64,000 nt of DNA from an uncultured delta proteobacterium (GCA_963767925.1 CAVYGB010000008.1:2752001-2816000), one strand, 5' to 3'. Positions 1-64,000 are shown, counted from the first letter of the stretch. A program made the numbers and translations. The notes: generated by a model from the letters alone, not told the origin.

Positions 1-345
1 GACCCCCGCGTAGACCCCGCTGGCGTCGCACTGCCAGACGTCGACGATGGCGCCGGCCAGGGGCTGGCAGCCCTGATCGGCGTCGAAGGTCCGCAGGATC
101 AGGCGTAGCGGCACCCCCGGGCGGATCGAGCCGTCCGAGGGGTCCGAGCGAATGTCGCTGCGTTCGAGCTGCTGGTCGAGGAAATAGGGGCCCTCCGTCT
201 GCTGCGGGCGCAGCAGGCAGGCGCCCGCGGTCTCCCCGCCGGGCCCGCCAGCGGGCACCCCGTGGCCACACCCCGGCCACAGGCCAGCGGCGCCGAGGGC
301 AGCGCCGCCGCGTACCAGGTCCCGTCGCGAGAGCCGCGCCGCCAT
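1..345 (-). CDS. Tat-exported intradiol ring-cleavage dioxygenase-like protein (3' end outside window)
   Basis: Not in the ORF track; translated by hand from ATG 345: MAARLSRRDLVRGG (twin-Arg)...CLLRPQQTEGPYF..RSDIR...GVPLRL...PLAGAIVDVWQCDASGVY, typical intradiol dioxygenase-like motifs. Confidence 0.85.
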   Translation of the reverse strand, partial: MAARLSRRDLVRGGAALGAAGLWPGCGHGVPAGGPGGETAGACLLRPQQTEGPYFLDQQLERSDIRSDPSDGSIRPGVPLRLILRTFDADQGCQPLAGAIVDVWQCDASGVYAGV

Positions 346-408
346 GCCCACGTGTCGACCGGAGTCTGCTTTTTTGATAACCGGTTCCCTCGCTGCGCTC
401 GGGCCCGG

Positions 409-840
409 CTAGCCCCCAGGGCCGTCGGCCATGATGTAGCCCTCGAGGCTGTCCACCTTCAGCTCGAGGTCGTTCATGAGGTCGTAAAGCAAATAGCGGA
501 GCGCGACCAGCCCCAGCAGGTCGCCGTGCTCGTCGACAACCGCGAGGTGGCGGATGTGCCGCTCGCGCATGATCGCCGCCGCCTGGGCCACCGAGGTCGA
601 GTTGGGGACCGTCTCCACGGGCCGGGACATGACCTCGCGGATGGGGGTCGTGCTGGCGTCCAGCCCGGGATGCACCACGCGTTTCATGAGGTCGCGCTCG
701 GTGAAGATGCCGGCGATCCGGCGCCCTGAGGTCACCGCGATCGCTCCCACCTGAGCTTCAATCATCACGCGCACAGCCTCCCTGACCGATACGTCAGGCG
801 AAACCTCGGGCGTTTCCTGAGCCAGCCGCATCAAACCCAT
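409..840 (-). CDS. CBS-domain (tandem pair) protein
   Basis: VREAVRVM..GIFTERDL..IREVMS..M.ERHIRHLAVVD; ATG 840 preceded by GGAGG. Confidence 0.85.
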   Translation of the reverse strand: MGLMRLAQETPEVSPDVSVREAVRVMIEAQVGAIAVTSGRRIAGIFTERDLMKRVVHPGLDASTTPIREVMSRPVETVPNSTSVAQAAAIMRERHIRHLAVVDEHGDLLGLVALRYLLYDLMNDLELKVDSLEGYIMADGPGG

Positions 841-939
841 GGCCACCTCCACCGGGCAGTCTACCTGTCCGGGAACGCCCGCCAACAGGAACCCGTTTAG
901 CCCCTGAATTGTGTGGCCGACGCCGCGCGCGATGAGGGT

Positions 940-1488
940 CTACGAGGTCGGGGCTGTTCCCGAGAAATGGGGCACGGAGTGGACGACGTAGTGCCGGCGG
1001 GTCCATTCGGCCATGGCGATCCCGGCCGCCACCGTGACCGGAAAGGAGTGGTTGATGCCGTACATCGGGATGGCCACCACCTCGTCGGCCGCCTCGATCA
1101 GGCTGGGGGGCACGCCGTGGGTCTCGCTGCCGAACACCATCAGACATTGCTCGGGCAGTCGGGCCCGCCACAGATCTACCGCCGCCTGCTCGCGCTCGAA
1201 CACCGCCAGCGGCAGCTCGCGCGCGCGGGCCCAGGCGATCAGCTCGCCCTCGTCGGCCAGGTTCACGATGTTCTCGTACCGCTCCATGCCCATCGACGCC
1301 CGCTCGTAGTAGGGCTCGTCGCCCACCAGCACGATGTCGCGCACGAGGAAGGAGTGGGCAGTGCGGATGATGGCCCCCACGTTGAAGGGGTTGTGCGATC
1401 GCAGAACCGCGATGCTGAGCGGCCGCCGGATCCGGTCGAGGCTGGCCCGGATCTCCTCGGCGGGCAGCTCGAAGGCGGGGATCTTCAT
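940..1488 (-). CDS. TrmH/SpoU family RNA methyltransferase
   Basis: NPFNVGAIIRTA, VFGSETHGV, IPMYGINHSFPVTVAAGI SPOUT motifs; start trimmed to MKIPAF. Confidence 0.85.
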   Translation of the reverse strand: MKIPAFELPAEEIRASLDRIRRPLSIAVLRSHNPFNVGAIIRTAHSFLVRDIVLVGDEPYYERASMGMERYENIVNLADEGELIAWARARELPLAVFEREQAAVDLWRARLPEQCLMVFGSETHGVPPSLIEAADEVVAIPMYGINHSFPVTVAAGIAMAEWTRRHYVVHSVPHFSGTAPTS

Positions 1489-1958
1489 TTGCGCCAGGCC
1501 CGGAAAAGCAGGCTGCCCAGCACCCCGGCCAGCGCCCCCAGGATCAGCACCCACCAGAACCAGCCGCGGCGGCTGACGACGGTGCCCGGCGGCTGGGAGG
1601 GGGTGAGCTGGGCGCTCGCCATGCCGACGATGCGGGCCTGCATCCGGGTGGCCAGGCCGTTGGCGGGCTCCCGATCGAGGTGGCTCCGGTACATCCGGCC
1701 GGCGGCGGGCAGCCGCCCCACCGTCGAGCAGTGCTTGACGAAGGTGTCGTGGCGGGCCTCGTCGTCCCAGCGCTCGACCAGCTCGGCCCACAGCCGCTGC
1801 CCCTGCTCGTCGAGGGGCTGCAGGGGAGCCGCCCGATCCGGCGACCAGCGCGCGAACATCAGGCCACAGCGGGCGCAGGTCTCGGCGCCCGGGTCGCGCA
1901 GGCGGCCGCACTTGGGGCAATCGGACTGGGTTCCCTGCTCGGTCGGCGTCTCGGTCAT
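1485..1958 (-). CDS. Hypothetical protein with N-terminal Zn-ribbon (CPKC...CARC) and C-terminal TM anchor
   Basis: C-terminal 157 aa of ORF 1485..3029; 4-nt overlaps with both neighbours. Confidence 0.7.
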   Translation of the reverse strand: MTETPTEQGTQSDCPKCGRLRDPGAETCARCGLMFARWSPDRAAPLQPLDEQGQRLWAELVERWDDEARHDTFVKHCSTVGRLPAAGRMYRSHLDREPANGLATRMQARIVGMASAQLTPSQPPGTVVSRRGWFWWVLILGALAGVLGSLLFRAWRK

Positions 1959-2974
1959 GGCGGGGCTCCCGCGGTAGGCGGCGCGGCGGCGCCGATGCTG
2001 TAACGAAGGGGCACGGGCATGAAGATCAGGACGAAGGAGATCGCCACCACCCAGAACAGGGCGATCCGGCTGCGCGGCAGCGGGGTGTAGTCGTCGACCG
2101 GCGGATGGTCCATCCCCCGGGCCATGCGCCCGAGCAGGGCCAGCAGCACGTACCAGACCAGCCAGGCCAGGGCGGCGTTGATGGCGATCAGGAAGGGGGT
2201 CAACCCCTCGGGCAGCGCCTGGCCGCCCGCCTCTCGCTGGGCCAGGCGGTACACCCAGCCGAAGGCCACGAGCGACATCCAGGGCAAGGCCTGGTGGATC
2301 ACCCGGGCGATGCGCCGGTAGCGGTTGCCGAAGTAGGCGGTGGCGATGTGGCCCCCGTCGAGCTGGCCGATGGGCAGCAGGTTGATCATCGTGACGAACA
2401 GGCCGGCCCAGCCCGCCCAGGCCGTCGGATGCAAGATCACGTCGCGGCCGCCGCTCGGCAGCCAGGCGCCCTTCACCGCGTATTTCAGGCTGGCGTAGAG
2501 GAGGGAGTTGCCCTCCTGCATGCCGACGCCGTTGAGCAGCTTCACCTCCGAGAGGTAAAGGCCGTAGGCCAGCACCGGGATGGCCACAACCAGCCCGGCC
2601 AGGGGCCCGGCCGCGCCGATGTCGATCAGCTTGCGGCGGTCGGTGGTGCCGGCCTGGGTGATGACGGCGCCCATGGTGCCGAACAGCCCGAACCCGGGCG
2701 GCAGGGGGATGAAGTAGGGCAGCGAGGCGGGCACCCCGTGCCGGCGGGCCGCGAAGTAGTGCCCGAACTCGTGGCACACGAGGATGGCCAGGAGGGGCAG
2801 GGAATAGGAGAGCCCGTCCTCGAGGGGGAACAGCGAGCGCGGGTGCACGAAGAGGGCCCCGGTCGCGGTGGTGGTGAACAGGGTGACCACGAACAGCAGC
2901 AGGTGCAGCCACAGCCGCGGGGGAGGCTCGTCGAAAGCCGTCGGTTCGGGGGTCGAGGTGTCCCGCTCGTTCAT
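1955..2974 (-). CDS. Site-2 protease (M50 family) membrane metalloprotease
   Basis: HEFGH, AAGPLAG, NLLPIGQLDGGH motifs; multiple TM segments. Confidence 0.92.
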   Translation of the reverse strand: MNERDTSTPEPTAFDEPPPRLWLHLLLFVVTLFTTTATGALFVHPRSLFPLEDGLSYSLPLLAILVCHEFGHYFAARRHGVPASLPYFIPLPPGFGLFGTMGAVITQAGTTDRRKLIDIGAAGPLAGLVVAIPVLAYGLYLSEVKLLNGVGMQEGNSLLYASLKYAVKGAWLPSGGRDVILHPTAWAGWAGLFVTMINLLPIGQLDGGHIATAYFGNRYRRIARVIHQALPWMSLVAFGWVYRLAQREAGGQALPEGLTPFLIAINAALAWLVWYVLLALLGRMARGMDHPPVDDYTPLPRSRIALFWVVAISFVLIFMPVPLRYSIGAAAPPTAGAPP

Positions 2975-4098
2975 CGTTTTCGCTTCCCCGACTCCCGCAA
3001 TTCGGCCGGCTCGGTCCCTGATGATACAACGAGTTTTCGAAAGGCCTCCCGACGCGGCAGCGCGTCCACCGGCAAGCTGGCCTCCAGCCGCCCGAGCAGC
3101 GCGCGGACCTCCGCCGGCAGCACGGTGGGCGTCTCGATGACCACCCGCACGTGGGCGTCCCCCCGCGGCAGACCCCCGGCCCGGGGCAGGCCTTTGCCCC
3201 GCAGGCGAAACACCGCGCCCGACTGGGTCCCCGGCGGGACCTTCATCCGCACGGTCGTGTCGAGCAGGGGCACCTCCACCTCCGCCCCCAGGGCGGCCTC
3301 GGTCGGCGACACCGGCAGCTCACACACGAGGAGACCGGCTTCTTCCCGGTAGAACTCGTGCGGCCGCACCCGGACGTTGACGTAGAGATCGCCCGCGGGC
3401 CCGCCCCGCCGGCCCGGCGAGCCCTCGCCCGCCACCCGCTGCACGCTGCCGGCCACCGACCCGGGCGGGACCCGGACCTGGTAGTCCTTGTCCCGCTCGA
3501 TGAGGCCGGTGCCGCCGCAGGTCCGGCAGCGCGAGCGGGGAACCTCCCCCGCGCCGCCGCAGGCCAGGCACTCCCGCCGGGCCGAGAAGAACCCGGTCCG
3601 CTGCCGGGTGAACCCCTTGCCCGCGCACTTGTTGCAGCCGATGAGCCCGGCCGCCCCCCCCTCGGCGCCGGTGCCGCTGCAAGCCCCGCAGTCCTCCTGG
3701 CGGGTGAAGCGGATGCCCTTTTCGCAGCCGATGGCCGCCTCGGTGAACTCGAGCTCGAGGGTGTAGCGCAGGTCCTGGCCGGCCGCCTTCTTGCGCCCCA
3801 GCCCGAACAGGTCGCCGAAGATGGCGTCGAAGAAGTCGGTCGCGCTCTCGAGATCGGTGCCCACCCCGAAGGCCACGTCGGCGGCCTGGCCGAACCGGTC
3901 GTAGCGGGCGCGCTTGTCCTCGTCGCCCAGCACGGCGTAGGCCAGCGAGACTTCCTTGAAGCGCTCCTCGGCCCGCCGGTCGCCCTGGTTGCGGTCGGGG
4001 TGGAACTTCAGGGCGAGCTTGCGGTAGGCGGCCTTGATCTCGGGCGTGGAGGCAGAGCGCTCGACCCCGAGCACGCCATAGTGATCACCTTGCGCCAT
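2971..4098 (-). CDS. dnaJ: Chaperone DnaJ
   Basis: J-domain HPD, four CxxCxGxG repeats, C-terminal domain; follows dnaK. Confidence 0.95.
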   Translation of the reverse strand: MAQGDHYGVLGVERSASTPEIKAAYRKLALKFHPDRNQGDRRAEERFKEVSLAYAVLGDEDKRARYDRFGQAADVAFGVGTDLESATDFFDAIFGDLFGLGRKKAAGQDLRYTLELEFTEAAIGCEKGIRFTRQEDCGACSGTGAEGGAAGLIGCNKCAGKGFTRQRTGFFSARRECLACGGAGEVPRSRCRTCGGTGLIERDKDYQVRVPPGSVAGSVQRVAGEGSPGRRGGPAGDLYVNVRVRPHEFYREEAGLLVCELPVSPTEAALGAEVEVPLLDTTVRMKVPPGTQSGAVFRLRGKGLPRAGGLPRGDAHVRVVIETPTVLPAEVRALLGRLEASLPVDALPRREAFRKLVVSSGTEPAELRESGKRKR

Positions 4099-4129
4099 GG
4101 CCAGGCCGTCGCCGGTCGCGCCGACGTGG

Positions 4130-5941
<1,812 letters not shown>

Positions 5942-5950
5942 GGTGAACGA

Positions 5951-6583
5951 TCAAGCCTTGTCGGATCCGTCCGCTTCCGCCGAGCCGTTGGCCTGGGGGG
6001 GAGTGGCCGGAGCCGGCGCCACCGCCACCACGACCATCGCCGGGCGGAGCAGGCGCTCGCCGATGCGGTAACCCTTCTGCACCTCGCTGAGCACCGATCC
6101 CGGAGGGGCGTCGCTGCTGGGCACCTGGGAGATGGCGTCGTGCAGGCGGGGATCGAAGGGCTGTCCCTTGGCCTCCAGGGGCTTGACGTCGTACCGCTCG
6201 AGCTTGCTCTGGAACAGGCGCAGGACCAGGGCCACCCCCTGCTCCAGGGCCTTGACGTCGGAGGCCCCCTCGACGGCGGCCGACGCCCGCTCGAGGTTGT
6301 CGGCCACCTCCAGCAGGTCCTTCAGCACGGCCTCCCGCGCCTTGTTCTCGCTATCCGTCTGCTCTCGGCGGACCCGTTTCTTGTAGTTGTCGAACTCGGC
6401 CGCGATGCGGAGCATCCGATCGCGCATCTCCACCCGTTCGGCCTCCAGGGCGACGATCTGGGCCTGGGGATCCCGCTCGCGGCGGGGCTCGCTGGCAGGC
6501 GGGGGCACGGCCACTGGCCCGCGGCCCTCTTCGGGGCCTGCGCCCTCCCCTTCGACGTCCGGATGCTCTTGGTTTTCGCTCAT
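5951..6583 (-). CDS. grpE: Nucleotide exchange factor GrpE
   Basis: AEFDNYKKR, FDPRLHDA, QKGYRIGERLLRPAMVVV; start at MSENQ. Confidence 0.95.
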   Translation of the reverse strand: MSENQEHPDVEGEGAGPEEGRGPVAVPPPASEPRRERDPQAQIVALEAERVEMRDRMLRIAAEFDNYKKRVRREQTDSENKAREAVLKDLLEVADNLERASAAVEGASDVKALEQGVALVLRLFQSKLERYDVKPLEAKGQPFDPRLHDAISQVPSSDAPPGSVLSEVQKGYRIGERLLRPAMVVVAVAPAPATPPQANGSAEADGSDKA

Positions 6584-6644
6584 GTCCGAGGAGCTTATTT
6601 TCGCACAGCCTGGCCGACAACTCTGCAAATCGGCCGGTGGCTCC

Positions 6645-7676
6645 CTATAACTTCGGTAGAGCCTCTGTAATCACCTCGGCGGTGAAGTCAACCAAAGGGA
6701 TGACCTTGGAGTAGTTCATGCGCGAGGGACCGATGACCCCGATGGTGCCGAGGGGACGCCCCTCCCCACCATAGGTGGCGGCTACCACCGAGATGTCGGT
6801 GAGGTCGGGTAGGTTGGCTTCCGCCCCGATGAACACGCAGATGCCCGGCGCGGACAGGGTGCGGTCGAGCAGCCGGACCAGGAGGTCCTTCTCCTCCAGG
6901 GCCCGCATCACCCGCTTGGCCCGGTCGACGTCTTCGGTGCCGGTCAGGAGGTTGGACTGCCCGTCCACCAGCAGCACGCTGCCCGCGACCTCGGCAGGAA
7001 CGGCGGCGGCGGCCAGCTCGAGGGCCCGGGCCAGCACCTGATTGTTGGCGATCTTGTCGTCCTCGATCTCCTTGGCGATGCGGGTCCGCATCTCGGAGAG
7101 GGTGAGCCCCGCCACCAGGGTGTTGAGGTAGTTGTTGACCTGGTCGAGATCGCTGCCCGACAGGGAGAACTCGGTGGTGACGAGCTTGTTCTGGATCTGC
7201 CCGCTGGCCGTCGCGATGACGGCGAGCAGGGTGTTCTCCCGCAGCTTGACGAACTCCAGGTGGGAGATGGCGTCGTTCTCGGGGCGCGGCGCCTGCACCA
7301 CCACCGCGAGGTGAGACAGCTCGCGCAGCACCCGGGTGGTACGCTGCATGACCACGTCCTGGAGGTCGGAGGGGGCCACCGCCAGCCGCTCGCGGATGCC
7401 CTCCTTCTCGGTCTGCGAGAGGCTCCGCACGCGCAGCAGGGTGTCCACGTAGTAGCGCAAACCCCGATCGGTCGGGATCCGTCCGGCCGATGTGTGCAGG
7501 TGTCGGAGCAGGCCCTGGTCCTCGAGGTCGCTCATCACCGTGCGTACGGTGGCCGGCGACACGTCGACGCCGTAGCGGCGGGTGACCGTCTCGGAGCCGA
7601 CAGCTTCGCCGGTCGCCAGGTATTCGGACACCACGGCGTGCAAGATTCTCTTCGCCCGAGCGCCGATGTCCGTCAC
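6645..7676 (-). CDS. hrcA: Heat-inducible transcription repressor HrcA
   Basis: SPATVRTVMSDLE, HTSAGRIPTDRG, GVIGPSRMNY; upstream of grpE-dnaK. Confidence 0.95.
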   Translation of the reverse strand: MTDIGARAKRILHAVVSEYLATGEAVGSETVTRRYGVDVSPATVRTVMSDLEDQGLLRHLHTSAGRIPTDRGLRYYVDTLLRVRSLSQTEKEGIRERLAVAPSDLQDVVMQRTTRVLRELSHLAVVVQAPRPENDAISHLEFVKLRENTLLAVIATASGQIQNKLVTTEFSLSGSDLDQVNNYLNTLVAGLTLSEMRTRIAKEIEDDKIANNQVLARALELAAAAVPAEVAGSVLLVDGQSNLLTGTEDVDRAKRVMRALEEKDLLVRLLDRTLSAPGICVFIGAEANLPDLTDISVVAATYGGEGRPLGTIGVIGPSRMNYSKVIPLVDFTAEVITEALPKL

Positions 7677-8950
7677 AAGTTGTTGTATTTACCGTATTTG
7701 GCCGGCTGCAGCCACAGCCTGGCGGCCACTTCGTCGGCGAACAGGACACCTTCGTCGGAAAGACGCAGGACCTGGGGCGTCACGTCCAGCCAGCCGCTCG
7801 CCCGGCAACGCTCGGCCTCCCGGCTCCGCTCGGCGCTCTCCAGCGGGTCGGCGCCGAAGCGGCGGCGGTGCGCCTCCCGGTCGATACCGTCGCCAGTCCG
7901 CAGGCCGAGCCAGAGGGCCTCGTTCTCCAGATCGGCCGATGTCCGGCGCTCCACCTTGGCGGGCCGGGGTCCCCCGGCGCGGGCGGCCCCCCGCAGATAG
8001 GTCTCCGTGCTGCGCGGATTGGAGAAGCGCCAGCCGCTGCCGTCGGTGAGGGGCCGGAACGAGGCGGCGGAGGCGCCCACCCCCAGGTACGAGGCCTGGG
8101 TCCAGTAGAGCTGGTTGTGGACGGCACGGAAGCCGTCGCGGGCGTGGCTCGAGATCTCGTAGGCCCGGTAGCCCGCGTCGGCCAGGGCTCGTTTGCCCCA
8201 GCGAAACATCTCCGCCGCCACCTCGTCGTCGGGCCGCTCGAGCCGCCCCCGGCGGTTCAGCGAGGCATAGGCGGTCCCCGGCTCGACGGTGAGCGCGTAG
8301 GCCGAGACGTGCTCGGGGCCGAGGGCGACCAGCTCCTCCACCGATCGCTGCCACAGCGTCATCGTCTGGCCCGGCACGGCGAACATCAGGTCGCAGGTCA
8401 GGTTGGCAAAGCCCGCCCGCCGGGCGGCCTGAAACGCGGTGCGGGCGGCGGCGGCCCCGTGGTTGCGGCCCAGCCGCGTCAGCAGCCCGTCGTCGAGGGA
8501 CTGCACCCCCAGGGAGATCCGGTTGACCCCCGCCGCCGCCAGGGCCACGAACCGCGCCTCGTCCACCTCGCCCGGGTTGGCCTCGACGGTGATCTCCAGG
8601 CTGGCGGCGGGTCCGGCCTGGAAGCAGCGGCGCACGGTCTCGATGACCCGGCCGATCTGGGCCGGAAGCCACAACCCGGGGGTCCCGCCCCCGAAGTAGA
8701 GGCTGCGCAGGGCCGGGAGGGTCCCGCCGCCCCCTCCGAACCAGCTCGCCCGGGCCTCGATCTCGCCGATCACGGCGTCGGCGTAGGCGACGTGGGGGAT
8801 GTCGCTGCGCACGTCGACGGCGAAGTCGCAGTAGGGGCAACGCACGCCGCAGAACGGATAGTGGACGTACACACCGAGCGGGCGCGTCGCATCGAGCTCA
8901 CCGGCGTTCGGATCTTCCACGTCCGACAGGGTAGATTCCGGCGCTCGCAT
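7673..8950 (-). CDS. hemW: Radical SAM heme chaperone HemW (start ATG 8950 or GTG 8920)
   Basis: YVHYPFCGVRCPYCDF, YFGGGTP, HNQLYW; usual hemW-hrcA synteny. Confidence 0.9.
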   Translation of the reverse strand: MRAPESTLSDVEDPNAGELDATRPLGVYVHYPFCGVRCPYCDFAVDVRSDIPHVAYADAVIGEIEARASWFGGGGGTLPALRSLYFGGGTPGLWLPAQIGRVIETVRRCFQAGPAASLEITVEANPGEVDEARFVALAAAGVNRISLGVQSLDDGLLTRLGRNHGAAAARTAFQAARRAGFANLTCDLMFAVPGQTMTLWQRSVEELVALGPEHVSAYALTVEPGTAYASLNRRGRLERPDDEVAAEMFRWGKRALADAGYRAYEISSHARDGFRAVHNQLYWTQASYLGVGASAASFRPLTDGSGWRFSNPRSTETYLRGAARAGGPRPAKVERRTSADLENEALWLGLRTGDGIDREAHRRRFGADPLESAERSREAERCRASGWLDVTPQVLRLSDEGVLFADEVAARLWLQPAKYGKYNNL

Positions 8951-10121
8951 GATCTACCTGGACCACGCTGCTTCCACGCCTCCGGCGCCCGAAGCCCTCG
9001 AGGCCATGACGCAGGTGGCCCGGGACCACTTCGCCAATCCCTCCTCGGCGCACGCCTTCGGCGCCGCCGCCGCCCGCCTGCTCGAGCAGGCCCGCGAGGA
9101 GGTGGCCACCTGGCTGGGGGCTCGCCCGGCCGAGATCCTCTTCGTGAGCGGAGGGACCGAGGCCAACGCGCTCGCTGTCCTCGGCGCCGCCGCCGCGGGC
9201 CGGGGGCGCCACCTGGTGACAACCGCCATCGAGCACCCGGCGGTGCTGCGCTCGATCGAGCTGCTGGCCGGGCGCGGCTTCGAGGTGACCCGGGTGGCCC
9301 CCGCCGGAGATGGCCGGGTGCGGGCCGCCGACGTGCTGGCGGCGGTGCGGCCCGACACCGCCCTGTGCGCGGTCATGCTGGTCAACAACGAGCTCGGCAC
9401 CCTCCAGCCGGTGGCCGAGATCGCGGCCGGGCTCCGGGCGGCCGGCGCGCGGGCCCAGCTCCACTGCGACGCCGTCCAGGCGGCCGGGCTGGTCGCCCTC
9501 GACGTGCGCGAGCTGGGGGTCGATACCCTGGCGGTCTCGGCCCACAAGCTGCACGGTCCCCGGGGGGCGGGCGCCCTCTGGGTGCGCCCGGGGGCGCGGC
9601 TGGCGCCGCTCTGGGAGGGTGGCCGCCAGGAGCGCGGTCTGCGCTCGGGGACGGAGAACCTGCCGGCGCTGGTCGGCTTCGCCCGGGCCGCCACCCTGGC
9701 TCGATCCACGCGCGAGGGGGCGGCCCTGCTCGCCGGTCGGCGCGATCGGCTGGAGCAGGAGATCGCCGCCCGCCTGCCCCGATCCAGCCCCACCGTTCCG
9801 GCGGGCACCCCCCGGGCGCCCCACATCGCCAGCGTGCGGCTGCCCGGCCTGCCGGCCGAGCCCATCCTGCACGCCCTCGAGGCCCGTGGCGTCCAGGCCT
9901 CGGCCGGATCGGCCTGCGCGACCCGCACGCGCGGGCCCAGCCACGTGCTGCAGGCCATCGGCGTGAGCGAAGACGCGGCCGTGCTGCGCTTCTCGCTCGC
10001 CCGCACCACCACCGACGAGGAGGTGGTGGCCGCCGCCCGCGCGCTGGCCGAGGCGGTCGAGGAGGTGGCGGCGGTCGCCCAGACGTTTGCGGGCCGCGCC
10101 CGGAGAGGACAGTCCCGATGA
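8949..10121 (+). CDS. PLP-dependent cysteine desulfurase (IscS/NifZ type)
   Basis: [24 protein letters not shown] (PLP Lys), RSGTEN, SAGSAC (catalytic Cys). Confidence 0.93.
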
Positions 10122-11317
10122 GCAACCCCATCATCCTGTGTCGGTTCGGCGAGCTGTTCCTCAAGCTGGGGAATCGCCCGCGCTTCGAGCAGCAGCTCCA
10201 GGGCAACATCCGGACGGCCCTGGCCGGACTGCCCGGAGTCGCCATCACGGCCCCCCACGGGCGGGTGCTCGTGCGCGCCACCGACGACACGCTGGCCGAG
10301 GCCTGCGCCCGCCTCGAGCGGGTGTTCGGCCTGGTCTCGATCTCGCCCGGGCGCGAGGTGCTGCCCGACATCGAGGCGATCTCCGCCGCCGCCCTCCTGG
10401 CGGCCGGGACCGCCCTCGAGCGCAATCCCGCCCTCCGGCGCAGCTTCCGCATCGAGGCCCGGCGCTCGGACAAGCGCTTCCCCCTCTCCTCCCAGGAGAT
10501 CGGCGTGCGCCTGGGCGCCGAGGTCAACCAGGCCACCGGCGTCCCGGTCGACCTGGAGAACCCGGCCCTGGTGGTGGGCGTCGAGGTGGGGCGCGAGGCG
10601 GCCTACGTCTTCGTCGAGACACGGGCGGCCCCCGGCGGCCTGCCGGTCGGCAGCTCGGGGAACGCGCTGCTGCTGCTGTCGGGAGGCATCGATTCGCCGG
10701 TGGCCGGCTGGCTGGCGGCCAAGCGCGGCCTCACGCTCGAGGGGATCTACTTTCACTCCCCGCCCTTCGTCGGGGAGAAGTCGCGGGACAAGGTGCTCTC
10801 GCTGGCCCGCGCCCTCGGCCGCTGGCAGGCCCTGCGCGCGCTGCACATCGTGCATTTCACCGACACCCAGAAGCGCCTGCGCGAGGCCGGCCCGGCCGAG
10901 CTGGCGGTGGTGCTCTACCGCCGCATGATGATGCGGGCCGCGGATCCGATCGCCGACCACATCCGGGCGCCGGCCCTGGTCACCGGGGAGAACCTCGGGC
11001 AGGTGGCCAGCCAGACCCTGGTCAACCTCGGCACCATCGAGGCGGCCGCCCGCCGGATCGTGCTGCGCCCGCTCGTGACCTACGACAAGCAGGAGACGGT
11101 CGCTCTGGCCCGCCGCATCGGAACCTACGACCTCTCGATCCTCCCCTACGACGACTGCTGCTCCCTGTTCGTCCCCCCCCACCCCGCCACGAGCGCCCGC
11201 CTGGCCGAGGTCGAGCGGGCCGAGGCGAGCCTGGACCTGGCGGCCGAGGCGACAGCCCTGGCCGCCTCGGTCGAAACGGTCTCCCTGAGCGGGTCGTCCA
11301 CCCCTCACGCCGGGTAG
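10118..11317 (+). CDS. thiI: tRNA 4-thiouridine synthase ThiI (THUMP + PP-loop, no rhodanese domain)
   Basis: [37 protein letters not shown] overlaps the desulfurase stop. Confidence 0.93.
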
Positions 11318-11327
11318 TGAACTTGGT

Positions 11328-11333
11328 TATACT
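11328..11333 (+). promoter_or_regulatory. Putative -10 element (TATACT) 7 nt before larE GTG
   Basis: TATACT-gccggac-GTG; no Shine-Dalgarno sequence. Confidence 0.45.
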
Positions 11334-11340
11334 GCCGGAC

Positions 11341-12165
11341 GTGGACGTAGCCGCGAAGCACCAGAAGTTGCGCGAGATCGTCTCGAGGTACGACTCGGCC
11401 CTCGTCTGTTTTTCAGGCGGGGTCGACTCGATGCTGCTCCTGCGCGTCGCCCATGACGTGCTGGGCGACCGCTGCGTCGCCATGACTGCCGTCTCCATCA
11501 CCATGGCCCGCAGTGAGCGGCAGGCGGCGATGGACCTGGCCAGCGGGCTGGGGGTCCGGCACGAGATGGTCGAGTCCAACGAGCTCGAGCGCCCCGGCTT
11601 CGCCCAGAACCCCACCAACCGCTGTTACCACTGCAAGTCGGAGCTGCTCGAGATCGCCGGCCCGGCCGCGCAGCGCCTGGGCCTGCGCGAGATCCTGCTC
11701 GGCACCAACCTCGACGACCTCGGGGATCACCGCCCCGGCCTCGACGCGGCGAAGGAGCGGGGCGCCCGCCAGCCCATGGTCGAGGCCCAGCTCGACAAGG
11801 CCGAGGTGCGCATGTTGTCCCGGGAGCTGGGCCTGCCCACCTGGGACAAGCCGCAGCTGGCCTGCCTGTCGTCGCGCTTCCCCTACGGCACCGAGATCAC
11901 CGCCGAGAAGCTGCAGCAGGTCGACGCCTTCGAAGACGGGCTGCGGGCGCTCGGGTTCCGCCAGCTGCGGGTCCGTTACCACGGCGAGGTGGCCCGCCTG
12001 GAGCTCGAGGCGGGCACCATGAGCCTGGCCCTCGACCCGCAGGTCCGGCCGCGCATCGTCGAGCTGGGGCGCCGCGTCGGCTTCACCTTCGTCGCCCTCG
12101 ACCTGGCCGGGTTCGCCTCGGGGTCCCTGAACCAGCTCATCGGTCTGCGTCGGGCCGGCGGCTGA
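11341..12165 (+). CDS. larE: ATP-dependent sulfur transferase LarE (NPN cofactor biosynthesis)
   Basis: FSGGVDS PP-loop, NRCYHCK, GTNLDDLGDHRPG, WDKPQLACLSSRFPYG, LRVRYHG. Confidence 0.92.
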   Translation: MDVAAKHQKLREIVSRYDSALVCFSGGVDSMLLLRVAHDVLGDRCVAMTAVSITMARSERQAAMDLASGLGVRHEMVESNELERPGFAQNPTNRCYHCKSELLEIAGPAAQRLGLREILLGTNLDDLGDHRPGLDAAKERGARQPMVEAQLDKAEVRMLSRELGLPTWDKPQLACLSSRFPYGTEITAEKLQQVDAFEDGLRALGFRQLRVRYHGEVARLELEAGTMSLALDPQVRPRIVELGRRVGFTFVALDLAGFASGSLNQLIGLRRAGG

Positions 12166-12321
12166 GGCGGCGTCAGGCCCGCGCCGCGCCCCGCCGTGGA
12201 TGTGCTCGGTCGGCCTGTGGTTAACTACCAGGTACCCCTCGTTTTTCGCGGGGGCAATTTGCACCGTCGCCGGCTCAATTAAAATCCCCGAAGGGTCGTT
12301 GTCTTCTCCAGAGAGGATGCT

Positions 12322-13038
12322 GTGTTCACCTTACTGGTTCTAGCCGCTCTTCCCCTGTTCCCGCCCTCCCTCAACGAGCTGGAAGTGCTCCCCCTGGCGG
12401 GTGCCCCGGAGCTCTGTGACGTCGCCCTGGTCCGGCGCGCCCCTGGCCGCGAGCTTTCCAAGAAGCAGGCCTGGCTGGAAGAGAAGGGCAGCCGGGTCGA
12501 TGTTCACCTGACCTCTGCCGACTTCCCCAAGGCGCGCACCTCGGGGCGAAAGCCGGCGGGGGCCACCCTGGCCCAGGCGGCGGAGCGGCAGACGCCCGGC
12601 ACGATTGCCATGCCGGTGACGACCCTGTTCAACCTGAGGACGCGCGAGTCGCTGTCGCTGCTCCCGGGGGTGGCGCTGTCCGAGCGCTTCCACGTGTTCC
12701 TCCGCGATCACTTCACCAACCAGGCCACCCGCATGGACGAGCGGCTGGTGCAGGTGCTCACCAACGTCGCCCGCCGCTTCTCCGCCGAGCGGATCGAGGT
12801 GGTCTCGGGCTACCGCTCGCCGAAGTACAACGTGATGCTGCGCAAGAAGGGCCGGGAAGTGGCCCGCACCAGTCAGCACACCGAGGGCAACGCGGTCGAC
12901 TTCCGGCTGCGCGGCATCCCCACCCGCCGCCTGCTCAACTTCGTCCGCTCGCTGAAGATCGGCGGCGTGGGCTATTACCCCCACTCGCAGTTCGTGCACA
13001 GCGACACCGGCCGCGTCCGCTACTGGCGCGGAAGCTGA
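12322..13038 (+). CDS. YcbK/DUF882 family (peptidase M15) protein
   Basis: FLRDH, VVSGYRSPKYN, SQHTEGNAVD, GGVGYYP..FVHSDTG. Confidence 0.88.
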   Translation: MFTLLVLAALPLFPPSLNELEVLPLAGAPELCDVALVRRAPGRELSKKQAWLEEKGSRVDVHLTSADFPKARTSGRKPAGATLAQAAERQTPGTIAMPVTTLFNLRTRESLSLLPGVALSERFHVFLRDHFTNQATRMDERLVQVLTNVARRFSAERIEVVSGYRSPKYNVMLRKKGREVARTSQHTEGNAVDFRLRGIPTRRLLNFVRSLKIGGVGYYPHSQFVHSDTGRVRYWRGS

Positions 13039-13063
13039 TTCACCGCGGCCGGCCGGCCCCGGG

Positions 13064-14116
13064 CTAGAAGCGACCGCTCGCGCCGAAGACCCAGGCTTGC
13101 TGGGCGACGCGGTCGGTGGTCTCCAGGCTGACCGGGCTGGGAGACATGAAGAACATCACCGCGCCGGTGCCGAGCACCAGCCCACCGGCGCCGAACAGGA
13201 TCCCCGACAGCAGCTCGGTCGAGCGGCGCTCCTCGACGGCGCAGCCGACGTTCGCCCGGTAGTCCAGGCAGCCCACCACCTGGTTGTGGAAGTGCAGGGC
13301 CACGACGCCCGCCCCGACCGCCGCCGCGCCCACCAGCGAGAGGGCCACGGCGGTCAGGCGCGAGGGGCGCCAGCCTCCGATGGCCGCCGCCACCGTCCCC
13401 GAGGGGGCCAGATCGACGGCCAGGTAGCCGTTCATGCCGCTGTCGACGAAGATGTTCCGGTCGGAGATCTGGTAGCCGTCCGCCCGCACCACCATGCGGT
13501 GTGTGCCAGTAGCGACATCCACCGACAGTGGGGTCACGCCGGCGGCCTTGCCGTCGATGGTGACCTCGGCCCCCTGCGGCTTGGACTCGATCGAGAAGCG
13601 GCCCGGCGCGGTGGCTGCCGCCTCCTCCGCCTTGCCCCGCAAGCTCATCACCTGGCGGTCCATCTGGGTGCCGACCTCCTTGATGCCACAGAGCTCGCAG
13701 CGCTCCCGGCTCTGGCCGATCCCCTTGCCGTCCCGTCCCGAGATGAGATCTATCGCGACGTCGTAATTTTTCTTGTCCACCTGCACGTTGCCGGTGACGA
13801 GGTACTCGACGCCGAGGCGCTGCGCGATCTCCTTGTAACAGGCGGGCTCTTTGCACGCCTCGAGCCGGCTGCCTTGCTTCAGGAGCTGCTCGACGGTCAT
13901 CCCGGCAAAGACCTGGAACTCCGCTGCCGCCAGGCCCCCGATGAGCCGCTCGCGGAGGAAGTTCTTGTTGTTGTCGGGCATGTCTTCCTGGAAGACGAGC
14001 CGCAACACGGCCACGCGCCGGTGCGCCGCGCGGGCCGTCGCCGGCGCGAGTAAGACCGAACAAGCTAGGGCGCCCCCCAGGAGGGCGGCGCAAATAGGGG
14101 CACGCAACCTGAGCAT
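13064..14116 (-). CDS. Secreted PEGA-domain protein
   Basis: Signal peptide, SKPQGAEVTIDGK..GVTPL PEGA motif, C-terminal GRF. Confidence 0.8.
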   Translation of the reverse strand: MLRLRAPICAALLGGALACSVLLAPATARAAHRRVAVLRLVFQEDMPDNNKNFLRERLIGGLAAAEFQVFAGMTVEQLLKQGSRLEACKEPACYKEIAQRLGVEYLVTGNVQVDKKNYDVAIDLISGRDGKGIGQSRERCELCGIKEVGTQMDRQVMSLRGKAEEAAATAPGRFSIESKPQGAEVTIDGKAAGVTPLSVDVATGTHRMVVRADGYQISDRNIFVDSGMNGYLAVDLAPSGTVAAAIGGWRPSRLTAVALSLVGAAAVGAGVVALHFHNQVVGCLDYRANVGCAVEERRSTELLSGILFGAGGLVLGTGAVMFFMSPSPVSLETTDRVAQQAWVFGASGRF

Positions 14117-14125
14117 AGCGATCGT

Positions 14126-17716
<3,591 letters not shown>

Positions 17717-17819
17717 CGCGCAGCCGGATGTTTTACGCGCCACCACCCCACCGGTCAACGGCCGGAGCCACCACCGTCGGAGGGGAGAGTGTGCTACACC
17801 TTGGCCGAGGGGCAGCGGC

Positions 17820-19635
17820 ATGGATGGTCGACCAAGCTGGCGGCTCGTCGGATGCGGCCTGGCGCTGAGCCTGGCCCCCGCCTGCGGCGGTGCTCCGGGT
17901 CCGCCCTCGGACGCAGGGCCTCCACCGGGGTTCCAGATCCGCCACAGCGACGAGTCGGTGGCGGTGACCCCCAACGGCAGCCGGCAGCTCGCCTTCTTCC
18001 TCGTCGACGGCCAGCAGCGGCCGGTCCCCAACCAGGTGTTGCAGTTCCAGATCACCGACGCGATGGTGGCCCGCGGCGCGACCCTCTCGATCGACCGGGG
18101 TGTGACCGACGCCCAGGGCATGGTCAGCCTGCAGATCATCGGCGGCCTCAACACCCGCTTCAAGCTGCGGATCTCGGCCGAGCGGGCCCCCCGCCTGGAG
18201 GTGGAGGTGGTGGTCGACTCCCGCAAATACGGACCGGTCGAGGTGGCGCCCACCCTGGTGGGCATCGGGGGGCGAGTCGGTGGCCTCGATCATCGTCTTC
18301 TTTTCCCCGGGCAGCGGCTGCGCCAGCATCTCGCGATCGCGGCCCCCGAGCGACGTCATCCCCGCCCGCACCGTCCTGCCGGGACAGGTCGAGCGCTACT
18401 CCACCGTCAGCATGGAGGGCGGCCACGCCATCGTCGGCCACGGCCTCGACGGCGAAGGAGTGGTGGTGGTGGACGGCTGCGTGGATCTGTCGGGAACCGC
18501 CATCCTGGAAGAGGGGCTGGTGCGGGTGGTGTTGCCCCTCGCCCGCAGCGCCATCTCCCCGGTGGGGCGCTTCCGGGTCACCTCGCAGCTCCAGCTCGCC
18601 CAGATGCCCACCGCGGCGACCGCGCTGGCGGAGGCCTGGAGCGAGCTGACCGCCTGCCCCTCCGACCCGGCCCGCCTCTGGCTCGACTGCACGGTGGACG
18701 CCCTGGCCCCCGAGAGCTCCGAGGACCCCCTCGACTGCGCGCCCAGCGTCGCCGACGACGCCGCCTTCGACCGCAAGCTGGCCGCCCGCCGGGGGCTCCG
18801 CGAGACGACCCCGCCCCCCAGCAGCTACCCCCGCTGCCGGGGGGAAAAAGACGCCGCCGGCGATTTCTCCCTGGAGACCCGGATCGCGGGGATGTTCGCC
18901 GCCCTCAACCCGGCCCTGCGCGCCAACCTGGAGGGCATCTCGCGCGAGACCTCGACCCTGCTGTCCTCGATCGGCGTCCAGTCCTACTTCGAGGTGACGG
19001 CCACCAGCCGGCCCGATCGCTTCCAGGTCGACCACCAGCTCGAGGCGCTCGAGCTGGGCGAGCCGGGGGCCAAGGTCCCGGTCGACCTGTGGAGCCTGGG
19101 GCTCCCCCTGCGGACCGCCCGCCTGGTCCCGGCGGTGACGGTGGCGGGCGACATCGCCTTCGAGCAACACGGGTTCACCATTCGCCTCGGCTCGGCCGCC
19201 CGCCTGGCCACCGAGCAGCGGATCCTCGCCCGCCGGGGATATCCCGGCGAGACGGCGGGGTTCGTCACCAGCGTGTTCGCCGCGGCCACCTACGTCGACC
19301 GGGGCACCACCTACAAGGGCTGTCCGGCCCTGGCGGCGCTGGTCTGTCCGCTGGTGGGGGCTCCCGACGGCTGCCTCGTCGAGGCCTGCCAGGCGGGCGT
19401 GGCGGCGCTGGGCCGCCGGCTGGCCGGCGTCTTCGCCCCCCTCAACGGCAGCGGCCTCGACCTGCACCTCGAGGGGACCGCGCCGCTCATCGAGCGCGAC
19501 GGCGACGGGCGGGCCGACTCCTTCGGCTGGCTGCTGCCCTCGTCGTTCCCGGGCGTCTGGTCGGGCAACCTGCGGGCCGGCGAAGAGCAGCACGCCGTGC
19601 GCGGCATCTTCACCGCCGACCGCGAGCCCCAGTAG
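17820..19635 (+). CDS. Large Cys-rich putative lipoprotein, frameshifted at the G-run 18267-18272
   Basis: Signal peptide with lipobox-like LAPAC from ATG 17820 and Ig-like N-terminus; removing one G joins it to ORF 18280..19635. Confidence 0.65.
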
Positions 19636-19722
19636 CCCGCCGCTGCGGGTGACGGTGGCGACCCGGGAGCCAGGGCGACCGGGGCCCTGGTGTCTCGGGC
19701 CGCTTCGGTTTATGAAACCGGG

Positions 19723-20910
19723 ATGCAGCACCGCTTTGCCCCCGTCGCTGGCGTCCTGGCCCTGCTCCTCGGCGCCGCCACCGCCGTCGGGCAGGACGGC
19801 GGCTTCGAGGAGCCCCCGCTGGCGCCCGCCGCGCCCCCGCCGCCGGTGCCGGCGGCCCTGGCCAAGAAGGTGAAGCTCGAGCTCGTCACCTCGGAGACCA
19901 CCGAGGCGCTGGGGCTCGTCACGCCGCCGGGCGAGACCGGCGGGCGGGTCTTCGTCGTCGAGAAGCGCGGCAAGATCCGGATCCTCCGGGGCAAGAAGTT
20001 CGACGCCGCCCCCTTCCTCGATCTGACCGGCAAGGTCTCGCTCGAGCCGCGCGACAGCGGCGAGCAGGGACTGCTGGGTCTGGCTTTTCACCCTGGCTAT
20101 GCCCAGAACGGCCGCTTTTACCTGAACTTTACCGACCCCAAGGGCGACACGCGGGTCGTGGAGAGGAAGGTGGACGCCGCCTCGCCCGATCGGGCCGACG
20201 CGGCCTTCACCCGCGAGCTGCTCTCCGTGCCCCAGCCCTACGCCAATCACAATGCCGGTGACCTCGCCTTCGGTAGCGACGGCAAGCTGTACGTCCTGCT
20301 CGGCGACGGGGGCGCGGGCGACGATCCCCAGAACAACGCGCAGAATCCGCAAAGCCGGCTGGGCAAGGCCCTGCGCCTCGACGTCGACCTGCCCCAGATC
20401 AACGTCGAGGTGGTGGGCAAGGGGCTGCGCAACCCCTGGCGCTACGCCTTCGACAGCAAGACCAAGGACCTGTTCATCGCCGACGTCGGGCAGCGGCAGT
20501 GGGAGTACATCCACGTGTTGCCGGGGGGCAAGCTGGCCGGGCAGAACTTCGGCTGGAAGATCGCCGAGGGCAAACACTGCTTTCTGGCGAAGACCTGCAA
20601 CCGCCGGGGCCTGCAGGCGCCCGTCCTGGAATACAACCACCGCGAGGGCTGCTCCATCACGGGCGGCCAGGTCTACCGGGGCAAGGCCTTTCCCGAGCTG
20701 GCGGGGGCCTACTTCTACAGCGACTACTGCACGGCCATCCTGCGCAGCTTCCGCTTCAAGAACGGGCGGGCGACCGACAGCTGGGACTGGAAGGCCGCCC
20801 TCGATCCGGAGTTCAAGCTGGCCCGCATCGCCGCCTTCGGCCTCGATCAGGACGGCGAGCTGTACCTGGTGAGCCACGAGGGGCCCATCTACAAGCTGGT
20901 CGCGCGTTGA
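19723..20910 (+). CDS. PQQ-dependent sugar dehydrogenase (GSDH family), secreted
   Basis: GEQGLLGLAFHP, NHNAGDLAFG.DG.LY..LGDGG, GLRNPWR, IADVGQ, SITGG.VYRG. Confidence 0.9.
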   Translation: MQHRFAPVAGVLALLLGAATAVGQDGGFEEPPLAPAAPPPPVPAALAKKVKLELVTSETTEALGLVTPPGETGGRVFVVEKRGKIRILRGKKFDAAPFLDLTGKVSLEPRDSGEQGLLGLAFHPGYAQNGRFYLNFTDPKGDTRVVERKVDAASPDRADAAFTRELLSVPQPYANHNAGDLAFGSDGKLYVLLGDGGAGDDPQNNAQNPQSRLGKALRLDVDLPQINVEVVGKGLRNPWRYAFDSKTKDLFIADVGQRQWEYIHVLPGGKLAGQNFGWKIAEGKHCFLAKTCNRRGLQAPVLEYNHREGCSITGGQVYRGKAFPELAGAYFYSDYCTAILRSFRFKNGRATDSWDWKAALDPEFKLARIAAFGLDQDGELYLVSHEGPIYKLVAR

Positions 20911-21004
20911 CCCCGGGCGCCGGCTGTCCTGTCTCTCACCCGCGCGGCGGCACCGACATCAACGCTCGGGCGTCCTGCTCCGTATTCGTAGACGAAAGCA
21001 CCAC

Positions 21005-22552
21005 ATGGCAACGATGACCGCTCCCCCTCCCAGCACCCGCCCCCCGCGCCCGCGCCCGACCGCCTACCTCACGGCGTCCGCCTGCGCCCTGCTCCTGGCC
21101 ACCTCCGCTCCGGCTGGCGCCGCCGAGCAGCCGCTGACGCTGATGCAGGCGATCGAATACGCCGTCAAGTCCAACCCCGACCTGCGTCGCGAACGGATCG
21201 CCATCGACGTCGCCGACGCCCAGCTCGAGGCATCCCGGGGCGCCTTCGACTTCCTCCTCACCTCGGACCTGATCTTCTCCCGGCGGACCACCCCGGCCAT
21301 CAACAGCCAGGACGTGCAGGGCGGGGTGAACAACAACCTGCTCCTCAACCTGGGGCTCGCCCGCCAGCTCGAGACCGGCGGCGCGGTCAGCCTCAACTTC
21401 CGGAACAACCAGAGCGACACCAACAACCGGCTGCAGTGCGGGACCCTGGCCGGCGCCGCCACCGACTGCACGATCTACGGCAGCGACGTCAACCTGAGCT
21501 TCAACCACCCCCTGCTGCAGGGGTTCGGGTCGGAGATCGCCCAGGCCAACATCCGGCGCGAGCGCATCCAGAAGGACCAGGCCCTGCTCAACCGGCAGAT
21601 GCAGGCGGCCAACGTGGTCCGCGACGTGATCAACACCTACTGGGGTCTGTCCTACGCCACCCAGGACCTGGCCATCCGCCGCTCGGCGGTCGACCTGGCC
21701 AACGAGCAGCTCCGGGTGACCAAGGCCCAGATCGACGTGGGCCGCCTGGCGCCGGTCGACGCCGCCGCGGTCGAGCGGGCCATCGGCGAGCGCATGCAGG
21801 AGGTGCTCGTCTCCGAGCAGGAGCTGCTGTTCCGCACGCTCGAGCTGCGGCGCCTGTTCGGCCAGGGGGGCGACCCCAGCATGCAGGTCTACGGGGCCAA
21901 CGACGCACCCCAGTCGACCGCGCGCGAGGTGGACGTGCCGGGCGAGATCGGCCGGGCCATGGAGAGCAACCCGCAGCTCCGGGCCATCAAGCTCGGCATG
22001 GCCCTCACCGAGGTCGACCTGCAGGTGGCCCGCTCCACCCTCAAGCCGCGGCTCGACTTCGTGGGCGAGGTGGGGGCCACCGGCCGGCGGCCCGACCTGC
22101 CCGACGCCATCGCCCAGGCCTTCGGCCTCGACGAGCTGACCTGGTCGGCCGGGCTGCAGTTCGAGATGCCGCTCGAGAACCGGCAGGCGCGGGGCCAGGA
22201 GCGGGCCGCCCGCCTGGCCTCGGAGCTGTCGCGGCTGAACGCCGGCGACCTCGAGCTCGAGATCCGCAATCAGGTGGTGCGCCTGTCGTCGGTGATCCGC
22301 ACCGCCGCCAAGCGGGTCGACCTGGCCAAGGCCACGGTCGGCTTCGCCACCCAGAACCTGGAGGCCGAGAAGGCGCGCTTCTCGGTCGGCCGCTCGACCA
22401 ACAACGACGTCCTCCTCCGGCAGCAAGAGCTCAAGAACACCGAGATCCAGGTGGTTCGCGCCACCGTCGACCTCCTGGTCGGTGAAAACACCCTCGCCGC
22501 CCTCACCGGCGAGCTCCTCGACCGCTACAAGATCGTCCTCAAAGGGATGTAG
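21005..22552 (+). CDS. TolC family outer-membrane efflux protein
   Basis: Signal peptide, LTL.QAI..A...NPDL, two OEP-like repeats, E..RF.VGRST..DVL. Confidence 0.88.
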   Translation: MATMTAPPPSTRPPRPRPTAYLTASACALLLATSAPAGAAEQPLTLMQAIEYAVKSNPDLRRERIAIDVADAQLEASRGAFDFLLTSDLIFSRRTTPAINSQDVQGGVNNNLLLNLGLARQLETGGAVSLNFRNNQSDTNNRLQCGTLAGAATDCTIYGSDVNLSFNHPLLQGFGSEIAQANIRRERIQKDQALLNRQMQAANVVRDVINTYWGLSYATQDLAIRRSAVDLANEQLRVTKAQIDVGRLAPVDAAAVERAIGERMQEVLVSEQELLFRTLELRRLFGQGGDPSMQVYGANDAPQSTAREVDVPGEIGRAMESNPQLRAIKLGMALTEVDLQVARSTLKPRLDFVGEVGATGRRPDLPDAIAQAFGLDELTWSAGLQFEMPLENRQARGQERAARLASELSRLNAGDLELEIRNQVVRLSSVIRTAAKRVDLAKATVGFATQNLEAEKARFSVGRSTNNDVLLRQQELKNTEIQVVRATVDLLVGENTLAALTGELLDRYKIVLKGM

Positions 22553-23356
22553 GAGGGGCGGCGGCCCGGGTGATCGCGGCGAGGTGCTGGCCGGTGCGGG
22601 TTTTGTCGCGGCGGTAGGAGTAGAAGCGGGCGGCGGGGTCGCAGACGGTGCACTCGGGGCCGGCGTCGATGTGGTCGGGGGGGACGCCGAGGGCTTCCAG
22701 CTCGAGGCGGAGAGAGCGTTTGAGGTCGATGTGGGGGCGGCGGGGGCCGTCGACGACGACGCCGAGCGCCCGCGCGCCCGCGTGGCGGGCCTCGAAGGCC
22801 GCCACCACCTCGGGGCCCACCTCGAAGCAGCAGGGGCCGATGGCGGGGCCCAGGGCGATGCGAAGGTCGGCGGGGCGGGCCTGGTAGGCCCTCGTCAGGG
22901 CGGCCACCGTGGCGCCCGCCACGCCCGCGATCACGCCCCGCCAGCCGGCGTGGGCGGCGCCGAAGGCCCCGCTCGTGGCATCGGCGAACAGGACGGGGAC
23001 ACAGTCCGCGGAGAAGACGCCGAGCGCGGCCCCCGGGACGTCGCTGACGAAGGCGTCTCCGCTGCGGCCCTCGAGGCTGTCCGGGGTGTCGCCGGATCGC
23101 ACCTGGACGACGTCGTTGCCGTGGACCTGCTTCATGAGAAAGAGATGATCGGCGCCGAGCGCCACCTGCAGCCGGCGGCGGTTCTCCAGCACGGCGGGAC
23201 GGTCGTCGCCCCAGGCCCGGGCGAAGTTGAAGCTCTCGAACGGTGGGCCGCTCACGCCCCCTTCCCGGGTGGGAAAGCCATGGGCGAAGCCGGGCGGCAG
23301 CAGCGGCGACTGCAGCAGCGGCAGGGGCACGCCGTCGACCATCACCGTGCCCGTGT

Positions 23357-23360
<4 letters not shown>
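22539..23360 (-). CDS. pgeF: PgeF/YfiH family (peptidoglycan editing factor / purine nucleoside phosphorylase)
   Basis: HGFPTREGGVS, QVHG, ADCVPVL, HAGWRG, GPAIGPCCFEVG, FYSYRR; downstream of rluD. Confidence 0.92.
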
Positions 23361-24336
<976 letters not shown>

Positions 24337-24340
<4 letters not shown>

Positions 24341-24603
24341 CAGATCTTCGATTTGAGATGACCCTTGGACTTGAGCATCACGTCAACCAGGGCCCGTTCG
24401 TACAGGTTGAGCGAATAGATCTCGGGCGTGACCCGGGACTTGAATAGGGCGCGACCTTCCTCGATCTCATCTTTCATGATGTCGAACAGGATGTCCTTCT
24501 GGATCCCTTCCACGATCTTCGCCTCGTGATAAAGCGTGAGATCGGACGCAATGGCCCGGGCGAGCTGGCGCGCCCGATCTTGCTTGTCGATGAGTGGCGG
24601 CAT
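24337..24603 (-). CDS. Small hypothetical protein (88 aa)
   Basis: MPPLID..ARQLARAIASDLTLYH..EIEEGRALFKSRV; gene-like codon use; stop overlaps rluD start. Confidence 0.75.
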
Positions 24604-24683
24604 ACCGTAAAAGTTAGCCGATTGCCCGCGCAAGGGGCCAGAGCAAGCTAAGCTTGTCGCCCCACGTTCGACAGGAGGTACCG

Positions 24684-25118
24684 ATGTCGTTTCGCGCACC
24701 GCTTCTCGCCTTGATCGGCGCCGCCGCCCTCACCTTCGCCGCCCCCGACGCGCGCTCGGCCGACGAGCTTCACGAGGTCATCGCGCCGCCGGCTCAGGGC
24801 CGGGTGGGGGCCAAGGGGCGAACCGTGGTCACCCTGACCGGCAAGAACGGATGGCACCTCAACGAGGCGGCCCCTGTCACACTCAAGCTCACCCCCTCGG
24901 CGGGGCTGGCGGTCGACAAGCCGAAGCTCGGGCGCAAGGATCTGGTCGAGGACACGAAGGACCGGGCCCGCTTCGACATCCCCTTCCTCGCCCAGAAGCC
25001 CGGCCGCCAGACCATCGAGGCCGAGGCCAGCTTCGTCGTCTGCCAGGAAGCCGCCTGCAAGCCGGTCAAGGAGAAGGTCACCCTGGCGGTCGACGTCTCC
25101 CCCTCCGCCAAGAAGTAG
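24684..25118 (+). CDS. Secreted protein resembling the DsbD N-terminal Ig-like domain
   Basis: AGGAGG Shine-Dalgarno, signal peptide, GWHLN...P and terminal VCQEAACKP Cys pair. Confidence 0.65.
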   Translation: MSFRAPLLALIGAAALTFAAPDARSADELHEVIAPPAQGRVGAKGRTVVTLTGKNGWHLNEAAPVTLKLTPSAGLAVDKPKLGRKDLVEDTKDRARFDIPFLAQKPGRQTIEAEASFVVCQEAACKPVKEKVTLAVDVSPSAKK

Positions 25119-25176
25119 TCGACGACAAGTAGTCAAGAGACAGGCCGCCCCCGCCCCCGGGTGGCGGCCCCTCTCC

Positions 25177-26571
25177 TCACTCGGTCTCGAACTTCTTCAG
25201 CAGCCGCCGGACCTCGGCGGCGATGGCCGGACGCTGGGGGCCCACCGCCACCGCCGTGAGGCGGGAGGGGGAGAACACCCGCGCGGCCACGGCCTGCACG
25301 TCCTCGCTGCGGACGCGCTGCACGCGGCGGGCCCGCTCGACGTGGGAGTAGGGGCGGAAGAAAAGCTCGGTGCCGCCGAACCAGCCGCACAGCCCGTCGA
25401 GGTCGTCGAAGCCCGCCTCGAGGTCGCCGATGTAGCGGCGCTTGGCCTTCTCCAGCTCGGCGGCGGGCACGGCCATGGTGGCCAGGCCCCGCAGGATGCT
25501 GAGGATCTCGGCCACGAGCTGGGCCAGGTTCTCCGGGGAGCAGGCGGCGTCGATCTCGACGAGGGCGGCGTCGTGCAAGGGCTCGAGCCCCGCCGACACG
25601 TGGTAGGCGAGCCCCTTCTGGTCGCAGACCCGGTAGTGCAGCGGGGTGGACATGCCGTCGTCGAGCAAGCGCATCAGGGTGGCCAGCGCCGGGAAGGCCG
25701 GGTCCCACTCGGGAAAGGCGTGGAAGACGAGCTGGAGCTGGACCTGCGAGCCCTCGTCGTTGACGAACTTGATCTGGGGGCCGACCAGGGTGGAGGTCGC
25801 CGCCTGGGGCTCGACCCGGGTCCCGCGCGGGACCTTGGCGAAGGCCTGCCCGGCCAGCCGCCGCACGTCGGCCCGCTTGACCCGACCGGCCACACAGAGC
25901 GCCATGTTGCTGGCGCCGTAGTAGCGGCGGAAGTGCTGGCGCACGTCGCTGGTGGAGAAGCGGCGTACGTTGCGGCTGGGGCCGATGACCGGATAGCCGA
26001 GCGGGTGTCCCCGCCAGGCCACCGCCCGGGAGATGTCGTGGATGTTGACGTTGCGGCCGCGATCGTCGAGGTCCTCGAGGATCTCCTCGAGGATGATCGG
26101 CCGCTCGAGCTCGATGTCGCGGAAGGTGGGCGCGGCGAACAGATTTCCGAGGATGTCCATCGCCACCGCCACGTCTTTGGGCCGCAAGGAGACGTGGTAG
26201 AGCGAATAGTCCCGCCCGGTCTCGGCGTAGAGGGTCCCGCCCCGCTCCTCGATGGCCCGGTTGAGCAGGAACGAGGTCGGGAACCGCTCCGAGCCCCGGA
26301 ACAGCATGTGCTCGACGAAGTGCGAGAGCCCGTTGCTGCGCGGGGTCTCGTAGCGGGCCCCGGCCCGGACATACACCGCCACCACGGCGGAGTGCAGGTG
26401 GGGGGTCTCGACCGTCGACAGGCGCAGGCCGTTGGGCAGCAGGTCGCGGTAGACCCGGTAGGGCGCGGGGGCGACGGCAGAATCGGCCACTCCCTCGCTG
26501 GTGGAAGGAATGGGCCCCTTGGCGGGTCCCAGGGTGTCGGAGATGCGGCGGGCTCGATTTCGGGTGGACAC
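25177..26571 (-). CDS. M16 (pitrilysin-like) zinc peptidase
   Basis: LPNGL, GLSHFVEHMLFRGS inverted HxxEH motif, HPLG.PVIG. Confidence 0.92.
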   Translation of the reverse strand: MSTRNRARRISDTLGPAKGPIPSTSEGVADSAVAPAPYRVYRDLLPNGLRLSTVETPHLHSAVVAVYVRAGARYETPRSNGLSHFVEHMLFRGSERFPTSFLLNRAIEERGGTLYAETGRDYSLYHVSLRPKDVAVAMDILGNLFAAPTFRDIELERPIILEEILEDLDDRGRNVNIHDISRAVAWRGHPLGYPVIGPSRNVRRFSTSDVRQHFRRYYGASNMALCVAGRVKRADVRRLAGQAFAKVPRGTRVEPQAATSTLVGPQIKFVNDEGSQVQLQLVFHAFPEWDPAFPALATLMRLLDDGMSTPLHYRVCDQKGLAYHVSAGLEPLHDAALVEIDAACSPENLAQLVAEILSILRGLATMAVPAAELEKAKRRYIGDLEAGFDDLDGLCGWFGGTELFFRPYSHVERARRVQRVRSEDVQAVAARVFSPSRLTAVAVGPQRPAIAAEVRRLLKKFETE

Positions 26572-26721
26572 GTTGGCTACGGCCCTGGATTTTAGCCGGT
26601 TTGAAACTCCGTGCTAGCGGGGTGGGAGTTTGCCCTCCCAGGTGGTCCTCCCGGGTGGGTGGGGGGCGCCGCCGCCCTCCCTATCCGCCGTCGGGCGGTC
26701 CTCTATAATCGGACCGCGCCA

Positions 26722-27586
26722 ATGGATGCCGAGGCCGTAACCACTTCGCTGGTGGTCAATGCTGACGAATTCGGCCTCTCCGAGGACGTCTCGCGAGGAA
26801 TCGTGCAGGCCCACGTCGAGGGGATCGTGAGCAGCACGTCGATCCTGGGAAATTGCCCCACCCTCGAGGCCGCCCGGGCCCTGCTGGCCCAGGCCCCCCG
26901 CCTGGGGGTCGGGGTCCAGCTCACCCTGGTCCGGGGGCGACCGGTGGCCGAGGCGGGCACCATCCGTTCGCTGCTCGAGGCCGACGGGGGGTTCCCCCGG
27001 CAGGTCCGGGACGTCTTCGCCGCCTGGCTGGCCGGACGCCTCAAGCCCGACGAGATCGAGCGCGAATTCGAGGCCCAGGTGCAGCGGACCCTGCAGGCGG
27101 GCCTGCGGCCGGACCACCTCAACACCCAGCACCACATCGGCTTCATCCCACCGGTGGGCCTGGCGGTGGAGGCGGTCGCCCGCCGGCACCGGCATCCCCG
27201 GCCTGCGCAGCGCCGTCGAGGAGCCGACCCTGAACTGGCTCACCGACCTGCCGCGGGGGGCGATGGCGGCGGTGCTGGGCGGGCTGGCCTGGCTGACCCG
27301 CCGCCGCCTGGGGGCCCTCCGCCACGGGCCCAAGACCTGGGGTTACGTCGAGAGCGGGCAGCTCGACGAGGTGCGCATCCTCGAGATCGTGGGGCGGATG
27401 GGGCCGGGCAGCCACGAGCTGATCTGCCACCCGGGCGCCGAGGACGATCAGGCCGCCGGCCTGGGGGCGTTTCCCTCGGGACGTTACCGGCGCGCACGCG
27501 AGCTGAAGGCCCTCACCTCCCCCATTATGCGACATGCGCTCGAGCAGCGGCGCATCCGCCTCTGCCGCTGGGCCGAGCTATTCTGA
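26722..27586 (+). CDS. ChbG/HpnK (YdjC) family deacetylase, frameshifted near 27190
   Basis: LVVNADEFG, PDHLNTQHH, then second frame ELICHPG..R.REL.ALT; one extra C in CACCGGC. Confidence 0.85.
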
Positions 27587-27639
27587 AGGGGCGAGTCCCC
27601 TTTCGAGCCGAGCCGGATTTGACCCATAATGAGGCGACC

Positions 27640-28359
27640 ATGTCTTCGCCCACCACGCAGGATTACTACGATCGCTTCGCGCCCAGCTACGAGGTGGCCC
27701 GCCACGACGGCTATCACCGCCTGGTGGACGAGCTCGAGCTCGAGCTGATCACCCGCTACGGCGCCGGCCGGGACATCTTCGAGGCGGGCTGTGGCACCGG
27801 CCTGCTGCTGCGCGAGGGGGCGGCGGTGGCCCGCAGCGCGGTCGGGCTGGATCTGTCGCGGGGCATGCTCAGCACCGCCCGCACCCGGGGGCTCAAGGTG
27901 GTGCAGGGCTCGCTGACCGCGGTGCCCTTGCCCGACGCCAGCTTCGACCTGGTCTACAGCATGAAGGTGCTGGCCCACGTGCCGCCCATCCGGGAGGCGG
28001 TGGCCGAGCTGACCCGCCTGTGCCGCCCGGGCGGCCATCTGCTGCTGGAGTTCTACAACCCCTGGTCGCTGCGCTACCTGGCCAAGCGGCTGGCGGGACC
28101 GGGCGCCATCGCCGCCGGCACCGACGAGAGCCACGTCTACACCCGCTTCGACACCCTGGCCCGGGCCCGGTCTTACCTGCCCGACGACCTGGAGTACGTG
28201 GGCGTGCGGGGGGTGCGGGTGGTGACCCCCGCCTCGACAGTCTACAAGATCCCCGCGCTCGGCAACCTGTTCGCCCAGGCCGAGCGCCTGGCCTGCGATC
28301 TGCCCGGGCTGCGGAATCTGGGGGGTTTTCTCATCGTGATCGCGCGCAAGCGCGGCTAG
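27640..28359 (+). CDS. Class I SAM-dependent methyltransferase
   Basis: FEAGCGTG, GLDLSRGML, SFDLVYS.KVLAHVP. Confidence 0.9.
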   Translation: MSSPTTQDYYDRFAPSYEVARHDGYHRLVDELELELITRYGAGRDIFEAGCGTGLLLREGAAVARSAVGLDLSRGMLSTARTRGLKVVQGSLTAVPLPDASFDLVYSMKVLAHVPPIREAVAELTRLCRPGGHLLLEFYNPWSLRYLAKRLAGPGAIAAGTDESHVYTRFDTLARARSYLPDDLEYVGVRGVRVVTPASTVYKIPALGNLFAQAERLACDLPGLRNLGGFLIVIARKRG

Positions 28360-28366
28360 GGGGCGT

Positions 28367-29786
28367 ATGGCGGGACTGACCGGGGACATCCTCATCGTCG
28401 ACGACGAGCGCTCCCTGCGGGAGTTTCTCGCGATCTTCCTGCGCCGGAACGGTCACCGGGTGGACGCGGCGGCCGACGCCGACGCCGCCCGCAAGGCGAT
28501 GGCCGAGCGCGAGTTCGACGTCGTGATCACCGACCTCAAGATGCCGGATGCCAGCGGCCTCGACGTGCTGGCCGAATGCAAGCGCCTGCACCCCAACACC
28601 CAGGTCATCGTGGTGACCGCCTTCGCCACCGCGGAGACGGCCATCGCCGCCATGAAGGCGGGGGCCTACGACTACCTCACCAAGCCCTTCAAGGTCGACG
28701 AGGTGGGGCTGGTGGTGGAGCGAGCCCTAGAGCGGCGGGTCCTGCAGCACCAGAACGTCGTGCTGCGCGACGAGATCAAGGGCCGCTACAAGCTCGATCG
28801 GCTGATCGGCAAGTCGCCGGCCATGCACCGCGTGTTCGAGGTGGTGCGCAAGATCGCCTCCGCCCGCACCAGCGTGCTGCTCATCGGGGAGTCGGGGACC
28901 GGCAAGGAGCTGGCCGCGCGGGCCCTGCACGAGCTGTCGGGGCGGGCCGATCACGCCTTCATCGCCGTCAACTGCGGGGCCATCCCCGAGTCGCTCATCG
29001 AGTCGGAGTTCTTCGGGCACGTCAAGGGCTCCTTCACGGGGGCCAACACCGACCGCACCGGGCTGTTCGAGGCGGCCCACGGGGGGACCATCTTCCTCGA
29101 CGAGATCGGGGAGCTGCCCTCCCCCATGCAGGTCAAGCTCCTGCGCGTCTTGCAGGAGCGGAAGGTCAAGCGGGTCGGCGGCGTGCAGGAGAAGGAGGTC
29201 GACGTGCGGGTGGTGGCCGCCACCAACCGGGACCTCGAGACCGAGGTGGAGAAGGGGACCTTCCGGCAGGACCTGTTTTACCGGCTCAACGTCATCCAGC
29301 TCCGCCTGCCTCCCCTGCGCGAGCGCCGGGAGGACATCCCCATCCTCGTCGACCACTTCGTGCGCAAGCTGGCGGCGGAGCACGGGCGGCAGATCACCGG
29401 CGTCGACCCCGACGCCATGTCGGCCCTCATGAGCCACAGCTATCCCGGGCAACGTCCGCGAGCTGGAGAACCTCATCGAGCGGGCGGTCACGCTGGCCCA
29501 GGGGGACCGCATCTCCTCGGACACCTTGCCCATCCTCAACCCGCTCTCGGCGGCCGGCGCCCGGCTGGGCCCCGTCGCCGAGCTGCCCGACGAGGGGCTC
29601 GATCTGGAGAAGGTTGTCGAGGACTTCGAGCGGGGCATCCTGATCAAGGCGCTGGAGCGGACGCGTGGCAACCGCACCGAGGCGGCCCGCCTGCTGGGCG
29701 TCACCTTCCGCTCGCTGCGCTACCGGCTGTCGAAGCTGGGGATCACGGGCGGTGAAGGGGGCGTCGAGGCCACCTCCGAGACATGA
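28367..29786 (+). CDS. Sigma-54-dependent response regulator (NtrC/PilR-like), frameshifted near 29448
   Basis: REC domain, GESGTGKE, GSFTGA, FLDEIGE; YPGNVRELEN broken by an extra G; Fis-type HTH in ORF 29526..29786. Confidence 0.9.
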
Positions 29787-29826
29787 GCGCCGCCCGCACC
29801 CCCGCGCTGCCCCCTCCCGCCAGACC

Positions 29827-30687
29827 ATGCTGGTGGTGGCGGTGGCGGCGCTGATCTTCTCGAGCTGCGTCCTGCTGGCCCGGGTGGCGCGCACCCAGGC
29901 CTCCGCCCTGCGGGCCACCTGGCCGGCCGAGGCCGACCTCATGTACCTGCCCCCCTCCAGCACGCTGCGCTGGCTGGCGCTGGGCCACACCGAGCTGGGG
30001 GCTGACCTGGTGGCGGCGCGGGCCAACGTCTATTACGGCACCCAGCTCGCCAGCAAGATCCCCACCAACTGGCTCGACCGCTACGTCCACACGGCGATCG
30101 ATCTGGACCCCCAGTTTCATCGGTTGTATGCCAGCGGAGCGGCCATGGTGCTCTACTACGGGGGCAAGATCACGCCCGACACAGTGCTGAAGGCGAACGC
30201 CATCCTCGAGCGGGGGATCGAAAACTTCCCGGCCGACTGGAACTTCTACTTCCAGCTCGGCTTCAACAAGTTCTTCGAGCTGGCCAACGCCGCCGGACCC
30301 GACGATCCCCGCTTGCCCGCCTGGCGGCAGGAGGGGGTGGAGGCGCTCCGGCTGGCCTCGAACTTCGACGGCGTGCCCTACTGGCTGCCCGGCCTGGCGG
30401 CGCGGCTGCTCACCAAACAAGGGGCCGATGAGCTGGCCGTGCGCCAGCTCGAGCAGGCCTACGCCGTCACCTCGAACGAGCGGACCCGCGAGGAGATCCG
30501 CTTCAAGCTGGAAAGGCTGCAGAACCAGCAGCTCATCCAGCGCATGGAGGAAGGGCGCCGCCAGTTCGAGGCGGACCTGCAGCAGGGCTACCCGTACGCC
30601 GACGAGGCCTTCTCGGTGCTGGTCGGGCCCCGCCGGCCCCGCTGGGTGGACATCGACCCGGCCTCGCCCGCCCCGGCAGGACCCTGA
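29827..30687 (+). CDS. TPR-like membrane-anchored protein resembling myxobacterial PilG
   Basis: N-terminal TM, ADL....A..YYG, AIDLDPQF..LY, ILERGIENFP.DW..YFQLGF; true start may be ATG 29783 with an indel in the C-run near 29810. Confidence 0.55.
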   Translation: MLVVAVAALIFSSCVLLARVARTQASALRATWPAEADLMYLPPSSTLRWLALGHTELGADLVAARANVYYGTQLASKIPTNWLDRYVHTAIDLDPQFHRLYASGAAMVLYYGGKITPDTVLKANAILERGIENFPADWNFYFQLGFNKFFELANAAGPDDPRLPAWRQEGVEALRLASNFDGVPYWLPGLAARLLTKQGADELAVRQLEQAYAVTSNERTREEIRFKLERLQNQQLIQRMEEGRRQFEADLQQGYPYADEAFSVLVGPRRPRWVDIDPASPAPAGP

Positions 30688-30688
30688 G

Positions 30689-31327
30689 GTGGCCCTCTCC
30701 TTCCAGCTCCCGGCGCCCGGCCGGCTGCGGCCCAACAACGCCCGCGACCCCCTGCCCTATTACTACCGGCCGCTGACCGGCTGGCTGTACCGGCACCGCC
30801 TGCAGATGGGGCTCGACCTGCTGCCCCCCGGGGGCCAGCGCGTGCTCGAGGTGGGGGTGGGCAGCGGCATCCTGGTGCCCACGTTGACGGCCCACTTCCC
30901 GGAATACGTTGGCAGCGATCTCGAGCTGGCGCCCGGGCTCGACGCGCTGGTCAGTCCGGGCTGCCGGGCGACCTTCCAGCGGGGCGATCTGCTGGCCGCC
31001 GAGGGCCTGCCGGCGGGGGCCTTCGACGCCGTCCTCTGCTTCTCGGTGCTCGAGCACATCGCCGACGCGGAGCGGGCAGCCGCCGGCCTGGCGCGCGCCC
31101 TGGCGCCCGGCGGGACGCTGGTGAGCGGGTACCCCATGGTCAGCCCCTTGATGACGCGCGCCTTCGCCCTCATCGGGTACCCGAACATCGACGAGGACCA
31201 CGTGAGCCCCCCGGCGCGCATCGCCGCCGCCCTGGGCCGCGTGCTGCGCCTGCGGGGCCGCGCCGCCTTCCCCCCGGGCGCCCCCACCCGGCTGGCCCTC
31301 TACCAGTGCACCGCCTGGAGCCGCTGA
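30689..31327 (+). CDS. Class I SAM-dependent methyltransferase
   Basis: VLEVGVGSG, FDAVLCFSVLEHI, LAPGG. Confidence 0.85.
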   Translation: MALSFQLPAPGRLRPNNARDPLPYYYRPLTGWLYRHRLQMGLDLLPPGGQRVLEVGVGSGILVPTLTAHFPEYVGSDLELAPGLDALVSPGCRATFQRGDLLAAEGLPAGAFDAVLCFSVLEHIADAERAAAGLARALAPGGTLVSGYPMVSPLMTRAFALIGYPNIDEDHVSPPARIAAALGRVLRLRGRAAFPPGAPTRLALYQCTAWSR

Positions 31328-31349
31328 GCGGCGCCGGGGAGCCGCGTTT

Positions 31350-32103
31350 CTAGCGGCGCTCGAGGACGGCGAGCAGGCGAAAGCCGAGGAGGCGGAAGGC
31401 CGCCGCGGGGAGGTGATCCTCGAGCCGCAGCAGGCCCCGCCAGAGCGGCAGGGGCAGCAGCGGCCGGCGGGAGAGGCCGCCCGAGGCGGGATAGGTCGGC
31501 CCGGCCAGGCAGCGCAGCTCGCGCACCACGAGCTCGGGGAAACGCCGGGCGAGCTCGTCCCGCCGGCGGTAGAGCAGCAGGGTGGGCAAGGCCTGGTTGC
31601 CGTCGAACGGGTCGTCGCTGGTGACCAGGTCGTCGCCGAGGGGCTCGGACCGCGAGATCGCACCGCTCCTCGTGAAACAGCTTGTAGACCGGGTAAGAGA
31701 GCGGGCCCACGTAGGGCTCGAGCAGCACGACCCGGCCGCCCACCCGGAGGACCCGCACCGCCTCGGCCAGGAAGCGCCCGGGGTGGCGCAGGTGGTGGAG
31801 CACGTCGAACAGCACCAGCGCGCCGAGCGCGCCGTCGGCGAAGGGCAGCGCCTCGGCGGCGATCTCGTGGTCGTGCCAGGGCGCCTTGACCACGTCGGAC
31901 AGCTCGAGCTCGGGGATGGCCTCCCGGGCGAAGCCGGGCCCCGAGCCCAGCTCGAGCCAGGGGCCGAGCTGCCGGTCGGGCAGCCGCTCCCGGATCTGGC
32001 CGTACCAGCGCCGGTACAGCGTGCGGACCGCCTCGTTGCTGCCCCACACCTGGCGGTGCTGCTCGAAGCGGGCGAGGGCCTCGTTCCTCAGCGCGGCGTC
32101 CAA
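31350..32103 (-). CDS. SAM-dependent methyltransferase, frameshifted near 31648
   Basis: LELGSGPG, LFDVLHHL, EPY; continues DPFDGNQALPTLL...YPASGG in ORF 31350..31589 after one extra C. Confidence 0.8.
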
Positions 32104-32110
32104 GCCGGCC

Positions 32111-33622
32111 TCAGACGTAGCGCAGCTTGCGGGCGGCCAGGGCGGACATCTTGAGGAGCAGCCAGCCGTGTTTCCAGCGCTGGATGTTGGTCTCGCCGTA
32201 GGTCCGGTCCCGGTAGCGGACCGGGATCTCACCCAGCTTGAGGTTGAGCTTGGCCGCTCCGAAGATGAGGTCGAAGTCGCCGAAGGGATCGAAGTCGCCG
32301 AAGTAGGACCGCCCCGCCGCCAGCCGATCGTAGTCCGCCCGCCACATGACCTTGGTCCCGCAGAGGGTGTCCCGGATGGGCTGCTGCAGGAGGTGGCTGA
32401 ACAGGCGAGAGAAGGCGACGTTGCCGATCTTGTTGAAGAATTTCATCGCCCCCTGCTCCATCGGGTAGACCAGGCGGGTCCCCTGCAGGAAGTCGGCGTG
32501 CCCGTCGATGGCCGCCTGGTAGAACATCGGCAGGTCCTCGGGCGGAACCGTCAGGTCGGCGTCGAGGATCATCAGCAGATCGCCGCGCGCCTCGGAGAAG
32601 CCGAGGCGGACCGCGTCCCCCTTGCCCCGCCCGACCTGCTTGTGGGCCGACAGCCGGAGTGGCCCCTGATAGCGGGCGATCACCTCCTGGATGCGCTCCC
32701 AGGTGCCGTCGGTGGATCCCCCCTCGACGAACAGGATCTCGGTCCAGGGGCCCATGCGGGGGGTCCGCTCGACGGCGGCGGCGATGTTGCCCGCCTCGTT
32801 GCGGGCAGGGATCACCACGCTGACGGTCGCGGTGGGGCGATCCCAGGGCGCCGGCCGATCCCGCCGGCGCAACACATAGATGCGGTAGAGCGAGAGGAGC
32901 TGGGCGCCTGGCAGCTTGGCCAGGTAGCGGTTGAGGGCGGGGGCCGCCACCGGAACGTCGAAGGGGAGCAGCAGCCGGTCGTCGTGTTTGACCACCTCGA
33001 GCTCGGTGATGTCGAACAGATTGCGAAAGTCGGTCTCCGAGAACCAGTTCGAGGTGGGGGCCGGCAGCTTCCAGCCCATCCGCTCGGCCAGGCGCGAGGG
33101 CACCTCCCACAGGTAGTTGAAGGTCGTGAGGAAGATGCGGCCGCCGGGGGTCAGGCGCTCGCGCAGCGAGAGCAGCAGCGCGCGCACGTCGAGGACGCTG
33201 TGGCCGAGCCGATCGCAGATGATGGCGTCGAAGCGGCCCAGGCCCTCGAGATCGGGGGCCTCTCCCACCTGGAAGGTGATCTCGGGGTGGCGCTGCCGGG
33301 CGGTCTCGATCACCTCGGGCAACATGTCGACGCCGGTGCGCGACGGGTTGGGCAGGGCCGCCAGCAGGTCCCCCTCGCCGCAGCCGACCTCGAGCACCGA
33401 GGCGTCGGCCGGCACCATTCGCAAGAGGGATTGCTCGAGGTCGCGCAGCAGGTAGTCGCGGGCCGAGCGATGGGGCGGCTGCTCCCGGCTGCTGCGCAGG
33501 TAATACTCCCGCCAGGCCTGGGCCAGCCCCTCTCCGGCGCGGGGGGAGGTGACCTCGCGCCCGCCGGTCCGGGGGTCACCGGCGCCGCTACCGCGCTCGA
33601 GGCTGTCGGGCTCGCGCAACAT
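32111..33622 (-). CDS. Fused methyltransferase-like / GT2 glycosyltransferase
   Basis: VLEVGCGEG N-terminal domain; VVIPARNEAGNI, GKGDAVR.GF, ILDADL (DxD), DTLCGTK, DPFGDFDL. Confidence 0.9.
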   Translation of the reverse strand: MLREPDSLERGSGAGDPRTGGREVTSPRAGEGLAQAWREYYLRSSREQPPHRSARDYLLRDLEQSLLRMVPADASVLEVGCGEGDLLAALPNPSRTGVDMLPEVIETARQRHPEITFQVGEAPDLEGLGRFDAIICDRLGHSVLDVRALLLSLRERLTPGGRIFLTTFNYLWEVPSRLAERMGWKLPAPTSNWFSETDFRNLFDITELEVVKHDDRLLLPFDVPVAAPALNRYLAKLPGAQLLSLYRIYVLRRRDRPAPWDRPTATVSVVIPARNEAGNIAAAVERTPRMGPWTEILFVEGGSTDGTWERIQEVIARYQGPLRLSAHKQVGRGKGDAVRLGFSEARGDLLMILDADLTVPPEDLPMFYQAAIDGHADFLQGTRLVYPMEQGAMKFFNKIGNVAFSRLFSHLLQQPIRDTLCGTKVMWRADYDRLAAGRSYFGDFDPFGDFDLIFGAAKLNLKLGEIPVRYRDRTYGETNIQRWKHGWLLLKMSALAARKLRYV

Positions 33623-33639
33623 GACTTGGGCGACGGCGC

Positions 33640-36360
<2,721 letters not shown>

Positions 36361-36445
36361 GCTCGTCGCCTCTTAGCCATGAAAGCCGTCGAGAGTCAGT
36401 TGGATCCGTGCTTTTGACACCTTCGGGCGAACGGGTCAACCCCGG

Positions 36446-36919
36446 TCAGGACTCGATCCAGACCTTCGTCATCTTGTCGCCGACCTGGATCTTGTCGACT
36501 ACCTCCAGGCCGGAGGTCACCTGTCCGAAGACGGTGTGCTTGCGGTCCAGGTGGGCCTGGGGCGAGTGGCAGATGAAAAACTGCGATCCGCCCGTGTCCC
36601 GCCCGGCGTGGGCCATCGAGAGCGAGCCCCGCTTGTGGACCTGTTTTTTGCCCGTGGTCTCGCACTTGATCTTGAATCCCGGCCCGCCGGTGCCGTTTCC
36701 GAGCGGACAGCCGCCCTGGACCATGAAGTTGGCGATGACCCGATGGAAGCCGAGGCCGTCGTAGAACGGCCGCTTGACCTTCTCCTGGGTCTTGGGGTCG
36801 GTCCACTCCTTGGTTCCGGTCACCAGACCGACGAAGTTCTCTACCGTCCCCGGCGCGTCGTCGTCGAACAGCTCGGCGACGATCTCCCCCTTCGCGGTCT
36901 CGAAATGCACCTTTTTCAT
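36446..36919 (-). CDS. Cyclophilin-type peptidyl-prolyl isomerase
   Basis: [50 protein letters not shown] Shine-Dalgarno. Confidence 0.95.
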
Positions 36920-36947
36920 CAGTCTCCTCGATTGTGACGGCGGTTCC

Positions 36948-37766
36948 TCAAAGATCATCACCCGGCCGCGATGCGCTCCGCGTCGCGGGGCGGTCGCGGT
37001 CCAGGTAGACGAGAGTCGCTCCCACCGCCGCGAAACCCGGCGCCAGGAGCGCCATCAGCGGTACCAGATAGAGCAGGCTTGCGCCGAGACAATATCCCAA
37101 GGTCTGGATAGGGTGGGAAAGCAGATATTGCCATTTGCGGGAAAACGATGAGCCGCGACGGGCCAGGGGGTAGTCGAACCCGTCGAAGGCAAGGAAGAGC
37201 CCGTAGAGGGCAGCCCCCAGGATGCCGCCCAGGCCGGTCAGGGCCCCCAGCCCGAGGGCCACCGCCAGGGCGAACAGGTAAAGCATCATCTTGAGCACGC
37301 CGTGCAGGACGGCCTGCCAGACCGAGCGCAAGACGCCGATGGAGGCGGCCTGACCCCGCTCGATCCTCTCGACCTTCTCGGTCAGCAGGTCGACGAAGGG
37401 CGCCGACAGCACCGGCTGGCCCACGATGAAAAAGAGGAGCCCGACGATGATCGCCAGGATCGGAAACAGGATCCAGGCCAGCAGCGGCGAGGCGGCGTCG
37501 AGATCGGCGCCGAACCAGCGCCGGGCCAGGGTCACGCCGCCCCAGCCCGCCCCCAGGGCGATGGTCAGGTTGATCAGGGCCGGGAGGACGAAATAGGCCC
37601 AGAGGCGGTGGCGCGCGACGAAAAGCGCACCGCGAAAGGGAGCGACGAACCCACGCACGAGCCCCAAGACGACCCCTTTCCTAACACCGTTCCTGGCGGA
37701 GTTCGTGTTTTCGACGCAACCAATTCTCCGCGCACCCGAAAAAGGAGCAGAGGAAGGTCGGCACAT
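36948..37766 (-). CDS. EI24/CysZ-like membrane protein (start uncertain)
   Basis: [22 protein letters not shown] motifs; several TM segments. Confidence 0.75.
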
Positions 37767-37953
37767 GGGGCACCACGCGCATCGATTTTACCCCGCTCGG
37801 TCGGGGTCGAGCGCAGGGGGGGCCGAAGTGGGCCAGCAGGCGAGGTGGGAAGTGGAAGACAGGTGGGTGGCGGTGGGGATTCGACGGGCTCGCTCGCGCC
37901 GATGCGGCGCGAGGTCCAGGACGAGAGCCGGCGGTTCGCGATGACGGGCGACG

Positions 37954-37984
37954 CGCCGGGGCCGAGCCAGACTCGGCCCCGGCG
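37954..37984. repeat. Perfect 13-bp inverted repeat with 5-nt loop
   Basis: CGCCGGGGCCGAG-ccaga-CTCGGCCCCGGCG in a divergent intergenic region. Confidence 0.7.
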
Positions 37985-38034
37985 GCGGTGAACATCGGGA
38001 GCTGACGCGTGGTAGCCTGAAAAGGAGAAGCACG

Positions 38035-38409
38035 ATGAAGATCAGGGGACCAGGATCAGGGCAGCCAACCGGCGAGGCGGGCGACGCCTCGGAGGTCGAG
38101 CGCTCCGGCGGCAAGGCCTTCACCGACAAGCTGGACAAGAGCGAGTCGGTCGCCGGGACGACCAGCGCCCAGTCCAAGCCACCCGAGGCCGAGCGGGAGA
38201 AGTCCTTCGTGAGCGACATCGGCGACGCCCTCGAGTCGGGCGCCATCACGCCCGAGGCGGCGCTCGATCAGGTGGTCGGCCGGGTGCTCGACAATCAGCT
38301 CGGCGCCGACGCGCCGTCGAAGCTGCGCACCAAGGTCGAGAGCGCCATGCGCGACGCCATCGAGACCGACCCCGTCCTGGGGGCGAAGATCAAGAGCCTG
38401 TCGAGCTGA
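38035..38409 (+). CDS. Hypothetical protein
   Basis: AAGGAG Shine-Dalgarno, gene-like codon use, helical C-terminus. Confidence 0.7.
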   Translation: MKIRGPGSGQPTGEAGDASEVERSGGKAFTDKLDKSESVAGTTSAQSKPPEAEREKSFVSDIGDALESGAITPEAALDQVVGRVLDNQLGADAPSKLRTKVESAMRDAIETDPVLGAKIKSLSS

Positions 38410-38432
38410 GCGGGCGCCCGCCCGCGCCGCGA

Positions 38433-38738
38433 TCAAGCATTGCCGGTGCGGGTGGGAGGATGGATAGGATGATGGGCCCGCCGGTGGGCCAGCATCTCCT
38501 GGGCCTCGGCCGGCAGCTCGAGCGCCTCGGTGTCGAAGCGGGCCAGGGCGTCGGCCAGCATGACCGCGCGATCGGCGGGCGGGGTCTTCTTGTCGATCAT
38601 GACCCACCACTCACCGCGCACCTTGCACAGCCCTCCCCCGGTCGTGACCCCGCTGGGGGCCAGCGCCTCGTAGCGAACCTTCACGCCGAGCTCGATGGCG
38701 GCGCGTTCGAAAGCCTGGGTGAGCTGCTCCGGTTTCAT
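38433..38738 (-). CDS. Small hypothetical protein (GGLC motif)
   Basis: LGVKVRYE...GGLCKVRGE..VMIDK; ATGA overlap with the kinase stop. Confidence 0.75.
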   Translation of the reverse strand: MKPEQLTQAFERAAIELGVKVRYEALAPSGVTTGGGLCKVRGEWWVMIDKKTPPADRAVMLADALARFDTEALELPAEAQEMLAHRRAHHPIHPPTRTGNA

Positions 38739-40486
38739 AACGCGGTGATATCTCCTTTGTGCTCCGGCGGCCCCAGGGGGGTGACCGGCAACGTGACGAG
38801 GAAGGTTGTACCGCTGCCCGGGCGACTCTGAAAGCTGATCTGGCCCCCATGTGAATAGATGATGTTCCGGACCACGGAGAGCCCCAGGCCGGTGCCCTTT
38901 CCCGCCGCTTTGGTGGTGAAGAAGGGCTCGAAGATCTTGCTGCGGTCCTCGTCGCGGATGCCGACGCCGCTGTCGGAGATGGCGAACCCCACCGTGGCGC
39001 CCCCCGCGGCCCAGGTGCGGACCCGCACCGTGCCCCCGCGCGGCTCGACCGCGTGGGCGGCGTTGGTCACCAGGTTGATGGCTACCTGCAGGATCTGGTC
39101 GCGCACCGCCTGCACGCGCGGCAGGCCCTCGGCGTAGTCGCGCTCGAGCTTGGCGTTGGAGCTCTCGAGCACGTGCTCGCAGAACGACAGCGACTGGTCG
39201 AGCACCTCGTTGATGGCCATCTCCTCGACCTCGCTGCCCGAGGGCCGGGCGTAGCTCACCAGGTCGCGGGCGAAGCGCCGGATGCGCTCGGCGCCGTCCT
39301 CGATCTTGCGCAGGCGATCGAGGTCGGTGGCGTCGATCGTGCTGGGCCCCTTGCCCTCGAGGGCCAGGGCCGCCTTGCGGGCGACGGTGGCGGCGCAGAC
39401 CTGCACCGACGTGAGCGGGTTGTTGATCTCGTGGGCCACGCCGGCGGCGATCTGGCCCAGGGTGGCCAGCTTCTCGGCGTGGATGACCTGGCTCTGGAGC
39501 TGGCGCAGGGCGGTCACGTCCTGCCCGATCCCCAGCACGGCGGCGGGAGAGCCGCCCTGCCCCCGCACCGCCACCACGTTGAAGGCGGCCCGCAACATGG
39601 CGCCCCCCACGGTGGGCAGGCGGACCTCGCGGGTGGCGGGGGTGCCGCTGGCGGCGACCTGCTTGAGCACCCGGCCCACGTCGGGCGCGCCGAGCTGGGT
39701 CAACCAGGGGAGCAGCGGCTTGCCGAGGACGTCGGCCCGGGAGAAGCCGGTCACCCGGTTCATGGCCCGGTTCCAGACCGTGACCTGCCCCTCGGGATCG
39801 GTGGCGATGATGAGGGCGTTGGCCTGCTCGATGAGCTGCTCGAGGTAATCTTGCAGGTAGACCGTCTCGCGCAGCAGCCGCCTCGTGTGGGCCACGAAGG
39901 CCACGTGGTTGGCCAGCGGGATGACGAGATCCTTGTCGTCCATGGCCGGGTCGGGCGGCTCGGCGTAATTGACGTGGACCTCGCCGGTCAGCTCCCCGCC
40001 GGCGAGGAGGGCCACCAGGAAGCCCTCGCTCGCCCCCTCGAACAGCAGGGGCGGCTTGTCGACAAGCTCGATGGTGCGGGTGGAGCCGTCTTTGGCCCGC
40101 AGGCCCTCCGGCATGTTGCCCCGGACATTGGGGTGATCGAGGGCGCTGCGCGGGATCATCGGCGGCAGGGTGCGGGCCCCCGCGATGAGGCCTTTCTCCG
40201 AGAGGACCTGGCTGACCTCCAGCGAACGGGGGTCGACGACCCGGATGGCGATGAAGCGGTTGGGCAGGAGCTGGCGCAGGGTCCGGTAGAGGACCTCGAA
40301 CAGCTCGCGCTCCTGGGTCTCGGCGGTGACCTCCCGGGAGAAGGTCATCACCGCGCGCAGCACGTCCGGGATGGACATGGCGGTCGGGACCGCCGCCGCC
40401 GGCTTCTTGCGCCGGGCGGTCGCCTTGGTCTTCGGCCCACCCCGCCGGTAGGCGGTCGCCCCACGCCCCATCCCCCGTGCCGCCAT
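38735..40486 (-). CDS. Cytoplasmic GAF-like/PAS sensor histidine kinase
   Basis: PAS (WNRAM..VTG), [46 protein letters not shown]. Confidence 0.92.
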
Positions 40487-42027
40487 CAGCGTCTGGCCCT
40501 GGTTCCTGCTTTCGCTCCTGGCAGTCCGAACTGGTAGGTGGCGGCGGCGCTGGCGGCGGCGAGGACGGCCCGCAGGGGGGCCTGCCCGGCCTTGGCCAGC
40601 CGGCGGCAGTCCTCGAACTCGGGGGTGGCGGCCAGGACGCGCCCGTCGAGGGCGGAGACCTTGACCGAGACCTTGCCCCAGGGGGTCTTCACCTCGCCAC
40701 GCGAGCGGGCCAGCACGGTGCGCCCCAGGGGCAAGCTGCGCAGCCCGATCGTGGTTGAGTTCTCGAAGAAGGCCCGGGCCACCTGCTCGGTCTCGCCGGC
40801 CGGGGCCAGGGCCGAGATGGTGAAGGCCGGGCGGCCCTTCTTCATCAAGATGGGCGTGCTCCAGGCGTCGACGGCGCCGGCGGCGAAGAGGGCGGTCAGC
40901 AGAGGCTCGATGAGCTGGGGGCTCATGTCGTCGATGTTGCTCTCGAGCAACGTCACGCTGGGGGCCGAGTCGGGCAGCGCCTCGCCCAGCGGCTGGCCCA
41001 GCACGACCCGCAGCACGTTGGCCCGGTCGGCCAGCTCGCGGGTGCCGGCGCCCAGCCCCTGTCCCGCGAGGCGCAGCGGGGGCATGGGGCCGTAGCGGTC
41101 GACGACCGCCGCGAGGATGGCGGCCCCCGTGGGGGTTGTCAGCTCGCCCTGCCCTTCGGCCCGCACCGGCGCGCCGGCCAGGAGCTGGGTGGTGGCGGGC
41201 GCCGGGACCGGCACCAGCCCGTGCGCCGTGCGCACCACGCCGCTGCCGACCACGACCGGGCTCGAGCTGATCGAGGCCGGGGCGAGCCAGGTGATGGCCG
41301 CGGCGGCGCCGACGATGTCGGCGATCGAGTCGTAGGCCCCGACCTCGTGAAAGGCGATCCGGTCGACCGGCACCCCGTGCAGGGCCGCCTCGGCCCGGGC
41401 GACGAGGGCGAAGATCTCCCCGGCCAGCTCCCGCGTGTCGCCGTCGAGCTTGGCCCGCTTGAGCAGGCGCCGGATCTCGGCGTAGTCCCGGTGCTCGTGA
41501 TGGTGGTGGCCCCCTTCCGGATCATGCCTGTGATCGGGGGCGTCGTGGTGATGATCCGTGTCGTGATCGTGTTCGTGGTCGCCGCCGTGCTCGTGGCGGT
41601 GGCCGTGGGAGAGGTGGTCGTGATCGTGCGGGTGTGCGTGGGCGTGCTCGCCGTCGTGATCGTGTGGGTGCTGGTGACCGTCCGCCCCGCGCTCGTGGGG
41701 GTGGGCGTGCGAATGTTGGTGGGTGTGGGCGTGCGAGTGGGCCTGGCCTTTGCCGCCTGCCTTGCTGCCGGCCTGGCCCCCGGCTTTGCGGGGTCGCTTC
41801 GGTCTGGGCATGCCCGGCCAGGTCACCTCGAAGCCGGTGCCCATGAAGGCGCCCCGCTTGCGCCGGGTGAAGCGCACCTTGAGGCCACGCACCTTCATGG
41901 CCGACACCGCCGCGCTCACGACGGTCCGGGGAACGCCGGCGTCGACCAGGGCGGCCACCGTCATGTCGCCCGCGATCCCGGACTGGGGATCGAAGTGCAG
42001 GTGCAGCCCCTTGCCGAGAGCGCTCAT
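40486..42027 (-). CDS. larC: Nickel insertase LarC with long His-rich insert
   Basis: SGIAGDM, FHEVGAYDSIADIVG, VPAPAT, GELTTPTGA, LESNIDD, MKKGRP, TTIGLR, PEFEDC. Confidence 0.95.
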   Translation of the reverse strand: MSALGKGLHLHFDPQSGIAGDMTVAALVDAGVPRTVVSAAVSAMKVRGLKVRFTRRKRGAFMGTGFEVTWPGMPRPKRPRKAGGQAGSKAGGKGQAHSHAHTHQHSHAHPHERGADGHQHPHDHDGEHAHAHPHDHDHLSHGHRHEHGGDHEHDHDTDHHHDAPDHRHDPEGGHHHHEHRDYAEIRRLLKRAKLDGDTRELAGEIFALVARAEAALHGVPVDRIAFHEVGAYDSIADIVGAAAAITWLAPASISSSPVVVGSGVVRTAHGLVPVPAPATTQLLAGAPVRAEGQGELTTPTGAAILAAVVDRYGPMPPLRLAGQGLGAGTRELADRANVLRVVLGQPLGEALPDSAPSVTLLESNIDDMSPQLIEPLLTALFAAGAVDAWSTPILMKKGRPAFTISALAPAGETEQVARAFFENSTTIGLRSLPLGRTVLARSRGEVKTPWGKVSVKVSALDGRVLAATPEFEDCRRLAKAGQAPLRAVLAAASAAATYQFGLPGAKAGTRARR

Positions 42028-42803
42028 GGGGTGCGGACCCGGTTGAGCAGCGCCGCCAGGCGGCCGGCGCCGAAGCCGTTGTCGATGTTGACCACCGCCA
42101 CCCCCGCCGCGCAGGAGTTGAGCATGGTGAGCAGCGCCGCCACGCCGGCGAAGCTGGCGCCGTAGCCCACGCTGGTCGGCACGGCGATGACCGGCCGCGA
42201 GAACAGCCCCGCCACAAAGGTGGGCAGGACCCCGTCCATCCCGGCGGCGACGACGACGATCTCGGCCGCCTCCACCGTCGTGCGGTGGGCGAGCAGCCGG
42301 TGAATGCCGGCCACCCCCACGTCGAAGACCCGGGTCACCCGGTTGCCCGAGAGCTCGGCGGTCACCGCCGCCTCCTCGGCCACGGGGATGTCGGAGGTGC
42401 CTGCCGTCAAGACGGCGATGATGCCCCGCCCGGCGTCGGGCACCGAGGCGGGCCCGCGCACCAGCAGCCGCGGCACCTCGAGGTAACGGGCGTCGGGTAA
42501 CAAGGCCAGCACCGCTTGCGCGACGTCCGGCGTGATCCGGGTGGCCATGACCGGCGCGACCGCGGTCCCCTGGCTGCCCCCCGCGTCCCCCAGCTCGCGC
42601 AGGAGGGTGGTGATCTGCTCGGGCGTCTTGCCGGGCCCGAAGATGACCTCGGGGAACCCCGAGCGAAGTTGCCGATGTGTGTCGGCGTGGGCAAAGCCGA
42701 GCGAGCGGAAGGGCAGCTCCCGGAGCTGCGAGAGCGCGTCGTCCGCCGAAACCGAGCCCGCACGGACGTCCTCCAGAAGGCGCCGCAGCGAAGTTGCATC
42801 CAC
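42024..42803 (-). CDS. larB: NaAD carboxylase/hydrolase LarB
   Basis: GFPEVIFGPGKT, AGTSDIPVAEEA, DVGVAGIHRL, PTSVGYGA, MLNSCAAG..VVNIDNGFGA. Confidence 0.95.
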   Translation of the reverse strand: MDATSLRRLLEDVRAGSVSADDALSQLRELPFRSLGFAHADTHRQLRSGFPEVIFGPGKTPEQITTLLRELGDAGGSQGTAVAPVMATRITPDVAQAVLALLPDARYLEVPRLLVRGPASVPDAGRGIIAVLTAGTSDIPVAEEAAVTAELSGNRVTRVFDVGVAGIHRLLAHRTTVEAAEIVVVAAGMDGVLPTFVAGLFSRPVIAVPTSVGYGASFAGVAALLTMLNSCAAGVAVVNIDNGFGAGRLAALLNRVRTP

Positions 42804-42810
42804 GGCGCGC

Positions 42811-42819
42811 AGACTAGCA
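42811..42819 (-). promoter_or_regulatory. Putative extended -10 (TGcTAGTCT) 7 nt before larB GTG
   Basis: Minus strand TGC-TAGTCT-gcgcgcc-GTG; no Shine-Dalgarno sequence. Confidence 0.45.
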
Positions 42820-43043
42820 AAGCCCCGCCGCCAGGCGAAGTACCCCCACCCGCTCCGATGACCCACGCCCCCTCGGCACCTGACGACCGGGTCCCCCAGG
42901 GCGACCGGGCAGCGACAAGGGCACGCGGGCCAGGACAGCGCGACTCAGGACCACACGCGCGAGATCGAGCCCGCTCTGCCGCTCGGCGAGGTCGACCGAT
43001 CCAGACAAACGATAAAGATCAGCAGCTTGGGTCATCTGCGGGG

Positions 43044-43073
43044 TTGACCGGCACCCAACGCGACTGCTAGGAA
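43044..43073 (+). promoter_or_regulatory. Possible sigma70-type promoter of tRNA-Ala
   Basis: TTGACC-N18-TAGGAA with an upstream TG. Confidence 0.3.
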
Positions 43074-43105
43074 CATCGTCCCAGGCTTCACCGGAAGCCA
43101 CCCTT

Positions 43106-43178
43106 GGGGCTGTAGCTCAGCTGGGAGAGCGCCTGAATGGCATTCAGGAGGCCGACGGTTCGATCCCGTTCAGCTCCA
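43106..43178 (+). tRNA. tRNA-Ala(GGC), CCA not encoded
   Basis: Cloverleaf GGGGCTG/CAGCTCC with G3:U70, anticodon stem CCTGA-ATGGCAT-TCAGG, T-loop TTCGATC. Confidence 0.97.
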
Positions 43179-43336
43179 CACTTCCTTCACTCTTTTTCGG
43201 TCCCGCCCGACCCCGGGCGGCGACCCCGCCGGTCCGAGCTGCGCTCCCGGCTGGTTCCTCCCTGGCGAAGCTCTACTCGAGCTGGTGAGAACGTTTTGGG
43301 GTTCGTGTAGCATCGGCGGCTCAACGAGGAGAAGAG

Positions 43337-44395
43337 ATGCAACACCGTAACCTGCTTCGTCCCCTGCGGCTCCTGGGTGCTTCGCTGCTGGCTGCGCTGG
43401 CGGTGTCGACGCTGGCGCTCGGGCAGCCGCGCGCCGAGCAGTTCGTGCTGTTCGACGTGATGTTCGACTACACGAAGATGCAGGCCGACACCTCGACGCC
43501 GAGCAAGTCCCACTTTTACGTGAAGGGGAACCTCATCAACCCGGCCCGGCCCACCAACTGGGTGTCGCCGGTGGACTACCGGAACGGGACCGTGCACATC
43601 CGGACCGAGGTGCTCGACAAGCCGGCGGGCGGCGAGCGGACCGAGTGGACCCTCTGCTACATCCCCAACCGCGGGCAGGGCAACGGCTACGGCTGCACCG
43701 GCAGCGGCATCTACCGGGAAAAGGGGCTCTACGAGCGCGACGAGTCTATGACCGCCTGGTGGGAGAACCAGTCGATCATCTGGACCGAGGGCATCAAGCA
43801 GATGGACCTCGTCATCAAGGACGGCTCGGGCGGCAACGGCCAGGCCCACCAGCGCCCCGACCACGAGAAGTTCTTCCCCACCCGGGTGCGCATCACCATG
43901 GTGCAGGTCTCGGCGGGGTCGAAGTACGATGCCAGCAAGGTCCCCAACCTGACCGCGGCGCCGGCCGACGCGGGCGCGCCGGCCGATGCCAGCCTCCCGC
44001 CGGACGCCGCCGGCGGCAGCGGGGGCACGGGCGGGACGCCGGGCACGGGCGGAGCGACCGGCACCGCCGGGGCGGCCGGGACGCCCGGTGAAGGGTCGGG
44101 CAGCGGGGGCTCGGCCCCCGGTACCGGGCCGGGCAACGGCAGCGGGTCGCCGCCGGCGGGCCCCGGTGCGCCCGGTGGGGGCACCGGCACCGGTCCGACT
44201 CCGGAGCCTGGCGGAGCCGGGGGCGCTTCCGGCAGCGCGAACCCGGGCAGCAGCCCGACCACGCCCGCTCCGGCGAGCGGCAGCGGCTGCTCGCTGGCGA
44301 GCGGAGGAGCGGGCTCACCGGCTGGCCTCCTGGTGCTGGGCCTGGGCCTCGTGCTCGCGCTCGGGCGGCCCCGGCGGCGGGGCAACAAGCGGTAG
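43337..44395 (+). CDS. Secreted MYXO-CTERM surface protein
   Basis: Signal peptide, ~180-aa globular domain, Gly/Pro/Thr linker, SGCSL...TM...RRR tail. Confidence 0.85.
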   Translation: MQHRNLLRPLRLLGASLLAALAVSTLALGQPRAEQFVLFDVMFDYTKMQADTSTPSKSHFYVKGNLINPARPTNWVSPVDYRNGTVHIRTEVLDKPAGGERTEWTLCYIPNRGQGNGYGCTGSGIYREKGLYERDESMTAWWENQSIIWTEGIKQMDLVIKDGSGGNGQAHQRPDHEKFFPTRVRITMVQVSAGSKYDASKVPNLTAAPADAGAPADASLPPDAAGGSGGTGGTPGTGGATGTAGAAGTPGEGSGSGGSAPGTGPGNGSGSPPAGPGAPGGGTGTGPTPEPGGAGGASGSANPGSSPTTPAPASGSGCSLASGGAGSPAGLLVLGLGLVLALGRPRRRGNKR

Positions 44396-44457
44396 GGAAA
44401 AGGGGCGGTTCAGTCAGACGCTGCGAGGTCACCTCTCCAGCAGGACGCCGAGATTTT

Positions 44458-44577
44458 CCCTCGCCCCGCGGTCCTCCGTGGGGGGGAGGTCGCGCGTCTG
44501 CCTGCTGGTGAGGGGCCTCCGGCGTGGCAATGCCCCTCACCCGTTCCCTCTCCCCACGGCAGACCGCGGGGCGAGGG
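44458..44577. repeat. REP-like inverted doublet
   Basis: CCCTCGCCCCGCGGTC..CCGTGGGG..GGTGAGGGGC (44458-44516) pairs with GCCCCTCACC..CCCCACGG..GACCGCGGGGCGAGGG (44532-44577); between convergent genes. Confidence 0.7.
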
Positions 44578-44629
44578 CAAACCGGGAGCGGGTGGTCGGT
44601 CGACCTTCCCGGGGGCGAGCGGGGCGGGG

Positions 44630-44902
44630 TCAGGGGGTGGCGGTGACCCAGATGACGCCGCGCATGTTCTGGTCGACGTGCTCAGGGCAAAAATAGGGGT
44701 AAAAGCCGGCCGCGGGAAGCGCGACGGTGGCGAGGCTGCTCTGCCGGCGGGCTGGACCGGCGCAGCCCAGGAGGGCCAGCGCCAGGAGACCAGCGACCGC
44801 CGGCAGGGTTGACGCGAGACCCGGTGAGGGGTCGGTGCCCCCGGCGGGGGTGGGCGCCGCGCTGAGCTCGGCGTCTCCGCGCGCGAGGGGCGACCGGGTC
44901 AT
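44630..44902 (-). CDS. Small lipoprotein carrying only the C-terminal cupredoxin motif (possibly internally deleted)
   Basis: LALALLGC lipobox then GFYPYFCPEHVDQNMRGVIWV; ATGA overlap with the upstream gene. Confidence 0.55.
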   Translation of the reverse strand: MTRSPLARGDAELSAAPTPAGGTDPSPGLASTLPAVAGLLALALLGCAGPARRQSSLATVALPAAGFYPYFCPEHVDQNMRGVIWVTATP

Positions 44903-46428
44903 GGCAGCTCGGCCACGCCGGCGACGACGATCTTGCCGTCCGACTGGATCACGATGTCGCGGGCCTGCTCGGCGGTGCCCTTGCCCACGGCGATGTTCAC
45001 CTTCACGTTGCCACCGGCGAAGGTGGTGTCGAGCGTCCCGTCGATGTTGAAGCGGGACACCAGGAAGAGGGAGTCGGTCCCCTCGCGGACGTAGCCCGCG
45101 CCGTAGACCTTGTTGCTGGCGTCGAAGGCGGCGGCGTAGAAGCCGTCGGCCTCGGTCTCGGAGGCGGCGACCACCTTGGAGACCTCGGTGCCCCCGCCAG
45201 CGCCCACCGGCAACAGCAGGAGGGTGGCGTCGGGGTCGACGGTGGTCATGCCGGTCTCGGCGCTGTACCCGGTGGCCGCCACCCAGTTCTTGTCGGCGGA
45301 GATGGCCACCCCGTAGAACGGCTCGTCACCGGCCCTGCCGAAGTCGTACAGCTTGGCGCCGTCGGTGTCGAAGCTGGGGTCGGGCGCGCCGGTCGCCAGC
45401 AGCTTCACGACGAGGGCGTCCATGGTGGTGGCGGTCGGCTTGGCGCTGCCAACGATGAGGATCTTGTCCTCGGCGAGGCCCACGATGTTGCGGCCCCGGT
45501 CGTCGGCCATGGCCAGCTCGAACAGGGCCAGGCCCATGTTGCCCCAGGTCATGTCGCGCTTGCCGTCGGCCCCGAAGCGGAAGGAGACCATGTCGACCGT
45601 CCCGGTGGCGGCCGAGCGGCCGTAGCCGGTGGTCACGTAGGCGCCGGTCGACTGGCGGGCCACGCCGTAGGCCTCGGCCATGCCCCAGGGGGTGACGTCG
45701 GGCATCGCCGGAACGAAGGGCGCCGAGTTGATCACGCCGTTGACCCCGAAGGTCATGTCGGGCATGCCGGCGCCATCGAGCCGGAGCAGGACGATCCGGT
45801 TGGCGTCCTGGGTCCCCACCCCGGTCGGCTGCGCGGTGTAGCCGGACGCGACGATCTTGCCGTCGGCCTCCAGGATGCCGTGGCGGGCGCTGTCGCCGAG
45901 GTTGGCGATGTTGAGAGTGTGCGTGCCGGCCGTCGCGAAGGTCGTGTCGATCGCGCCGTCGGGCGTCAGGCGGACCACCACGCGGTCGTTGTCGATGCGG
46001 GGGTCGGCGCCCTTCTTCGAGCCGAAGAGGACCAGCCGGTTCATGGCGTCGACCTCCACGCCCCACAGCGAGTCGCGCGTGTTGGCGTTGCCGGGGCCGA
46101 AGTCGATGCGGGCGATGCCGTTGGTCCCGAAGGTCATGTCGCGGGTCCCGTCGGGGTTGAAGCGCACCAGGACCCCGTCGAGGTCGGCGGGGCCAGCCGG
46201 GGGGGCGTCGCCCGCTGTGGCGTCGCCGCCGGAGGCATCCGGGCGGGTCGCATCGGACGGCGGGGCGGTGTCCGGCGACGCGCTGCCGTCGGGGTTGCCG
46301 GTGCTGGCGTCGGAGAGCAGCGGGCCCTCGTCGTCTTCACAGGCGGTGAAGGCGAGGGAGGTGCAGGCCAGGACGCCGGCGCACAGGCGCGCGGCCAGCG
46401 GATGCGTGGATCTCGACGGTCTCGACAT
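44899..46428 (-). CDS. Lipoprotein with delta-60/DUF5122-type beta-propeller repeats
   Basis: AFTAC lipobox; repeated R..PDG..D.TFG..G and Q.DGKIVVAG units; AAGGA Shine-Dalgarno. Confidence 0.85.
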   Translation of the reverse strand: MSRPSRSTHPLAARLCAGVLACTSLAFTACEDDEGPLLSDASTGNPDGSASPDTAPPSDATRPDASGGDATAGDAPPAGPADLDGVLVRFNPDGTRDMTFGTNGIARIDFGPGNANTRDSLWGVEVDAMNRLVLFGSKKGADPRIDNDRVVVRLTPDGAIDTTFATAGTHTLNIANLGDSARHGILEADGKIVASGYTAQPTGVGTQDANRIVLLRLDGAGMPDMTFGVNGVINSAPFVPAMPDVTPWGMAEAYGVARQSTGAYVTTGYGRSAATGTVDMVSFRFGADGKRDMTWGNMGLALFELAMADDRGRNIVGLAEDKILIVGSAKPTATTMDALVVKLLATGAPDPSFDTDGAKLYDFGRAGDEPFYGVAISADKNWVAATGYSAETGMTTVDPDATLLLLPVGAGGGTEVSKVVAASETEADGFYAAAFDASNKVYGAGYVREGTDSLFLVSRFNIDGTLDTTFAGGNVKVNIAVGKGTAEQARDIVIQSDGKIVVAGVAELP

Positions 46429-46473
46429 GGGCCGTTCCTTTCCTGAAGGTAGGTTCATGGAAGCAGGGCTATT

Positions 46474-46492
46474 GAAAATGATTACGGTATTC
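46474..46492. promoter_or_regulatory. Fur-box-like site 1
   Basis: GAAAATGATTACGGTATTC, 12/19 match to GATAATGATAATCATTATC; AT-rich island in GC-rich DNA. Confidence 0.5.
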
Positions 46493-46556
46493 ATCTTTGT
46501 CTCTCCTAGAGGTCAAGCCCATCGGTGTCAAGACCCGACCCCCGCCGGGTTCGACT

Positions 46557-46575
46557 GAAAATGGAAATCAGTATC
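46557..46575. promoter_or_regulatory. Fur-box-like site 2
   Basis: GAAAATGGAAATCAGTATC, 15/19 match to the Fur consensus, flanked T...A. Confidence 0.65.
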
Positions 46576-46626
46576 AAACCCGCGCCGCTGGCGGCCACCC
46601 TCGCTGGCGGGCACCATGTTCCGACC

Positions 46627-46989
46627 ATGGCGGACGCGGTCAGGGACCAGCTCTTTCTCCTCAAGCCCTTCTTCGCCGACGCCAGCGTGGCAGAGGGCCT
46701 GTTCCACTGTCCGGGGAGCGCGCGGATCGAGGGGTTGCTGAGTTTTTACCCGTTCCTGCGCGCGCGCCTCGACGTCCGCTACCTCGACTTCGCCAAGCCC
46801 CGCTCGCCGCTGCCCGAGCTGCTCGGTCCCGAGCACCAGAGCTGCCCGGTGCTGGTGCTGGGGGCGCCGGCCCCGGCCGGGGCCGAGGGGGTCTCTCGCA
46901 CGGCCAGCGGCCGCTGCTTCGTGTCCGGCTCCGAGAACATCGCCCCCTACCTGGCGCGGGTGCACGGCATCCCCGCCCCCCACCCCTGA
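46627..46989 (+). CDS. DUF3088-like protein
   Basis: RDQLFLLKP.F, FHCP....IEGLLSFYP, F.KPR...ELLG.EHQSCPVLVL, terminal PHP. Confidence 0.75.
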   Translation: MADAVRDQLFLLKPFFADASVAEGLFHCPGSARIEGLLSFYPFLRARLDVRYLDFAKPRSPLPELLGPEHQSCPVLVLGAPAPAGAEGVSRTASGRCFVSGSENIAPYLARVHGIPAPHP

Positions 46990-47155
46990 GGGGGCAGCCG
47001 CCTGCCAGGCGCGCCGGCGTGACCGGCGGGCAGCGAGTGGACCGACCCGGGGACCCCTGATCGAGGCGGCCGGCCAGCACGCCGCGCCAAGCTTTCCCCG
47101 CTGGGCGGACACACCTTGGCCCGACAAGAGCGAGGTCGCGCAAAGGAGGGTCGTG

Positions 47156-47758
47156 ATGTCCAGTCGGCAGAACAGGTCTCCCGCCGAGGTTCCTCCCGGC
47201 GGGGAAGCGGAGGCCCGCCAGGCGGTCCGGACCGTGAGCATCGACGAGGGCCGGGTCGAGTTCGTCTCGACGCCGGTGACGGATCCGCCCTCTGGCACCG
47301 TCTCGCGCACCGAGATCCCCCTGCAGGAGCCGGCCTGCGCCGGCGAGGTCATGACCGAGCGGGTCGCGACCGCCGCGCCGGAGAGCGATCTGGTCGCGGT
47401 GGCGGCGATCATGCGCGATCAGAACGTCGGCATCGTCCCGATCGTGGACGGCAGCCGGCGCATCCTCGGCGTCATCACCGACCGGGACATCGTCGTGCGG
47501 GTCGACGCCAACGCCACCCCCGCGGCCGACGTCAAGGCGGGCGAGGTCATGACCGCCGAGCCGGTCACCGTGCGTCCGGACGACGATCTGCACGACGTCA
47601 TCGATCGGATGGGAGAAGCGGGGCTCCAGCGCGTGCTGGTGGTGGACGACGGCGCGCGGCTGGTCGGCATCATCTCGGTCAGCGATCTGGCCCAGCGCAC
47701 CGACCTGCCCGAACGGGTGCAGGACACGCTCGACCAGATCGCCCGCCGCCGCACCTGA
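47156..47758 (+). CDS. CBS-domain protein
   Basis: MRDQNVGIVPIVD..GVITDRDIVVR; AAGGAGG Shine-Dalgarno. Confidence 0.88.
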   Translation: MSSRQNRSPAEVPPGGEAEARQAVRTVSIDEGRVEFVSTPVTDPPSGTVSRTEIPLQEPACAGEVMTERVATAAPESDLVAVAAIMRDQNVGIVPIVDGSRRILGVITDRDIVVRVDANATPAADVKAGEVMTAEPVTVRPDDDLHDVIDRMGEAGLQRVLVVDDGARLVGIISVSDLAQRTDLPERVQDTLDQIARRRT

Positions 47759-47815
47759 CGGGCCCGCCGGCCCCGGCCGGCGGCGACCCGCGGTCGGCAG
47801 GCGGTCAGCCCGCTG

Positions 47816-48421
47816 TCAGTTGCACTCGGCGGCGCCGAGCTCGCCCGAGCCGTGCTCGCAGGTGTGCTCGCGTTCGCCAGCGCTCACGGTGGGGACGCTC
47901 ATGCAGAAGGTGGTGAAGCAGGTGCGGGCCGGGGCGCTGAACGCCCCGCAGGCGGTCAAGCAGGCGGCGCGGTTGGCCCAGGGATAGCTGACCATGCGGC
48001 AGTTCTGCTCCATGCAGGTGCAGTAGGCCTCGCAGGGGCTGGCCAGCGCGTCGGGGGGCGTGGGGGCCGCGTCCGGGGTGGGCGGGCTTGTGTCGGGCGC
48101 GCCGTCGGGGGCAACCGCGCTGTCCGGCGTGACGGTGGGGCCATCGGTCGCGCCGCTGGTGGCGGCATCGGGCGCCGGCGCGCCGGCGGCGCCGGCGTCG
48201 GGGATCGCAGCGTCCCCGGTGGCCGAGGCGTCGGAGGCCCCGCCGTGACCGTGGTGGGGCGCGAGGCACTTGCCCGTCTCCCGGCCGTGTTTGTCGCAGG
48301 TCAGGCCGCTGGCGCACTCGCTGTCCTCGGTGCAGCCCTCCCCCTCCCCTTTCTTCTCACAGCTCGCGATAACGAGCAGCAGCGGGACGAGGTAGAGGGA
48401 CGCGCGCAGGGACTTGCACAT
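47816..48421 (-). CDS. Cys/His-rich lipoprotein
   Basis: VIASC lipobox, two Cys-rich modules separated by a PDA linker; AAGGAG Shine-Dalgarno. Confidence 0.75.
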   Translation of the reverse strand: MCKSLRASLYLVPLLLVIASCEKKGEGEGCTEDSECASGLTCDKHGRETGKCLAPHHGHGGASDASATGDAAIPDAGAAGAPAPDAATSGATDGPTVTPDSAVAPDGAPDTSPPTPDAAPTPPDALASPCEAYCTCMEQNCRMVSYPWANRAACLTACGAFSAPARTCFTTFCMSVPTVSAGEREHTCEHGSGELGAAECN

Positions 48422-48594
48422 GACGGCCGGCTCCTTTGGGGCGGTGGGGACGACGACGGGTCGGTCGAGGGCGTAGAGCCTCCTACGATTTCCGACCCGC
48501 CACCACACAGAAACCGCAAATCATCGCGGGCCCTGCCGAATCGCGGCGCAGCATCGCGGGCCGCCGCCGCCGCCGCCCTTCCGGTCACTTCCGG

Positions 48595-50301
48595 TCAGGG
48601 CGCGCGTGCCGCTCCGGCAGGCCGGGCCGGGGGGACCTCGTGCGCGATCTGCCCGCCGATGACGGTCATGGTGCAGCTCGACCGGAGCAGGTCGGCCGCG
48701 GGCACGGTCATGATGTCGGTCGCGAACACCGTGAGGTCGGCCAGCTTGCCGGCCTCGATCGATCCCCGGCGATCCTCCTCGAAGGCGGCGAAGGCCGCCC
48801 CCCGGGTGAACAGGCCGAGCGCCTGCTCGCGCGAGACCGCTTGCTCGAGGTGCCACCCCTCCCCGCTGCCGCCCCGCAGATCCTTGCGCGTGACGGCGGC
48901 GTAGAGCTCGATGAGGGGCTCGCCCCGTTCCACCGGCGCGTCGGAACCTCCGGCGAGGACCGCCCCGGCGCGCAGCAGGCGCTGCCAGGCGTAGGCCCCT
49001 TCGAGCCGGGCCAGGCCCAGGCGGCGGGGGGCGAAGTGCAGGTCGGAGATGGCGTGCGAGGGCTGCATCGAGGCGATGACCTGCAGGCGGGCGAAGCGGG
49101 GGATGTCCTCGTCGCGGAGGATCTGGGCGTGCTCGACCCGCCAGCGCGGCGCCGCCACCGCCCGCTGGGCGGGCGGGACCGCCGCGAAGGCCTGCTGGTA
49201 GAGGTCGAGGATCACCTGGTTGGCCCGGTCCCCGATGGCGTGGACCTCGAGCTGGATGCCCCGGCGCAGGGCCTTCTCGAACAGGGGCTTCAGCACCTCC
49301 TCCTTCTGGGTCAGCAGGCCCACTCCCCCGGCGTCGGCGTAGGGCGCCAGCAAGGCGGCGCCGCGCGAGCCGAGGGCCCCGTCGATCGACACCTTGATGG
49401 TCCGCACCGTCAGCCGGCCCCCGAGCTCGCCGACGCTGGGCCCCCGATCGAGGAGAAGATCGGCGTCGCGGCCGGGACCGCGGATGGCGGCGTAGACCCG
49501 CAGCGCGAGCTTCTTTTCCCGGTACAGCCGGCGGAGCTGCTCCACCTCCGCCCAGGAGTTGCCCGCGATCTGGGCCTGGGTCCAGCCCAGGCTGATCAGG
49601 CGGCGGGCCCCAACCAGCAAGGCCTCGGTCTCCTCCTCGGGGGTGGGCGGCGGCACCAGCCGGGTGACCAGCGCCTGGGCGGCGTCCACCAGCATGCCGG
49701 TGGGCGCGCCGCTCTTGCCGTCCTTGACGATCTCGCCCCCGAACGGGCTGGCGCTGGCCGCGGTGATCCCGGCCCGGGCCAGGGCGGCGCTGCTGGCCAC
49801 CCCGGCGTGGCCGTCGGCGCGCGTGATGTAGACCGGGTTGCGGGGCGCCACCTTGTCGAGGTCGGCGCGGGTGGGAAACACGGGGGGCGTCCAGAAGGTC
49901 TCGATCCAGCCCCGCCCGGTGACCCACTGACCGGGACGGGCGCGCGCCACCCGGGTCCGGACCCGCTCGAGCAGCTCGGCCAGGCTGCGGGTCCCCTCGA
50001 GATCGAGGGACAGCTCCCGCTGCCCCACCCCGGCCAGGTGCACATGCGCGTCCGCCAGCCCCGGCACCATCGTCTGCCCGGCCAGATCGACGACCCGCGT
50101 GCCGGCCCTCGCGAACGAGCGGGCGTCCTGGCTCGAGCCCACGAACACGATGCGGTCGCCCTGCACCGCCACCGCCTCGGCCCGTGGCTGCCGGGGGTTG
50201 CCGGTGTAGACCTTGCCGTTCGTGAACAGGACGTCGGCGGGGGCCCGACCGTTCATCCCCAGGACCACGGACAGGCTGAAAAGGCCGATAAGAGGTCTCA
50301 T
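48595..50301 (-). CDS. Secreted amidohydrolase family 3 (YtcJ-like)
   Basis: PGLADAHVH, DGALGSRGAAL, HAIGDRAN, RVEHAQ, GSDAPV, GKLADL. Confidence 0.92.
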   Translation of the reverse strand: MRPLIGLFSLSVVLGMNGRAPADVLFTNGKVYTGNPRQPRAEAVAVQGDRIVFVGSSQDARSFARAGTRVVDLAGQTMVPGLADAHVHLAGVGQRELSLDLEGTRSLAELLERVRTRVARARPGQWVTGRGWIETFWTPPVFPTRADLDKVAPRNPVYITRADGHAGVASSAALARAGITAASASPFGGEIVKDGKSGAPTGMLVDAAQALVTRLVPPPTPEEETEALLVGARRLISLGWTQAQIAGNSWAEVEQLRRLYREKKLALRVYAAIRGPGRDADLLLDRGPSVGELGGRLTVRTIKVSIDGALGSRGAALLAPYADAGGVGLLTQKEEVLKPLFEKALRRGIQLEVHAIGDRANQVILDLYQQAFAAVPPAQRAVAAPRWRVEHAQILRDEDIPRFARLQVIASMQPSHAISDLHFAPRRLGLARLEGAYAWQRLLRAGAVLAGGSDAPVERGEPLIELYAAVTRKDLRGGSGEGWHLEQAVSREQALGLFTRGAAFAAFEEDRRGSIEAGKLADLTVFATDIMTVPAADLLRSSCTMTVIGGQIAHEVPPARPAGAARAP

Positions 50302-50370
50302 GGCGGCCGGATTAGAGCACGACTTCCGCCCGCCGGGAGGCGCCTGCCGATCGGGACAGACCGCCGGGGC

Positions 50371-52023
50371 TCAGCGGGAAAAGGCGGTCAGAAAATCGAT
50401 GAGGAAGCTGTCCATGCCCGGGGTGGGTTGGGGGCGGGCCGGCTCCATGTTGCGGCTGTAGCCGCGCGCGCGGAAGGGCTCGACGAGGGCCCCCTGCCGG
50501 CTGATTACATGGATGGGCACCGCCGGCGACGGGCTGTTGCGGGTCACGTCCCCGATCGGCTGGTGATCCCCCAGCACGATCGCCAGAGAATCGCCGGTGT
50601 CGAAGCGGGTCAGGTACTCCACGATCACCCGCAGATTGTAGGAGATGGAGCGCAGGTAGGCCGGCGAGGCTTCGCGCAGGTTGCTCCAGGTGACGGGAAA
50701 GACAACGGGCGCGTGCCGGGCGAACAGGCTGCCGTCGCCCATCTGCCAGTCGTCGATGAAGGGGGGCTGGCGGTCCCAGGGCGCGTGGCTGGTGACGAAA
50801 ACGTATTCGACGAACAGTGGCGCCGAGGGGCGCTGCAGCTCCTGGCGGTGGATGAAGTCGACGACGTACTGGTCGGGCATGGAGTCGAGCACGTAGAGCG
50901 GCCCGCGGTAGCCCAGGTCCCAGGAGGAGTAGACCTTCTCGAACTCGTACAGCCAGCGGTACAGGCCCCGGTGGACGTTCCCCGGCATCACCAGCACCGT
51001 GCGGTAGCCGGCCTTCTGGAAGAAGCCGGCCATGGTCGGCGGGCGCAGGGCCTGCACGAGGTCGTCGGCGACGATGTCGCCGGCGCGGATCCCGGTGGCG
51101 AGGGCCTGGTGGGCGAGCTGCGACCGCCCGCCGTAGGTGGGCGAATCGAGCAGGCTGGAGGCCACCTGGAAGCCCTGCCCGGCCAGCAGGCTGTCGATCT
51201 GCTGGTAGACCGGGAGCATCCCGGCCCGATGATCCGGCTCGTCGATCACGGTGGCCCCGTACGACTCGATGAAAAACAGCAGGACGTTGCTGCGGCCGAG
51301 CTTCTGCAGCCCGCCCGGCGTGGCCCGCACCCGGTCGGCGGCGGCGCGGATGCGGGCCGCCTCGGCCTGGCGCACCTCCTCGAGCCGGGTGATCCGTCCG
51401 ACCTCCTCGATCAGCCGGGGCACCAGGCTGGGGGCAAAGGCGCCCTGGCGCATCCCGCGCCCGCTGTCGGCGGGCAGCAGCGGCGACAGCAAGAGCGCCG
51501 CGGTCACGAGGCCGGCGAAGAGCGCCCGGCTCCGGGTCGCGTCGAAGGCGCGCTCGGCGGCGCGGACCGACCAGGCGGCCAGGGCGGTGAAGCCGAAGGC
51601 ACAGCCGGCCAGGAGGGTCAGGCTGATCACGAGGATCGGCCAGGCCACCGTCGTCTGCAGCAGGTGGACCATCGCCCAGGCGGTCGGCATGTCGAGGCCG
51701 AGGTCGATCGGCCGGTTGAAGTAGCGCCAGACGATCCCGTCGGCCACCCGGAACGCCCGCAGGATCAGCACGAGCGCCGCCAGCACGGCCACCACCCAGC
51801 CCGGGATCCGGTAGCCCCGCCAGGCGAACAGGGCGATCACCGCGAACAGCACGGTGGCGTCGATGGCCGGCAGGAAGTACAGGCCCACCGGCTCGAGGGC
51901 CGGATAACGCACGTTGAGGAGCAGGCTGAGCAACGCCCAGGCGACAAGCAGCAACACCGTTGGTCCCGAGCGGGAGGACGGCGCCGGCGGGCCGGTGGGC
52001 GCGGTGGGGCGCGCGGCGGTCAT
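50371..52023 (-). CDS. Membrane-anchored sulfatase/alkaline-phosphatase-superfamily protein (copy A)
   Basis: About 5 TMs then FFIESYG, SPTYGGRSQLAH, MPDQY, SHAPW, GDHQP, VPIHVIS. Confidence 0.82.
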   Translation of the reverse strand: MTAARPTAPTGPPAPSSRSGPTVLLLVAWALLSLLLNVRYPALEPVGLYFLPAIDATVLFAVIALFAWRGYRIPGWVVAVLAALVLILRAFRVADGIVWRYFNRPIDLGLDMPTAWAMVHLLQTTVAWPILVISLTLLAGCAFGFTALAAWSVRAAERAFDATRSRALFAGLVTAALLLSPLLPADSGRGMRQGAFAPSLVPRLIEEVGRITRLEEVRQAEAARIRAAADRVRATPGGLQKLGRSNVLLFFIESYGATVIDEPDHRAGMLPVYQQIDSLLAGQGFQVASSLLDSPTYGGRSQLAHQALATGIRAGDIVADDLVQALRPPTMAGFFQKAGYRTVLVMPGNVHRGLYRWLYEFEKVYSSWDLGYRGPLYVLDSMPDQYVVDFIHRQELQRPSAPLFVEYVFVTSHAPWDRQPPFIDDWQMGDGSLFARHAPVVFPVTWSNLREASPAYLRSISYNLRVIVEYLTRFDTGDSLAIVLGDHQPIGDVTRNSPSPAVPIHVISRQGALVEPFRARGYSRNMEPARPQPTPGMDSFLIDFLTAFSR

Positions 52024-53033
52024 CCCGGGCCCTTCGCCGGAGGCGGGGGCACCAGCCGGGGCTGGCCGCCCGACACCAGGTAGACGAGGCCACCCACCAG
52101 GCCCAGCACCACCGAGACGCCGACGATGAGGACGGAGATGGTCAAGGCGCTGGCCGCGGGCACGCCGGCTTGCCCGAGCAGCTCGACCAGCGCGACGTCC
52201 CGCACGCCGATGCCGGAGATCGAGACCGGGATGTACGAGGCGGCGAGCATGACCGGCACGATCGCCAGGAGCACCGACCAGGGGACGGCGATCTCGGCGG
52301 CCCAGGCGATGAGCGCGACGTCGAGCACCACAACGAGGTGGACCGCGCAGGCCAGCAGCAGCACCCGGAAGCGCGGCCCCACCGCGCGCGCCTCCGTGAT
52401 CCGGCCGGTCAACACCCGGCGCAGGCGCTGGCCGCCCAGGCGGGCGACCAGGCGGGCGAAGTAGTCGGGAGACGCGACGACGATCAAGGCGGGCACGCCC
52501 AGCAGCAGACAGCCCCAGGCGATGGCGGGCGCGACGGGCAAGCTGCTCGCCGTGGTGAGGGCCAGCGCCGCGCTGGCGAGCAACACCAGCGCCGCGAAGG
52601 CGATCACCCGGTCGAGCAGCAACGACCAGAACACGCGCGCCGGATCCGAGAGGCGGGCGGCCCAGACGCCGCGGAGGGCGTCGCCAACCACGCTCGCTGG
52701 CAGGAAGGTGTTGAAGAACAGACCCGCCCAGTTCAGGCGCACGGCCTCGCCGAGCGGAAACGAAGCGCCCAGCGCGCCGAGCACGAGCTGCCACCGCACC
52801 GCCACCAGCGTCACGTTGACGGCGCCGACCAGCGTCGCGGCCACCAGCCAGATGTTCAAGCTGCCCTCGAGCTTGCCCGCCAGCTCGCCGAGCTCGATGC
52901 GCGAGAGCAGCCAGCCGACGAGCGCGCAGGTGATAAGCAGCTTGACGCTGAGCGTAAGCAGGCGCGACCCGAGCCCGCGCCGGGTCGCGAGCGGGGTCGA
53001 CGGAGGCGCAATCGCTTCATTCGGGACGGACAA
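52020..53033 (-). CDS. Lysylphosphatidylglycerol-synthase TM domain (UPF0104/flippase-like) protein
   Basis: RWQ.VL, FFNTFLPASVVGDALR, LLDR, P.SISGIGVRD. Confidence 0.85.
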   Translation of the reverse strand: MSVPNEAIAPPSTPLATRRGLGSRLLTLSVKLLITCALVGWLLSRIELGELAGKLEGSLNIWLVAATLVGAVNVTLVAVRWQLVLGALGASFPLGEAVRLNWAGLFFNTFLPASVVGDALRGVWAARLSDPARVFWSLLLDRVIAFAALVLLASAALALTTASSLPVAPAIAWGCLLLGVPALIVVASPDYFARLVARLGGQRLRRVLTGRITEARAVGPRFRVLLLACAVHLVVVLDVALIAWAAEIAVPWSVLLAIVPVMLAASYIPVSISGIGVRDVALVELLGQAGVPAASALTISVLIVGVSVVLGLVGGLVYLVSGGQPRLVPPPPAKGPG

Positions 53034-53221
53034 GGCAGCGTCTCTGGTACAGCATTCCGGACGTGCAGTCAGTCGATTTGTGTCCAGCGCGTGTCCACCC
53101 GGTGGACGCGATGCACTGCCGCGAGTGGTATAGGAGCAGTTCTCTTCAGCGGTGACCCGAGGGTCGCGCGCCCGGCGGGCCCGCGCATCTTCGCCGGAGC
53201 CTCCGCTTCATATGGGCTAGC

Positions 53222-55012
53222 ATGCGAAATCTTTTGATCGAGGGCAGACGTTTGTCAGCGAAGTTCTCCGGTCTCTTGCGACGGTTCACGTTCCCGGCGT
53301 CCCTCTCATCCAGCGCGCGGATGATCGGCTCGACGCTCCTCTTCCTGGCCATCTGGGCCGCGCTCAACGCCACCTTCGGCAACCGCTATCCGGCCCGGCC
53401 TCTGGAGAAGGGGCTGTATTTTTTGCTCCCCTCGGTCGACGTCTGCATCGTCCTCATGGTGCTCACGTTGCTGGGGTGGTGGCGCCGCCGCCTCATGTTC
53501 GGGGCCCTGCTGGGGCTGGCGGCCTTCGCCACCTTCGTGCGCCTCTACCGGCTCTCCGACGGCATCATCCACAAGAACTACTTTCGCGAGCTGCGGCTGT
53601 ACCTCGATGTGCCGATGGTGCCCGAGCTGTGGCGGCTGCTGCGCTCGACCGAGCCGATGCCGCTGCTGCTGGGCGGGGTGGTGCTGCTGGCGGTCTTGCT
53701 GTCGGGCATGATCCTGCTGACCTACGGCGCGCTCGCCTACCAGCAGGCCTATCTGGCCCGGGGCTGGCGGCAGCGGGGCGTGTTCCTGGTGGTGCTGGCC
53801 CTCTTCGTCGGGCTGTCCCCGCTGTTCCCCGCCGGCGGCGAGGCGGTGGACGTGCGCCACGGCCTGTTCACCCGCAGCCTGGCCATCAAGGGGGTGGAGC
53901 AATACCGGGACGTCACCTCGGCCGCCACCTTCCGGCGGGCCAAGATGATCGAGATCCGGACGGTGCAGGATCACCTCCAGGCCGTCCCCTCCGATCTCGC
54001 GCTGCTCAAGAAGTCCGACTTCCTCCTGTTCCTGGTGGAGTCTTACGGCAGCGCCGTCTTCCGCCAGCGGGCCATGGCCGGGACCGGGTGCCCCAACCTA
54101 GAGGAGTTCTCGGGCTCGCTGAGCGCCAAGGGCTACCACATGGCCTCGAAGTACATCCTCTCGACCACTTACGGCGGCGGCTCCTGGTTCGCCCACTCCA
54201 CCCTGCGCACGGGGGTGGCCATCCGCGACGCGCTCGAGTTCGCCCTCATCTTGCACCGCAAGCCGGCCCCCACCACCATGGCCGAGCTGTTCAAGCAGGC
54301 CGGCTACCGCACGGTGCTGGTCCAGCCCGGCACCACCCGCCCCTGGCCCGAGGGGCTCGTGCACGGGTTCGAGCAGCGCTACTACTCGTTCCACCTCGAC
54401 TACGAGGGGCCCACCTTCGGCTGGGCCACCATGCCGGATCAATACGTGATGCACGTGATCCACAACAAGGAGATGGAGCGGGCCCGCGGTCCCCTGTTCG
54501 TCGAATACGCCCTCGTCTCCTCCCATGCCCCCTGGACGCCGGTCCCGGTGGCGGTCGACGACTGGTCCAAGCTCGACAAGGGCCGCATCTTCAAGAACTC
54601 GCCCGGCGTCCGCTTTCCCGTGAGCTGGACCAACATGGAGGAGGGGGCGGTCGCCTACGCCTATTCGCTCTGTTACGACTTCGACGTGATGAGGCGGTAC
54701 ATCAGCGAGCGGATCACCCGGGACTCCTTCGTGGTCATCCTCGGCGACCATCAGCCCTCGGGCGCCATCACCTACGATGACCCCTCCTGGGCGGTCCCCC
54801 TGCACGTCATCAGCCGCGATCGCGAGCTCATCGAACGGTTCGTCGGCGCCGGCTACACGCCCGGCATGGTCCCGGGCGGGAGCGCCGACAGCTTGTCGAT
54901 GAAGGGGCTGCAGACGATGCTGATCGAGTTTCTCACCCTGCTCTCGACGCCGGGGCCCTCGACCGCCCTCGACGCGGGCGCCGACCCGAAGGCGGCGGGC
55001 CACGATCCCTGA
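53222..55012 (+). CDS. Membrane-anchored sulfatase/alkaline-phosphatase-superfamily protein (copy B; start uncertain)
   Basis: FLVESYG, STTYGGGSWFAH, MPDQY, SSHAPW, GDHQP, VPLHVIS. Confidence 0.82.
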   Translation: MRNLLIEGRRLSAKFSGLLRRFTFPASLSSSARMIGSTLLFLAIWAALNATFGNRYPARPLEKGLYFLLPSVDVCIVLMVLTLLGWWRRRLMFGALLGLAAFATFVRLYRLSDGIIHKNYFRELRLYLDVPMVPELWRLLRSTEPMPLLLGGVVLLAVLLSGMILLTYGALAYQQAYLARGWRQRGVFLVVLALFVGLSPLFPAGGEAVDVRHGLFTRSLAIKGVEQYRDVTSAATFRRAKMIEIRTVQDHLQAVPSDLALLKKSDFLLFLVESYGSAVFRQRAMAGTGCPNLEEFSGSLSAKGYHMASKYILSTTYGGGSWFAHSTLRTGVAIRDALEFALILHRKPAPTTMAELFKQAGYRTVLVQPGTTRPWPEGLVHGFEQRYYSFHLDYEGPTFGWATMPDQYVMHVIHNKEMERARGPLFVEYALVSSHAPWTPVPVAVDDWSKLDKGRIFKNSPGVRFPVSWTNMEEGAVAYAYSLCYDFDVMRRYISERITRDSFVVILGDHQPSGAITYDDPSWAVPLHVISRDRELIERFVGAGYTPGMVPGGSADSLSMKGLQTMLIEFLTLLSTPGPSTALDAGADPKAAGHDP

Positions 55013-55105
55013 TCCCCCCGCTCGGCGCGGCGGCGGCGGCGCAGCGGCGGGTCGCCGTGGGTTCCGTCTGGACGGACGGGCCCGCGGGTCTGCATGATGG
55101 CGCCC

Positions 55106-55888
55106 ATGCCGCTCGGCAACAACATCGTCCCGCGGGTCTGGGGCGTCACGCGATCGCTGCTCATGTATTACGGCGTGCCGGGCAAGCACCGCCGGATGCT
55201 CCGCTTTTACCGCCAGTTCCTGCAGCCCGGTGAGCTCGGCTTCGATCTGGGGGCCCACGTTGGCAACCGGATCCGCGTCTGGCGGCAGCTCGGCGCGCGG
55301 GTGCTGGCGGTGGAGCCGCAGCCGGACTGCCTGCGCGTCCTGCGGTTCCTCTACGGGAAGGACAGCGCCGTCACCATCACCCCGGTCGCGGTGGGCGCCG
55401 CCAAGGGCCGGGCCAAGCTGGCCATCTCGTCCGCCACCCCCACCGTCTCGACCCTGTCGAAGGACTGGATGGCCGCGGTGGCCTCCGCGCCGGCCGGGCT
55501 GCTGCCGGTGCGCTGGGACGATTCCCTCGAGGTCGAGGTCACCACCCTCGACAGCCTCATCGCCGCCCACGGTGAGCCCGCCTTCTGCAAGATCGACGTC
55601 GAGGGGTTCGAGGCGGAGGTGCTGGCCGGCCTCTCCTCGCCGGTGCGGGCCCTCTCCTTCGAGTACCTCCCCTTCGATCACGACGGCACCTTGCGCACGC
55701 TCGAGCAGGTGGAGCGGCTGGGGGGCGGGACCTCCGGCTACGAATACAACTACTCGCCGATCGAGACCATGCGTTTCGCGGCGGACACCTGGCTGGATGC
55801 CCGCGGCCTGCAGGGGCTGCTCGATGGGTTCCGGAGCAAGGGCCGCTCGGGCGACGTGTACGCCCGCCGCAAGAGCGGCCCCTCCTAG
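55106..55888 (+). CDS. FkbM family methyltransferase
   Basis: FDLGAHVG, AVEPQ, TTLD.LI, KIDVEGFE.EVL.GL; alternative ATG at 55094. Confidence 0.9.
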   Translation: MPLGNNIVPRVWGVTRSLLMYYGVPGKHRRMLRFYRQFLQPGELGFDLGAHVGNRIRVWRQLGARVLAVEPQPDCLRVLRFLYGKDSAVTITPVAVGAAKGRAKLAISSATPTVSTLSKDWMAAVASAPAGLLPVRWDDSLEVEVTTLDSLIAAHGEPAFCKIDVEGFEAEVLAGLSSPVRALSFEYLPFDHDGTLRTLEQVERLGGGTSGYEYNYSPIETMRFAADTWLDARGLQGLLDGFRSKGRSGDVYARRKSGPS

Positions 55889-55889
55889 C

Positions 55890-56897
55890 TCAGAAGCGAC
55901 CGCGGAGGCCGAGGCCGGCCGGGTGGATCGCCAGCGAGAGGCCCGGGCCGGAGGCCGCCGCGGTCGTGTCGTTGCCGGAGCGCATGAGCAGGATGAGCGC
56001 CGTGGTCAGGCCGGCGGCCCCCACGCCGTAGCCGACGAACTGGAGCATGTTGTACCGCTTGCCCGTCTTCTCGGTGGCGGCGTTGTACTCGCGCTCGACC
56101 TCGGCGAACTTGTTGCCCGCCAGGTACGCGAAGGTGCCGCCGGTGATGAGCCCGGCCACCCCCACCGCGCCGATCACGTAGGCGCCGGTGCGGCTGCCGC
56201 CCGAGGGGGGAGCCCCGGCGCTGACGTCGAACGACGGCGAGAGCTGGGCCTGCCCGGGCGGCTGCATCTGTTGCGGCGGCTGCATCTGTTGCGGCGGCAT
56301 CGGCTGCTGCTGCGGCGGGTAACCCCAGGCCGGAGGGGGACCGCCCTGTCCCGGGGGTGGGTAGCCGGGCGGCGGACCATACGCGCCCGCGGGCGCGCCG
56401 GGCGGCGGGGGCGGCGGGGCCTGCGCCGGGTAGCCGGGCGGCGGCGGCGGCGCGCCGGGGGGCGCCCAGGCCGGCGGCGCGCCAGGCGGGGGGGCACCGG
56501 GCGGCGGGCCACCGGGCGGCGGCGCGCCGGGGGCCGCGGCCTGCTGCCTCTGGGCCTCCAGCTCGCCGAGCAGCGCCCGGAACTCGCGGCGCCTGTTCGC
56601 GTCCAGCTTGGCCTGGGCCAGGCAGTCGCGCAGGTTCTTGACCGCCTCGTCGTTGCGCCCGAGCCGGTAATGGCACCGGCCGATCTCGCACATGTACATG
56701 GGGTTGCGGGTGGAGACGGCCAGGTCGACGTAGCTGGCCAGCGCCTCCTCGTATTTGCCCGCGTAGAACTGGCGGGCCGCCGCCGTCTCGCGCGGATCGG
56801 CCGCCCGCGCCGCCGGCGACGCCGCGACCAGGAGGGCGAGGGCCGCGAGCGCCGGGATGCAGCGATCCAGCTTGGATGTCGAAATACGACGGCTCAT
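55890..56897 (-). CDS. Secreted TPR + Pro/Gln-rich protein with hydrophobic C-terminal domain
   Basis: Signal peptide, TPR-like helices, PPPG/PQQMQP repeats, terminal GRF. Confidence 0.75.
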   Translation of the reverse strand: MSRRISTSKLDRCIPALAALALLVAASPAARAADPRETAAARQFYAGKYEEALASYVDLAVSTRNPMYMCEIGRCHYRLGRNDEAVKNLRDCLAQAKLDANRRREFRALLGELEAQRQQAAAPGAPPPGGPPPGAPPPGAPPAWAPPGAPPPPPGYPAQAPPPPPPGAPAGAYGPPPGYPPPGQGGPPPAWGYPPQQQPMPPQQMQPPQQMQPPGQAQLSPSFDVSAGAPPSGGSRTGAYVIGAVGVAGLITGGTFAYLAGNKFAEVEREYNAATEKTGKRYNMLQFVGYGVGAAGLTTALILLMRSGNDTTAAASGPGLSLAIHPAGLGLRGRF

Positions 56898-56950
56898 TGC
56901 GCCGTCTTAGCCCAGGTCTCTCGCGAGAATCAAGAATCTTCGCCTAGTAT

Positions 56951-58744
56951 ATGCCCAGCGTGAGCACGGAGCTGTTACCCGGGGCTCGTCCGGCGGAGGT
57001 CTTGGCCGGAGCGGACGGCGAGCGCATCGGAAAGTACGAGATCGTCCGGGTCATCGCCCGCGGTGGCACCGCCACGGTCTACGAGGCGGTCGATCCCGAC
57101 CTGGGACGGCGGGTGGCGGTCAAGGTGCTGCGGGAAGGGACCATCGATCGGCTGCGCCTCGAGGCCACCGCCGCCGCGCGCCTGCACCACCCCAACATCG
57201 TGACCGTGCACGAGGTGGGGCCGAACTTCATCGTGATGGACTACATCCCCGGGCGCACGCTGGCGGTGGCGATGCCGCCGCTGCCGCTGGCCCAGCGGGT
57301 TCAGCTCATCGCCACGGTGGCCCGCGCCGTCGACCACGCCCACACCCAGGGGGTCGTCCACCGCGACCTCAAGCCGGGCAACATCCTCATGCAGACCGAC
57401 GGGCGGATCGTGCTCACCGACTTCGGTCTGGCCAAGATCAGCGGCGGCGAGGATCTCACCGTCACCGGCGGCGTGATGGGGACGCCGCAATACATGGCCC
57501 CCGAACAGGTGCGGGGCAAGGGCTTCGGCACGCCGGTCGACGTCTGGGCCCTCGGGGTCCTGCTCTACGTCGCCACCTGCGGGCGCCACCCGTTCGACGC
57601 CGACTCCGTGCTCGACATCTACGATCAGATCACCCGGCGGGAGCCCACCCCGCTGCGCGGGCCCCTGGGCGCCATCTGCGCCAAGGCGATGGAGAAGGAG
57701 CCGCGGCGGCGGTACCCCCACGCCGCCGCGCTGGCCGACGATCTGGACCGCTACCTGCGGGGCCAGCCGGTCTCGGTCTCGCAGATCTGGCCGCGCCTGC
57801 GGCGGCGGTTGCCGCTGGCGGCGGGCGCCCTGGCCGCCCTCACCCTGGCCGGGGGCCTGTACCTGCAGCACCGGGCCGCCGTGCGGGCGGCGCGCGAATC
57901 GTCCTTCGCCCCGGCCGAGGCGCGCCTGGCGAAGTACCAGATCGGGGAGGACGCCGCCACCGCCGCGCTCGAGCGCGAGCCCAACAACGTCAAGCACCTG
58001 ATCGCCCGCAGCCAGTCCCGGCAGGCCCGCGCCGACTACGGACGGGACCACGGCCGCAACCCCCTGCTCGACTACGCTCGGGCGGAGGAGGACGCCCGCA
58101 GCGCCATCACCGCCGATCCGCAGTCGAGCCAGGCCTGGCTGCAGCTCAGCCGGGTCAAGACCCAGCGCGGGGTCTACCAGAGCCGCTACGGGCTCGACCC
58201 CCTCGAGGAGCTCGCCGCCGCGGAGGCCGACCTCATCCAGGCCAACCTCCCCTCGCTCGAGTTCCGGCGCTGGCGGGGCAACCTGCGCTTCCACCGCGGG
58301 GCCTATCTCGCCCGCATCGGCAACCAGACCGACGCCCACAAGGACTTCACTCAGGCCGAGGCCGACTTCAGCCCGGCGGCCGATCCCGACGCTTTCATGC
58401 GGCGGGGGTGGGTGCGGGCGGCCCTCGGCAAGTTCGACCTCGCCGACCAGGACTTCGCCATCGCGCTCGACGCCAAGCCCCGCAACGCCTGGGCCTGGAC
58501 TCGCCGGGGCGAAGCCCGGCTGCAGGCCGGCGACCTCGACGCCGCCCACCGCTTCCTCAGCGATTCGATCCGCATCGATCCGACCCGGGCTGACTCCTGG
58601 GAGCAGCGGGGGCACGTCCGCTTTGCCCGGGGCGCCCTGGCCGACGCCGTCACCGACTTCAAGCAGGCCATCCTGCTCAACCCGGCCATCGCCCCCTTGC
58701 TCGCCGATCGCCTGCGCGAGGCCGAGCTGGGCCGCCGCCCCTGA
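56951..58744 (+). CDS. Ser/Thr protein kinase with C-terminal TPRs
   Basis: VAVKVL, HRDLKPGN, DFGLAK, GTPQYMAPEQ; TM; TPRs. Confidence 0.92.
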   Translation: MPSVSTELLPGARPAEVLAGADGERIGKYEIVRVIARGGTATVYEAVDPDLGRRVAVKVLREGTIDRLRLEATAAARLHHPNIVTVHEVGPNFIVMDYIPGRTLAVAMPPLPLAQRVQLIATVARAVDHAHTQGVVHRDLKPGNILMQTDGRIVLTDFGLAKISGGEDLTVTGGVMGTPQYMAPEQVRGKGFGTPVDVWALGVLLYVATCGRHPFDADSVLDIYDQITRREPTPLRGPLGAICAKAMEKEPRRRYPHAAALADDLDRYLRGQPVSVSQIWPRLRRRLPLAAGALAALTLAGGLYLQHRAAVRAARESSFAPAEARLAKYQIGEDAATAALEREPNNVKHLIARSQSRQARADYGRDHGRNPLLDYARAEEDARSAITADPQSSQAWLQLSRVKTQRGVYQSRYGLDPLEELAAAEADLIQANLPSLEFRRWRGNLRFHRGAYLARIGNQTDAHKDFTQAEADFSPAADPDAFMRRGWVRAALGKFDLADQDFAIALDAKPRNAWAWTRRGEARLQAGDLDAAHRFLSDSIRIDPTRADSWEQRGHVRFARGALADAVTDFKQAILLNPAIAPLLADRLREAELGRRP

Positions 58745-58817
58745 AAAGAGCGCGGGCGGCCCCTCCGCACCGTGAGGTGCGAAAGAGCCGCCCGCTGGTT
58801 GCGCCCGTCATCGCCCG

Positions 58818-59831
58818 CTACGGCACCGGCGTCGGGGTGCGCGACGGGTCGGGGGTCGGCAGCGTGGGGTCGGCCGGCCGGGTCGGGTCGGGCGCCCTCA
58901 TGGGGTCGGGCGCGGTCGGGTCGGGCGCCCTCATGGGGTCGGGCACCGGCACCGGTTCGGGCGTCGGCACCGGCACCGGGCGGCGGCCCTGCAGCGCGCG
59001 CTCGTCGGTCGTCGGGTTGGCGGCCCGGCCGCCGGAGGTGTCCTGGAGCTGCTTGGCGTGCTCCAGGTGCCGCTCGACCGAGGTCTGGAGGTCGGTCAGC
59101 AGGGCGTCGAACTCGGGCTGATCGACCTTGTCCTTCGAGGTCTCGAGGAGCTGCAGCGCCTCCTCGTGACCCTTCTGCATCGCGGTCACGAACCCGCGAT
59201 CGAACCTGGCCCCCTTGAGAGCCTTCAACTTGGCCACCTTCTGCTTGCTGCTGGCGTCGAGGGCGACGGGGGCCGGACCGGGTTCGGCCGTGCCCGCGGC
59301 GGGCGCCGCCGGCGCGGACGTCGTCAACAGGATGTTGTTCTTTGTCGCGAACTCGACGACCTTGCGGTCGGCCGCCTCGTGATCTTCGACGAGCTGGCGG
59401 CCGTAGCCCTTGATCTCCTCGTTGGTGCCGCGCTCTTCGGCCACCTTTCCGGCGGCGATCTCGAGCGCGTTCACCTTGCGGATCTCGGTGAGGGACCGCC
59501 TGGCCTCCTCCATCTGCACCGACGTCAGCTCGGTGCGGGCCGTGCCCAGCGGAGCGGCCTCACCGCGGACGGGCTCCTCCGCCGGGATGGTGGGCGGCGG
59601 CGGCGTGACCTGGTTGCCCGGCATGCCGGGTGTGTTGGCGCTCGGAGTGGCCCCCGGCGTTGTCGCAGGATTGGTGGCGCTCGGGGTGGCGCTCGGGTTC
59701 GTGGCGGCGCCCGGGTTGGCGGCCGGCGGGCTCTCGTACGACCGCTCGCTGCGGTTGCAGGAGGCCGCGAAACCCAGCAGGCCGAGGCACATCGCGCCCG
59801 CCAGGGTGTTGCGAAATGGGAACTTGGTCAT
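58818..59831 (-). CDS. DUF4142-type lipoprotein with Pro-rich repeat tail
   Basis: AASC lipobox, EI.AGK.A..., YG..LV.DH, FD..F...M..GH, HLEHAKQL. Confidence 0.82.
   Translation of the reverse strand: MTKFPFRNTLAGAMCLGLLGFAASCNRSERSYESPPAANPGAATNPSATPSATNPATTPGATPSANTPGMPGNQVTPPPPTIPAEEPVRGEAAPLGTARTELTSVQMEEARRSLTEIRKVNALEIAAGKVAEERGTNEEIKGYGRQLVEDHEAADRKVVEFATKNNILLTTSAPAAPAAGTAEPGPAPVALDASSKQKVAKLKALKGARFDRGFVTAMQKGHEEALQLLETSKDKVDQPEFDALLTDLQTSVERHLEHAKQLQDTSGGRAANPTTDERALQGRRPVPVPTPEPVPVPDPMRAPDPTAPDPMRAPDPTRPADPTLPTPDPSRTPTPVP
58881..58944. repeat. 33-bp-period coding tandem duplication (APDPMRAPDPT)
   Basis: GGTCGGGTCGGGCGCCCTCATGGGGTCGGGC at 58881 and 58914. Confidence 0.8.
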
Positions 59832-60000
59832 GGTTCTTTTCTCCCTTCCTGCGCGCCAACCTGCGGCTGTCACCGGACGCGCGAAATGGGGAGGGACGCT
59901 GAACGGAAGCCGTCCTGCGCTGGATCGATGTTGCCCCCGTCGGGGGCGAATTATCTGCGCCGACCGCAAGGATCGGCGAGGACAGCGAAATCGCGGGCGG

Positions 60001-60489
60001 TCAGCCGCGGGCGCGCCGGCAGCGCTCGCACAGGCCGAACAGCTCGTGCCGGTGGTGGCTCAGCTCGAACCCGTGCTGGCCCGCGACGGACTCCTGCAGC
60101 TCCTCGATCCGCTCGCTCATGAACTCGACGATCAGGCCGCAGCGCTCGCACACCAGGTGATCGTGGTGGGCGCGGCCGAGCGCGACCTCGTACAGCGTGG
60201 TGCCCGAGCCGAAGTCGCGGGCGTGGGCCAGCCCCGCTTCCGCGAGCAGGCGCATCGTCCGGTAGACGGTCGCCATGCCGACGCTCGGGTTCTTCCGGCG
60301 CACCCGTTCGAGGATCGACTCGAGGTTGACGTGCTCGCGGGCGGCCAGGAACGTGTCGACGACCAGATCGCGCACCTTGGATTCGTGGAGGCCTTTCGCC
60401 TTCAGGTAGGCGCGCAGCGGGCGTTTGACCTCCTTGGCATCTCGCAGCGAGCCGCCTTCCGCCTTGTCGGGTCCACTCACCCTGGCCAT
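60001..60489 (-). CDS. Fur family transcriptional regulator
   Basis: ATVYRTM.LL, HHDHLVCERC, terminal LCERC; AGGAAGG Shine-Dalgarno. Confidence 0.92.
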   Translation of the reverse strand: MARVSGPDKAEGGSLRDAKEVKRPLRAYLKAKGLHESKVRDLVVDTFLAAREHVNLESILERVRRKNPSVGMATVYRTMRLLAEAGLAHARDFGSGTTLYEVALGRAHHDHLVCERCGLIVEFMSERIEELQESVAGQHGFELSHHRHELFGLCERCRRARG

Positions 60490-60637
60490 GCCCTTCCTTC
60501 TAGCAAATCTCCGCGCGTCCCGCTGTAGGTCTGGTCGGTAACCGGCCTCCGGGCAGATGCCGTGATCCACGGCCCTCGCCCGCTCAAGGTTGGGCGACAC
60601 CTTCCGTATCAGGTACTGGGGGCGGGAGGGGGTAGAG

Positions 60638-61426
60638 ATGGCGTTCGAGGCGTTCGTCGCGGCCGGGAGAGCCCGGGGCGACCGGGCAAGGCGGGTGGGG
60701 CTGATGGTGTCGCTGGCGCTGCACCTGCCGCCGGTGGCGCTGTTCGCGCTGCAACTGGTCGTCCGCCCGGTCCTGGTGGAGCGCATCGAGGAGCCACCCG
60801 GCGCGGCCCCGGTGGTGCCGGTCCGCATCGCGGGCCTGTTTGCCCGGCCGCGGGCCCTGGTCGAGCCCGCCCCGCCCGAGCCGCGGGTGCTGCGCGAGGC
60901 CGCGCCCCGCAAGCGGGCCGGACACACCCCCGCCAGCTCGCCGGTCAGCCGCCGGCCCCCGGCGCTCGAGCTGGCCAAGGGCGGAGCGGTGCTGGTGCGC
61001 GAGCCGGTGGCCCCCCCAGCGGAGGTCGCCGACCTGGAGCGGGCCGCCGCCGCCTTCCGCAGCGCGATCCTCGGGCCGACGGCCGACCTTCCGGCGCAGC
61101 CCGGTGACCCCGAGGGAGCTCTCATCCCGGGGCCTGCCCAGGAGCTGTCGGCCGGCGCGGCCGCCTACCTGCGCACCTACGAGACCTTCCCTTCCCTGCC
61201 CGACGGCTCCTGGTCCTGGACCCGGCGGACCTACGTGTTCCACCTGCAGGTCTGCGTGACGGAGAGCGGGCAGGTCGACGACGTGGTCATGCAGCGCGGG
61301 ACCCGGCCCGATCTCGACGCCCACCTCAGCCGGGCGGTGCGGACCTGGCGCTACCGGCCCTGGATCGTGTCCGGCTCGGCGCGTCCCTTCTGCCACCCCA
61401 TGCGCATCACCTACAGCCGGGGCTGA
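60638..61426 (+). CDS. TonB-like energy transducer
   Basis: SLALH TM motif, Pro-rich spacer, CV..SGQV, AVRTWRYRP. Confidence 0.75.
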   Translation: MAFEAFVAAGRARGDRARRVGLMVSLALHLPPVALFALQLVVRPVLVERIEEPPGAAPVVPVRIAGLFARPRALVEPAPPEPRVLREAAPRKRAGHTPASSPVSRRPPALELAKGGAVLVREPVAPPAEVADLERAAAAFRSAILGPTADLPAQPGDPEGALIPGPAQELSAGAAAYLRTYETFPSLPDGSWSWTRRTYVFHLQVCVTESGQVDDVVMQRGTRPDLDAHLSRAVRTWRYRPWIVSGSARPFCHPMRITYSRG

Positions 61427-61529
61427 ACCCCCGGCGCCCGGGCGCCATCGGGAAAAATCGTTCTCGAATCGAGGGCGCGCCCCGTCAAGATGGTTGACGG
61501 CACCCCCCGGCTTCGACGAGACAGAAGGC

Positions 61530-63077
61530 ATGACCTACCCAGCTCGCGCCTGTGCCCCTGTCCTGGTCGCCTGCTCCCTCTGGCTGTTCGCAGCACCGCT
61601 CCCCGCCCGCGCGGACGCCATCGGCGCCTTCGAGGCGGCCTCCGACGTGGGGCAGGTGCACGCCCCCGGCTCCTCGCAGTTCGAGGCGGCCCGCGACGAA
61701 TATCGGCTCACCGGCGGCGGCGCGAACATGTGGGAGACCCAGGACGGGTTTCATTTCCTGTCGAAGAAGCTGACCGGCGATCTGACCCTGCGGGCGGCGG
61801 TCGCCTTCCCCGACAAGAAGGGGAACGCCCACCGCAAGGCCGGCTTGCTGGTGCGCCAGACCCTCGACGCCGATTCGCCCTACGCCGACGCCATCGTGCA
61901 CGCCGACGGGCTCGTGTCGCTGCAATACCGCCTGCAAAAGGGCGGACCCACCCTCGAGATCCAGTCGCCCTGGAAGCTGAAAGCCACGGGGAAGGCGCGG
62001 GCCACCCTCCAGCTCGAGCGGCACGGGGACGTCTTTTCGCTCTCGGTGGCGCCCGACGGCAAGACCTTCCGGCCGGTGGGCGCGGTGAGCGTGCCGCTCG
62101 GCGGGCAGACCGAGCCGGTCCACGTCGGCCTGGCGGTCTGCTCCCACGAGGCGACCGCCCTGGCCAGCGCCGTCTTCACCGGGGTGGCGCTCGAGAACGC
62201 CGGCCCGGTGGCGGAGAAGGCGCGGGTGCTGGAGAGCCGGCTCGAGACCATCACCATCCCCGGCGGCCAGCGCCAGTTGGTCTACCAGACCCGCGATCAC
62301 ATCGAGGCGCCGAACTGGTCGCGCGACGGGCGCACCCTGCTGTTCAACGGCGGCGGCAAGCTCTACACCATCCCGGTCAAGGGCGGCACACCCACCCAGC
62401 TCGACACCGGCGACGCCGCCAAGCTCAACAACGACCACGGCTATTCACCGGACGGCAAGACCCTGGTCGTCAGCCACGAGCCGGCCGGCACCTCGCTGAT
62501 CTACGTCCTGCCCGCCAAGGGCGGGCCGCTCCGCCAGGTCACCGCGCTGGGGCCCTCGTACTGGCACGGCTGGTCGCCCGACGGCAAGACGCTGGCCTAC
62601 TGCGCGAGCCGGAACGACGAATACGACATCTACACGATCGCCACCAGCGCGGATAACTCCAAGGAAGAGAAGCGCCTCACGACCAGCCCCGGCCTCGACG
62701 ACGGCCCCGACTACTCGCACGACGGCAAGAGCATCTACTTCAACTCGGAGCGGACCGGGCAGATGCACATCTTCCGCATGAAGACCGACGGCTCCGAGCA
62801 GACCCAGATCACCTCCGAGGACGCCTGGGCCGACTGGTTCCCCCACCCCTCTCCCTCGGGCAAGTGGATGGTGTTCCTCTCCTACGAGAAGGGGGTCAAG
62901 GGCCACCCGCCCAACAAGGACGTGGCCCTGCGGCTGCTGCCCCTGGGCGGCAAGGCCAAGGCCGAGCCCCGGCTGCTGACCCGCCTGTTCGGCGGGCAGG
63001 GGACGATCAACGTCCCGTCCTGGTCGCCCGACAGCCGCTCGGTCGCCTTCGTCAGCTACCGGCTGGTCAAGCCCTGA
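61530..63077 (+). CDS. Secreted TolB-like (PD40 repeat) protein
   Basis: EAPNWSRDG, NNDHGYSPDG, SYWHGWSPDG, DDGPDYS, WFPHPSP, GGQGTINVPSWSPD. Confidence 0.88.
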   Translation: MTYPARACAPVLVACSLWLFAAPLPARADAIGAFEAASDVGQVHAPGSSQFEAARDEYRLTGGGANMWETQDGFHFLSKKLTGDLTLRAAVAFPDKKGNAHRKAGLLVRQTLDADSPYADAIVHADGLVSLQYRLQKGGPTLEIQSPWKLKATGKARATLQLERHGDVFSLSVAPDGKTFRPVGAVSVPLGGQTEPVHVGLAVCSHEATALASAVFTGVALENAGPVAEKARVLESRLETITIPGGQRQLVYQTRDHIEAPNWSRDGRTLLFNGGGKLYTIPVKGGTPTQLDTGDAAKLNNDHGYSPDGKTLVVSHEPAGTSLIYVLPAKGGPLRQVTALGPSYWHGWSPDGKTLAYCASRNDEYDIYTIATSADNSKEEKRLTTSPGLDDGPDYSHDGKSIYFNSERTGQMHIFRMKTDGSEQTQITSEDAWADWFPHPSPSGKWMVFLSYEKGVKGHPPNKDVALRLLPLGGKAKAEPRLLTRLFGGQGTINVPSWSPDSRSVAFVSYRLVKP

Positions 63078-64000
63078 CCGGGGACGGACCCAGCGGCTGG
63101 TAACGGACGGCTGGCGCCCGGCGCTCGACCGCCGACTCGGCCGCCTGGGCCAGCCGCAGGAGCAGGTGCTCCTGCCACCAGCGGCCGATCGCCTGCATGC
63201 CGACCGGCAGGCCGGCCGCGGTGTAGCCGGCCGGGAAGCTGATGGCCGGCAGCCCGGTGAAGTTGGCGGCCACGATGAAGCGCATGAGCGCCGACAGGGT
63301 CACCAGGTCGGACTCCCCGGCGGCGAGCGCCTGCGGGCGGATCACCGGCGCCGGGCAGGCGGTGGTGGGCGTGACGATGACGTCGACCTTGGCGAGGGCG
63401 GCCCGGAAGTGGGCGATCGATTCGGTGCGCACCCGCTGGGCCAGCAGGTAGTCACGGCCGGTGAAGGTGCGGGCCACCGCGATGTTGATGCGCGTCTCGG
63501 CCGAGAGCTGGTCCTGCCGGCCGCGGGCGTAGACGCTCTCGAGGGCGCTCGCGATCTCGGTGACGATGGTGATGGCGTGGCCCACCCGCAGCGGCTCGAG
63601 CTCCGGGATCTCGAGGTCGACCAGGTGGGCCCCCTGCCGCTCGAGGAAGGCGAGGGTCCCCTCGCAGGCCCGCACCAGCGCCGGGTCGGCGTCCTGGAAC
63701 CAGGCGCGGTACACGCCGAGGCGCAAGCCGGCGACGCCGTCGTGGAGGCCCGCGAGGATCACCGGGGGCCCGCCGGCGGAGATGGAGTCGAGGGGATCGG
63801 GTCCCGCGCAGGTGGCGTAGGCCAGCGCGCAGTCGAGGGCGGTGGCGGCCAGCGGACCGACGTGGGCCACCGTCCAGCAGATGGGAAAGGCCCCCTGCTC
63901 GCTGACCCGGCCGAAGGTCGGCTTCAGGCCGACCACGCCGCACAGGGCGGCGGGGATGCGGATCGAGCCGCCGCCGTCGGCCCCCAGGGCGATCGGCACC
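63067..64000 (-). CDS. Amidase signature family protein (5' end outside window)
   Basis: GADGGGSIRIPAALCGVVGLKPTFGR, GLPAISFP.G, GLPVGMQ. Confidence 0.92.
   Translation of the reverse strand, partial: VPIALGADGGGSIRIPAALCGVVGLKPTFGRVSEQGAFPICWTVAHVGPLAATALDCALAYATCAGPDPLDSISAGGPPVILAGLHDGVAGLRLGVYRAWFQDADPALVRACEGTLAFLERQGAHLVDLEIPELEPLRVGHAITIVTEIASALESVYARGRQDQLSAETRINIAVARTFTGRDYLLAQRVRTESIAHFRAALAKVDVIVTPTTACPAPVIRPQALAAGESDLVTLSALMRFIVAANFTGLPAISFPAGYTAAGLPVGMQAIGRWWQEHLLLRLAQAAESAVERRAPAVRYQPLGPSPVRA

Follow-up and report, generated by a model that had tools for sequence, protein, structure and literature searches.

An uncultured delta proteobacterium carries genes for a cysteine desulfurase, the tRNA thiolation enzyme ThiI and the sulfur insertase LarE in immediate succession at 8949–12165 of the window (the whole 64,000-nucleotide stretch of DNA that was analysed), raising the question of whether a single desulfurase provides sulfur for both tRNA modification and nickel-pincer cofactor synthesis. 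For LarE proteins of the [4Fe-4S] type, the sole test of a sulfur donor, as far as the available parts of PMC9283937 describe it, paired the T. maritima enzyme with IscS from E. coli.

The three genes and their products

The gene junctions are tight (Table 1). The TGA stop of the desulfurase gene (10119–10121) shares the sequence ATGA with the thiI start codon (10118–10120), and larE has three in-frame starts, GTG at 11317 (overlapping the thiI TAG by 1 nt), TTG at 11323, and GTG at 11341 (leaving a 23-nt gap); the database copy of LarE has 282 aa, equal to initiation at 11317. The initial annotation had described a 4-nt desulfurase–thiI overlap with larE following within 23 nt, and both the coordinates and the junctions hold, with larE between −1 and +23 nt from thiI. 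The spacing is similarly close in all 16 loci with the same three genes, where the distance between the thiI stop and the nearest larE start ranges from −8 to +75 nt. A scan of 8500–12500 gave no promoter-like or terminator-like site inside the three-gene unit; the sole promoter-like site in this interval is a consensus match upstream of the mepK-like gene (mean of 0.0 in shuffled sequences), which probably marks the 3′ limit of the operon. No terminators were found anywhere in 8500–12500 (mean of 0.9 in shuffled sequences), a scan with little power in a genome of 71–75% G+C. The tight junctions suggest that the desulfurase gene, thiI and larE form one operon and are co-transcribed.

Table 1. 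Features of the desulfurase–thiI–larE locus and of the larBC genes; coordinates are positions in the window.
Feature	Coordinates	Strand	Remarks
hemW-like radical SAM gene, divergent from the putative operon (context)	7673–8950	−	TIGR00539 240 bits (cut-off 205)
Class-V cysteine desulfurase, group I (IscS/NifS-like)	8949–10121	+	390 aa; PF00266 229 bits
Desulfurase Lys200 codon (SAHK)	9546–9548	+	Invariant in 17 aligned desulfurases
Desulfurase Cys323 codon (SAGSAC)	9915–9917	+	Invariant in 17 aligned desulfurases
thiI, tRNA U8 4-sulfurtransferase, short form without rhodanese domain	10118–11317	+	399 aa; TIGR00342 333.5 bits (cut-off 264.5)
ThiI PP-loop SGGIDS	10679–10696	+	Aligns to motif of 2c5s
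ThiI Cys347–Cys348 (DDCC)	11156–11161	+	Aligns to EDCC of 2c5s
larE, PP-loop sulfur insertase of nickel-pincer cofactor synthesis	11317–12165	+	274–282 aa; TIGR00268 304 bits (cut-off 150)
LarE PP-loop SGGVDS	11413–11430	+	Residues 25–30; S25, G26, G27, D29, S30 invariant
LarE CYHC (Cys95, Cys98), first two predicted cluster ligands	11623–11634	+	Invariant; aligns to CYNC of 8cnz
LarE Cys175 (ACLSSR), third predicted cluster ligand	11863–11865	+	Invariant
Sigma-70-like promoter match before next gene	12258–12285	+	Consensus match only
MepK-like M15 peptidase gene, downstream neighbour	12322–13038	+	PF05951 127 bits
larC (nickel insertion), long His/Asp-rich insert	40486–42027	−	TIGR00299 194.5 bits (cut-off 90)
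larB with an uncertain start, overlapping larC at ATGA	~42024–42803	−	NF033503 261 bits (cut-off 175)

The three enzymes are themselves ordinary members of known families. The best NCBIfam matches of the desulfurase are of the NifS/IscS type, with scores of 349 bits for NifS, 256–267 for IscS, and 260 for NF002806, all under the equivalog cut-offs. As in a NifZ-type desulfurase, the protein has the class-V fold and conserves Lys200 and Cys323, which from knowledge of the family we take to be the PLP-binding lysine and the persulfide-forming cysteine respectively, and its gene is directly upstream of thiI in an arrangement that relatives keep (see below). It is distinct from the housekeeping enzyme, scoring 256 bits on the IscS model against 655 bits (cut-off 643) for the true IscS, which is encoded elsewhere in the genome in an IscS–IscU–HscB–HscA operon. 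There are 11 matches to PF00266 in the genome.

ThiI is present in a single copy and comprises the Pfam domains ThiI_fer, THUMP and ThiI; as the initial annotation had proposed, a Pfam search of the 399-aa protein gave no match to a rhodanese domain. Its closest solved relatives are 2c5s (413 aa, E = 5e-83) and 4kr6 (388 aa). ThiI of the archaeal Fe-S type has a CXXC and a further Cys as cluster ligands in the PP-loop domain, and this type can be ruled out here because there is no CXXC and there are only four cysteines in all (Cys8, Cys63, Cys347 and Cys348). The last two of these are likely to form the persulfide acceptor site, as predicted from their alignment; the equivalence of the conserved cysteine to E. 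coli Cys344 is given in the available part of PMC5372745.

LarE is likewise encoded once in the genome, and its match to the solved LarE structures of L. plantarum has E = 2e-42. With residues counted from the GTG at 11341 and invariance judged in an alignment of 10 class homologues, the CYHC and distal ACLSSR cysteines picked out in the initial annotation are Cys95, Cys98 and Cys175, and all three are invariant. Cys176 of L. plantarum LarE aligns to Ala174, such that Cys175 is one residue later, and the L. plantarum P2CMN phosphate-binding residues Ser180, Arg212 and Arg214 correspond to Ser178, Arg210 and Arg212, which are also invariant. These residues place LarE in the CXXC...C [4Fe-4S] type, for which cluster binding and catalysis are predicted.

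Comparison with known systems

In B. subtilis, nifZ is directly upstream of a rhodanese-less thiI, and YrvO–MnmA constitutes a second pair, according to the accessible portion of PMC5372745; this agrees with the earlier proposal that a short ThiI pairs with a dedicated desulfurase. Both pairs have counterparts here, with an IscS-like desulfurase upstream of a rhodanese-less ThiI with a CC site, and a second class-V desulfurase directly upstream of MnmA and separate from the ISC operon. In contrast to B. subtilis, the myxobacterial host is Gram-negative and has a complete ISC operon in addition, and larE is appended to the desulfurase–thiI pair. One desulfurase would then serve two acceptors of different chemistry, ThiI by way of a Cys persulfide and LarE by way of a sulfide bound to its cluster.

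The CXXC–C LarE of T. maritima carries a [4Fe-4S] cluster and in vitro accepts sulfane sulfur from IscS of E. coli (PMC9283937, available parts), upholding the statement in the initial annotation that three-Cys LarE proteins are of a [4Fe-4S] type that can take sulfur from a desulfurase. It shares with the LarE described here the CXXC–C motif, the PP-loop and the P2CMN-binding residues, and its third Cys is also one residue past L. plantarum Cys176; the desulfurase genes of T. maritima are distant from larE (both points from the same parts of PMC9283937), whereas here larE shares a putative operon with a desulfurase gene. L. plantarum (5udq and relatives) has a LarE of the same family and the same pathway genes, but its LarE lacks the CXXC and sacrifices Cys176, and its genes form one lar operon, whereas here larE is about 28 kb from larBC, as first estimated (28.3 kb, measured from the end of larE). 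No LarA gene is present in the window, and the lar set is complete in the genome, with LarE, LarB, LarC and three LarA homologues (Lar_N matches).

In the scheme suggested by these comparisons, the NifZ-type desulfurase would strip sulfur from cysteine to form a persulfide on Cys323, and the persulfide sulfur would pass to Cys347/348 of the short ThiI and then to 4-thiouridine at position 8 of tRNA. Sulfur from the same desulfurase would probably also be delivered to the open iron site of the LarE [4Fe-4S] cluster, whose ligands would be Cys95, Cys98 and Cys175, and LarE would turn P2CMN into P2TMN catalytically for the nickel-pincer cofactor, with LarB and LarC performing the other steps. The predicted transfer from the desulfurase to ThiI is well supported by analogy with the known pairs; operon structure and indirect context suggest that sulfur may also pass from the desulfurase to LarE.

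Origin and retention of the arrangement

Of 18 other ThiI loci examined in the class, 16 retain the desulfurase–thiI pair, and in 6 of the 18 the hemW-like divergent partner adjoins it; the pair is an old, strongly conserved, ancestral unit. Adjacency of thiI and larE is more restricted. The two genes are adjacent in 18 of 25 genomes of one Polyangia family (with LarE identities of 66–87% among the genomes with the adjacency) and apart in five, and one further family genome fits adjacency across a contig break. Among 11 genomes of other families having both genes there is no instance of adjacency, even though the desulfurase–thiI pair is retained in other-family genomes where larE is elsewhere. 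The initial annotation would have abandoned the coupling if relatives did not conserve the adjacency; outside the family they do not, but inside it they do. In the five family genomes with lost adjacency, representing at least four events, none of the genes next to larE is a sulfur gene; in four of these genomes the desulfurase gene is still with thiI. The best 120 of 7,995 LarE matches (E ≤ 1e-10) are all at least 75% identical and were too close for a wider survey, and class loci were aligned in their place.

In a phylogenetic tree of LarE, a single clade contains all of the sequences from the family (22 rows, SH-aLRT 96), and the adjacency therefore represents one evolutionary event and not repeated evidence; larE joined the desulfurase–thiI unit once, in the ancestor of this family. 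As a neutral synteny benchmark we used the apparently unrelated mepK neighbour. Retention of larE next to thiI (15 of 21 family loci) is about equal to that of mepK downstream on the same strand (13/21), and with a single origin this leads us to reject the argument that conservation in relatives proves coupling.

These patterns bear on the strongest alternative explanation, that larE landed once behind desulfurase–thiI by historical accident and is co-transcribed with it, but that LarE relies for its sulfur and its cluster on the housekeeping IscS/ISC system, or on whichever desulfurase is available, without donor specificity. We regard this as a serious contender with a substantial, although less than even, probability. 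It accounts for the single origin, the mepK-like retention, the losses with LarE intact, and the 11 other-family genomes that keep the pair without larE, and the true ISC operon offers a ready source. Moreover, T. maritima LarE was served by a heterologous IscS while its own desulfurase genes are distant (PMC9283937, in the parts available), indicating that donor specificity may be low and that the housekeeping IscS could serve here too. An accident is less expected given the uniformly tight junctions at 16 loci, a genome that otherwise follows a logic of one desulfurase per acceptor, and the recurrence of LarE in sulfur-supply neighbourhoods of several lineages, which suggests that its placement is non-random with respect to sulfur metabolism.

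Sulfur genes near larE and the donor for LarE

The recurrence is seen in a sample of 80 diverse CXXC-type LarE loci. The full trio occurs in only one, a close relative, and a desulfurase gene is within 6 kb of larE in three (one of the same lineage, and one 3.5 kb away), which is about what chance would give in view of the 11 PF00266 matches in this genome; we thus reject a general desulfurase–LarE linkage as a rule. A sulfur-supply or thiolation gene is nonetheless located within two genes of larE at 18 of the 80 loci, most commonly with larE directly behind cysK, and one class genome has the order Rrf2–CysK–LarE–NifS-like desulfurase with a 15-nt gap. As at the locus described here, the Rrf2–CysK–LarE neighbourhoods have a CXXC-type larE away from larBC and beside genes making or relaying sulfur, although the partner is mostly cysteine synthase with an Rrf2 regulator and not a desulfurase–ThiI pair. 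We found no description of larE–cysK/Rrf2/sulfur-relay neighbourhoods in the papers open to search; in the available part of a paper on Thi4 (PMC13325395), LarE is merely listed among genes near Thi4.

A second alternative is that the desulfurase serves LarE indirectly, its sulfur being used to build or repair the [4Fe-4S] cluster and not as the non-core sulfide for the cofactor. Some larE loci do carry a cluster-assembly gene (at L048, IscU (NifU_N) with ThiF is just downstream of larE), and NifS of B. subtilis is reportedly dedicated to NadA, an Fe-S enzyme. We consider indirect service improbable, however, as the desulfurase–thiI–larE operon contains no scaffold gene, a full ISC operon is available for cluster assembly, and the T. 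maritima data indicate direct sulfane transfer to LarE already loaded with its cluster (PMC9283937, within its available parts).

The distribution of LarE bears on its substrate. LarE and LarC are both present in 10 of 15 genomes and both missing in four, with LarC alone in one, and two of the four genomes lacking both still have ThiI; LarE presence thus follows LarC and not ThiI in 14 of the 15 genomes, which counts against a role outside nickel-pincer synthesis, and we reject LarE as a ThiI accessory as the main reading. A role for this LarE homologue as a thiolase working with ThiI on some other carboxylate or on RNA is the least probable explanation, with a very small chance of being correct, for although LarE homologues elsewhere are beside genes of the tRNA-thiolase PP-loop type (ThiI-like/NFACT-R at L054, L097 and L101, and MnmA at L086), this LarE is the sole copy in a genome that also has larB, larC and three homologues of LarA, and the P2CMN phosphate-binding residues are conserved.

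Returning to a shared supply, in which one desulfurase provides sulfur to both ThiI and LarE, we put its chances at about even. It is favoured by the tight junctions, the CXXC–C type of LarE, retention within the family and the complete lar set; by the separate IscS operon and desulfurase–MnmA pair, which match the dedicated-pair scheme of B. subtilis; and by independent neighbourhoods of LarE with sulfur genes (the 18 of 80 loci and the Rrf2–CysK–LarE–desulfurase genome). It is weakened by the single origin, the losses in five of 25 family genomes, the absence from 11 genomes of other families, the mepK-like retention, and the rarity of nearby desulfurase genes (3/80). The ThiI half of the initial proposal, that one desulfurase feeds two thiolases, finds good support in the pairing at 16 of 18 loci, while the LarE half, tied to an adjacency of single origin, stands as a possibility. 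We conclude that the three-gene arrangement makes a shared sulfur supply plausible, without proving it.

A broader interpretation is that in this Polyangia family the NifZ-type desulfurase acts as a donor dedicated to two acceptors, supplying the Cys persulfide of ThiI and the non-core sulfide on the LarE [4Fe-4S] cluster, and that LarE proteins of the Fe-S type are generally linked in bacteria to modules of sulfur supply (Rrf2–CysK, ThiF/ThiS, TusA and desulfurases). Sulfur status, and not just the lar genes, would then control synthesis of the nickel-pincer cofactor. We offer this tentatively, and think it rather doubtful. With larE directly behind a specialised desulfurase gene, the locus provides a natural pair for testing the donor question, and the housekeeping IscS and the MnmA-linked desulfurase of the same genome are built-in comparators. 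The frequent location of CXXC-type larE genes away from larBC and beside cysK, Rrf2 or sulfur-relay genes suggests that supply of the nickel-pincer cofactor may follow the sulfur status of the cell.

Gene content and products of the three-gene run

The desulfurase, thiI and larE follow one another on the same strand of the window (G+C content about 71%), and the run proposed by the initial annotation is real; both the gene identities and the junctions hold. The TGA of the desulfurase and the ATG of thiI are joined in a common ATGA, and larE, if initiated at GTG 11317, shares one base with the thiI TAG; the candidate larE starts place the thiI–larE spacing at −1 to +23 nt, as annotated initially, and in 16 loci with all three genes (trio loci) the distance from the thiI stop to the nearest larE start is −8 to +75 nt. 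In the protein collection the LarE of the window is 282 aa long, matching the 11317 start, and close relatives are 274–280 aa. At the upstream end, the annotated ATG of the divergent hemW overlaps that of the desulfurase; either each promoter lies inside the opposite gene, or the real hemW start is further in. The hemW family match starts only at residue 27.

The desulfurase matches PF00266 (229 bits), and its best NCBIfam models are of the NifS/IscS type, all under the equivalog cut-off (NifS, 349 versus 531; IscS, 256 versus 643). Lys200 (in SAHK) and Cys323 (in SAGSAC) are invariant in 17 aligned homologues. ThiI exceeds the TIGR00342 cut-off (333.5 versus 264.5) and has ferredoxin-like, THUMP and PP-loop domains; a profile search gave no rhodanese match, in keeping with the initial description. 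Its closest solved structure is 2c5s (E 5e-83), whose EDCC pairs with DDCC of the window protein, and it has four cysteines in total and no CXXC.

LarE is over the TIGR00268 cut-off (304 versus 150) and matches the L. plantarum LarE structures (E 2e-42). The three cysteines attributed to it initially, Cys95, Cys98 and Cys175, are all present, and are invariant in ten homologues from the class Polyangia. The residue aligned with L. plantarum Cys176 is Ala174, with Cys175 one residue later, and the partial text of PMC9283937 describes an identical one-residue shift of the third cysteine in the [4Fe-4S] LarE of T. maritima. The residues equivalent to L. plantarum Ser180, Arg212 and Arg214 are S178, R210 and R212, all invariant. 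Structure 8cnz, deposited as an NAD_synthase domain protein, has CYNC and a third cysteine at the matching LarE positions; we take it to be M. maripaludis LarE.

Coordinates of the three-gene run and of other loci discussed (G, genome, G000 being that of the window; L, fetched locus)
Feature	Location	Strand
Class-V aminotransferase-fold protein (desulfurase), 390 aa	window 8949–10121	+
ThiI, 399 aa	window 10118–11317	+
LarE	window, 3′ end 12165; candidate starts GTG 11317, TTG 11323, GTG 11341	+
hemW/desulfurase overlap, CATG	window 8948–8951	−/+
LarC	window 40486–42027	−
His/Asp-rich insert within larC	window ~41530–41800	−
LarB, ATGA overlap with LarC	window ~42024–42803	−
IscS-IscU-HscB-HscA operon	G000:C8 ~974.5–979.3 kb (L140)	
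Class-V desulfurase directly 5′ of mnmA, YrvO-MnmA-like pair	G000:C8:1679374–1681602 (L141:2875–5103)	
Separated thiI and larE	G010:C41:21590–37950	
(Rrf2-)CysK-LarE	~4850–6800 in each of L043, L044, L045, L046, L052, L077, L104; also L014; L023/L143:2485–5910	
ThiI-like/NFACT-R_2 gene 5′ of larE	L054:4880–5887; L097:1282–2292; L101:4667–5950	
mnmA-larE-nadA	L086:1484–4341	
nadA-larE	L085:5055–6813	
ThiF::ThiS fusion-JAB peptidase-ATP sulfurylase-LarE	L145:3293–8029 (G028)	
ATP sulfurylase-LarE	L146:4976–6960 (G032)	
Radical SAM/BATS directly 3′ of larE	L144:6882–8659 (G025); L147:386–2187 (G029, second LarE)	
Aldo/keto reductase-larB-larE-larC	L117:3992–8203	

Retention and origin of the thiI–larE adjacency

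LarE is present in 36 and ThiI in 37 of 41 related genomes. Conservation of the adjacency in relatives, on which the initial annotation made the proposed link depend, stands within the Polyangia family of the window's genome but not beyond it: by coordinates, 18 of 25 family genomes (G000 included) have thiI next to larE, as against none of the 11 genomes with both genes in the class's other 13 families. In G018 each of the two genes sits at the end of a contig, and the two ends match; in five family genomes (G006, G008, G014, G023 and G010) they are separated. Those of G010 are on the same strand, 14.5 kb apart, with a GreA-like gene now 5′ of larE, as if the operon had been split by an insertion.

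A desulfurase is directly 5′ of thiI in 16 of 18 further ThiI loci (exceptions, G023 and G036), and hemW adjoins the pair in six. Because this pair is retained, unlike the larE adjacency, the ancestral unit is desulfurase-thiI, with or without divergent hemW. A quick IQ-TREE tree of 109 LarE sequences (L095 of 110 loci was left out for an in-frame stop) groups every family LarE in a single 22-member clade (SH-aLRT 96), whose members include L042, the sole trio among the best 80 of 561 confirmed loci of a broad survey. On this tree the thiI-linked state requires a single gain and four or five losses.

The MepK-like gene downstream, with a promoter-like site of its own, served as a neutral benchmark. 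Of 21 family loci, 13 retain it on the same strand and 15 retain thiI, and conservation alone is therefore no argument for coupling. Where larE has moved out of the operon in the family, sulfur genes are not among its neighbours, which include an SRPBCC protein, an MFS transporter, a GreA-like protein and an AbiEi/MarR-type regulator. The main rival reading, that larE merely rides on the operon and that its sulfur comes from IscS or any other desulfurase, is possible but somewhat doubtful.

Sulfur genes beside CXXC-type larE

The broad survey took one genome per species with patterns from the PP-loop and CXXC region, and thus sampled CXXC-type LarE only; its best 80 of 561 confirmed loci, among the matches listed, are biased to relatives of the query, with flanks of at most 6 kb per side that contig ends shorten at several loci. 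In these 80, larB and/or larC are within the flanks in 15 and a desulfurase in three: the trio L042, L083 (1.4 kb downstream) and L119 (3.5 kb upstream). Direct desulfurase–larE linkage is thus rare in this sample.

Typing of the two nearest ORFs per side (286 ORFs), plus tblastn, found a sulfur-supply or thiolation gene near larE in 18 of the same best 80. True CysK is directly 5′ of larE on the same strand in seven (that of L043 scores 449 bits with TIGR01139) and 0.5 kb away in L072; Rrf2 regulators are near larE in L044, L046, L052 and L053. Other neighbours are a ThiI-like PP-loop/NFACT-R protein (L054, L097 and L101), MnmA (L086), TusA and ThiF (L058), IscU and ThiF (L048) and a Cys/Met PLP enzyme (L094). 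Within the class, genome G029 has Rrf2-CysK-LarE followed after a 15-nt gap by a NifS-like desulfurase, then ThiF, CBS and a Cys/Met PLP enzyme, and the order in G025 is Rrf2-CysK-LarE-radical SAM/BATS. The larE row of G028 is a thiocarboxylate-carrier context, and G032 pairs ATP sulfurylase with LarE. LarC is encoded elsewhere in all seven genomes checked (those of L044, L045, L046, L104 and L053, and G025 and G029).

The (Rrf2-)CysK-LarE arrangement recurs in Desulfuromonadota-like, Binatia, Bacillota and Polyangia genomes, and CysK-linked LarEs occupy at least six places on the LarE tree. Where CXXC-type larE sits is thus clearly not random as regards sulfur metabolism, and its position behind a desulfurase in the window is therefore more likely to be meaningful. 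Literature searches found no paper on this recurrent arrangement, none on LarE with cysteine synthase and nickel-pincer, and no report of a larE-desulfurase operon; the Thi4 study, in its partial text, counts LarE among genes near Thi4 and mentions larE and cysK (PMC13325395).

The ThiI-like protein of L054, L097 and L101, three related loci, is encoded directly 5′ of larE. It is about 336 aa long (ORF up to 428 aa in L101), combines a ThiI-like PP-loop domain with an NFACT-R_2 RNA-binding domain, and is a possible uncharacterised RNA thiolase that pairs with LarE. A BioB-like radical SAM/BATS gene is directly 3′ of larE in two families, and nadA directly follows or precedes larE in two loci; quinolinate synthase produces the precursor of NaAD, the substrate of LarB.

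Sulfur supply and the nickel-pincer pathway

The window's genome (9.3 Mb, 13 contigs, completeness 84%) has a single LarE over the cut-off, and three Lar_N (LarA) matches, all outside the window. LarE follows LarC presence in 15 further genomes: LarC is present in 10/10 with a sulfur-context LarE and absent in 4/4 class genomes that lack LarE, two of which retain ThiI. In the family genome G009 (completeness 96%) LarC was found and searches for LarE and ThiI found neither, a pattern that would be consistent with the two genes sharing a single unassembled fragment. The His/Asp-rich insert of LarC, about 90 residues, is presumably a nickel-binding stretch. In a Caldilineaceae MAG an aldo/keto reductase gene is directly 5′ of larB-larE-larC, an order in line with the family of NPN-dependent AKRs that PMC13524815 reports; the term 'desulfurase' does not occur in that paper.

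The same genome encodes a true IscS (655 bits versus a cut-off of 643), followed by IscU, HscB and HscA, as well as a SufS-family enzyme adjoining XdhC/MocA genes, a VC1184-type enzyme and the desulfurase paired with mnmA. The partial text of PMC5372745 describes one desulfurase per acceptor in Bacillus, NifZ-ThiI and YrvO-MnmA. The window's genome likewise pairs separate desulfurases with ThiI and MnmA, and here this scheme stands beside an ISC system. The primary NifZ paper is reportedly Rajakovich 2012.

By our proposal the desulfurase would form a persulfide on Cys323, and ThiI, by analogy with NifZ-ThiI, would adenylate U8 and then take the persulfide on Cys347/348. LarE would hold a [4Fe-4S] cluster through its three cysteines which, by analogy with T. 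maritima LarE, would pick up sulfane sulfur at its free iron and hand it over twice to adenylated P2CMN. The inferred step, passage of sulfur from the operon desulfurase to LarE, has about an even chance of being correct. In the trio, an Fe-S-type LarE extends, in a lineage-specific way, a dedicated desulfurase-ThiI operon of known type, and a sulfur supply shared by ThiI and LarE is plausible, unproven and testable.
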